The translations under genes were made by a program, and so were the position numbers. The notes under the pieces are model-generated. The model saw nothing but the letters and a program-made list of their open reading frames with translations. It did not search any database and was not told the DNA's origin. Of a DNA stretch of 64,000 nucleotides, positions 1 through 64,000 are shown one piece after another (within the stretch, counting starts at the first letter, position 1; every line of letters starts with the position of its first letter). The DNA is from Eledone cirrhosa (Eukaryota): assembly GCA_964016885.1 (NCBI GenBank), contig OZ024746.1:84134001-84198000 (forward strand), read 5' to 3'.

Positions 1-58
1 TGGACTGAATTAGCCGTCGAAACGGCTTGAGCTCAGCCGTCGGGGTCTTACTGGTTCA
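1..58. mobile_element. Right arm of the fold-back family, cut by the window edge
   Basis: TAGCCGTCGAAACGGCTTGAGCTCAGCCGTCGGGGTC followed by TA-rich repeats. Confidence 0.6.
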
Positions 59-63
59 TATAT

Positions 64-94
<31 letters not shown>

Positions 95-429
95 GTATAT
101 AGATATGTATTCATGTGTATAGATATGTATGTATATGTATATGTATAGAGGTATGTGTATAGATATGTATGTATATGTATGCATGTGTATAGATATGTAT
201 AACTCCGATATAAAACCTGCTGCTCAGTAGTTACCGATGATGTTGATCTTTTCTTCTTTTCGGGTTATAGCTACTGTCGCTCAGAGAGTGGGATTGGCTC
301 AGTGCACAGTCTTTCCTCACTTAAAAAAAAATATCTTCCCGCACAGGAATTGCACGATAGAATTAATTAATAATTATTAATAATGGTATATCGTGCAATG
401 GCCATACTCGATAACGAGGGGGGAGTTAT

Positions 430-1213
430 ATAATATATATAGATATGTATGTGTATGTTTATATATATATATGTATAGATATGTATGTAGATGTATGTAT
501 ATATATATATATATATGTGTGTGTGTATCAATATAAGTGTATATATGTGTATGTATAGATATGTATATATAAGTATATACATATATATATACATATCTAT
601 ACATATATATATATATACTTATATATACATATCTATGCATACATATATATATATATAAGTATATATATATGTATGTATAGATATGTATATATAAGTATAT
701 ATATATGTATGTATATATATGTATATATATATGTAAGTATATATATGTATATATATATGTATATATGTGTGTATATATAAGTCTATATATATATGTATAT
801 ATAAGTGTATATATATATGTATGTATAGATATGTATATATGTGTATATATATATATATGTATATATAAGTGTATATATATATGTATGTATGTATATATAA
901 GTGTATATATATGTATGTATAGATATGTATGTATAAGTATATATATGTATCTATATATATATATAAATATATATATATATAAATGTATATGTATATATAT
1001 ACGTGTATATATATATGTATATATAAGTATATACATATATGCATATATATGTGTAAATTTATGTATAGATATGTATATGTAAGTAAATACATATATGTAT
1101 ATATATATGTATAGATATGTATATATATATATGTATAGATATGTATATACATATATATATATAAATATATATATATAAATATATATACGTATATATGTAT
1201 ATTCATATATATG

Positions 1214-1248
<35 letters not shown>
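430..1248. repeat. Degenerate (TA)/(TATG) microsatellite field, representative of dozens of SSR tracts
   Basis: Seen directly. Others include (GGT/GTT)n 15240-15705, (ATG)n 27820-27998, (CTAC)n 35090-35460, (TAG)n 36255-36545, (ACT)n 44330-44457 and (CAT)n 61542-61665. Confidence 0.95.
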
Positions 1249-3597
1249 GCTAGTTTTATGGATGAGTGTATCAATTAATTTGAAATACATTTTGGGTATT
1301 CAAATATTCCGTATGAATTGCTTCATTATTTTAAGAATATATTTTTATTCCTTCTCTATTATTTGGATTTTGTTGTTATTTGGTTTGAGCTGGAGGAGAT
1401 TTTGATTTGGCACAATGGATAATTACTAATTTATCCATATATTAATGCTTTTGAAACGTAGAACCTCTTGAATACAGGAAAATAGCTGTGAACACAACTT
1501 ATGAAATTGGGTAAGATACCGCTACAAAGGGAAAAGGTGGCCAGCAGCCGCTACAGAGAATCTTTTATTTTGAAAGGAACCTACTTGTAAATTCTTTCTA
1601 CATCGTATTATCATTTCATTTTTTTTTTTTCAGTCTTTATTATTATAAATTAATTCTGAAATTCCATTGAAAGAATTTCCTGTTTTTTAAGGGAATATGA
1701 AAACCCCAAAACGAAAACCTCCATCTTTATTAATAAAATGAATAAAATGAATAAAGAATAGAAAAGAAAACTTTTTCTTTTCTTTATTGTATTATTAAAT
1801 TTGGGTGTGACTTGATTTTTATTGGTGGCTCTTTTTGTATTTATGTATTCTGAAGAATGCCCTGAATTATAATATATTCCTGACAAGTGTCCACCCTGTC
1901 TTTTTTCACTTTGATATCACATGGCTCCTTTCATTCATTATTGAATCATACGGTCACTGTGGTGATTAATACGGTGTGTCTGAGCATGAAAACCTGGTAG
2001 AGCCAATCCTTCTGAAGGTTTGAACACAGCCGATTTCTTCCAGAGGAGAATTGAATCCAGCACTGGTACTTTTTTTTTATGAACTTCAACAGGATAAAAG
2101 GCAAAGTTGACCTCGTTGGGATCTGAGCCCAGAGCACAGAAAGTGGGAACAAATACCGTAAAGCATTCTAACAACTCTGCCAATTCGCCGTCTATCTTTT
2201 CCTGTATTATATATTTTACATCTGGGGTTTGTAATTTATTAGCACAGCTTGTCAATTAAGTTCACCCTTTACTCTATAAATCTATGAGGACAGATCTATA
2301 AGGAGAGTGAGTATTCCGGTTGAAAGTTCTCAGTTCCATAGTGTTGTAATCTAGGCTGCTATGTGATAATGATAGAAATCAATACTTGTGGATGAAGGAA
2401 TAACTGAGTTTTTAAGGAGTTCGCTCCCCAATCATGAGGGCCTGGATTCGATCCCACAGCATGATAGCTTGGATATCTTTAACCAAATCATTGGGTTGTC
2501 TGCGAAATTGGGTAGACAGAAACAACTACAACTCATTTTTCAAATAAAGAGTCTTGCTCAAGGAGATAATGCACAACAAGGAATTGAATTTATGGCTTAC
2601 GATCGTGATCTGACTTGTTGTGTTCCAGAGAAAGATACTCTATTTCTCATTGTTCCAATTCATTCAACCGGGGAAAATGAGTTGCCATGACAGTGTGGCC
2701 AAGCGTAACCAGCCTTTACCTTTTCCTTGGTCATTAGATAAGTTATACCTGCAATTCAAAGACCTAACCATGTCACATATTTTGTAAAGTTGATACTGAT
2801 AGGGAATTAAGAGTACATTTGTCTGTAGAATATTCAGACACGTAGGCATTAATATATACGAGTCGAGAGTTCAGTTGATCGGTTAACTACCAGTAATATA
2901 TATATAATATTTTAGTCAACTAAACATTTACTTTAAAAACATATTTGGATAAAAGACCTTGAGCAAGTTTATTAATATCTGATATATGGAATGGGAAGGA
3001 ATGGACCTCCATAGATTCCAATGATGTGTGTTCCAGTATACTATTATTGTAATATATAAAAGGAAAAAAATTACTATTAAATCAATCACACACACACATG
3101 TACACCAGTTATTCGATCAATGGAACGGTTTGCTGATAACTGATGTGTTTGGAGTATACAATATTCATAGTTTTTTTATGTGTAAAAAAAAGAACAAATT
3201 ACAGTTAGTCACATAGCTGTACCGCTGTACAAAATTCCAATTACTCGAGTGTAAAACTGCAGCTGTCACACATATCACACACATATAGAAACTCACTCTT
3301 ATCAACCAAAATAATACACCACGTATGTTTATATATTAATATATCACCATCAGTAACTTTTTAGAATCTACGCAAACACATACACATGTATATAATGCAT
3401 TTCCTATATCAGTGGACTGGTGCAGTGTGAAATAAAGTATCTTTCTGAAGGACACAACTTAAGCCTGTAGCGGATAAGTGGTATTCTTTGTATGGTAGTT
3501 TGATGAAAAGTATGCCATGATTGAGTTGTTAACAACATTTATTTATTAATAACAATATTCCCTTTGCACATCGAGTAATATTATTTATGACATGAAA

Positions 3598-3785
3598 GGG
3601 CGGTGGATTGGCAGTATCGGTAGAGAGTCGGACGCCATGCTTTCCAGCATAGTTACGTCCCTTTACGATCTGAGTTCAAATCCTGCCGAGGTTGACTTTG
3701 CCTTTCATCCTTACGGAGTCGATAAAATAAAGTACCAGTAATGCACTGGGTAATTGCTGGCCTTGTGTCTAAAGTAGAAACAATT
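3598..3785 (+). mobile_element. tRNA-derived SINE, dominant family (about 20 copies in the window)
   Basis: A box TGGCAGTATCGG, B box GAGTTCAAATCC, central GACTTTGCCTTTCATCCTTACGGGGTCGATAAAATAAAGTACCAG, tail GGCCTTGTGCCTAAAGTAGAAAC. Other copies near 2060(-), 4650(-), 6065(-), 19935(-), 23385(-), 27410, 32208, 34805, 36008(-), 37615, 49803(-), 54580, 56195, 56395, 57936, 58915, 62476, 63737. Confidence 0.9.
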
Positions 3786-3960
3786 ATTTATGACCTGAAA
3801 TATCCATACATTAAATTGTTAGCTGCTACGAGCTAATGTGAATGCATGTATCAGAGAAGACGATGATGTAAAAGTTGTGTTGTGTCTAGCAGATACAATA
3901 TGACAGGAAGAATAGGATGAACGTAAAATGTAAACAATATGAACTTACTATGTGTGTGTG

Positions 3961-4294
3961 TGTACCTACTCTTAGAATATGTTATTCTTCTCAAGGATAC
4001 TACTTCATGTCTGGCTGGTCGGTAAGGTAGAAGCCAGTAAGGGCCAGGAGAAAGATAGAGGGAAAGGTCTGCATCACTATTGCTCGCTGACTGCTGCTTC
4101 GAGTCTGTCCTTTGGGTTCTTTAACTCCTTGTATTTATAATAAGTGCTAAAGTTGGAAGGATGGATATATGAGGTTAATTTATTATCAGCCATGTGGTGT
4201 TATTGTCTCCCCAACGATAGATAGTCCCAGAGGCGAGAAAGCTCAGATTCGGTTTCGAATCTTCGCCGGTAAAACGTAGGAGTATTCCGTTATA
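3961..4294 (-). mobile_element. Probable solo LTR (related copy at about 41317-41540, +)
   Basis: Termini TGTACCTACTC...GAGTATTCCGTTATA. TATAAATA on the minus strand. About 70 bp shared with 41320-41392, which begins TGTACCGGAATACTC. Confidence 0.6.
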
Positions 4295-5647
4295 AGCTCT
4301 TAATCGCAAGGTAGTGAGTTCAATTACAAGTGGTGTATTATGTTCTTGAGCAAGACAATATTTCATGTTTCTCCAGTAAACTCAGCTGGCATAAATGAGT
4401 TGTATTTGTAATTCAAAAGGCCAGTCTTGTTACATATTGTGTCAGGCTGAATTTCTCAGACGGGTTTTAAGTGTTTACCTGTCAGCAGAATACTCAATCA
4501 CTTGCACATTAATTTCACGAGCAGGCTATTACGAACAATAGGAACACTCGTCATTGCAACCAACAGATGTCCACACTAACCTATTTAATGCAGAAAGCAT
4601 TTATAACCCTAACTAAAAATGATTGTGCGGTGGGATCTGATCAGTTCATAATTGTTTCTACTTTAGGCACAAGGCCAGCAATTACCCAGTACATTACTGG
4701 TACTTTATTTTATCGACCACGTAAGGATGAAAGGCAAAGTTAACCTCGGCGGGATTTGAACTCAGACTGTAAAGGGACGTAATTATGCTGGAAAGCATGG
4801 TGTCACGATCGAAACATGTTTCAAATTATCACCCGTACTTGCCGAAAAAATTTAGAAATAATATTAGTCAATGATTGATATTGTTTTCTTCACCGCATAA
4901 TTATTTCTGATATTCAATTCTCCTGTCATTAAAACTTTCTAAACAGTAACTGAACTACTGTTTTTCATAAGTTATTTATATTGATAGTTATCAACAGCTA
5001 AGCTCAAGGCTAGTAGAATGACTGCTAATCGATTTTTAAAATTGGTACAGATGTTGAAGAATGCTTCACGATTTAATCAGCAAAACGAGTGTCAAATTCG
5101 TATAAAAATTAATTTCCTGACTTAATACAAAAACAGAAGTGTTTTTTAAAAAGCCAAGGAAAGATTTTAGAAAAGATATGATAAAAAAAGTATGTTAACA
5201 AGATACGCACGTCACAAACTCATATTTCCTACTTCTATAAAACGAAGAAGTACTATGTAAATTGAAAATCACCAGTGGCAACACAGTGTTGGTAAGTATG
5301 CAGGATATGTGACAAACTCCTTGCCAACTGAAGTTTTTAGTCAGTTTCGATTACTATTCGAGCTAAACGCATCACGGTGGTACGTTCTCAGCAGAATCTT
5401 GTATACACTTTTACATATGCACACGAATGTATACACACTATTAGATGGCCGTTGGCTCCCACGAGTTTCTTCGCCATTTGATGGGGCTCTGTTTTTCATC
5501 CTGCGCGGGCGGAGACCCCAAATCACTCCACACTCCTCATTAAGTAGGCTTGGACAGGTTGCCGGTTTAGTCACCGAGGACTCGACCGTGCAACAGGTTG
5601 TGCAGGGCCGCATGATACCAGTAGCATTAACAAGCGACCTAGCCAAA

Positions 5648-5704
<57 letters not shown>

Positions 5705-6679
5705 CGTCTATTTGTATGGTATCTTACTATGCAGCATTGCACTGATGGGTTTTCATTGATTTGTAATATCTATGTTATGAATGAGGCTTGTGACAAATAA
5801 AAAAAAACAATAATAGTATTGATATTTTGTTTTATTTGTTTCTGCTGCCTTATATTTATCTCTTTTCCTTCTTTTCCTTATTTTAAGACTAAAAATGCTG
5901 TTCTGTTCTGGAAGAGCAACTTAAAATATAACATGATTTATTAACACAAAATGTTTCACTATTTAAACTTTTTGTATTTACCCTTTACCGATGATTCTAC
6001 TATTTAACTTGTATACGATTTATTAAAGCTACTACCCCCAACAGCTTGAAAATAATCACTTTTAATTATGGCACAAGGCCAGTCATTTGAGTGATGAAGA
6101 AACTCGATTACATCCAACCCCAGTTCTTAACTGGTACTTGATTTTATTGATCTTGGAATGATGATCGGCAAAGTTGACCTTGCTGGGATTTGATTTCAAA
6201 ACGCAGAGAATTGCAATTAAACACCGCAAATCATTTTGTCCGATGCTCCACCTATAATGACAACTCGCCGCCCTTACAGCTTGCAAATAATATCGTGTTT
6301 CTGGCTAAATAGGAAAAAAAATATTTCATTTTGTTTCTAAGAGAAATATTACCAAAATATTCACTTCCATTCAATATTTGTATATTAGTCATTGATATAG
6401 TTCAATGACTGATCGGCACACGTACATGTATGTTCGGTTATATCTTGGTCATTCTGAGCAAAGTGGAATCAATATTTCCAGAACTCCTAGTCTCCTTTGA
6501 TCCAAAAATAACTAATCATTATCATTGATCGGAGTTTATTAACATGTATGTACATTTGTATGTCTTTATATGTATATAAGTATGTATGTAGTATATATTT
6601 GACTGTATGTCTATCTCTCAATGCTTCTGTTCCCCCTCTCTATACTACCCAAATTGCCATCTAACAAATAGTATATTTG

Positions 6680-7020
6680 TTGGGTTACATAAAAATATAC
6701 TGGCACTCCGTCGGTCACGACGACGAGTGTTCCAATTGATCCGATAAACGGAACAGTCTGCTCTCGTGAAATTAACGTGCAAGTGGCTGAGCATTCCACA
6801 GACACGTGTACCCTTAACGTAGTTCTTTGGGAGATTCAGCGTGACATCGAACGTGACAAGGCGCATTTTTGTCACCAAACTGATTTTTGCCATCTGAGTG
6901 GACTGGAGCAACGTGAAATAAAATGTCTTGACCAAGGACATAACGCGTCGCCGGAAATCGAACCCACGACCTTACGGTTGTGAGCCGAATACCTTAACCA
7001 CAAAGCCGCGTGTCTTCACA
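6680..7020 (-). mobile_element. Second tRNA-derived SINE family (CORE-like)
   Basis: Minus strand: tRNA-like head (GTGGTTAAGG...GGTTCGATT) then TGTCCTTGGTCAAGACATTTTATTTCACGTTGCTCCAGTCCACTCAG. Decayed copies at about 4295-4575 and 61220-61460. Confidence 0.8.
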
Positions 7021-7055
7021 CATAAAAGTATATATATATATATAATATATATAAT

Positions 7056-7098
<43 letters not shown>

Positions 7099-7116
7099 TA
7101 TATATATAATATATAT

Positions 7117-7149
<33 letters not shown>

Positions 7150-7175
7150 ATATATATAATATATATATATATATA

Positions 7176-7282
<107 letters not shown>

Positions 7283-7420
7283 TCTATGTCTTACTTATAT
7301 TGATGTGATTATTTTAAATATTTACGGTCTAGCTAATTTACTGTAGTATTGTTATTATTGTTCTGATTTAATGCCACTACTATATATAGAAGCCATGCCT
7401 GTGTATTCCCTTCATTCTCG

Positions 7421-7535
7421 CACGCTCTGATGAATTGACTGGTTATAACAAAGTATTGGTGATCGATTGACGCAAAAACAGGCGGGTACCGATCTCTAGA
7501 CCTACCAGTTCAGAGAAACAATTGTCAGAAATGTG
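7421..7535 (+). ncRNA. Hammerhead-like motif with a long structured insertion in stem II
   Basis: CTGATGA (7427)...ACTGGT[~60 nt]ACCAGT...GAAACAATTGTC (7515-7526), then AATAAA. Stem I is weak. Confidence 0.55.
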
Positions 7536-7887
7536 AATAAAGCCCTTATTGTATAGCAAACCATGTCACTCTTCTTTCTTGATTTATCATTACTCCAAGT
7601 GTAAACAACATAGAAATCACCGCGTACTCGCAGCATCACTATTGAAACGTCTTGAGTCAAACTTAGCCAAGCGTTAATACTATCCACTACTCGGAGTACC
7701 CTAACTGGACTACATCTAAGTGGACTACCTATAACAATAATTTGTTATTCCGTATATATATATATATATATATAAATATATGCGTATATATATATACATA
7801 GAGAAAAAAGGACAGAGACAGACAGATTTGGATGGAAGGAAAAATAGAAATGGATAGAAGGTTAGATATATAGTTATATCCCTTTAT

Positions 7888-7924
<37 letters not shown>

Positions 7925-8120
7925 CATATGTATATATATATATATATGGAAAAGAATGAAATGAAATTTCATTTCTCACTCTTAGTACGGCTGATACTTA
8001 AATATAAGTATGTATACGTACATACATGCACCAATACGTACATATATATATGTGTGGGCATGTATATATATATACATACTACTGTACGTCTGTATACATA
8101 TATGTATGTACGTATACATA

Positions 8121-8164
<44 letters not shown>

Positions 8165-8169
<5 letters not shown>

Positions 8170-10215
8170 CGAGGAAACTGGGTTGTATGAATGTAACAAG
8201 GAATACATTGTTTGTGTGTATAATATTTAATTACCAATGGTAGATAGTATACTTGACATGTCAAAGATAGATGTTAGAATGAAATAAAGTTAGTAGTTAC
8301 CGTTTTGATAGCCAGGCAAACGCGGCTGGCAGAGGACGCCTGTTGGCCAAATTAATGGCAGAGCCAAATGAGAGGCTCTTGACCTGGTGCCGAAAAGGCA
8401 AAGAGAGTTAGAAAGCTTAAAGTTGTTAGTTTTATAGGGCTCTGACCGGAAGTTGCAGAAAGGGTTCTACTTCCCAATCAAAACAAGGGAGACAACCGCT
8501 ACATAACCTCCCGCCAGAATTTTAGTGTATAAAAATCGAAATGAAAATATGTAGCAAGTTGGCGAGAATGTTGTAACAGGCATGAAAATTACGACAAAAG
8601 AATGTTTGGAAAAATCAATGATAGATATCAAGGTAGTCAACCGCTCTTGGCCAGAGAACGACTGGACATCCATCTATCCATCACCCAAAGATACAATGTA
8701 ATAAAGTAAAAGTAATAGAAGAGCTCAAAGTTCAAATGTACAAAATATAGTTCACAGGTGTGCAATCACATGACAGCAGGAAAGAAAGTGTGTTCCAGAG
8801 AATGAATGCAGGTGGTCTCTGTGCTGTGGTATATCGTGAAATTTCCAACCTCCGAATGGATTTTCTCACAGGGAGAGTGCTGCAAAAATAAATTCTCTGG
8901 CGTTCTGCTGGTTGTTGGTGAAGCTGTGTTGATGTATTGCTGCTGCTGCTGTTGTCTCGCTGAGTGGGCGTATTCGGTGTTTAAATTCACAGTAAAAAAA
9001 AAAAATCTTTTTTTTTTTTTAGAAAAAATGAGTTGCGCAAAGTGCTAGAAATAGCAGCCGAAGTTGATGGTCGATGTTGAGAATGCGTTGACCTGGAAGG
9101 GTCAAGAGGCCAGCGACCAGAGAAATAAGCATTCTTAATAAATGCGCGGTTATCAACGGTAAATTTACATTGTAAATTTATAAACCGGCAAATAGAAGAA
9201 TATAGCTTAAGGCTGAAGAATCCCTGGTGAGAAATGTTATCTCTGGCGTGCGGCTGTCTGTGAGTAGAGACATCTCTGTGAATCGAGAATTTGTGCTGCC
9301 TACACGTGCCAATACAAGGTTGAAAAAAATAATATTTCTAACGCGCGAGAAAATGATAGTGCAATTTTGAAAGTGACAATGATGAAAAAGAAAGGCTTCA
9401 CTCAGCATAATTATTGGTGTGAACTTTGGGAAAAAAAAAAAAAAAAAAAACTTGAACGATGAAGAAAACGATGAACAAAAAGGCAATGGTTCATCGAAAA
9501 TAAATGTTCCTGTTGAAATGTTTTTTTAAAGAATATCAAATTTCTTATTTTTTTTTTTGTGTGTGTTTTGAAAGAGTTCGTTGTAAGAAACGAGAAACAT
9601 GTATATATATCGTGAAATGCGACAGTTAGTTGATGCGTGAGAGAAAAAAGTCTGTCTGAACGCGAATTCCACATGTGCGTGTGTGCGTTTGTTTCTTTTA
9701 CTGAGTATTTTCATAGTTTGTCGATAAATTTACTGTGTATTCGTAATGTTACTCACACGAAACCAGATGTGCTATTTTTTTCTTTTTTTGGGGTGACCAC
9801 TTATAGCGATGAACGGCTGCGTGTTCGTATCACATCAGGGTTACCAATATAGCGAGGTTACTGGGTTGTATGAATGTAACAAGGAATACATTGTTTGTGT
9901 GTATAATATTTAATTAACAATGGTAGATAGTATACTTGACATGTCAAAGATAGATGTTAGAATGAAACAAAGTTAGTAGTTACCGTTTTGATTGCCAGGC
10001 AAACGCGGCTGGCAGAGGACGCCTGGCTAAGGCCAGGCGCCTGTTGGCCAAATTAATGGCAGAGCCAAATGAGAGGCTCTTGACCTGGTGCCGAAAAGGC
10101 AAAGAGAGTTAGAAAGCTTAAAGTTGTTAGTTTTATAGGGCTCTGACCGGAAGTTGCAGAAAGGGTTCTACTTCCCGTCTAGATCCCAATCAAAACAAGG
10201 GAGACAACCGCTACA
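8165..10215 (-). mobile_element. Non-autonomous or internally deleted Gypsy-type LTR retrotransposon (tRNA-Trp PBS, CsRn1-clade-like)
   Basis: Near-identical direct repeats at 8165-8503 and 9848-10215. PBS TGGTAACCCTGATGTGAT on the minus strand next to the right LTR. Purine tract GGCGGGAGGTTA (minus) next to the left LTR. Decayed gag-like start MSLLTDSRTPEITFL near 9273. TATA flanks are consistent with a 4-bp TSD. No pol in the 1.35-kb interior. Confidence 0.88.
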
Positions 10216-10441
10216 TATATAGTAATAATAATAAATTTGAAAACTAAAATCCAAAGAGGGCTCGATAAGGATAAATATATATCAAATATATAAGAACCGT
10301 AGAGCAAATATTTATTAAATATATATATATATACACGTATATATATTCTTTGCTTAAACTTTAATCTGTTATTTTAATAAATATATATATATATATAAAT
10401 CTTAACCATTTAACATCTCAGGGTATGTCATGTATCATTAT

Positions 10442-10494
10442 ATTTTGTCTGATGAGGACGTACTGTTGTATATCCGAAATATGTATAATAAAAT
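10442..10494 (+). ncRNA. Minimal type-I hammerhead ribozyme
   Basis: ATTTTGT-CTGATGA-GGACGTAC(tgtt)GTATATCC-GAAA-TATGTA-TA-ATAAAAT, within a ~240-bp insert between (TA)n tracts. Confidence 0.8.
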
Positions 10495-10634
10495 GTAATT
10501 GATCAAAAGAACATCTATTTGATTAATATTTATATTTTAATATTAATAACCCCGGAAAATTATTTTTTCGTAGAGTGCTTCCAATCTACTGTAAAACTCA
10601 TTCTTTGAGATACTCATCGAATATTGTTTAACAC

Positions 10635-10712
<78 letters not shown>

Positions 10713-11558
10713 TAATAAATGAACGGAGAACAAAAAACAAAGAGGCAGTACAAATGATATGGTTTTTTTTCACGCTTGAGAGTGGGAGGTGGATATATAT
10801 ATAATGAAAAGATATAAAGTTTAGGAAATTAAAGAAAACGAATTCAATTCTATACAAGTAGGTGTTTTCAAGATGCACTTAGTGTTTGTTTATATATAGA
10901 TGCACATTTCCAGTTGACAACAGGACACAATGAAAATAAATTAATTCATACAAAATAAATGATAGTTTTATTTACAAGAAGGGGGGGGGGGGGGGGGGGC
11001 TTGCAAAATGTATCTTGGCTATTTAAATCGTTTTTGTACTGACTGGTTTTAACTATGAATAGCTTTTCAAAGTTTCATTTTCAATCTTAGACTTGTGATG
11101 CGGTAGTGTAGAGTCGCGTGAGTGCGGTTATTCACTCGGAGTATTATTTATCCGGTTTTGCTCATTTTGAATATCAATTTTGCAGACCTCAAACAGAAAG
11201 AATTCTTATTATATACATGTGTATTAATGTGTATACACATTCACACACACAAATAAATATATATTGCCAATTACATTGGCGTATTATATGTTTTATTTAC
11301 ACTGCTTAAACGTTGCCTTAGTGTTACCGGTTCCCTTTCGTTACGAAACATATTTTTCTTCGACAGCGTGGCTACATATATGTTTCTTGTATATAAACAT
11401 ATTATATATATATATAGTAGAAGTGTGTAGCAGTGAATCGAGAAGTTTAAAAATGACCGGACCAGCGTGAAGCACGATGAGAAAGAGTAGGGCGCCGATT
11501 AAGCTCCACCATTGACGTGAACATTCAACAAGCTCGAGAAATGTTTCGTGTATATATA

Positions 11559-11623
<65 letters not shown>

Positions 11624-11703
11624 GAAACATTTATATATATATAACATATACATATATTTATATATAATATATATATACATATTTATATATATATTTATAT
11701 ATA

Positions 11704-11784
<81 letters not shown>

Positions 11785-12484
11785 CTGCTTTGCGGATTTG
11801 AGATAGATAGACATGTACGTGTGTATGTATGTATGTATGTAGATATTTATATATGTACGTATGTATGTATGCAGGTAGGTAGGTAAGATGTAGATAGATA
11901 AGAAGCAGCTTCATACGCTCACAAACATATGTTTAGACAAATATTTCTGCACACTTACAGAAAAGGGAAGTCTATGGCTTATGGAAAAGATAGAAAGTTT
12001 ATAAGAGTGAGAGGTTTATGAGAGGTTTATGAGAGTGGTGGGGGTAAAAAAAGAGGGAAATATAGATAAGGCTAAGATAGTGAGAGAGGGAGAGAGAAAG
12101 AGATAAATACGAATATGAAAACATACACACGTTATAATGCATTTTTGGTACATGGATACATACATACATGCATATGTACATACACACACAAACATACATA
12201 CGCACACATACACATACGCTCATTCATTCTCACACGCTGAGGCATACACAGACCAAGAGTTATGTTAGTGTTAACATAATTATGTTAGTATTAACATAAT
12301 TATGTTAGTGTTAACATAATTAATGCCCGAAGCATTATATAAGTATCTAGTTATAATTATGCTGTAATTAAATAACAATATGTGTGTGTGAGGAGTGCTT
12401 CTCAGCACTACTGGTAACATGTAAGCTATTACAACCTGTTGCATGTTCGGGTTTTCGACTAAATGGCAACGGCACAAAACCTAC

Positions 12485-12565
12485 CTGATGAAGGAGGCGA
12501 ATTTTGGACACCTTGCTTGAGCGGAAACAGCAGCAAGTCCTGGTCAATTGGAAAAGAGAGTTCAT
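12485..12565 (-). CDS. Candidate first coding exon (transit-peptide-like)
   Basis: TTTTTTTAG acceptor at 12576, ATG, MNSLFQLTRTCCCFRSSKVSKIRLLHQ (basic, no acidic residues), CAG|GTAGGT donor. Confidence 0.2.
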
Positions 12566-12755
12566 TGTGAAGCTTCTAAAAAAATGTAAGCCTGGGTGAC
12601 TACAACAACTGAAGAAGAATTACATTGCTCTCCCCTCCCTCCCGCCTACCAGAAAAATTTTTCTGCACTGTGTTATTGAACCCTTCATTGTCCATTGAAA
12701 TGCTGAGTTATCGCATCCTACTACGCTTCTCTTCTATAAACTCCTGAGGTAGTGT

Positions 12756-13330
12756 TGTAGCGAAATTTCTCCACACATTCTGACCCCCAAACGACTCGGG
12801 GGAGCTGTTTTTACTTTATCTCGAATTGGCGTCTGTTGTTTGGAGAAATTGGCCAACTTGGGGTTAAATGAGATAAGATTTTCTTAAAGAGGTTCCACCC
12901 TGTTTTCTCGAAAGAGAAGGGCATCACTTCGAGTTGTTCAAGCAGTAGAGAGATGTAACACTTAGTCAAACACTCCAACCCTATCGACAGGGCTGTGCTA
13001 CTTCGATAAAGGTTAATTCAATGCATCTGGTCAGACTACGCAAATCACACGCAATCTAATATAACACACAATTCACTTGGTTCTTTGTTGTTTTCCGATT
13101 TTACCAAGAATAGCTTCGGCGTAAGCTATTTTCTTAATAAAAATTCTATAAATAGCGATCATGTTTTATTTGTTCATTCAACGGCACTTCACTCAGCGCT
13201 TAATATAGGACACTTTTTACCTCATGCATTATCCCCCAGCAAGACAACAACAATCACTACTACAAACTCAAAGGAACAACAACAAACTCAAACCAATTCT
13301 TTCTATCCCTACAATTAAAAAATCGCTACA
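12756..13330. mobile_element. Solo LTR
   Basis: TGTAGCGA...TCGCTACA terminal inverted repeats with a 4-bp TSD GTGT (12752-12755 and 13331-13334). Internal TATAAATA and AATAAA. Confidence 0.85.
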
Positions 13331-14103
13331 GTGTGGCATTTGGTGACAAACATCGTCCATGTTTCTCTCATTTTCAAGATTTTTCGATAGAGCCAAATAT
13401 TGCTAGTCTTCAGTGACGCTCGCGGAAGTTGACGTGGCTACTGTTTCTTCTGCCTTTTCAATATTTACGTTGCTAATGTAAAGTACGTTTCTTCTAATAG
13501 ATATTTCGTTCAATTGTCTCGCAGTCTTTTCAATGAGAGCCATGAAGTTATTATTGGTGGAGGCATTGCTGTTGCTGTTGTTACTAGCATTAACAGTATT
13601 GGTGATTATAAGGATGGTAGCTGTTTTTTTTTTGTTGCTTTTGTTATTACTGTTGGTTAATACTTTCAAGGAAACAGCAAAACACGTTATAACAGTTCCT
13701 CAGTGCTTTTAGTGAGTGGATATTTTTTCTCTAGTACGTGCTCCTCGTTTTGTTTTTCTGTTTTTCTTTCATTTTCCTCTTTTTTTTCCTTTCTTCTTTG
13801 CAGACCATAATTATCGGAGAGGCGATGTTTAATTTTTCACGACAAATTTTCAAAAAGACTTTCAACGAATTCGGTCCTTTGTAAAGGGACCCGTTCACAT
13901 CTACTCCTGGCTTCTTTCATAGCAAAGTGCTGAGCTACAAATCCCTAACAGTAATAGTATGATCAAACTTAGTTAAGAAGAAGTTAAATTTCATAGGGCT
14001 CAGACGAGAAAACAACAATAATAATAATATTGTTGAAAGAGAGGATTGATATGGTGTGTGTGTGTGTATGTGTGCGTGTGTGTATGTGTGTGTGTGTGTA
14101 TGT

Positions 14104-14261
<158 letters not shown>

Positions 14262-14288
14262 GATAGATAGAGTGAGTGATATATACAT

Positions 14289-14488
14289 AACGAAGGAAGT
14301 GGGGTAAGGAACCAAGTGGACCATAACGCACCAGAGTACTCGATACTTAGGGTAGTAGAGTGGGTAGTAGGAAAAGAGTCAGGACCCCGACGGCTGAGCT
14401 CCGGCCGTTTCGACAGCTAGATCTATTGTTAGTTCAGATCTAGCTGTCGAAACGGCCGGAGCTCAGCCGTCGGGGTCCTGACTATTTT

Positions 14489-14492
<4 letters not shown>
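14289..14492. mobile_element. Fold-back PLE-terminus element (57-bp inverted arms centred on a hammerhead stem II)
   Basis: Arms 14368-14424 and 14436-14492 with one mismatch. They contain GAAACGGC...GCCGTC. TA-rich flanks. Confidence 0.7.
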
Positions 14493-14527
<35 letters not shown>

Positions 14528-14698
14528 GAAGTATTTCCGTAGGAACGGTAAAGGAAAAGAGAGTGCTCTATGTAGGCTACAGAGCTTATTAGTTATGTAA
14601 TAAACAACATAAGATAATTATTTCATCTACCAATGGTTTCTGTCTTCAAGAAACCATTGGTAAATGAAATAATTATCTTATGTTATTCATTACATAAC

Positions 14699-14797
<99 letters not shown>

Positions 14798-14802
14798 GTA
14801 TG

Positions 14803-14848
<46 letters not shown>

Positions 14849-14935
14849 CGTGTGTATGTGTGTGTGTATATATATATATATATAAATGAAATATTTCCGT
14901 GGAGAGAGAGAGAGTGAGAGAGAGGGGGAGAGAGA

Positions 14936-15011
<76 letters not shown>

Positions 15012-16472
15012 GAATGTTTGGCGCAGATCAAATAAATGTGAATATGTGACAGGTGGTGTGCCAAAGTAAAAGTATTGTAATGGTAGAGGGGTCGAACAGA
15101 CACCAAATGTAAGCATAACTAGAATAATTAGACAATATTTTAACAAAAAACACGTGCTATGTATAACTTAATCTGACTTGATCGAATTCTATTTCTCACT
15201 TTTATTAGTTTCTGTTGTTGCTACTATTGTTGTTGTTTCTATTGTTGCTGTTGTTTTGGTGATGGTGTTGGTGTTGGTGTTGGTGTTGGTGGTGTTGGTG
15301 TTGGTGGTGGTTGTGTTGGTGGTGTTGGTGGTGGTGGTGTTGGTGTTGATTGTGGTGGTGGTTGTGTTGGTGGTGGTGGTGTTGGTGGTGTTGGTGTTGG
15401 TGTTGGTGGTGTTGGTGGTGGTGGTGTTGGTGTTGGTGTTGGTGGTGTTGATGGTGGTGGTTGTGGTAATGATGGTGGTGGTTGTGGTGTTGGTGGTGTT
15501 GGTGGTGGTGGTGGTGTTTGTGGTGGTGTTGTTGGTGGTGTTTGTGGTGGTTGTGTTGGTGGTGGTGGTGGTGTTGGTGGTGTTGTTGTTGGTGGTGGTG
15601 GTGTTGGTGTTGGTATTGGTGGTGTTGATGGTGGTGGTTGTGGTAATGATGGTGGTGTTTGTGGTGTTGGTGGTGGTGGTGGTGGTGGTGGTGGTGGTTG
15701 TGGTGTTACTGCTGTCTATATTCTAGTAATTATCGTTTTCATAATGAATACTATATAAACGACAGTCTAACAATTGTTTCTCTGATTAAGTTGTCTAAAA
15801 ATTGCTGAACACTAGAAGCAGTGCCACTCAATTTCAAATACGATGCTAGCTCGATCAGATCTTCAGAAACTGTTACAAAAAATAAATATAACCGGCAAAT
15901 TTACAAATTCAAATTACATCATCAATAATAATATTAATAATAAAGATAGAGAGAGAAAAAGAAAGAAAGAAAGTGAGATAGATACAGGGAAGAAAGAAAG
16001 GAAAAGGAAAAAGAAGAAAGAAAAAGAAAAAGAAAAAGAAAAAGAAAAAGGAGAAATGAATACAGAGAAAAATATAGAGAGAAGAAAATATATGGAGTTG
16101 GTAGAAAGAGGAGAGACAAGCATAAGGAGAAATAACGTAGGAGAGAAAGAAAATAGAGGATAACATGGTCAATAGTACAAAAAAGGGGATTTATTTACAG
16201 TCTAACAATTGTTTCTCTGATTAAGTTGTCTAAAAATTGCTGAACACTAGAAGCAGTGCCACTCAATTTCTAGACCTAATATATTATATAGGTTTTGTGG
16301 GTGTTTTTGTTTTTCACAATTATGGGTCATTTAATATCGGCAGTGTTGCATTTTCCTTGTACCTCACGTCTTCGTCATTTCATTTCAAGATTCTTATATA
16401 CACTGCTAGCGCTTTATTAAAAGGTACAGGTCTCCCCCTCACTCTCTCTCACTCTCTCTATATCTCTCTTTG

Positions 16473-16509
<37 letters not shown>

Positions 16510-17001
16510 TTATCTATTTATCTATCTATCTATCCAAATCTCAGTTTATGATATCAGATCAATTTGCTCTGATCTCTTTATCTATCTAGACAGATATGAG
16601 ACAAGTATTGTGGTTTTCACTCTTGTCACATACTCTGTGTTGTCGCTCTAATTGCTAGTTATAACAACCAAATCTCCTTTATATTACACGGTAACGCCTT
16701 TTAAAAATGGCGAAATACAGATGATAATAAGGCCGCCCTACATACACTATGTAAATGAGAAATAAACGATGGACATTGCTTGAATGCTTTTAATCATAGG
16801 GCTGCTCAGTGAAGACTGACCTGGAGTTAAACAACAACACCAACGACAAGGACAACGACAATAACGACAACAAAAACAAGCACAACCAAATTTAGTGTGT
16901 TTGTAATAGCTATTCTCTGTTTTGTTATGAAAGTGTCGGCATCTTGCCCAAACAAGATGGATACATAGCCTCTCATGTCTGAATAAAGTTTCTCATATCA
17001 A

Positions 17002-17062
<61 letters not shown>

Positions 17063-19840
17063 GATAGATAGATAAATAAATAAACATTGAAATAGATAAA
17101 AAATAAAACAACAACTGAATAACCAGAAAATGTGTTGTCTATTGTTCCTTGGTTTTGACAGTATTGTCTGCAGCTAACATTAGCTTATTGTTTAATTACT
17201 TTATTGCAGCAGTTACTTTATATCTCACTTTTATATCAGAATTTGGGAACAATAGCATCATTGGCTGGAGGTTTCCGACAGACCAATTACTGGTTCTCTT
17301 TATTTCCGACAGCGACAGTGACAAGGGACTGCATAACTTGATGCAAAGGATTTCGTTCGAAATGCACCAATTTTTTTCTTCTTGTTTTATTTTATTTTGG
17401 TTTGTTTTGTTTTGTTTCTCGACGATGTATATACTCTACACCGGTATAATCGGCGAAAATGATACACATACATGCACCTACACACACATACACCTGCACA
17501 CGCACACACACACACACACCCATAAACACACGCACACACCCATAAGCACACGCATACACATGCCCTTACACATACGCGTGCGCGCGCATGTAGACACATA
17601 AACATGTATAGATGTACACATACACACATATATACACATATTCGAAGACACACATAGACATACGCACACATATATATGCACAGACACGAACAAACATACA
17701 CAACGAGCTTCATTCCCAAGATACTCGTCAACCCAAAGTTATGGTAGATTTCGGAACTATGTGATTGCTAAGTGAAATCTTTAATCACATAACCATGCTT
17801 GCATCCAGTTCTTTATAGTCAGGCATAGATTTTCTGAAGTCGGTGAGTTTGCAACTCGGTACCGAGAAAGGCAAGTCCATATCGTCGGATAGCTTCGTAA
17901 GACTCTGGACAGACGAACCAGTTTAGGACCTGGCATGGTTCAGAATTCCAGTTAGATATGAACTGGGATGCGGTTACAAGCAATCTTCACAAGAAATTAA
18001 CTGAACAGAAACTCTCTGTGAAAGATCAAGAAGAGGTGAAAATACAAACATCACTTCCATCGTATATTGCCGCATAATATTGTGCCTTTCTCCAGATTTC
18101 GTCAGACCAAATTGGAGCGTCTGTGCTTTTACTTTTTGTAGAAGGGTCACATTCTCACATTCCACTTATTATGAGATCCGTCTACTACCAACACCCTCTG
18201 CTCAGATGGCTCGGTATACCTTGGTTGATGATATGCAAACATGTTTTAAGGTTGTGGAATCTGCAGAGATTCCTAGACGGTATGCAGGTGTTGTAGTCCT
18301 TTCGTTGGGTACGTTTTACCTAAGCTGCTGTCCTTGATCAAGCAAAGGCCAAGACTCTGCGACTGGCATCTGGAATGTTGTCAGGCGCTCATAGCCATTT
18401 ACCTGTTGGGCAATGCGTTCGGTGGAATTTCTACTTAGCTATCTCTAGAAGACTGTAATGAAGAAGACTGATGCCGTTCTCGGGGAACTATGAATAAGTA
18501 TAATCTTGACAGGCGCAGAAGCGCCACCAGCCGGACATGACCAATATATTGAAAGACAAAACCGTTCCACACACACTAAAGTGTCCCAGCATAACTGATG
18601 TGGAATCTTGTCTAACAGCTGAGACGGATCTAACTATCGACCAAGTTAATCGAGATCACTAAGCTGAATTCCTTTAAACTGGAAGGGCAAACAGCTTCCT
18701 TGTGTCTGATGGCTATAGTAAAATAGGTTTGTGGTGGAAGCTACTGAAACGACTGAAGATAAACACCTTTTTCTTCAGCCATGTTTTCAACAATTCATTC
18801 CTTTCTTTGAAAGGAATGTGAGAGTAAAGACAAAAGTGCTCTCCTCCATTAAAGTTCTTAAAAAGTGAACGAGAGTTGTGAAAATAGCCTGACAGGTGAA
18901 AGAAGGCACTTGCCTTTCATGGTCCGGTTATTTGTGTATCTGGGAAATTCTGCAACTAACCATAGGTAGCAGCTCTTATATCACACATTTGTATGCTGCC
19001 TATAACGTTTTGTCACATTTTCTATTTTTTTATTTCCTTTATTCGATTTCTATGTAAATTAGATGGAACTTCAAAAATATGCTTTAAATTATTCTAGACT
19101 CACAAATGCTGTGTAACAATGCCCTAAAATATTTATAGATCTTTTTTATTGGTATTTTCTGGAACGTGCATATATTTATCTTTGAACATAATCCAGCAAT
19201 GTTTTTTCAGAATTATTGTATTATTACATTGGAATCATATTGCTTAGCTGCCATAAATCTTTTAATTTAATAATCAAGATGGTATAATTTCTTAGCTTTT
19301 CAAGTGGCTTCCGTGCAAGATCTTATCTAATATGTTACAAATGTATCACTAGATGTGCGTAGAACATATTCGCAACGTTGTTGTGTCTACGCTTTGTAGG
19401 AACTAGTGTAAAACATTCTGATACAGGGAGCTGTATTATTTCATAAAATACACTACTTTCATTATGTCACGTGGTGATGGCTTGTTCTTGTATCTCCAAT
19501 GTTCTTGCTTCTGCTGCTTCATTCGAGCTGGATTTGTTCATCCAAACCAGTGTTGGATTCTACAATAGTTAAGTTATTGTAAATATATTCAATGTAAAGA
19601 CAATTAAAAAATAAGGAGAAATAATTGTGCGACGAGGAATATCAATAGTAGCCATTGTCTAATATAATTCTAATTATTTCGGCATGTACGGGAGACAACT
19701 GAAGATAAGTGTTGGTCTTATTATGACCTCATCAACGAAGCATAGATATTATCGTACTCGTAGGGATGACATTATGATGCACGAAATGTCTTGGGCACAT
19801 ATATCTAGCCGAGCTCATCTCCACCTATGTCTGAACACAG

Positions 19841-19912
<72 letters not shown>

Positions 19913-20270
19913 GAGAGCTATAAATGAAGAACCCACCTCAGTTCTGGTACTTTATTTATCGATCTCGAAGGATGAAAGGAAAAGTTGACTCCAGCAGGAT
20001 TTGAACCCAGAGTGCAAAGAGCTGCGAAGTATTTTATTAGATATAGTAACAATTCTACCAATTCGCCGCCTTCAGACTAACAAGTGCTAAATAAATCTCT
20101 TAAATAGGCACGTCCGTTTAAGTTATGCGTTCAGCATGACCTGCTGTAGCATGACCTGCTGTAGCATGACCCGCTGTAACAAAGACGTTTAAATTTTGCA
20201 GTTGATAGGAAATAGTTCAAGGCTGGTGTACAGTAAACATCGAAGCTTGTATTTTCTTCAATATTTTATA

Positions 20271-20357
<87 letters not shown>

Positions 20358-20625
20358 TTTTTCATTATACTTGTTTTGCAATGTCAAACTATATCGTAAT
20401 TGAAGATCAGAAAGAATATCGTTTCATCTTTCTGAAATCCGAACTGTAAGCAAAATAAAATGTAGCAGACATAATATCAATATATTATGGGATAGCTGTT
20501 AAGACACACAGAAAGTGAGTATTTTCAGTAAAACAAGTACAGTTTACGAAATGTTATGAAAAGATTAGAAAGAAAGAAGACTTTTTTTCAGTTGAACTCT
20601 AACATATATACATATCTATCTATCT

Positions 20626-20706
<81 letters not shown>

Positions 20707-20862
20707 TTTGAGTATATGTTGGTTGTTTACCGACACCTCAGTATGCAGATGGGAACACTCGGAGGACTAACAACCCAACCAGGAGCTGGACATATCGATG
20801 TATTAACAGAGTGGAACACACTTCAACAACATGTGTACCTGTCTTTTCCACACCAATTCGGA

Positions 20863-20915
20863 CTGCCTGAAGAGGTCACAGCCAATAATAGCTGTCACCG
20901 AAATATATATAGCAG
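20863..20915 (+). ncRNA. Minimal type-I hammerhead ribozyme (PLE-type)
   Basis: CTGC-CTGAAGA-GGTCACAGC(caataata)GCTGTCACC-GAAA-TATATA-TA-GCAG: stem I, intact core, stem II, palindromic stem III, AATAAA downstream. Confidence 0.85.
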
Positions 20916-21262
20916 AGAATTTATAATAAACGAAGCCAAATTTTACATGTTTGACTTACTTATTTTATATATACACACACAAATATATTCATATACAAAG
21001 AGAGAGATATAGAGATAGAGAGGGGTGGGGGGGGGGGGGGGCAGAGAAAGAGAAAGAGGGCGAAGAAGAAGAAGCGAAGAAAAGAGACAGCTCCTATATT
21101 TAGTGTTTCCCTTGCAGGTGGTCTCTGCAAGTAGCTAGCACAGTCATTGATTGATCCTCTCTTGCATCTGAACTGTAGCAATGTAAACAGTTCTATAGAC
21201 TTGTTTCATGGTAACGAGTGAATAAAGAAAGTCCAAACATAGATTGAAAGATAGATAGATAA

Positions 21263-21347
<85 letters not shown>

Positions 21348-21363
21348 GTATACATACATACAT

Positions 21364-21909
21364 GGTGGCTGCCAACTCGTTTTCGAATACGGCCACTAGT
21401 TTATATCCATGTAGGAGAACCCCTACTGATGTGCTGAACGAGTGTGACTTTTTAGTCCAGCCAGCGACTTGAAAACTCTGGTACAAACACTACACTTGTG
21501 ACAATTACTGACACATAGTGCTAGGCCCATGGTACCATGTGACGACAAGTGCAGAGAGATCTTCAGATATAAAGCAATGCCTGTGCCGTGAAGCTTTTAT
21601 AGTGAGCAAAGGCACTGCACAAAGCCAGTCCCACTCTCTTAACCAAGATGATATTTACCAAAAAGAAGAACAAGTCAACATCATTGGATACCATCAGGGT
21701 TGCAGGTGTTATATCAGAGTTTTCTTTCTCCTAGAATTCTGCCTTGACAAAGGCTAAGGGGATGGCCATTGACTCTTAAGAGTTCCTTTGCCCTTTGACA
21801 GGTTTTGTTTTTAGTCCTGCAGGATGTCCAAAGTCACCTTCCTCACCAAGAAACCTTGGTGGGGTTGCCAGTTTAGTCGCCAACGACCCGACCATGAGAC
21901 AGGTTGTAT
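21364..21909 (-). mobile_element. Non-autonomous RTE-related element with a (TATG)n tail
   Basis: Second copy at 54068-54561. CAAGGCAG..TCTAGGAGAA.GAAAACTCTGA motif resembles RTE 5' UTRs. Non-coding. Confidence 0.5.
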
Positions 21910-21960
21910 ACATACATACATACATACATACATACATACATACATACATACATACATACA

Positions 21961-22250
21961 TAGGAAATTACAAGTACAATCCATTAATGGAACAGTAAAA
22001 ATATGTAAAACATTCCAAACATTTTGCATCTATCTAATAACTGCTTATACACATGTACAGATGCAAAGCATATACACATGCACACATACAACTCAAAACA
22101 TCCACATCCACACATACAATAACATCCATATCTACACATGCATGCATACATAATCTACCTAATTGATTCCAATGAGAGAGTCTTGTGTCTATGTTAGAAA
22201 CCGACTCTCTCTTTTTGGGAAAAAAAAAAAATTGTGAAATTATAAAACCA
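21961..22250 (+). mobile_element. R4/Dong 3' fragment in (TACA)n
   Basis: RKLQVQSINGTVKICKTF plus the same 3' UTR. (CATA)n on both sides. Confidence 0.8.
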
Positions 22251-22262
22251 TACATACATACA

Positions 22263-22296
<34 letters not shown>

Positions 22297-22394
22297 ACAT
22301 ACATAAATAACTTATTTTCTGAGTGAGCTTCCTACATAGAAATTTATTTCCTCGGCGTTTAGTAAGTTCGAAAATACGAGCATCGTATACGACG

Positions 22395-22459
<65 letters not shown>

Positions 22460-23159
22460 ACACACACACACATATGTGAAGGTGTCCAGCTATTAGATTA
22501 TAGCAATGAGTTATTTCCTCCTGAACGTCTCAAATGTTAAATGTGTTGGAAATGAAAAAAAAATGAGAAATGAAATATAAGAAAAAAATCAAAAGTAGTG
22601 AGAATATAATAAGCAGGGATTAGAACAATCGTTTGACTTGAGAGAAATCGATACGTCAACACCCAGAAGGAGATGGAGTGAACATAGCAAAAAATAAGAG
22701 TTGTTCTCATCACTCAAGGTGTAATTTTAATACATCAAGTATTGGTAATACCTACTTCCCTATATGAATAAAAACATGTAATCCTCCGTCGATTGTTGGG
22801 TAACAAGGCCTAGTGACTATAGCAGAATTAATCTCTCTTCATGTTACTGACTACAATTGAAAATCACACACTACGAAATGAAAGAGTATTGAAATGGCTC
22901 TCCCCAACGAGGAAACTGGATAGCAGATTCAACAAGTCTGCTGCTTACCATGGCTTCAGAATACTCACAGTTTAGACTCTCTCGAGTGTGTCAAGGATAA
23001 GCAGTCTAAAACGAACCAATTTCTTTTCAGATTTCTGGAAACCACGAATGCAAGAAGTGAGTGAGGAGAAGGAGATCAACAAGGAAGCGAAATACCATTG
23101 AAAATTTAACTTGCCAAGAGCTTATCTATATTGTAGCTATCGGCACTTGCAGAATGATA

Positions 23160-23259
23160 TATTGAACACCTGGACTCGTACCTCCTGATGGAGTCGCGAG
23201 GGAATTTTAAACCTGACGGAGCCTATTCCTCTCCAAGTCTGGACGCAGCCGATTTCTTC

Positions 23260-23262
<3 letters not shown>
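23160..23262 (-). repeat. Dispersed ~100-bp repeat adjoining (TC)n
   Basis: GGAAGAAATCGGCTG...AGGTTTAAAATTCC recurs at about 1980-2045(-), 25600-25690, 34970-35025 and 59120-59185. Confidence 0.6.
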
Positions 23263-23341
<79 letters not shown>

Positions 23342-24320
23342 GAGGAGTGAGAAAGATATATTAAGTAAGAATCGTCTAGTACTGAACGTTTTATAGACCT
23401 CAAATGGATGAAAGGCAAACTTGACCTCAACAGGATTTGAACTCAGAGTGCAGAGAGCTGGAACAAATACAGCAAAGCATTCTATCAGGCGGTCTAAAGA
23501 CTCTGCCAATTTACCGCTATCGTTATATATATATATAGGGTCAATATCCATCGACCATCTCACACAAATCTTTACTGCTATCACGGAACAGTCATCACAA
23601 TGCATCACACTTCAGTGACCGCACACTAATCATTACATAGAAACCATCACATACCAAACATTACACACCAACTATCATACAATGCATTTACTTTAGCACT
23701 TTATTATCTCAGTCAAATTTGAATATTCTATAAAGATAGAGAAACGCTGCAAGGAAGAAGTTTTGCGAGATTCTGAATTGCAAATATAACTGAATTAGAG
23801 ACAAAACCATACAATGGCTTCTAGCTATAGCGTAGCAAATTGTTGAAGAATTCTGACCAGGTATGGCTTTCTTATTTATTTAGTTAGTGAGTTAGTTGAT
23901 TAGTTTGTTTCTGTTCCATATGTTTATAGTTTCGTGGCTATGAAGTTCACTTTGCAAGTACGTCTTTTCGAGTTCAATTCCTCTGCGTGGCACCCTTGGT
24001 AAATGTCTTTTACCATAGCTTCAATTTAACCAAAATCTTGCGAGAGAAACTTGATAGGCGGAAACTGTGTAGAAGACTGTCGGGTGGATTTTTTTTGTTT
24101 CTTTTTATTTATTATTTTGTTGTAGATTTAATCTGTTGCTTGGTTTCACACTACGATTTGACTCTTGGGGTCTGTTAGCGGAGTCCATCCACTTAGTTTA
24201 AGCATTAGGTTCATGCCTTTGATCTGGGGCTAATCCCCACTCTTCTTCCTTTCCTCATACCAATTTGGGAAGCCCTGAAAATAGTTATGGACTTGTTCTT
24301 TACTTTCCGACTAAGTCATT

Positions 24321-24397
<77 letters not shown>

Positions 24398-24766
24398 ACA
24401 TGTCAATTTTCGTTTCTGCTTAAAGGAGAATAAGAAGATTTCTAGACCATTATAAATAACTCGTACGTGCAGGAACCTAAGGACAGGGGAAGTGAGAGGA
24501 GGAAGAAAAGATAGATAATCTTGTCGGAGTAGCAGAAAGAGAGAGAGAAAAAGAAAGAGAGGGGGGGGGGAGAGAGAGGGGGGGGGGGTGTTAAAATGTT
24601 GTCGAGGTAACCATAAAACGCTAGTCATGCATTGAATGAAGGACTCGATGCCGTTTCTAAAGTTAAAGTAATATTTATTATTAATTTTATTATTGATATT
24701 TCGCCAACTCTGGTTTCTCAAAACAGCGATACTTTGAAGCAAATAACTTCTCCCTCTCTCTCCTTT

Positions 24767-24833
<67 letters not shown>

Positions 24834-24899
24834 CCTCGCTCTACCTCTGCTCTCTCTCTCTCAGAAAAGAAACAGGACTGGGGTCGTAAAAACAATATT

Positions 24900-25554
<655 letters not shown>

Positions 25555-26097
25555 ACTCCCTCTTTCACACACACACACACACTCTCTCTCTCCTTCCGTC
25601 TCTGGAAGAAAGCGACTGTGTTGAAACCTTTAGAAGGATGGACTGCACCAGGTTTAAAATGCCTCTATACTTCTATCAAGAGTTATACTCAAGTATATAC
25701 GATATGTGTTCACATGTTTTTCTGTGTAATTAAGTTTTATGTTTTGCTCCCTATTGTAAGTGCTTGGCGAACTGGTAGAGAAGTACCATAGTTTTATGGC
25801 CAATATACCTGTTTACAAATTTCAAATTTGCAATCGAACTTATAAATCATATTGTTTATTAATAGCTTGTTTGCGTGTTTACATGCTTGTAGTTTGTTAT
25901 TGATAGAGTGTATAATTTTTAATGTATTGTCGGCGTAAATTTATGATTTGATGTAATATATTTTATGTTCTATTTTATGTGGTTTTTCACAACGTCGTCG
26001 TCTATTCTATAGTTATTATGCATTTAATGTATATAATATAATTTTTGTGCAGTTTGTGTATTATTAATTGTTCTGTTGTCTGATATTATATGTTGCG

Positions 26098-26269
26098 TTG
26101 TATTGGAGCTTTATGATTTCATCTACTCTGTAGGGGCTTTATGATTGTATTGGGGCTTTATGATTTCATCTACTCTGTAGGGGCTTTATGATTGTATTGG
26201 GGCTTTATGATTTCATCTACTCTGTAGGGGCTTTATGATTGTATTGGGGCTTTATGATTTCATCTACTC
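26098..26269. repeat. 47-bp tandem repeat, about 3.7 copies
   Basis: Unit TTGTATTGGGGCTTTATGATTTCATCTACTCTGTAGGGGCTTTATGA. Confidence 0.9.
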
Positions 26270-26577
26270 ACGCGGGGCGGCCAGTGAGTGGGCCCCCATT
26301 TGCTAATAATAGTGAGAGATGGGAAGAGCGGTAGAAATGGAGGCACTGGCAGTGGGAGTTTGGTTACTTTGTGCTCAGACCTGGTGTATATGTATATGCT
26401 TTATGGACACACACTGGCACTGTTGTAGCTCATCAAGGTTGTCGCCCACAGTGAAGTGAGGGAAACAAGCAATAAAACTCTATAAAAGTACACTCGCAAC
26501 TGTGTGCCTGATTACATGTATGGAATAGAAGGTATTGAGTAGGGTTTGTTATATTCTGTGGATTTCCTTATCTAGTG

Positions 26578-26886
26578 CAGAGGTTCTCAAAGTGGTCGTT
26601 ACCGACCTCGGGGGGGGGGGGGGGTGAGAACGTCCAGGGGTTGCTGGGACTTAATGGGGCAATGGGGTGGGGGTGGGATGGGACGTTAGAGATGATATGA
26701 TAGTATATATAAATATAGTAAAATACAAAATATATATTCATTTATACATAGTATATATTATATTATTTATTATATGTTATTTACAATTTGCGTGTAGGCA
26801 GGTCCCTGGAAATAGGGTTGCGGGACGCTGAAGATACTACGTGGCCGTGAGGGGAGCGGTGGCCCAACAAGTTTGAGAATATCTCG
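26578..26886. mobile_element. Degenerate hAT (MER5-like) MITE
   Basis: CAGAGGTTCTCAAA...TTTGAGAATATCT with CTAG-containing flanks. Confidence 0.5.
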
Positions 26887-28176
26887 TCTAGAAACAGAGC
26901 CATTTTATTGCTACGAATTTTATTTCTGTTGATATATTTTTGTTTTCTTACTTTATCTGTGATCACCATTTAATTTGTCTTTAAGAAAAGAGAACAAACT
27001 CTGAGTTGAACCATTTCTGTTCTTTACTGCATTCAGTACAATATCCACCACAATTTAATTTTGCTACCTTTCCCCTACTTCAACCCTCTTTACCCCTATT
27101 TATCCCACTTTCAATGTCTTCTCTCCCTTCTTTATTTTCCTACCCTTCTTCATCTTCCTCCAGTTCCTTCTTTTTTCACCCTCTTTCCGCCTCTATCTTT
27201 ATCCCTATTTATCCCCGGTTTGGATGTTTGCAATGGGGTGGGCATTGTTAAGTGTAACCAAAAACAACAGATTAAATCTCCCATCCAAAAGTAATTAAAT
27301 CCATCCAGTGAGCCTCTGTATAGTTTCCATCTCCCATGTTTTGCTTATAGGGGTTTGGTCGACTCGCAGTCGCGGTCGTGGTATTTGTTTTGGTTCTTTA
27401 CGAATCAAATCCCGCTGAAGTCAACTTTGTTTTTCATCTCTCCAGGGAGCGATAAAATAAAGTTCCAATCAAATACTGGGGTTGATTTATTCAACTTTGC
27501 TATTTACCCAAAATTTACTAAGCTTGTGCTTAAATTTAGAAATCAATATTTTATATGGCTACGTGAATAAGGTTTTACAAGAACATTCTCAGCAACAAAA
27601 TTCAACTACACCCTCCCGGAACCAACGCAAACAATCTAGATTTGAGAAAACATAGCTGGCAAAATTCTTAAATAATAAAAAAAATACACCTTACCGTTTA
27701 GTTCTTCAGCCAGACCGATTGGCAACTAGATAACAACAACGAAAGCAGCAACACCCAGACTAGAATGGTGAGAGAGAAATGTTTCCGCAAACAGAATGGA
27801 ATAAAGTGTTTCAAACTTTGGTGATGGTAGTGATAATGATGATGATGATGATGATGATGATGAAACTGATGGTGAGGATGGTGATGATGTTGATGATGGT
27901 GAGGATAATGATGATGAAACTGGTGGTGAGGATGTTGATGATGGTGATGATGATGATGATGAAACTGATGGTGAGGATGGTGATGATGTTGATGATGATC
28001 TGTTTGTAATGAGGGTGGTGGAGGGAACAACGAGAACGATAGCGCTATATTGTTAATAGACGTGTTGTTGTTAATCTATGCAATGGTGGTGGTAGGAATT
28101 GTTGACGGGGGGCGGGGGATGGCTGATAATAGTGGATGTTTGTGCCAGGGCTAGTCGTTAGTAAAGTAAGATTAAG

Positions 28177-30096
28177 GTGTGGCTGAAAGTGAATAAGCAA
28201 CTGAAATGGATATCGACTCTCGACAACAACACCACGGAATCCACCACACCCAGATTCCCGATATACCAACTAGATCGCCCACTCTATCCACCGCCCGCCA
28301 ACCGCGAGCTGGAAGAAAAACTCTCGAGACTAAAACATTCCGTATTTAACATCTTACGGAAACAGAAGAAGTTGGCCCCTAACCTCTCCAGGACACAACA
28401 ACTCGCCCTGAAGAACCTACGGAATAAGGAACTTATTTACTTACCATCCGACAAAGGTAAAGAGTTCTGCGTCATCTCTCAAGCCACATACAATAACCTA
28501 GCCTTCGAACACCTAAGCGACAGTGAACTGTACACAGTGATCCCGGACATGACCGCAGCCCAAATCGAAAAACAGACCAACTCCATTTGGTTCGATATCT
28601 GTAGGAGAAGACAACTCCCGAATAAAATTAAACTCAACTACACCACTAGAAATAGCAGACTGCCCACTTTCTACCACCTCATCAAGACCCACAAGAATAG
28701 CACTAAGACGCATATAAGATCCATCGTTTCTAGCATAGAAGGACCCCTATACAAAATTTCCTGGCTTCTCTCCCAGGTCCTCAAGCCTCTACTCTCCACC
28801 TTCCCCGGGCATGTCAGTAGCTCCGACGAAGTTATACGTAGATTACACCAACTCCAGCCAGAACAACTTAAACTTAATAAATACGCTTTTAGCCTCGACG
28901 TTGTCTCCCTCTACACTACAGTCCCCGCTCACCCAGCTGTCGATTTATTGACGGACTGCGTGGTCGCGGAGAACATCCACTGCTACGGCCTCCACCCGAC
29001 GGACATACACCAACTTTTGTCCTTCACAGTAGACAACACGTACTTCACCTTCCACCACCACACATACAGACAGACAACAGGATTACCCATGGGATCCAGC
29101 CTCTCTGGCCTGCTGGCCATCACTTACATGAACCAGCTAGAATGCCGAGCCCTCAACACCTGCCATTCCCATGCCTTCTTCACCCGATATGTAGATGACA
29201 TACTCATCCTTACATCATCCCGTGAGGAGGCAGAGAAAATATACACAACATTCTCCAGCATGGACGCCAGTATAAAGTTCAGCATAGAACACCCCGATGA
29301 CCGCGGATCCCTATCCCTACTGGACTTCCAACTCAGGGTAACAGAGGAAGGCAACATCCACACCTGCTTCTATAAAAAATCCGCCAGCAGGGACCTGTTC
29401 GTACATTTCAGATCGGCCCTCCCACTCGGTGCCAAGTTCGGATACATAAAGAACGAACTGGCACGTATCAAGAACAAATGCACCGACGCCAGAGACCGAG
29501 ACACACACACCACACATTTCCTGGAAGTACTCAAACTGAACGGATACACGACATCCACCACAAACCGTGCCAGAAAGAACAGAGGACACCACACCCGAGG
29601 CACTAACACTTGCTTCCTGAAGCTCCCACACTTCAGTGAAGAAACAACAACAGCCATCCGCAGAGCCATCAGACGAGAAGGTCTGGATATTCAACTGGCC
29701 CATTCGGGTCCTTCTTTGCGTGGACGGCTAGCTAAGAGACACTCCACCAGACATGACAACTGCTGCAGACTAGCCAACTGCCCCATCAACGACACAGACC
29801 TATGCCACCAGGCTTACGTAGTTTACAGACTAGAGTGTGACAAATGCAACAACTTCTACGTAGGTAGCACCACCAGACCACTCCACATAAGAATAAAAGA
29901 ACACCTCAATACTAACGCTTCCTCATTTAAGAAACACCTAGTTAAATGAAAAAACACTGATAAAAACATAACAGTTACGATAGAAACTAAGGAAAGAAAC
30001 CTCGGCAATCTTAGAATCAAGGAAGCACTCATTATAGATAGAACACATCCACCAATCAATAATAGACTAGAGCTCAACACCCAATTTATAACCTGA
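28177..30096 (+). CDS. Penelope-like element (Naiad-like) RT + C-terminal GIY-YIG endonuclease ORF, 5'-truncated, with an in-frame TGA at 29947-29949 (candidate Sec)
   Basis: PLE RT motifs PSDKG, FYHLIKTHK, SLDVVSLYT, GLPMGSSLS, RYVDD, LLDFQL. Linker CRLANCP. GIY-YIG motifs VVYRLECDKC...YVGSTTRPLHIRIKEH...KKH. The same frame continues past TGA for 48 codons (KNTDKNITVTIETKERNLGNLRIKEALIIDRTHPPINNRLELNTQFIT*) and carries the R..E...I....P..N endonuclease end. The GTG start is probably not the real start. Confidence 0.92.
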
Positions 30097-30628
30097 TAGG
30101 GCCTCTAGCCCCACTTTACACACCCCACACATACGCACGCGCACACCTCCACTTATTCTCTCTCACACATACACACACAAAACCAGTTCTAACACCAGAT
30201 AACACCTACCCCCCACTTTTACGATTAGACCTATCTTCCCACACTCACACACACACACCCACATACCTACACCTTCATGCTTTCTCCCACACACATATAC
30301 AGGCACGCATATAAAATTTAAAAAAACACAACAAAAACATAAACAAACCCCTCTTAAAGGGAGACTACTCTTTACCCACCTAATTTTAATTCTTTGATAT
30401 TAAAGTTAGAACTCTATACTATTTCCGGTCAGCATGGCTTCATTGGAAATTTAAGACGCTGGTCTGAGACTTTTACTTCCCTCCGAAGAAGAGATATTAT
30501 CTCGAAAATTAAGGACATTTAAATAAATTCAAGGTGAAAGACGAATTCTCATCAATATCTCTCACTATTGCATTCTTTTTTCTATGTCCATATCTGCATT
30601 GTCTTGGCCTTATTACACATATTCTAAC

Positions 30629-30631
<3 letters not shown>
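28190..30631 (+). mobile_element. Penelope-like retroelement (ORF plus 3' pLTR region) ending in (TA)n
   Basis: ORF above, C/A-rich 3' region, hammerhead-like motif near 30480, AATAAA near 30522, abrupt junction into (TA)n near 30632. The 5' boundary is approximate. Confidence 0.85.
30480..30513 (+). ncRNA. Variant hammerhead-like motif in the PLE 3' region
   Basis: CCT-CCGAAGA(A)-GAGATATTATCTC-GAAA-ATTA-AGG. The core deviates (U4 to C, extra A). Confidence 0.45.
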
Positions 30632-30681
<50 letters not shown>

Positions 30682-30793
30682 GGAGGTGAGTTTTATTGCT
30701 TTATTGTAGTACAATAAAGCAATGCAGATATTGGATAAGTAGCACTCTACAGTTTGTAGGACTGGAGTATAAATAATAATATATAAGATCAAA

Positions 30794-30854
30794 TATCTGA
30801 CGAAAACGCAAATGGTATTGCATGATGATATTTGTTTTTGAAATGCGCATAATA
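30794..30854 (+). ncRNA. Minimal type-I hammerhead ribozyme, stem I truncated by an inverted segment
   Basis: TAT-CTGACGA-AAACGCAAATG...TATTTGTTTTT-GAAA-TGCGCA-TA-ATA. Flanked by inverted repeats TATATAAGATCAAA / TTTGATCTTATATA. Confidence 0.7.
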
Positions 30855-31301
30855 AAATACATGGAACTCTTTTAACCATCTTTTGATCTTATATATTATT
30901 ATATATATATATATATATTTGTGTATAATGGTAGCTATGGTGCTTCCATAGGCGGTATGCCAAAATTAGCACTCGATATTCAGCAGAGTAGAGTGTAGAT
31001 AGTATAAAGAAAACGAAAAATCAGTGATGCATCTGGACTTAATTTATTGCGTGTTACAATTGTTTCGCCGGCAGGTAGCTCGAGACATGGTCCCTGTATG
31101 GATCTGGTTGATTCTACGGCAGCAGGTTTTTTTCAGACACGGGTATTTCGTTCGGAGCACGTTTTATCACTCAGTGAAAAAATTTGCTCCGAACGAAATA
31201 CCCGTGTCTGATAAATTATGTCCAGATGCATCACTGATTTTGGGTTTTCTTTATACTATATATATATATACACACGAACACATACACAAACGGTCACACA
31301 A

Positions 31302-31423
<122 letters not shown>

Positions 31424-32207
31424 AAAATCCCGACCGCGGCACCATGCGCCGAAACCTCTTGATTAGGGGGTCTCCCCGGTCTCAGCACCGCAGACTCTCT
31501 CTCTCTTTCTCTCTCTCTCTCTATCCCCCCTCCCTTCTCTCTCTCTGTATGTAAGTGTGTGTATATATGTGATAACTGCCACTTCTTTACAGAAGACGGT
31601 CATCTTTTCAACTAATTACCTGCTATTATGAACCACCGCCAACTGCAGAGTGCTGGCCAGTTTGATGACTGAACAGTCTTTGTTTAGGTCACCATTTCTA
31701 GAACCTTCCCATGTAGTACGGTTGAGCAGTCTCTACTTCTTTTTGGAGCTGCAGTCATGGGTCAACCAAAACCCAAGATGTGTTGACAGACATTTTAGGG
31801 CGAAAATGTTAGTGGTGGCATGTCAACTCGTGTATTCTATAGAGGTTTAGGGATAGGTAAGAGATGGGCCATGATGTACCCGAAATCATGTGGCTATGAA
31901 GCGAATGTCTCAACCACAAAGACATTTTTGCGGCTATTGGAAGCAAACTTTTGGCAGCTACAACCCCACTAACTGCTATAATCCTAAAAGCTTTCTTTAA
32001 ACTGAGTTGAGTTTTCTGAGTATGCACTGTTGAACTTTCATGCAGGCGAGACAGACGTGTTCTACATTACTCCGGACTTGTGCTTTATTGGGGGTTTGCT
32101 CTTCGTTCTGTATGGAACTTGTTCCTGATTTTATGAAGAGTTCCTAGCTTCTGTGAAGCTATTACATATAATGGAGATATATTCTGCTTGCATTATTTTT
32201 ATATTCT

Positions 32208-32392
32208 TGGCGGTGAATTGGCAGTATCGGTAGAGAGTCGGACATGCTTTCCAGCATAGTTACGTCCCTTTACGATTTGAGTTCAAATCCGGCCGAGGTT
32301 AACTTTGCCTTTCATCCTTACGGGGTCGATAAAATAAAGTACCAGTAATGTACTGGGTAATTGCTGGCCTTGTGCCTAAAATAGAAACAATT
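32208..32392 (+). mobile_element. tRNA-derived SINE (dominant family)
   Basis: Full-length match to the 3598 copy. Confidence 0.9.
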
Positions 32393-32964
32393 ATTTTTAT
32401 ATTCTTGGTAAAACCTGAATTCAAACGAATCAGCGAGGGAGCCTGTACGTGGTCTCTCGACTTGCTATAGAACAAATAGCTTTCCAATCTCACTTCTGCA
32501 TTTAAAAAGGAAAGAACACATAGATGATGTAAACCTAGACATTTCCCCTGACACTTTAAAAGGTGAGATAATTGCGGGTAGAATATTTTTTATCACAGGC
32601 GCCCTCAACTAAGATAAAATTGGAGCTAAGCAATAGATGACAGAATTTCAAGTTTACGTTTCATGGTCTCCTTACAATAGCCAACATGTAATTCTAGGTT
32701 TGATAATCTACATTTGATAAAACTTTCTTGGTTCAAACGTTATCCTACCAAAATATCAGTTGCAAGAACACTTGCTGATGTTGCTGGCACAAACAGTGTA
32801 AAGTAGAGTGGTCAGTATTCTGGTACAGCCCGTTTATAAAGGCGTTGAGCAGGTAATTTATTTGAGAACAGAAGCGCAATAAGTATTGAGCGTTAGGGGA
32901 CAAATGAATTGTTGGGATAACCGATAAGAATATTGACACACACACACACCCACACACACCCACA

Positions 32965-33027
<63 letters not shown>

Positions 33028-33133
33028 TATACACACACACGCACACACACGCGCATATACATATATATATATGGAAAAGGTAAATAGAAATAACAACACA
33101 ATCGGTACAGTATATGGAAGGAATATATTAGGT

Positions 33134-33250
<117 letters not shown>

Positions 33251-33478
33251 CATATCTGTGTAGGTATGTATATTCCCTCTGATAGTTTGTAAAATTTTTA
33301 CATAGATCTATATGATATACATACCATCACACACATATATATCCTAGAAACGATCGTAAAATGAATTTTTTAATATAAGGAACTGTTTCTTTGTTTTTAT
33401 TCATTATTTTTATTCATTGTTTTTATTAATTTATATATATATATATATATGGGTGAAAGCTTAAACTTTAATCTGTTA

Positions 33479-33526
<48 letters not shown>

Positions 33527-33753
33527 AATATATATATATATTACAGGGTGGTATTTTACATAGTTACCGCCTTCCAAAGTTTTCTATCCTGCGGGGATTG
33601 CCCTGCCCAGGTTCAGTCTGGGTATCGTCTGGATCAGTATAAGTTGTGTGAGAGACATGTATATATATATGCGTGTGTGTGTGTGTAATCTATATATACT
33701 ATAAAATATTTATGTGTGTGTATACATACATTTGTAACTTATAGATAGATTTG

Positions 33754-34111
33754 TTTCTTTATTAGCCACAGGGGCACAAAAGAAGGGGACAAATACAAAG
33801 GGGGAAGTTTACATACTATAAAAACGTGTAAAATACTATCACAAATGCAATTTAAAAAATTAGTCGATTTTACCCAATAGGGGGAGACAGTTCATATGGG
33901 TAACACATGCCCCCGAATAAATGTGCAACCCTCATCTCCAGGAGTACGAAGAGTTTGTACTCCTTTCCTCTCCTCCCCCTTTTCCTCAACCTACAGGCTG
34001 ATATAGAGAGAAGGCCCATTCACTCGGGCCATTGTCGCCACTTTCACCCACCTTTCATAAAACTTCTCTCCATCCTGATTCTTCTTCCAAAGTGGTATTT
34101 GAAAAAAAGAA
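33754..34111 (-). mobile_element. Tx1/L1-like LINE 3' end in (GATA)n
   Basis: Reverse-complement homologue of 37775-38152. Shorter pieces at about 35479-35541 and 49643-49712. Confidence 0.6.
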
Positions 34112-34339
34112 TAGATAGATAGATAGATATGTTGTAATGAATAACATAAGATGAAACTAAACAATATAAAGCTGAGGGAGACGATTTATGTGATGACGTT
34201 GTTACTCAGAGTTTCATTAAATGCTTACATAATATCGATTGATATCCTTTGTTTTCAATGATATCTCTTACAGATATTATGTAACCATCTAGTAGCAACA
34301 TAAGCATTTCTGGAGATTATGTATGCATATATCATGCAC

Positions 34340-34482
<143 letters not shown>

Positions 34483-34483
34483 C

Positions 34484-34541
<58 letters not shown>

Positions 34542-34620
34542 ACTCCAGTCCCACAAACTGTAGAGTGCTTCTTATCCGATATCTGCATTGCTTTATTGTA
34601 CTACAATAAAACTCACCTCC

Positions 34621-34688
<68 letters not shown>

Positions 34689-34720
34689 CATATATATATT
34701 CATTTATTATGGGTAAGCAG

Positions 34721-34777
<57 letters not shown>

Positions 34778-36155
34778 ATGTGTCTATTGATAGATTTATG
34801 TTTTTTGGCGGCGATTTGACAGTCGTTAGAGTTCAAGCCCCGCCGAAGTCAACTTAGTCTTTCATCCTTTGGCGGTTGATAAATAAAGTACCAATCAATT
34901 ACTGGGGGGGGGGTCAATTCTTTCTGTATGTCTCTCGGCCACTTTCCCTCTTTTTCGCTAGTTCTCTTTCTCTGAAAGGAATCGGTTTGTATTTAGACTT
35001 GGAGAGGGATGGGCTAAACCAGGTATAGATAATCGAGGTACGCCGTACATCACAACAAAACACCTGTTGGACCTCAATCAATCTATTTATCTATCTACCT
35101 AGCTACCTACCTATCTACCTACATGCCTGCCTACCTACCTACCTACCTACCTACCTACCTACCTACCTATCTACCTACTACCTACCTACCTACCTACCTA
35201 CCTACCTACCTACCTACCTACCTACCTACCTAGCTACCTACCTACCTACCTACCTACCTACCTAGCTACCTATCTACCTACCTATCTACCTACTACCTAC
35301 CTACCTACCTACCTACCTACCTAGCTACCTACCTACCTACCTACCTACCTACCTACCTACCTACCTACCTACCTACCTATCTACCTACTACCTACCTACC
35401 TACCTACCTACCTACCTACCTACCTAGCTACCTATCTACCTACTACCTACCTATCTACTAGTTTTATTTTCATATACCTGTATGTAAACTTCCCATTTGT
35501 ACTTGTCCCCTTCTTTTGTGCCCTTGTGGCTAATAAAGAAATTTATCTGTCTATCTGTCGGCCTGTCTGTCTGACTCTATGCATGTATGCATGCATGTAT
35601 GCATGCATGCATGTATGCATGCATGTATGTATGTGTACACCACAATATCCATTGAATCTGCTGGGGAAATCCAAGTGTACTTTCGCGTATATAAACTAAG
35701 AATTCAGAAGCACGTGTCTGACGAAAGGGAAAGACATTTCATAAACAAGCACAAAAGATCAACAAGAGCCACCGCAGCCCACACAAACTACCAGCACAAC
35801 TATTCCAGCCAAACGAAGGAACTTCTGAAAGATCGCCCGACTTACTAGAAATAGCAGCAACATCCTCAAATTAACTCACCCTCCCGCCTCGTCATATTAG
35901 ATAATGTAGTCCGTCATACTTCTAAAACGATTAGGTGGTCACGGCTGGAACACTTTGTAATCGGAGCGTTTGACCTATGGTTAAACAGCAACAATAACAA
36001 CAATAATAATTGTTTCTACTTTAGACACAGGCCAGCAATCACCCAGTGTATTACTGGTACTTTATTTTATCGACCCCGTAAGGATGAAAGGCAAAGTTAA
36101 CCGCGGCGGGATTATAATAATATTTACTCATACAACTACAACAACAACAACAACA

Positions 36156-36196
<41 letters not shown>

Positions 36197-36253
36197 TATA
36201 CTGATGAGAGTGAACCATCACCACTACCGCCACCACTGAACATTTAATAACAC

Positions 36254-36308
<55 letters not shown>

Positions 36309-36402
36309 TGGTGTTGTAGCAGTAGTCGTCGTAGTAGTAGTAGTAGTAGTGGTAGTAGTTGTTGGTGTTGTTGTTGCAATAGTAATAGTAGTAGTAGTAG
36401 TC

Positions 36403-36461
<59 letters not shown>

Positions 36462-36911
36462 CGTAGTAGTAGTAGTTGGTGGTGTTGTTGTAGTTGTAGT
36501 AGTAGTAGTAGTAGTGGTGGTGGTGGTGGTATTAGAAATAGTAGTGGTATTAACAGCTTGTAGGAACATCAATCTTTATATAAGACTGAACACGACTACG
36601 GCGATTAAAGCTCGGTAACGTAACAACGTAGGTAAGAAGCAAGGCTGCTGCCGTTTTTAAAATAAAACAGCATCAGCCACAGAGAAGACTCCATAAAATA
36701 ACATTAGAATGGTAGTTAACAGACTACACAATGATCCGGTTTTGGATTTTCACGGCATTTCTCATCCCTCTAGGTTGCTATATCTACACGAACGCTCAGG
36801 ACGACTTCTCAAGTAAGACATTCCCTTATATCTTAAGCTGAGATAAATAGTATTTGTCTACCCAAATCCCACCTATATACCCACACAAAAAAAATAAAAA
36901 TAATAATATTA

Positions 36912-36960
<49 letters not shown>

Positions 36961-37774
36961 GACGATAAATGAAACAATTATGATTATCATTATTGGTGTT
37001 ATTGTGTTTCGATCTGTGCCTATATAACAACTGTTGCGATCCTGTAGTTAATAACTGTAGTCTTTTACTTTCCTTCTACAATTCCTTGTCTGTTTTTTTG
37101 TTCTCTATTCTCTATTCTCTATTCCACCCACCACACTTTCTATTTTGACTTCTCCCTTTCTACCCCCCCCCCCCCCTCCTCCCATCTCCCACTCCGTCTT
37201 CCTGTTCCGTGTTTTCATTTTCAGTTTCCCCTTCCTGCGTTTTACTTTTTCCACATCATTTTTATTTATATTTTTTTTTTTTTTCCCGCGGTATAAAGTG
37301 TATGAGAAAGACAGAAAGATAGGGTGGGTGAAAGATACAACAAAGAGAGAGAGAGAGAGAGAGGGTGGGTGGGTGAAAGAAAAGAAAGGAGAAGAGGGGG
37401 GGTGGGTGAAAGAAAAGAAAGGAGAAGAGGGGGGGGTTGGAGTGTTCCACATTAGAGTTGTCTTTCATTCAACTGTGCTTGTCGACAAGTATATAAATAG
37501 ATTTCTTTATTACAAGTATATAAATAGAGGAATATACACACATGCGCGTGTTCATTTTCATTCTGATGCCAACAACACTTGGTTATTTCTTAGTATCTAA
37601 GTATCTTAGTATCTAATCCCGCCGAGGTTGACTTTGCCTTTCATCCTTACGGGGTCGATAAAATAAAGTACCAGTAATGAACTGGGTGATTGCTGGCCTT
37701 GTGCCTAAAGTAGAAACAGTTATTTCTTAGTATCTATCTATCTATCTATCTATTCTTAGAAATCTATCTATCTA

Positions 37775-38152
37775 TTCTTTTTTTCAAATACCACTTTGGA
37801 AGAAGAATCAGGATGGAGAGAGAGGTGCTGTACCCCAGCAAGTTTTATGAAAGGTGGGTGAAAGTGGCGAGAATGGCCCGAGTGAATGGGCCTTCTCTCT
37901 ATATCAGCCTGTAGGTTGAGGGAAAGGGGGAAGAGAGGAAAGGGGTACAAACTCTTCGTACTCCTGGAGTTGAGGGTTGCACATTTTTTTCAGGGGTATG
38001 TGTTACCCATATGTAATGTCTCCCCCTATTGGGGAAAATCGATTAATTTTTAAATTGCATTTGTGATAGTATTTTACACGTTTTTATAGTATGTAAACTT
38101 CCCCCTTTTGTATTTATCCCCTTCTTTTGTGCCCCTGTGGCTAATAAAGAAA
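37775..38152 (+). mobile_element. Tx1/L1-like LINE 3' end in (TATC)n
   Basis: FFKYHFGRRIRMER...FYERW... followed by a 3' UTR ending GGCTAATAAAGAAA. (TATC)n on both sides. Confidence 0.6.
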
Positions 38153-38219
38153 CATATCTATCTATCTATATATTTCTCTCTCTCTTTCTATATATATATA
38201 TATACATATATATATATAC

Positions 38220-38320
<101 letters not shown>

Positions 38321-38432
38321 TATATATATGTATATATGTGCGCGTGTGTGTGTGTGTGTGCAAAAGATAAACAGAAATAACAACACAATTGGTACAGTAT
38401 ATGGAGGAAATATATATATATATATTATATAT

Positions 38433-38560
38433 AGTTTTAATATAGATGAGATTCTACAGGACAAGAACTGTTTCATTCTTTAGAAATCATCAGGAATTCC
38501 TGATGATTTCTAAAGAATGAAACAGTTCTAGTCCTGTAGAATCTCATCTATATTAAAACT
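38433..38560. repeat. 128-bp spacerless palindrome (one mismatched pair)
   Basis: Centre CAGGAA|TTCCTG at 38496/38497. Arms checked by eye. Confidence 0.9.
38496..38542 (+). ncRNA. Type-I hammerhead ribozyme, with a mirror copy on the minus strand at 38451-38497
   Basis: ATTC-CTGATGA-TTTCTAAAGAAT-GAAACAG(ttctagtc)CTGTA-GAAT. The first stem II pair is a T-T mismatch. Confidence 0.7.
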
Positions 38561-38629
38561 TTTATACTCTGCAATGTATTGAGTACCCTACTTACTGTGC
38601 TTACCTCCGATTCAACCCGGAATAACGTA

Positions 38630-38739
<110 letters not shown>

Positions 38740-38830
38740 TGTGTGTGTTAAATATTTACATAGAAAAGGTAAAGGAAAGAAGAGTGCTCTATGTATAGAA
38801 CAGAGCTATTTAATTATTGTTGTTTATTAC

Positions 38831-38874
<44 letters not shown>

Positions 38875-39101
38875 TATATAATAAAAGTAACGAAGATCGC
38901 AGGTATACATTCACCGTCCCCCGGCCACCGTCTGTCTGTCTGTCTGTCTATCACTATCTCTGTCTCTCTTCATTTTAACTATAAATTCATTCTACCGTCT
39001 AAATGTATATATTTTCTATATTTATAGTGAATCTCTCAGTTCTTATAATTGACCCCACATACAAACACACACACATTCTCTCTCTCTCACTCTCTCTCTC
39101 A

Positions 39102-39197
<96 letters not shown>

Positions 39198-39199
<2 letters not shown>

Positions 39200-39304
39200 C
39201 GAAGGAAGTGTGGGTAAGGAACCAGGTGGACCATAATGTCCAGAAATAGCCATAGCCGTCGAAACGGCTTGAGCTCTGCCGTCGGGGTCCTGACTCTTTT
39301 CCTA
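39198..39304. mobile_element. Internally deleted copy of the fold-back family
   Basis: Same left end (AACGAAGGAAGT...GGACCATAA) and right arm (...GTCGAAACGGCTTGAGCTCTGCCGTCGGGGTCCTGACTCTTTTCCTA). Confidence 0.65.
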
Positions 39305-40139
39305 TATATATAAAGCCCCTATAAGGGTTCCCCGGAGGCACGAACTCCCGCGGAAAATGTTTCCTCTTCAATTTATATGAAATTTAAACCATAGGTAAAT
39401 GACAAGATATGATGCCTATTCCCAAAATTTCAGCAAATTTCAATAATATTAAGACACCTTAATGGAGGTTAAAGGCCCTATAGTGAAAATTCTGGTCTAT
39501 AAATGGAACAAGATTTCATGAACTCCTCCTATGGTTTTGGAGATAGACCTTCATAACCATATATATTCTGAAACTAAATTGCCCAGGGTACTTGGATAAG
39601 TATATTTCATTTTAATCAAAGGGTTCCCGGGGGGGGGGGGGGAAACAAACGCCCGCTGAAAACTCCCGCTGAAACTTTTCTCCCTTCGATTTATATGAAA
39701 TTTAAATCATAGGTAAATGACAAGATATGATGCTTATTCACAAAATTTCAGCAAATTTCAATAATATTAAGACACCATAATGGGGGTTAAACCCCCTATT
39801 AGGGTTCCCCGGAGGCAACATTTTTTCCCTTCGATTTATATGAAATTTAAACCTAGGTACATGACAAGATATAATGCCTATTCACAAAAGTTTGGAATTG
39901 ATATTTTGAAAAAAATTATTTACAAGAAACAAAATAAGAATAAGATTTAATAATGTAATTTTGATTTTGATATATTACAAAAAATAATGTTTTCCAATTT
40001 TTCATGCATTACATTTTACATGGAGTAATATTGAAATGCAGAGTTTCTCCATAAATTATATCACTGATTTAAAATCAATCATCATTTTCTTACAAAAAAA
40101 AATGTGTGAAACGCAGCAAGGCGCAGGTAATTCGGCTAG
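39302..40139 (+). mobile_element. Non-autonomous Helitron-like element with internal tandem duplications
   Basis: Starts CTATATATATAAAG and ends with a GC-rich imperfect hairpin plus CTAG|T. Three internal copies of an ~100-bp block (near 39360, 39675 and 39820). Confidence 0.6.
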
Positions 40140-40150
40140 TATATATATAT

Positions 40151-40369
40151 AAGAACAGATTAAAGTTCAAGCAAAGAGCTGCATTTTTTCGACCATCGCC
40201 AGAGAACGTCTTCACGAACCAAAATATCGTCTTCCTGATTTCCTTCGGTTGTAACGTTTTTTGAAATATTTACTTCTGCATCCACAGATTGATTTTTTTC
40301 AGTTTCAGAAGATTCCATTAAGGGTGAAAAAAAGCAGCGATTCTTTGCTTAAACTTTAATCTTTTCTTT

Positions 40370-40372
<3 letters not shown>
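40151..40372 (+). mobile_element. Short copy of the 42270-family PLE terminus, with an inverted 5' piece, in (TA)n
   Basis: About 190 bp homologous to 42270-42460 (reverse complement). The first ~27 bp is the reverse complement of its own 3' end. Confidence 0.7.
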
Positions 40373-40413
<41 letters not shown>

Positions 40414-40617
40414 CAGGGGCGGTGGAAGCGTTTCTGAATTGGGCAGTGGAGGGTGGGGGAAAATTTGGTCAATTTAGTTGTTGTGATTAGTTTAGCTGTT
40501 ATTATCAAATATCAACCAAGATATGAAAAGGACTTCGATATGTGATAAACATAATATGCACATAAATTGTAGCGCATATACAAATATGTGTTATGGTAGT
40601 TTTGGGAGAAAAAAAAA

Positions 40618-40655
<38 letters not shown>

Positions 40656-40662
40656 ACATATA

Positions 40663-40739
40663 CAGGGTGTCCCCAAAAAATGTATATATACTTCAACAGC
40701 GTTCTAATAAATACGTGTATACATTTTGGGGACACCCTG
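40663..40739. mobile_element. Tiny Tc1/mariner-type MITE (decayed copy at about 51617-51696)
   Basis: TA-CAGGGTGTCCCCAAAA...TTTTGGGGACACCCTG-TA. Confidence 0.75.
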
Positions 40740-41316
40740 TATATATATAATGATAGTAATTGAAGCTAGTCTTTGGTAAACAAAAAGTTTTATGGCATAA
40801 AATTATGATGGAAATTTAAAATTTTAAATTTCCATCATAATATATATATATTGTTATACTTTGGGAGGGTCATGTTGCCAATAAGAAACACACGCACCAG
40901 TTGCTTTCACTTCAATTTATTATATAGAGGTCACAGAGTGTGTGACGAAAGGACTATGACTATATATAAACAACTATCTGGTTGTGGAACCAACCAACCA
41001 ACCAGAAATTTATAAATTTATAAACTTGTAAATTTATAAATATATAATAAATTAAAGTGAAAGCAACTGGTGCGTGTGTTTCTTATTGGCAACATGACCC
41101 TCCCAAAGTATAACAATATCGGTTTCAACACACGATTTCAGATAAAGAATCTTGCCAAACAAATTCAGAAACGAAATATATATATATATATATATATAGG
41201 TGTATGTATGTATGTATGTATGTATGTATGTATGTATGTATGTATGTATGTATGTATGTATGTATGTATGTATGTATGTATGTATGTATGTGTTTATGTA
41301 TGTATGCATATATATA

Positions 41317-41540
41317 TGTACCGGAATACTCCTATGTTTTACCGGCGAAGATTCAAAACCGAATCTAAGAATTCTCGCGTCTGGGACGACCTATAATTGG
41401 AAGTTCTTACGATTGTCTTGTCAAGAAACAAGTATGATAAACATACATACTACTTGACCTGTGATGCCAGCTTGTAGACAGAAGAAACACAGATGGCTAC
41501 CCATAAACCAACCCATAAATACATCCTTCTAGCTATAGGG
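41317..41540 (+). mobile_element. Partial LTR, same family as 3961-4294
   Basis: TGTACCGGAATACTCCTATGTTTTACCGGCGAAGATTC matches the reverse complement of 4225-4290. Confidence 0.55.
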
Positions 41541-41542
41541 TT

Positions 41543-41752
41543 ATCTATATATATAAAACTGTTGTTGTCTGTGTGTATGTGTGTCCTCATTTTTTGCAAA
41601 GTCTATACACATCCATATTTCTACTCCGATTGACTTCAAACTTGCATTTATATATTCCTGGCAGTCTAAAGATACTAACTGCAGCTTTTATTTTTCAATT
41701 TTCTGTTGTTAAAGGGGTGTTAGGCGCCGGATATCGATCTCCGCCGAGCCCT
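41543..41752 (+). mobile_element. Helitron-like 5' fragment
   Basis: A|TCTATATATATAAAA...TGTGTGTCC...CCGATTGACTTCAAACTT resembles 5' ends of invertebrate non-autonomous Helitrons. Confidence 0.5.
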
Positions 41753-41872
41753 TATAATTGTTTCTACTTTAGGCACAAGGCCAGCCAATTTCCAGTGCAT
41801 TGTCTGTATGTCTGGCTATCTGCATAACGACATTCTGACGAACACGTCATTGCTGACGTATTATCTTCGCTA

Positions 41873-41920
<48 letters not shown>

Positions 41921-42079
41921 CATATATACTTAAATATACATATATATATACACATATATACATATACACACACATATATACACATATACATATATATATA
42001 TATACATATACAAACACATATACACATATATATATACACATACATATATATATAAATATACACATAAAAATGAATGTAT

Positions 42080-42142
<63 letters not shown>

Positions 42143-42189
42143 CATACACACACATATATATATATATAAATATGCACACACACACACAT

Positions 42190-42255
<66 letters not shown>

Positions 42256-42269
42256 ATACTTTGGGAGGG

Positions 42270-42849
42270 TCTTTATTTATTAAAATAACAGATTAAAGTT
42301 TAAGCAAAGAATCGCTGCTTTCACCCTTAACGGGATCTTCTGAAACTGACAAAGTCAATCTGTAAACGCAGAAGTGAATATTTCAAAAAACGTTGGAACC
42401 AGAGGAAGACAGGAAGACGATACTTTGGTTCGTGGAAACGTTCCCTGGCAAAGAACGGGAAAAAACGAATATAATACGTCATTATTTGGAGCGGTGAAAA
42501 ACAATTACACGTTTTATGGTATAAAAGAAGTCGTAGACTAATATTCTCTTAGGTGGTTCATAGAGACGTTCTCTGGCAATGAACGGAAAAAACGAAGATA
42601 ATACGTCAAATGTGGAGCGTGGAGAACAATTGTACGCAAAGACAAAACCACGTAAATGGAATAACTGAAGTCGTAGACTAAAATTCTAACTAGGAAACCG
42701 AATGATTCTCCGCTTCAGAGTTAAGAATAAAGTAAATAAAATACAGAGGTAATTGAAATTGAATAAATACATACACGCATCCAAATACGTACATACACAA
42801 GCATACGCGAAAACACTCGCCATAGGTATACAAATACACGCACATATAA

Positions 42850-42887
<38 letters not shown>

Positions 42888-43540
42888 ATACAAATAATTA
42901 AATAAACGTATATAAATAAATAAATACGTATATAACAAGCGCACACACATACCTACATGTAAATACACAAATGTTAGGAGACGTACGTCAACCAAAACAC
43001 GAAGTACACATATACACACACCCTACATACGTACGAACCCGCATACTCGCACAGACGCAAAATTCACGTATACACATAACCAAAAGCATATGTACCAGAA
43101 TATATAAAATATACGGCATAACATATACAATCAAATATACGTACGAGAAAGTATACGTACCTTCACAAAACATACAGGTAATATATACTTACCTATGCAA
43201 ATAAGTAATGGTATAAACATAACATATACTTAGCTACCACATCAAGATGTAAAATATCCGCATATAGATCGTACTATCCGTTAGGGTATAATGTGGGGCT
43301 GTAATACAGGAAAGTTTTGTGCAATTTATGTTTACAAGCCGAAATTTCCTCAGATTTTTTGTTTAAGATGTGGTCTGTGGCGTAGAGTATTTTCAGGGCC
43401 TCAGCGGCGCAGAGGTCACATGGTCTTTTATTTCCGTTATACGATCTAGCCCTAACTAGGATCTCCCAGTGTAACTTATATTGGATGTGGTTGTCTTTTA
43501 GACTCCAGATATAAGCTGAAGATACATTGTAGGTAGCTTT
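42270..43540 (-). mobile_element. 3' part of a second Penelope-like element (Hydra/Neptune-like endonuclease C-terminus; clade uncertain)
   Basis: 43274-43530 (-) encodes YIWSLK...WEIL....Y....CDLC..E..I....LNKKSE....CKH. Its 3' terminus TCTTTGCTTAAACTTTAATCTGTTATTTTAATA also occurs at about 10348, 33458 and 40342. Confidence 0.75.
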
Positions 43541-44203
43541 AACCCATCTTTTATTATTCAAAAAACTTCTTGCCAATAAACATTAACCCTTTGTGCGCCA
43601 TTCATCTAACTGTAGACCAACAAATACCAACTAAACGGAGCGTTGACAAGAACGATGGCGAATGAATCTTCGAGGTAAGCAATTTCCTCCCGAGCTGTTA
43701 GTTCACGCGGGATTCTCTGCTACACCTTTTCGTAATAATACCGGAGAACGTACTGCTTCCTCCAAAAGCCGTACAGAGCGGACATGTGCATCGGGTAGAT
43801 GGATCGGGTGCAAATCTACACCAGGCCTACGCGAGACTGCACCGAGAGGGATAGAGAGAAAGAGTAACTTAGTGGAAGGAGTGCGAATGAACTTCTGAGG
43901 TAAGTAGCCTACGCTTTACTGCTATGGCACTGGAACCTTCTGCCAACTTAACCTGTGACTTTCTCTTTCACATTTACTCCAAAAGTCCCAAACAGAGGAG
44001 TATGAAAAGAAGGGGCTGAACAATGCACGTAGACAGCTAAACTGTACTTTTAACTTCTTATTTTCTCCAAATAAAACAAGTTTCCTGTCGGTATATTTTC
44101 GTGAGTTTTTAACAAATAAACGTTTCTCATTGGAGGTGCTATTACAAATTTTCTTACCCGGATATACCCGGATATACCCGGATATACCCGGATATAATGC
44201 TAG

Positions 44204-44330
44204 TTATAAATACAAGGAGTTGGGGTATTCAGTAGACATAGTGAGAACACAGGCGAGAGAAGAAGGTTCTACTAACGCTGTGAAATTTCTCTTCACAAAA
44301 AACCATTCATACCAGCCTGACAAATCGACA
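44204..44330 (+). promoter_or_regulatory. LTR-like fragment with a TATA box about 335 bp upstream of the IL17R-like ATG
   Basis: TTATAAATACAAGGAGTT is identical to 4123-4140 (reverse complement) within the solo LTR. Downstream CCAGCCTGACA resembles that LTR's CCAGCCAGACA. Confidence 0.4.
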
Positions 44331-44403
<73 letters not shown>

Positions 44404-44407
44404 TTAT

Positions 44408-44458
<51 letters not shown>

Positions 44459-44541
44459 GGAAATAACGGATATTAAGAATACACACACACTCAGATAGTA
44501 TCAAGGCCGCAATCTCGACCAAACGTGTCTTAGACGTCAAC

Positions 44542-45717
44542 ATGGAAAGTAGTTTTATAACAACACTCATTTTCACTGGTCTGCTTTCTTCGAGCTTCCT
44601 CGAGATGCTAGCCTCACCCACTTGTAGGATCGCTACATATATTGAACCTTACTATTTATATAATACACCATGTTGCAACGCTGATTTGGAGGTCTTCAAA
44701 CCTTTTTCTCATGGGAAGTTCCCAGCAAAACCAAACACTTTTAATGTAACAAATTTCCTGCACAACCATTTAAAGGGGTTAAAAGTTTCATGGAATGCAG
44801 ATGTAACCCATTTAAAAGGATTCAAAATAGTTTTTGAGTATATTAATAACTATTATCCGAACATATGTAGAGTTTTGGACTATTCTAAATTTCTGATGCA
44901 AAACAGATCCATTAGTAATCTTGAATTCCAGTTTGAATTATATCCACTAAGAAAACATTACAAATATTTAGTTCATCTCTATCCATTGCCTGAATCTAAT
45001 AACAATTATGTCTCTGTTGAGCCAGTTGATACAATCTTATGCCGTAAATGGACAACTAGGATATACCATAGAATGGAAGTGGATCAATTACATGTAGAAT
45101 TTCTACAAGGGCCTGCAAAATGTAATATACCAAGTTATACTTTAGTACTATATGATGGAAATTCCAAATTTGTAAAGGAAGTATCTCTAAATTCTTCACA
45201 CACAACCCCAAGATTAACCTATATATTTCATGGTATATGCCCTGGAATATATGCATTAACTGTTGAAATATTTGAGAAAACTCCCTTTAGTAATTGTATA
45301 TGTGTGGACGAGCAAAACAACTGTGGCCGTCAGTGTTTTCGATCCCTAACTGAAAAATTTACAATCACGGGTCCACCCTGTACAACTTATCCACTACAAA
45401 TGGTGACCCCCCACATAATGGTGAACAGGACGCTTGCAAATCCTATTCTTCATAGCATTAGAAAACTTCACGACTCATCGATGTCTCTAACGTCCGACGT
45501 GACCGACACAAGCAAAACAAAACATATACCAAACTTCGATTCTACAAAAGATTTACTGCGACTTCGCTTCGATGTTCTTCAATTCAGTTCCAAACACTTC
45601 ACTGCGAAAATGCTACACACCCGAGAAATCACTTCGTCAACGTCTTCGACAGCAGCAGCAACAACAACGACAACAGACAACTCTACTAGTTTCCTAGCAA
45701 GAAACGATAACATTTAA
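44542..45717 (+). CDS. IL-17 receptor-like (IL17RD/ILCR-1 type) ectodomain protein, single exon, signal peptide, no TM or SEFIR domain
   Basis: 391 aa from ATG to TAA. Hydrophobic N-terminus (MESSFITTLIFTGLLSSSFLEMLAS). FnIII/Ig-like motifs recalled from invertebrate IL17Rs: LKVSW...LKGF...CRVLD...Y.V...PLP; C..W...VEF...P..C....Y.L.L; F....PG.Y...V; C.C......C...C....T..F. S/T-rich tail, several N-x-S/T sites, AATAAA near 45752. Family call is by motif recognition only. Confidence 0.7.
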   Translation: MESSFITTLIFTGLLSSSFLEMLASPTCRIATYIEPYYLYNTPCCNADLEVFKPFSHGKFPAKPNTFNVTNFLHNHLKGLKVSWNADVTHLKGFKIVFEYINNYYPNICRVLDYSKFLMQNRSISNLEFQFELYPLRKHYKYLVHLYPLPESNNNYVSVEPVDTILCRKWTTRIYHRMEVDQLHVEFLQGPAKCNIPSYTLVLYDGNSKFVKEVSLNSSHTTPRLTYIFHGICPGIYALTVEIFEKTPFSNCICVDEQNNCGRQCFRSLTEKFTITGPPCTTYPLQMVTPHIMVNRTLANPILHSIRKLHDSSMSLTSDVTDTSKTKHIPNFDSTKDLLRLRFDVLQFSSKHFTAKMLHTREITSSTSSTAAATTTTTDNSTSFLARNDNI

Positions 45718-46658
45718 AAGAAATTTAAAAGAAAAAGGAACGCAGACACTCAATAAAAAGAAAAACTGAACTTTTTGTTAAAAACAATTATTTCTTTCAT
45801 TTTACAGGTTATATTTGAACGTTCATTTTTTTTTTACTGTATTATATGCCTGCATGCACACATTTTAAAAAACTGTATTATATGCCTGCATGCACACACA
45901 CATTTCTTTGTTACCCACCAACATGTTGTTATCTATAGTGTATGTTCTTGATTCGTGTAGGGATTCTGCGAAATCACTTTTCACATGTTTTTGATTCGTG
46001 TGAGGATACTGCAAGATCACTTTTCACCTGGTTGAGGTACGGAAACATGCTATCGATATATGAAGCTCGACTCGCCTGGACTCACTGAGGACGCAACGCG
46101 AGATTGCTCAACTCACCTGGATTCACACAGGCTCGCATCTCATTGTACACACTCATCTTCATATAGCATAAACCTCAATCCAGCCACGGCTTCCTCGACT
46201 CACTGGGAAAGCATTCATTTGACAGGCTCTGCCAACAGTTCCCACCGTTTCTCCAACGGTCTCGCCAACAACTTCCCCGACTCACTGCGAAATATCATAC
46301 GAATTACACATCGAGAGCGACCCCGCACGTCAAGCCATACCTATTTTAACTTCACGCAGTAGGTTTACTTATATTTTCACTAATCTTTCGTCTTCCTGTT
46401 ATTTCACGTCTATTATATAGTTGTATTGATACAAACATACACGCTAGCTCGAAGTAGCTAGCCAGAAAATAATGTAGTGATAACTGCTGCCAAAAGTTTA
46501 TTACTTGATGTTCAACGTACCAACAAGCGAATATTGTTATTGTAAAATAAACATTGTCAACATCACATTTCTGGCATTATTCTTTTTTATCATTCATCCC
46601 GAAAAGGAATACATTTATTCACTACATATATATACCTTTATGTATCTGTTCACCGATA

Positions 46659-46721
<63 letters not shown>

Positions 46722-47070
46722 CACTCTATCTATCTGGTGTTTATCTGTTTACTTTTATCCTCTTGTTTGTCTATCTATCTGCGTTGGTGTTATTTTAGAG
46801 AAGATTAATGAGAATTAAGGTGTATAAATGTCAATATATCTACGCATGCATGCATAAACACACACACATACATACACATTTATACATACACACACGTACA
46901 AATATGCTTATAAAGTACGTGATATAATTACACAAATATTGTCATACACATTTTACATGTATGCTCACACATACACACATACATACGTACGTACGTACGT
47001 ACATACATACATACATACATACATACATACATACATACATACATACATACATACATACATACATACATAC

Positions 47071-47449
47071 ATGATGGTTGCCCCCTCGTTATCGAGTATG
47101 GCCATTGCACGATATACCATTATTAAAAGATATTAGTTAATTCTATCGTGCAATGCCTGTGCATGAAGATATTTTTTAAAGTGAAGAAAGACTGTGCACT
47201 GAGCCAATCCCACCCTCTGAGCGACAGTAGCTATAACCTGAAAAGAAGAAAAGATCAACATCATCGGTAACTACTGAGCCGCAGGTTTTATATGGGAGTT
47301 ATCCCAGTTTCCTGAGTTACCTTCTCCTAGACGAATGCCCTGACAAAGGCTAGGGGTCCTTCACTCCCAGTGGATTAACCGCGCGGTACATGTGTATATA
47401 CATATTTACACACTTTGGGATGACCGTTGACTCTTATGAGTTCTTCCGC
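47071..47449 (-). mobile_element. Related RTE-like non-autonomous element (another copy at 201-425, +)
   Basis: 47080-47300 matches the reverse complement of 201-425. Shares motifs with the 21364 family. (TATG)n tail. Confidence 0.55.
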
Positions 47450-47466
47450 CTACATACATACATACA

Positions 47467-47720
47467 TGTAAAACATTCCAAAAATGTTGCATCTAATAAC
47501 TGCATATAGACATGTACAGATACAAAACATATACACATGCACACATACAACTCAAAACATCCACATCCATACATACAATAACATCCATTTATACACATGC
47601 ATGCATACATATCTACCTAGTTGATGTTGTATAAATTCCAATGAGAGAGTCTTGTGTCTATGTTAGAAACCGACTCTCTCTCTATTGGCAAACATTTGTG
47701 AAATTATAAAACCAGAAGAA
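47467..47720 (+). mobile_element. R4/Dong 3' fragment in (TACA)n
   Basis: Same 3' UTR ending TATAAAACCAGAAGAA-CATACATA. Confidence 0.8.
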
Positions 47721-47764
47721 CATACATATGTAGATACATATAAACATATATATATACATACATA

Positions 47765-49632
<1,868 letters not shown>

Positions 49633-49802
49633 TGAAATAATTCTTTCTTTATTGGCCACAAGGTCATACATAGAGGGGACAACACAAAAAGACAGGGACA
49701 TGGGGGTTTACAAAAAAAAAAAAAAAATAACGAGTAAAATGTTAAATACAACACTAACAATAAACAATAATTTTCTAAGACTAAAATAATGGTTTCTGAA
49801 AT

Positions 49803-49986
49803 AATTGTTTCTACTTTTGGCACAAGGCCAGTAATTACCCCAGTACATTACTGGTACTTTATTTTATCGACCCCGTAAGGATGAAAGGCAAAGTGAACCT
49901 CGGCGGGATTTGAACTCAGACGGCAAAGGGACGTAACTATGCTGGAAAGCATGGCATCCGACTCTCTACCGATACTGCCAATCCGT
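49803..49986 (-). mobile_element. tRNA-derived SINE (dominant family)
   Basis: Reverse-complement match to the 3598 copy. Confidence 0.9.
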
Positions 49987-50068
49987 TTCTGAAATAATAA
50001 AACCAGAACATACATACATACATACATACATACATACATACATACATACATACATACATACATACATA

Positions 50069-50451
50069 CCTTCAGATTTATGCCTGTGATTATTGGGGCA
50101 CTGGGATATGTTAGAAACTGCCTCAATACAAATCTTGAGAAGCTGGGCTTCACAAAAAACAGAAAGAACACAACTAGTTAGGAAATTACAAGTACAATCC
50201 ATTAATGGAGCAGTAAAAATATGTAAAACATTCCAAAAATTCTGCATCTAATAACTACATATACAGATACAAAGCATATGTACATGCACACATACAATAA
50301 CATCCATACCTGCACACACATGCATGCAGAGATGCATACATATCTACCTAGTTGATGTTGTGTAAATGCCAATGAGAGAGTCTTGTATCTATGTTAGAGA
50401 CCGATTCTCTCTCTATTGGCAATAATTTGTGAAATTATAAAACCAGAAGAA
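50069..50451 (+). mobile_element. R4/Dong 3' fragment in (TACA)n
   Basis: PVIIGALGYV...KLQVQSINGAVKICKTF plus a 3' UTR ending TATAAAACCAGAAGAA. (CATA)n on both sides. Confidence 0.85.
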
Positions 50452-51020
50452 CATACATACATACATACATACGTACGTACATACATACGTACGTACATAC
50501 ATACGTACACACATACATACATACATACATACATACATACATACATACATACATACATACATACATACATACATACATACATACATACATACATACATAC
50601 ATAATATCTATGTATACGTGCTATTACGCTGTATGTTAAAGGCGGCAATTTGACAGAGTCGTTACGACAGCAGACGATGTTCGTCCAACTTTTCTTTTCA
50701 TTATTTCAAGATCGATAAATAAACTACCATTTCAGTGCATTGGTCGATAATTCCTGTATTTCTCTTCCTCGTTGTCTTTTTCGCTCTATTTCCCCCGCCC
50801 AATCTCTCTCTTTCGATTTTTCTTTCTATCTCTCACACACTCTTTCTCTATCCCTCTCACTCCCTAAAAGAAATAGGTTGTGGGCCTCCGAGGTTTTGCT
50901 CAAGCTATAGGCTCTCCAAGGTTTTGCTCAATATGTTACGACGGCACCCTTACGATTACATGCTGGTTGGGGGAATTCATCGCGAATGGATGTATATTAT
51001 CAAAGAGTTAAATAAAAGTT

Positions 51021-51061
<41 letters not shown>

Positions 51062-52984
51062 AGTGGCGTATATTCAGAGTGAGCTGTAAATAGACATTCA
51101 TGCTATTTCTAGCCACCTCACATCATTTTCTACTCTCTATATAAACATTGAATAAATCATTCATTTATGTTCATACACGGAACAAAAGGGCTACTCAGGG
51201 TTTCAAGGCCCAATATTGACCAAAATCCAGAATACAAGAGGAATCAAAATTGTGACATATCTTCAGGCCCTTATATGATATATATAGTCACATATCTGTA
51301 CAGGAACAGTAGATGATTTAAGTGAAGCTGCAAGAATGTGTCTGTAAACATAAATATTCATATATGTAAACATATAGATTACCCTTATTTACGTATTATT
51401 ACTCCATAGAATGAAAAAGATGAACAGCTTGGCCTGAGTTTCAGTTCTTGCTGGAGCAACATTCAGAATATATACGAATCTCTCACAACCCACAGAGAAA
51501 CACGCAACTAATGATTTCATAAACTCACCAAATATAGCAGTAACAGCGAACTGGAACTACAAATTTGCATATTATTTGTAACGGATTTAATTATATATTA
51601 AATTTTGTATTCTTCCTGCATGCCCTAAAAAAATGTATACACACTTCAACATCATTCTAATAAAAGTGTTTATACAATTTTAGGGGGACAGCCTGTATAT
51701 GTATTTATAGTATACCTCAGCTCTTAAGCGCACAATTTAAGGTAAAATTGGATTAGCTACCAGACTGAACACTTATAAAATGAACATTTGTAATTCCAGA
51801 CAAGGACGTGATATGGGATTTTGGAGATGTTCCTGTGGCCTCGAAGCGTCCAGATGAAACGGAATCGGGAAGTGTAATTTCCCCTGTTCCTGCATCTGAA
51901 GAAGCTCATACGCTGAATAAATGAGTCTTTAAAATATTAAGCCTATGTAGTTCTTCAGGATATCATTTGGTGAAGTATGGCAAGCTGTGCAGATCACAGC
52001 CTTTAAAGGGCAAGTTTCCCACGACCAGGGAGCAAATAGTAAGGTTTGAGCATTTGCAAGCTGGTGCATGTAATGGGGCCTGTGTAGATACATTTTCGTT
52101 TGTTGTAGTATGTGATGCTGGAAGCTATACAATCTAGGCACGAATACCTAGTCTTAACGTTATGAGAGTTGAAAAGTTGACTGTACAGAAAGCATCAGAA
52201 GGATTTGACGTGTGTAGGTCTAACGAAAGTACTGGTAATGCAGAAATAAAACAAAAACAAAAAAAAAACGGTGTCCAAAGAATAAGCAGTTTTAGAAGTC
52301 ACCGTCAGGTTTTATGAAGGAGACCCAATACTTTGCGCTGATGATTTGCGCAGACTTAAATAAACAGGGATTTAAAAGTATACAAACAATATACATAAGG
52401 TATGAAATAAGATGGCCCAATAGAAATACAGCCTTCTTGACAGGGCCAGCGCCTGGGTATTTAGAGCCCTAGCTTAGTCACATATTATGCGCCCCATTCT
52501 CTCAAATGAAATAATTTAAACTGCATGGCAAACTGACACATCTGGGGTTTTTTTTTACTCTTCTTGCTTTGATCGTACTAAGAAAATTATTAAGATTGCA
52601 TTTTATATTACACAGTTCACACTCATTCACGCAAAATCATGTTACTAATCATAACATCATATACTCCTCTTCATTTTAGATATTTCCACAATGCTACTCC
52701 ACGGTAAAGATATTTAACTAGTTATTTATTGATCGCAGGAAATTATCATATATCTATTTTAATTATACAAATCTTTATAAAACTTTCATTCTCTAAGCTT
52801 CAGCAATGCGCATCTCTGACGTCTGCGCTCTAAATGAATGAAATAATAGAAACACGAACCCTCCTCCTAAGTCCAATCAAAGAACCTAAAAGACCTTGAA
52901 TAAATCTTACTACTAAGGCCGTGTGCATTCTCCGCGATCTCTTCTGTGGACACTGCAGTGAAGTGCCTCATTCTCTATACTTAC

Positions 52985-53170
52985 CTTTCTCTTGGAAACC
53001 TTGCTGAATGCTTGACTGAAGCGAGAAAGATATCTGTCTCCAGTCCTTTTAATTTTGTCCTCTGCACAATCTCTTTACCTATAGCCATCAGAGAGGAAAA
53101 CTGTCCTTTCCGACCAAAGGAATGGGACAGATGATCTACATGATAGACTTGTCTGATACCTCGAACTGTT
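52985..53170 (-). CDS. Candidate internal coding exon, unknown protein
   Basis: AG acceptor, strong AAG|GTAAGT donor, 186 nt open (TVRGIRQVYHVDHLSHSFGRKGQF...RFPRE). No family recognised. Confidence 0.25.
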
Positions 53171-53350
53171 CTACACGATACAACAGCTGTAATTACGCGT
53201 GTAATTACACTCAGTGTTTCTCTATTGTTTATCTGAATATTGATTTTTATTCTTATTGTCCCGTTTAATTTCATTCCTTAAATCTCCTACACCATCTGTT
53301 GTGTTTGTTTTACTGCATGAATAGTAAACACACACATTCGTCCACAGATA

Positions 53351-53486
<136 letters not shown>

Positions 53487-53570
53487 TATATATATATATA
53501 TACATATGTCCCAAGACTCTTATACCATCAACACCATAAACACAGAGCTGGCATATCTAAGAACTGGCTA

Positions 53571-53626
53571 ACTGCCTGATGAGGTCATAGCCACTCAATG
53601 GCTATCATCGAAATATATATAGCAGT
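53571..53626 (+). ncRNA. Minimal type-I hammerhead ribozyme (same family as 20863)
   Basis: ACTGC-CTGATGA-GGTCATAGCCA(ctcaa)TGGCTATCATC-GAAA-TATATA-TA-GCAGT, followed by AATAAA. Confidence 0.85.
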
Positions 53627-53690
53627 AAATAAAGGATTATGAGTTCATGCAATTGACTTATGTTTCGTCACTATATATATATATAATTAC

Positions 53691-53897
53691 AACAAAGGAA
53701 TTGTAGTAAGGAACCAGATGGACCATAACGCACCAGAGTACTCAATACTTAGGGTAGTAGAGTGGGTAATAGGAAAAGGTATGACCCCGACGGCAGAGCT
53801 CAAGCCGTTTCGACGGCTATTTCTGGACTCAGAAATAGCCGTCGAAATAGCCGTCGAAACGACTTGAGCTCTGCCGTCGGGGTCATACTTTTTCCTA
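53691..53897. mobile_element. Fold-back element, same family as 14289
   Basis: Same tail and hairpin architecture, with a 12-bp internal duplication GAAATAGCCGTC. Confidence 0.7.
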
Positions 53898-53989
53898 TAT
53901 AATTATATATATATATACAGTATATATATATATGGTTTGTGTGTGGGAGTGTATGTGTGATTGTGTGTATGCATATATATCCATGCATA

Positions 53990-54020
<31 letters not shown>

Positions 54021-54067
54021 CATACATACATACATACATACATACATACATACATACATACATACAT

Positions 54068-54561
54068 GGTGGCTGCCAACTCGTTTTCGAGTACGGCCAC
54101 TACTTTATATCCATGTAGGAGAACCCCTACCGATGCGCTGAACGAGTGTGACTTTTTAGTCCAGCCAGCTACTTGAAAACTCTGGTACAAACACTACACT
54201 TGTGACAATTATTGACACATAGTGCTGGGCCCATGGTACCATGTGACGACAAGTGCAGAGAGATCTCCAGATATAAAGCAATGCCTGTGCCGTGAAGCTT
54301 TTATAGTGAGCAAAGGCACTGCACAAAGCCAGTCCCACTCTCTTAACCAAGATGATATTTACCAAAAAGAAGAACATCTCAACATCATTGGATACCATCA
54401 GAGTTGCAGGTGTTATATCAGAGTTTTCCTTCTCCTAGAATTCTGCCTTGACAAAGGCTAAGGGGTCATCTCTCCCATAGAATTCTGCCTTGACAAAGGC
54501 TAAGGGGTCATCTCTCCCATAGAATTCTGCCTTGACAAAGGCTAAGGGGTCATCTCTCCCA
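54068..54561 (-). mobile_element. Second copy of the 21364 family, with a 42-bp triplication at its truncation point
   Basis: High identity to 21364-21760. Tandem units start at 54436, 54478 and 54520. Confidence 0.6.
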
Positions 54562-54579
54562 TTATATACATACACATTG

Positions 54580-54765
54580 TGCTGTGGATTGGCAGTATCG
54601 GTAGAGGGTCGGACGCCACGCTTTCCAGCATAGTTACGTCCCTTTACGATCTGAGTTCAAATCCCGCCGAGGTTGACTTTGCCTTTCATCCTTACGGGGT
54701 CGATAAAATAAAGTACCAGTAATGCACTGGATAATTGCTGGCCTTGTGCCTAAAGTAGAAACAAT
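54580..54765 (+). mobile_element. tRNA-derived SINE (dominant family)
   Basis: Full-length match to the 3598 copy. Confidence 0.9.
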
Positions 54766-54805
54766 TATATACATACATACATACATACATACATACATAC
54801 ATACA

Positions 54806-54836
<31 letters not shown>

Positions 54837-55143
54837 GGTAAACGCAGAAAAGTTCACAGAAAAATAAGTCACAATGCTGGGTATTAAACATAGACACTTT
54901 AGTGTCATGGATATTTATAGATATCACAAATAATAGTCAAAGCAATTAAAGAAGTAATATTTTAAGATCCTGTTAACTGACAATACATGACTTGAACATA
55001 TTTACAACAGCTTATATTACACGTATGTGAAAAAAACTATCACGTTTAATTTGGAATCTTAAACTATATAATGAAACAATCAAAAGAAAATGTCATTTAT
55101 GGAAGATTGTATGTCATTATTTCACCGAATTCACACACACGTG

Positions 55144-55219
<76 letters not shown>

Positions 55220-55745
55220 TATTTATGTATGTCTGTATGTGTATGTATGTACATGACAGGTTACACATGAAAGAAATGAGCAATTATACACAATGTAGAA
55301 GTTGAGAATATTTATGTTGACTGTTTGAATTATTTGTGTATTACCGGCAGTTTCATAGACATAAGCTCGTGTAATTCCTTCATATACGTGTATTGCAAAT
55401 TGGCGGTGTCGTTAGAACGTCGGTTTAAATATCTTGGTATTTTTCCGGCGCTATGAGTTCAAATCCCACTTCGAGGCGGATAAATAAAGTATCAGTCCAG
55501 GGACAATGTATTGGAAGAGTTGTTAAAGAGTTGGATAAGATGCTTTGCAATAAATGATTTGACACTATGCGTTCTGAGTTCAAATCCCACCTTTTTCTCC
55601 TGGGAGTTGCGCCAGGTAGATAATTTCAGCGGTGGAAACAGTTTTATTGGTCTGATCAGCTTCTTCCCTTTGTCTGTTTTTACACATTATTGTCGTCCTT
55701 TCGTCAATCGCAAATATTTGCTAGGCGGTCTTGGATTGTATAGGA

Positions 55746-56003
55746 CAGGCATGTCAAACATGCGGCCCGCTGGCTGCATGAAGTCTTTACAAGCACACCT
55801 GCGGCCCGCGGGCTGCATGAAGTCTTTACAAGCACACCTGCGGCCCGGACAAAGGTTTTTACAGCGTGAGCATGTTTTATCTTCGTGATACAAAATTTTT
55901 TTAAATGTGTTATAATGTGCGCAATTAGTTGTCGTATGGGGCCCTCAGACAACACATATGCGACCCATGTTCCCCTCGGGCGACCCTCAGTTTGACATGC
56001 CTG
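55746..56003. mobile_element. hAT (Charlie-like) MITE
   Basis: TIRs CAGGCATGTCAAAC / GTTTGACATGCCTG. Imperfect 8-bp TSD GTATAGGA/ATATAGGG. Repeated GCGGCCCG subterminal motifs. Confidence 0.8.
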
Positions 56004-56194
56004 ATATAGGGGTATGTTGTCCACGCCTCTCCCGACTACTCTTCACAGAATATCTTTTAAAATCCTTTCAAAATATTGAAAGTATCGTAATCTCTTTAAC
56101 CATTTTAATCGTCTCTTTGGTGATTGTAAATCGTGTGTATGGGTGGGAGGGTGCATAGTGCCAGCTACGACTGAACCGATTGACAGTATGAGCG

Positions 56195-56607
56195 TCGCGA
56201 ATTGGCAGTATCGGTAGAGGGTCGGACGTCATGCTTTGCAGCATAGAGTTACGGCCCTTTATGATCTGAGTTCAAATCCCGCCGAGATTAACTTTGCCTT
56301 TCATCTTTACGGGGTCGATAAAATAAAGCACCAGTAATGCACTGGGGTAATTGCTGGCCTTGTGCCGAAAGTAGAAACAATTAATTATTGTGTAGCGCTT
56401 TGGCAGAATCGGTAGAGTGTCGGACACCATGCTTCGTCGCATAGAGTTACGGCCCTTTACATTCTGAGTTAAAATCCCGCCGAGGTTAGCTTTGCCTTTT
56501 CTCCTTGCGGGGTCAATAAAATAAAGCACCAGTAACGTACTGGAGTCGATTTAATCGACTTTCCCCTCCCCACAAAATTGTTGGCCTTGTGCCTAAAATC
56601 AGAAACC
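56195..56607 (+). mobile_element. Two tandem SINE copies (short-tail and long-tail variants)
   Basis: Copies at 56195-56383 and 56395-56607. The second carries the extra GTCGATTTAATCGAC hairpin segment also seen at about 58088. Confidence 0.85.
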
Positions 56608-56831
56608 CTTAATTATTGTAGTTATGGTGCTGGTTGTACATTGTCAATTACGACTGAAACCCTGATTCTTCTGGGATCCAGATGTCATTGGTTACGCTGG
56701 TTTGTATCAAGAAACCCAGAAAATGATGCAAACCATTGATACGTACTAAACATTTATGTATTCAATTCTATTTAATATATTTATTTTATAGGTGTTTATA
56801 ATCTTGAATCTAATTTTGCCTCTTATTGTAA

Positions 56832-56901
<70 letters not shown>

Positions 56902-57540
56902 GGTAAACAGAAATAACAACACAATAGGTACAGTATATGGAAGGTATATATTAGGTTAACGCTACCTTCCATATACTGTACCGATTGTGTTGTTATTTCT
57001 GTTTACCTTTTACATACATATACAGTATATATATATCAACGCTCACGTGGACCTCTCAAAATTCGTTGGATTTTTTTTATTGGACTTTCACCTCGAAACT
57101 GGATACCAACCCGGAGTACACCTGAACTTCCACCAGGAAATCTTTCGTATCTTTAAAATTTTCTTTGCTTCTTATATATATATATATATATATACACACT
57201 CACACACATACAGGGAGAACACACACACACTGTTGTTAATCATGATAAAATAATAAAGAATGAAGATTAGATAAGCTCTGAAACATATATAAATGTCTAT
57301 AATTAAAGTATATGTAAATGATATTTAAACGTACAGAAAGTTTTAATGGTGGAAAACATCAATGTACACAGTGCCGATGGCCTTTTTTCAACTTTGTGTC
57401 TATATATGACTAAACCTTCAACACTTTGTGCAGTTCTTTGTAAATAGATCAGTATGGAGAATTTCATTCAATAATTTTCATTGATATTTAGTGACTATTT
57501 GTGAAAGCCAATGAAACTGAAAGCTGTAATTACGTACGTA

Positions 57541-57888
57541 TGAATGGCAGCGGTAAATGTGAATGGCAGCAGTAAATGTGAATAGCAGCGGTACATGTGA
57601 ATGGCAGCAGTACATGTGAATGACAGCGGTACATGTGAATGGCAGCGGTACATGTGAATGACAGCGGTACATGTGAATGGCAGCGGTACATGTGAATGGC
57701 AGCGGTGAGTGTGAATGGCAGCGGTGTGTTTGAATGGCAGCGATGTGTGTGAATGGCAGCGGTATGTGTGAATGGCAGCGGTGTGTGTGAATGGCAGCGG
57801 TATGTGTGAATGGCAGCGGTGTGTGTGAATGGCAGCGGTGTGTGTGAATGGCAGCGGTGTGTGTGAATGGCAGCGGTGTGTGTGAATG
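57541..57888. repeat. 19-bp minisatellite, about 18 copies
   Basis: Head-to-tail unit TGAATGGCAGCGGT(AAA/ACA/GTG)TG. Confidence 0.95.
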
Positions 57889-59522
57889 GAAGAACGTTCG
57901 AGTTTAATTCTTGGCACATATCGTTCGCATTCTACGGTGGATTCGCAGTATCGGTAGAGAGTCGAACACCATGCTTTGCAGCATTGAGTTACGGTCCTTT
58001 ACGGTCTGAGTTCAAATCCCGCCGAAGTTAACTTTGCCTTTCATCCTTACGGGGTCGATAAAATAAAGCACCAGTAACATACTGGGGTCGATTTAATCGA
58101 CTTTCCCCTTCCCCCAAATTTCTGGCCTTGTGCTTATACGAGAAATCATTCTATAAAATTGTCGCCTCTGATTATGCGTTTATGTAACCCCAACCGTGGT
58201 CCATTAACAGAGTAATATACAGGAAAAGAAACTCCACAAAGGGCTATAATGATTCTGCCACCCAACACCTTATAAATTCATATATAAGGTAAATACGAAG
58301 AGACACCATTTCAAGAATTAGAATGTTTACAAAACATGGATTAATGGAGGAGTGTAAGATAAAAGCCCCTTGAACAAAACCATTCCGACATAGGACATAA
58401 CTCACTCGGATGAAACTCGCCAGGGACAAATCCAATTTAGAACTACCATACCTCCAGGACAAAACACGCCACGGATAGATCCCCATGTTTATAATGAAGA
58501 GTAGAACACAATCCCAGTGGAAAAAAAATTAAATGCGTAATACTTCAAATTTTCGAAAAGAAAAATCATTAAAAAATTCGGTAATTAGTTTAATATTTTA
58601 ATTTAGTTGTTTTGTAGCCATGAAATGAAATCTTTCAACTACTCAGAATGTTCGTTAGTAGTGATTACTAACGTAACGTAATCTGATTACGTTATCTAGA
58701 TTTCGTAATCAGCAGTGGACATTGTACGTCTACAATAAGGAAGGTATTATAAGCATTGTATTGTAGTATACATTAATACTTTATAGCTCACTATTTTAGA
58801 GAACTAAACTAAATCAGTTACGCAATCATAAAATGGTAGGAGGTGAATGCTTTGCAGTATTCGTTCCGGTTCTCTGCGCTCTGATTGCCTATTTATTAAC
58901 GTATTGCTATGCTTAAAGGCAGCAAATTGGCAGTCTTCAGAACATCGGATAAAATGCTTTGCAGTATTTGCTAGGCTCTCTTCGTTCTGATTTCAAGTTT
59001 CAGCGATGTTAACTTTGTTTTTCATCCTTTCGGAGTCGATAAAATAGTACCAGTCAAGGTTTGGGTTCCATTCTTTCTCTGTCTCTTTCTCACTTTCTCT
59101 CAACCACTGTCTCTTCTTCTCTGGAAGAAATCGGCTGTGTTCAGACGAGGAGAAGGATGGGCTCTGCTAGGTTTAAAATTCCTGAGAGTTACTGTATATC
59201 ACGACGGCACTTCTACAACCCCATTAGAAGTTATGGGCACAATGCATATTTGAGATACATTTGAGATCTACGTATCTACAGTACTGTTTAGGAAAATATT
59301 TTTTTGCAACATCTCGCCATTTACTGTTAGAGGTGGACTAGAACGGCGTCTTAGACGCACATTGGGACTGTGTGAGAGTAGTTGATAGAAGTCGGGAGTA
59401 CAAAAGACTTCAGTTACTGCTCCAATTTAATAGTTTTATGACTTTGGTCAGTGTGTATACTCCAACACTTGTAAGACCCCCAAAAGAAATAGATACATTT
59501 TTACGCGGATCCAAGCATAATC

Positions 59523-59876
59523 TTGAAAAGTGTAAATAGAAATGTTTATATCACACTGATACGTGATATTCTTCACGCAGACGACTGTGATCTTGTTAGC
59601 CACACAGAAGAAGACCTTCAACTCCTGATGAATTGCTTCTCGGCAGCATGTGATGAGTTTGGGCTGACAATCAGCCTGAAAAAGACAGTGTTGATATACC
59701 AACATGCACTCGGAAAGCCATATATATATGTCAAAGAAAAAATACTGAGGGTTGTGGATAAGTTTGTCTACATGGGTCGTATTCTCTCCAACAGCAACAC
59801 CCTTAATGAAAAGGCAAGACACCGGCTGCGTAAAGCTTCCAATGCTTTTGGTGCGTGTGTGTATTGTTTCCTTTAA
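59523..59876 (+). pseudogene. RTE-clade LINE reverse transcriptase fragment
   Basis: IRDILHADDCDL..HTEEDLQLLMNCFSAACDEFGLTISLKKT..VVDKFVYMG..RLRKASNAFG (BovB/RTE-like). Confidence 0.88.
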
Positions 59877-61630
59877 CAAATTTTGCTTACACGAGACTAT
59901 CGTAGAAGATACCTGCCCAAAGTACCATGCAACGGGATCGAACATAGGACTATGTAGTTTCCAACCGAACAACTTTACGATACATCTTTGCTAATGCCCA
60001 CACACTGCATGGCATTAAATACCCGATGGTTGTTTTAATAACTTATTGGATCATATCAATAACGGGCAGCGTTATCTACTTCCTCTGTATCCATTCTTCA
60101 GTTCATATATATCGATTTTCAGCTATCAATATTTCTGTATCCGTTTCCCGTGCTATTTATTCTTCGCGTGATTTACATTGTGTATTCTTCAGACAATGAT
60201 ATCCTTGTAATAATGATTTTTTTAGTATATATATATAATTGGTTGGATTGAGGTACATAGTCGATCAAATCAGATTTGGTATACACCTGGTACCAACGAT
60301 ATTGAAAGGATAAAATGCAAAAAAGTTCCAGCCGTGACCATCCTGTTTTTTTTTCTAAATCTACGATTACATTACCTAATGGGCTGTCCGTTCTTTTTCT
60401 TATTACGATAATGTAAATGATTCCTTGGTTTCCTAAGAATGTCGCTTGACTTGCTAAAAATATTTCACCCGACTAGAATTGATCTGGGAAGATGGAACAA
60501 TAGACACTGATAGACACATAGCCCAATGCCCATAATTTTTCAGGTAAACTTACATGCCAGAAATGATATTACACTCGATATGGTGAGGATTTTGTCCTTC
60601 ACAGAACCTGCTCACTCGACAAACCTGTTTTCAGATCCGGGTTATTCATCTACGTCTGAATCCTTTTTGTACAGGAATAATTCTATAGTTTTGTTTCTAT
60701 GCTTTTTCTAAGATAGGCATATAAGTCGAAACACATTTCCTATTCAGATGTGGCTAATTCAATAACATTGCCAGGGATAGACAGTTGATATTATCGTTGT
60801 CATTGTGATTGCTGTTGAGCTTCAGGTCAGCCCTGATTTAGTTGAGCTATAATCAAATATTTTCCAACAGTAACTATCCTGTTTGTTTGTTTTTCTAGAC
60901 AGCGTGCATGATTTAATATGTTCTTTGCCTGTTTTCAAATATTTTGAGATTTGATGAAAACTGAGCAATCGCGCAGGTGTTCACATTTTGGCTCTTCCTG
61001 GGAAAAGTTCTTGTTGCTGTTATTGTTTAGCCCCAGGTCAGCCCTGATCAAGCAGGCCTATGATGAAAGGATTTGCAGCCATGACCATCCTATTTTTAAA
61101 AATAAGTATTTGGTGTTATTTCCTTTCCTTATTTAAGATGGTAGGGTGTGATTTGACAGTCGTTAGTGAATCAGAACGTTTTCAGTGTTTGTTCCAACCC
61201 TTTGTGCTCTTTGGAAGTGAGTCCGGCCAAGTGGTTAAGAAGTGCGCTTCGCAAACATGATGTTACGTGTTCGATCCTTATGTCGACCCAAACATTGTGA
61301 GTGTATTCAGATAGAGAGAAACTGTGTGGAAGCTCATCAAATGGATTGTACCTGTAATTCAAAGATCCACTCAGGCTACACATTATGTCACACTGAATCA
61401 GCCAGAGAATTACATTAACAGTTCATGCATCGTTAGGAATACTCAGCCACTTCAATTTAAAGAGAAGGTTGATCAAGCAACTGAATGTTCATCTTCGAAG
61501 TCAACGGAGGATCCATCCATCCATGCTCCTCCTCCTCCTCCTCATCATCATCATCATCATCATCACCGTTATCATCATCATCATCATCATCATCATCGTC
61601 GTCATCATCATCATCATCATCATCATCATT

Positions 61631-61662
<32 letters not shown>

Positions 61663-62862
61663 CATGAATGGATTCGGTCAATAATGCCAGTCCTACAATT
61701 TGAGGCTTTGTTATCAATGCGAGAAAGTCAGCAGCAGCAGCAGCAGCAGCAGCAGTAGCAGTAGCAGTAGTAGTAGTAGTAGCAATAGTAGCAGTAGCAG
61801 TAGTAGTAGTAGTAGCAGCAACAGCAGCAGTAAATATTTTCCGTGTTCTGAATAGTCAGTGTTGTGTATCTCTAGAGATTACAGATGTTTTTTTTTTGTT
61901 TGTTTTTTTCATGATTTGTTTTTTTAAAAGAATATTTCAGTAAATACCTGCAGCAGACTTAAATTACATGTGTTATGTGCCAGTATAGTTACATTAGCGT
62001 TGCCTGGTTTATAACAACACATGTACATTTATGGAGAAAACCGGTTTCCATACTTAGTAACAATATCCAGTTGGCCCATCTTCCTTTCGTTTAATTATTT
62101 ACACATTTAGCATATATCGTTGCTGATATTTTTACACCTTTCTTTTAATTCCCATTTTTTTTTTTGTTCATTTGTTGGAGGATTTTGTAGGCTTTTTTAT
62201 TTCTGAATTCAATGCCTTATAGTGGTCTAATAAAAAGATCAATAGTCCACCTACTGGAACACAACATCCATGGATTTTGCTCCAACAACCTGCTACTTTC
62301 ACGCCAACCACAAATTGTATTCCTACTCGATCATTAAATTTCCCACCTTCTATATCTAACTCGTCTCCGTTCTATATACTTATGTAGTCTAGAAGCAACA
62401 ATATCCACTCTTGGCCGGGATTATTTATCAACTATAATAATATGCCAAGTGTGTCGCCTCTCCCCGTCATAATCTTCAGAGTTCAAATACCGTCGAGGTT
62501 AGCTTTGCTTTTCATACTAACGGGGTCGATAAAATAAAGTGCCAGTAATGCACTGGAGTCGGTGTATTCGACTTTCCCCTCCCCACAAATTGCTGGCCAT
62601 GTGCCTTAATTAGAAATCATTGATTTATCTGAAACCAAGGAATCGCGTGATTTTTAATAAATAGCTATTGTAATATAGGCAGAAACAAGGGTGTGTGGTT
62701 AAGAATCTCTCTTGTCAACTCCGTCATCCCCATTGCGTGTCACCTAGGACATATGTCTTCTACAATAGCCTCGTCTTGATTAATGTCTTGGGAGTGGAAT
62801 TTTGAAGACGGAAACTGTGCAGATGCCTGATTCGTATATATACACGTGAGTGTGTGCGTGTA

Positions 62863-62909
<47 letters not shown>

Positions 62910-64000
62910 ATGTGTGTGTGTGTGTGGGTGCATGAGTGTGTGTCTGTATGAGTGTGTATAGATGTGTCTATGTGAATGTGTGTGTTTATGCTTACACTGA
63001 TCCCAAAACAATGTTGTATTTGTTTTGTCTTGTGTCCCTTTATTACCGTATTTTTGCAGTTTAACATTCGGCAAATAGAAATCGATAAACTAAGAACCAA
63101 ACCACGGTCGATATGATCGACTACACTGTCAAAGGTGATCCGCAACATGTCCGCATTTCAAGTATTTATTTAAGAATTCATTTAAGTACATATTGCATAC
63201 TTTCATACTTGGTATGAGATTTTAGAGAGAAGTAAGTACGTGACAAAAGCTGCTCTGCTTCTGAGAATGTCATAAAAATCTTATGGTGTGATGGAAGGCT
63301 AAAGAAAAGAAACGAACATCTCAAATCACAGACATGAGTAATTTCATTGGAGTTTAGCCCGAGTTCCTGGTTAACTATGACACCACCTACAGTTGGGTAT
63401 ACTTAGCAATGTGCCATGACATGTCAGAAATGGCATTGTATAATAACTCACCCATCTGTATAGCTAACTATATTTATAATAAAAGCAATAAAGAAATTTA
63501 TAATAAAAGCGTATATTGATTCATGCAGAATACTTTTTACATATACTAAACATACATATAGTCTCGTTGGAAGTATATTAAACTCTGATTATATCACTGC
63601 TTCCTAGATACCGGCGAAAGAGTGTTGTATACATATATTTCAGAATCTTTGTTCATTATCAGTAGGTACTTGAAAGTCTTAAAGATATGTTTCACATAGT
63701 ACAGCGAGACTATACGTATGTTTATTATATATAAACATTCTGAGTTCAAATCCCGCCGAAGTTAACTTTGCCTTTCATCCTTACGGGGTCGATAAAATAA
63801 AGTACCAGTAATACACTGGTTAATTGCTGGCCTTGTGCATAAGTAGAAACAATTATATATAAACATATTGTATACGGGTCCCTATACGCCTTTATTATGA
63901 ATTACGCTCTGCTAGCGTTATCGCTAATTAATACTAACTAATAAAGCTTTCACTATATGTAAGTAAGCTTTCGTCAACATATATTCAACACTCCTCTACT

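Follow-up and report, generated by a model that had tools for sequence, protein, structure and literature searches.

A probable LTR-retrotransposon retrocopy of an octopod IL-17 receptor, truncated before the membrane anchor, in Eledone cirrhosa

The window analysed here is a 64-kb stretch (64,000 nt) of the Eledone cirrhosa genome, AT-rich and dense in microsatellites and SINEs. Its forward strand carries a single 1176-nt open reading frame (ORF; 44542-45717, +) encoding 391 amino acids, as a preliminary description of the sequence had stated. The start context includes A at -3 and G at +4. Residues ~1-24 (44542-44613, +) form a predicted signal peptide with an approximate cleavage site, as also proposed earlier; the prediction draws on a hydrophobic N-terminus, whose best 11-mer has a KD value of 2.14 against 2.29-2.96 in five full-length relatives, and on its co-alignment with the N-termini of relatives. 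The predicted product contains 12 cysteines and five N-glycosylation motifs. Past residue 250 the best 19-mer reaches a KD value of 0.61, compared with 2.64-2.98 in 5/5 relatives, and a check for a GPI signal found the C-terminus not hydrophobic (0.42). Hydropathy, Pfam, and tblastn and profile scans of the 64-kb window bear out the reported absence of a transmembrane (TM) helix, a GPI signal and a SEFIR domain. The architecture of a soluble decoy is present, by prediction: a signal peptide, intact ligand-binding domains and no anchor. A candidate polyA signal, AATAAA at 45752-45757 (+) followed by a T-rich stretch, does lie about 35 nt past the stop codon as described, but with 1.5 such hexamers per kb on the + strand it is weak evidence if taken alone. 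A strong acceptor-like site follows at 45784-45807 (+).

Residues 1-282 are the signal peptide and two FnIII domains of an octopod IL-17 receptor of the ILCR-1-like type. FnIII domain 1, with an N-terminal Cys segment (residues 25-165; 44614-45036, +), is delimited by AlphaFold2 and by Foldseek matches to IL-17RA/RB, and in relatives the same region scores PF16556, PF25519 or PF16742. FnIII domain 2 (Ig_ILCR1, residues 166-277; 45037-45372, +) matches Pfam PF23608 over residues 169-273 (E 1.4e-16, 61 bits against a cut-off of 27), and chance is ruled far out for the ectodomain. The AlphaFold2 model, built from 29 sequences, contains two FnIII-type beta-sandwiches and has pLDDT values that exceed 85 at most of residues 31-280, which, together with the 12 cysteines, confirms the two Cys-patterned modules noted earlier. 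Foldseek, one of the checks proposed for the IL-17R assignment, placed IL-17RA/RB ectodomains at ranks 1-11 (best E 5.6e-11), with whole-model TM-scores of 0.24-0.42, rmsd ~13 Å and 11-15% identity. VIA-align placed IL-17RB (Z 10.9) level with fibronectin; the fold alone therefore says only tandem FnIII. The Pfam domain, the octopod relatives and Foldseek all agree on the IL-17R homology first suggested.

A word search found four relatives among 1364 candidates, all from Octopus, and no identical protein in the collection searched, and searching 1.84 billion representatives with a profile yielded 51 matches. The Pfam scan set (n=34) consisted of 31 of these 51 matches and three earlier relatives, with 20 short multi-stretch matches left out; Ig_ILCR1 was present in 30/34 and SEFIR in 17/34 of its members (E <=0.01). 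A search for shorter relatives returned 0/105 candidates, a PDB sequence search with the ORF protein gave nothing significant, and an atlas search matched the ectodomain to generic FnIII only and the tail to nothing. Ectodomain identity to five cephalopod-like relatives is 55, 51, 52, 46 and 29%. In a 12-row tree the window protein falls outside six Octopus rows (support 83/98) and beside an Argonauta and a Logan sequence, with unresolved branching and a terminal branch of 0.42. The direct parent gene was absent from the databases searched, in which the best relatives are 51-55% identical. Some entries of invertebrate type consist of the ectodomain only (P0027, P0032, P0034, P0044 and P0045) and may be incomplete gene models. 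P0002 (O. bimaculoides XP_014779803.1), of 340 aa, has a TM helix and ends before SEFIR; it may be a membrane-anchored decoy or a faulty gene model.

The copy is 3'-truncated and cut just before the membrane anchor, and the suggestion that the receptor is truncated is thus supported. The receptor's 5' end is complete and its 3' half is missing: TM/SEFIR sequence was found nowhere in the 64-kb window by tblastn with five relatives and then ten more, nor with a profile of the five relatives' C-terminal halves in all six frames. Homology ends at residue 282, after the first five native stalk codons (45373-45387, +); this is where the local alignment to O. vulgaris P0011/P0066 stops, and with other relatives tblastn homology stops at 45381-45384. 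The breakpoint lies within a ~20-25-codon stalk of a ~560-codon gene, and this stalk is the only breakpoint zone that yields a whole ectodomain without the TM helix. There is no A tail at the receptor/LTR junction, and in this, as in its complete 5' end and missing 3' half, the copy departs from a LINE-type (TPRT) retrocopy, which keeps its 3' end with the polyA tail and is truncated 5'. A donor at about 45412 or 45421 had been named as an example of a site from which splicing to TM/SEFIR exons would speak against the soluble form. The site at 45421 stands and that at 45412 does not, the other candidate being 45403; both candidates are weak, each with 4/7 consensus positions.

The last part of the ORF had been described as an S/T-rich stalk. 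Ser and Thr make up 34/110 residues, in two patches, and the segment has no homology to the stalk, TM or SEFIR regions of relatives. It is not receptor sequence; it begins at an LTR end and a primer-binding site (PBS) and is read-through of LTR-retrotransposon sequence. The read-through tail (residues 283-391; 45388-45717, +) comprises the LTR end, the PBS and a CpG-rich element leader, and the CpG observed/expected ratio rises at the junction from 0.41 in the ectodomain (10 CpG/843 nt) to 1.41 (18/318 nt). AlphaFold2 predicts disorder over residues 310-391 (pLDDT <50), protein relatives of the tail numbered 0/83 candidates, and a frame open over 110 codons arose in 193/20000 dinucleotide shuffles. 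An attempt to read the tail as a decayed TM/SEFIR half was rejected: MAFFT set a few tail motifs on SEFIR, the profile score was only -1.5 bits, a value matched by 447/1000 shuffles, and pairwise scores were matched by 111-468/1000.

The LTR 3' terminus at 45381-45398 (+) matches the end of an independent family member in the window, referred to here as copy X, at 15/17 positions, and the LTR ending at 46626 at 15/18. The match to copy X has a probability of 3.6e-6 within 60 nt and 0.008 over the whole window, calculated after the LTR, PBS and TATA motifs of the locus had been spotted by eye. An LTR ending in ACA, two nucleotides and then a PBS is the standard layout of a 5' LTR. Two nucleotides past the LTR end, a tRNA-Trp PBS core at 45401-45410 (+) is exact at 10/10 positions against the tRNA-Trp 3' complement as printed in 10.1101/400127, and the eight nucleotides beyond this 10-nt core fail to match ungapped. 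Receptor homology, which on that side is at the protein level, runs to 45387, and LTR homology starts at 45381-45382; the resulting overlap of 6-7 nt is a putative template-switch microhomology.

Copy X (3466-4140, -), which served as the reference, is interrupted by a SINE at ~3599-3790 that has an apparent target-site duplication. Downstream of the ORF, the 3' portion of another LTR belonging to this family (46336-46626, +), a candidate 3' LTR, is ~70% identical to copy X over ~300 nt and ends at the same base, and 0/500 shuffles reach the score of either half. It contains an AATAAA at 46546, and TA repeats follow past 46626. Two other delimitations of this LTR were discarded: a 154-bp mini-LTR with 8-bp inverted ends (46473-46626), as homology to copy X continues upstream of 46473, and a full ~670-nt LTR from 45956, which is not significant against copy X (317/1000). 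A 43-nt tandem duplication lies at 45942-46027. No gag or pol was found in the element: the N-termini of P0011/P0005 as queries found no gag, and a Pfam scan of the 148 longest further ORFs among 173 that passed a complexity filter, two already scanned being excluded, returned one reverse transcriptase (RT) fragment only. With no gag/pol to draw on, the clade is assigned from the PBS, by which the element is probably a CsRN1-type Gypsy. CsRN1-like Gypsy elements have a tRNA-Trp PBS according to the accessible part of PMC2582038, and according to that of PMC6238403 this clade is common in cephalopods.

An intact, young, non-autonomous LTR element of a different family (8164-10217, -) acts as a positive control within the window for the same LTR-end/PBS layout. 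It has paired LTRs of 368 and 339 nt that differ by 5 substitutions in 339 columns and two indels, a tRNA-Trp PBS (15/18), a polypurine tract (PPT) and a 1.34-kb non-coding interior, and it sits in a TA microsatellite. Kinship between the ORF tail and this element was considered and dropped, as the scores lay within the shuffle range.

Upstream of the ORF, a TATA-box 18-mer and an initiator-like TCAGT (44229) together form a candidate LTR-derived core promoter (44204-44233, +). The 18-mer (44204-44221) has a single further match, exact over 18 nt, in copy X at 4123-4140 (-), with a generic chance of ~3e-5. Its flanks are not significant against copy X (171, 896 and 506 of 1000 shuffles), and the upstream region has no resemblance to the downstream LTR (98/500 and 433/1000 shuffles). 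The segment 44200-44541 lacks any ATG, and the putative leader holds an (ACT)n microsatellite (44331-44458, +). Consensus-like donors at 43675 and 43900 mean that a spliced leader is also possible. Further upstream lies a CpG-rich block (43611-44146, +; o/e 0.93) with two AATAAA hexamers and a purine tract at 44004-44015, which may be another element or a spliced leader. Rfam over 42000-48000 gave only microsatellite-driven matches below the gathering score.

The remainder of the window is rich in other mobile sequence. A SINE-like repeat of ~190 nt occurs in many copies that are ~90-96% identical (3599-3790, 4648-4804, 32209-32396, 37603-37725, 49799-49984, 54581-54771, 56198-56388 and 63739-63867). 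A 594-codon frame at 28165-29949 (+), with an RT domain (PF00078, E 1.7e-15) and a weak GIY-YIG match, is a Penelope-like element, apparently 5'-incomplete. A short LINE-type reverse transcriptase fragment lies at 59493-59873 (+; PF00078, E 7e-5), and degraded LINE-like pieces with internal repeats at 47400-50500 and also at 22003-22298.

That the ORF is a processed copy of a receptor mRNA, as the preliminary description had proposed in calling it retroposed, is supported by the paralogs, since the frame runs uninterrupted through the positions at which their introns appear to lie; at least four introns would have been lost. These positions were read from paralog proteins, not from parent or paralog DNA, and the splice sites are those we infer from that reading. 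The exon-sized Logan ORF P0012 is identical to P0002 at 44/55 positions over one block, CREW to NSSK. Before this block comes an F/P/T-rich stretch whose last residue is Ala, and after it Val-Cys; these flanks suggest a translated acceptor and a GTATGT donor. Two further exon-sized ORFs, P0013/P0067, cover LxHLKG to KSISN and continue with Val-Ser, which reads as a translated GTAAGT donor. The NCBI models P0008/P0057 and P0011/P0066 have foreign sequence joined independently at one CREW boundary, and the P0005 model stops at YEIS. The window ORF crosses all of these boundaries, at least four in number, without a break. Mussel IL-17 receptor genes have up to 11 exons, as given in the accessible part of PMC8353272.

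As separate observations on these paralogs, retrotransposon gag-like sequence, represented in P0011 by DUF7041, is fused to IL-17R exons in the O. vulgaris models P0011 (CAI9729979.1), P0066 (CAI9729980.1) and P0005 (CAI9729972.1). The closeness of the accessions CAI9729979.1, CAI9729980.1, CAI9729972.1 and CAI9729989.1 suggests a tandem IL-17R cluster invaded by LTR elements, and the O. bimaculoides loci LOC106875972 and LOC106875973 are likewise adjacent.

We consider it probable that the locus is a 3'-truncated retrocopy of an octopod IL-17 receptor made by a tRNA-Trp-primed LTR retrotransposon through template switching, a process already known. By this route, reverse transcriptase would have been primed at the PBS and have copied ~18 nt of the LTR end, then switched at ~6 nt of microhomology, within the stalk codons, to a co-packaged receptor mRNA. 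It would have copied that mRNA to its 5' end before returning to LTR sequence. Such a template switch would place the cDNA within the 5' LTR, downstream of that LTR's TATA box. An early minus-strand switch and then transfer of the plus strand to another, normal template would leave the downstream LTR without receptor sequence; alternatively, such a cDNA could have recombined into a resident element with the same result. Several points weigh against this origin. Intron loss and microhomology are both judged against paralog proteins, the parent gene not having been found. The upstream part of the LTR amounts to one 18-mer with non-significant flanks, unlike the downstream LTR, and the whole element yielded no convincing target-site duplication or PPT, and no gag/pol.

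An unlikely alternative history is that an older, full-length intronless IL-17R retrogene was broken by an LTR insertion and by deletion of its TM/SEFIR half and most of the 5' LTR, which would make the locus a recently disabled receptor gene. The long terminal branch (0.42) and the lack of a close parent would suit such an age, as would the 45/49 conserved columns kept, as in intact receptors, and deletions also use microhomology. The TATA 18-mer of the same LTR family upstream nonetheless sandwiches the cDNA between pieces of one LTR family, and no TM/SEFIR remnant lies past the downstream LTR. Less probable again is a normal membrane receptor whose ectodomain occupies a single large exon, with splicing from a donor at ~45403 or 45421 to TM and SEFIR exons that would lie over 18 kb further on, and with the tail as intron read-through. 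Octopus introns are long and repeat-rich, the window stops 18.3 kb past the stop codon, and both donors are in phase 0. Yet the donors reach 4/7 of the consensus and lie in the PBS/leader, paralogs apparently split the ectodomain into several exons, no TM/SEFIR exon is found within the 18 kb downstream, and the short tails obtained by splicing to three local acceptors have no receptor homology. The repeat-rich region could also have favoured an assembly chimera in which a receptor cDNA-like read was joined to a repeat. This we regard as very improbable, as the join falls exactly at the LTR-end/PBS boundary with putative microhomology, and genomic reads of an intron-containing gene would not yield intronless sequence.

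If the probable origin by LTR capture is accepted, a transcript from the LTR promoter would need no splicing, and its product would be a secreted D1-D2 ectodomain followed by a 109-aa disordered tail from element DNA. If expressed, this product would most probably capture IL-17 dimers but transmit no signal, and would thereby dampen the IL-17 response. In the solved human complexes among the Foldseek-matched structures, the ectodomain is sufficient for IL-17 binding. Human soluble IL-17RA, produced by skipping of exon 11, is discussed as a potential decoy in the accessible part of PMC13482007. Given the human ectodomain binding and this precedent, a ligand sink would be the likeliest activity if the locus is transcribed.

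Whether such a product is made and retained is a separate matter. We doubt that it is expressed and maintained by selection as a decoy, and think it more probable that the locus is a recent retrocopy without function. The role first proposed, as a secreted IL-17 decoy or carrier, would be compatible with the LTR-capture origin, and although we consider an established, selected gene of that kind unlikely, several features speak for it. There are 281 intact codons, 12 cysteines and 45/49 conserved columns, compared with 45/49, 42/49 and 45/56 in intact relatives. The breakpoint falls in the narrow stalk and leaves a whole ectodomain without the TM helix. TATA box, initiator, ATG-free leader, good start context and AATAAA follow one another in order, and the shuffles seldom left the tail open (just 193/20000). 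A neutral ORF would rarely survive if the 3/18 difference between the junction and the downstream LTR dates the insertion: with indels set at 10% of substitutions, simulated neutral decay left the ectodomain frame intact with P 0.43, 0.16, 0.014 and 0.0015 at 1, 2, 5 and 8% divergence. This date, however, derives from 18 nt (3 differences, 95% interval 4-41%) and is void if the two LTRs came from different templates. Against selection, the collections searched hold no identical or close protein, the locus was chosen for its long intact ORF, and young LTR retrocopies are usually in frame (14/17 in the accessible part of PMC5131818). A young retrocopy would look alike, so the 45/49 kept columns do not show selection.

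A bolder and rather unlikely reading is that of an immune gene made in one step, in which an LTR retrotransposon captured exactly the ligand-binding half of the receptor mRNA in its own 5' LTR and gave rise to a secreted IL-17 trap that is now under selection. The element would, on this account, have supplied the promoter, a mucin-like tail and the polyA site in an octopus lineage with expanded IL-17 ligands. O. bimaculoides has 31 IL-17 genes, as stated in the accessible part of PMC8353272. A separately encoded soluble receptor would be a directly testable negative regulator of such a ligand set. If true, retrotransposon capture, and not splicing or shedding, would have given rise to a decoy receptor, and the case would be a clean one; a silent locus would still exemplify LTR-mediated retroposition in a cephalopod, at an unusual capture site, though its interest would be modest. 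Neither a locus of this kind nor a soluble IL-17R from a cephalopod turned up in a literature search, with most subscription papers outside its scope.

The locus can be set beside five known systems. LTR-mediated retrocopies, as described in the accessible part of Tan et al. (2016, PMC5131818), are truncated more often at the 3' than at the 5' end, have a median microsimilarity of 6 bp, lack polyA tails and are co-transcribed with the LTR; the maize Bs1 and yeast Ty captures are examples cited there. The window copy agrees with those descriptions in being partial, 3'-truncated, intronless and without a polyA tail, with LTR DNA joined at a putative short microhomology, and it lies in sense orientation to the element, potentially driven by the element's promoter. 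In the retrocopies covered by the same text the mRNA replaces the internal ORF, whereas here it appears to stand in for a 5' LTR segment that precedes the PBS; the receptor is also absent from the downstream LTR. With CsRN1-clade Gypsy elements the locus shares a tRNA-Trp PBS right after an LTR ending in ACA, but the window element is non-autonomous and degenerate, with no gag/pol or CHCC motif by which to place it.

The octopod IL-17R-like proteins used as comparators are XP_014775896.1, XP_014779803.1 and XP_014779801.1 from O. bimaculoides, CAI9729989.1 from O. vulgaris, XP_029642937.1 from O. sinensis and GAB1607498.1 from Argonauta hians. They have the same signal peptide, two FnIII domains and Cys pattern, and ectodomain identity to the four octopod receptors compared is 46-55%. 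They have a TM helix, SEFIR in most cases and introns that apparently split the ectodomain, whereas the window copy is without TM, SEFIR and introns and has gained a transposon-derived tail. Because TM and SEFIR are absent, the window locus is not a member of the IL-17R family in the receptor sense. Human IL-17RA/IL-17RB structures (4hsa, 3jvf, 7uwm and 7uwk) share the tandem FnIII D1-D2 arrangement and differ in sequence, at 11-15% identity to the window protein. Human soluble IL-17RA, as presented in the accessible part of PMC13482007, is likewise an IL-17R ectodomain off the membrane and a proposed decoy, but it arises by alternative splicing of the receptor gene itself, whereas the window copy is a separate, retroposed locus.
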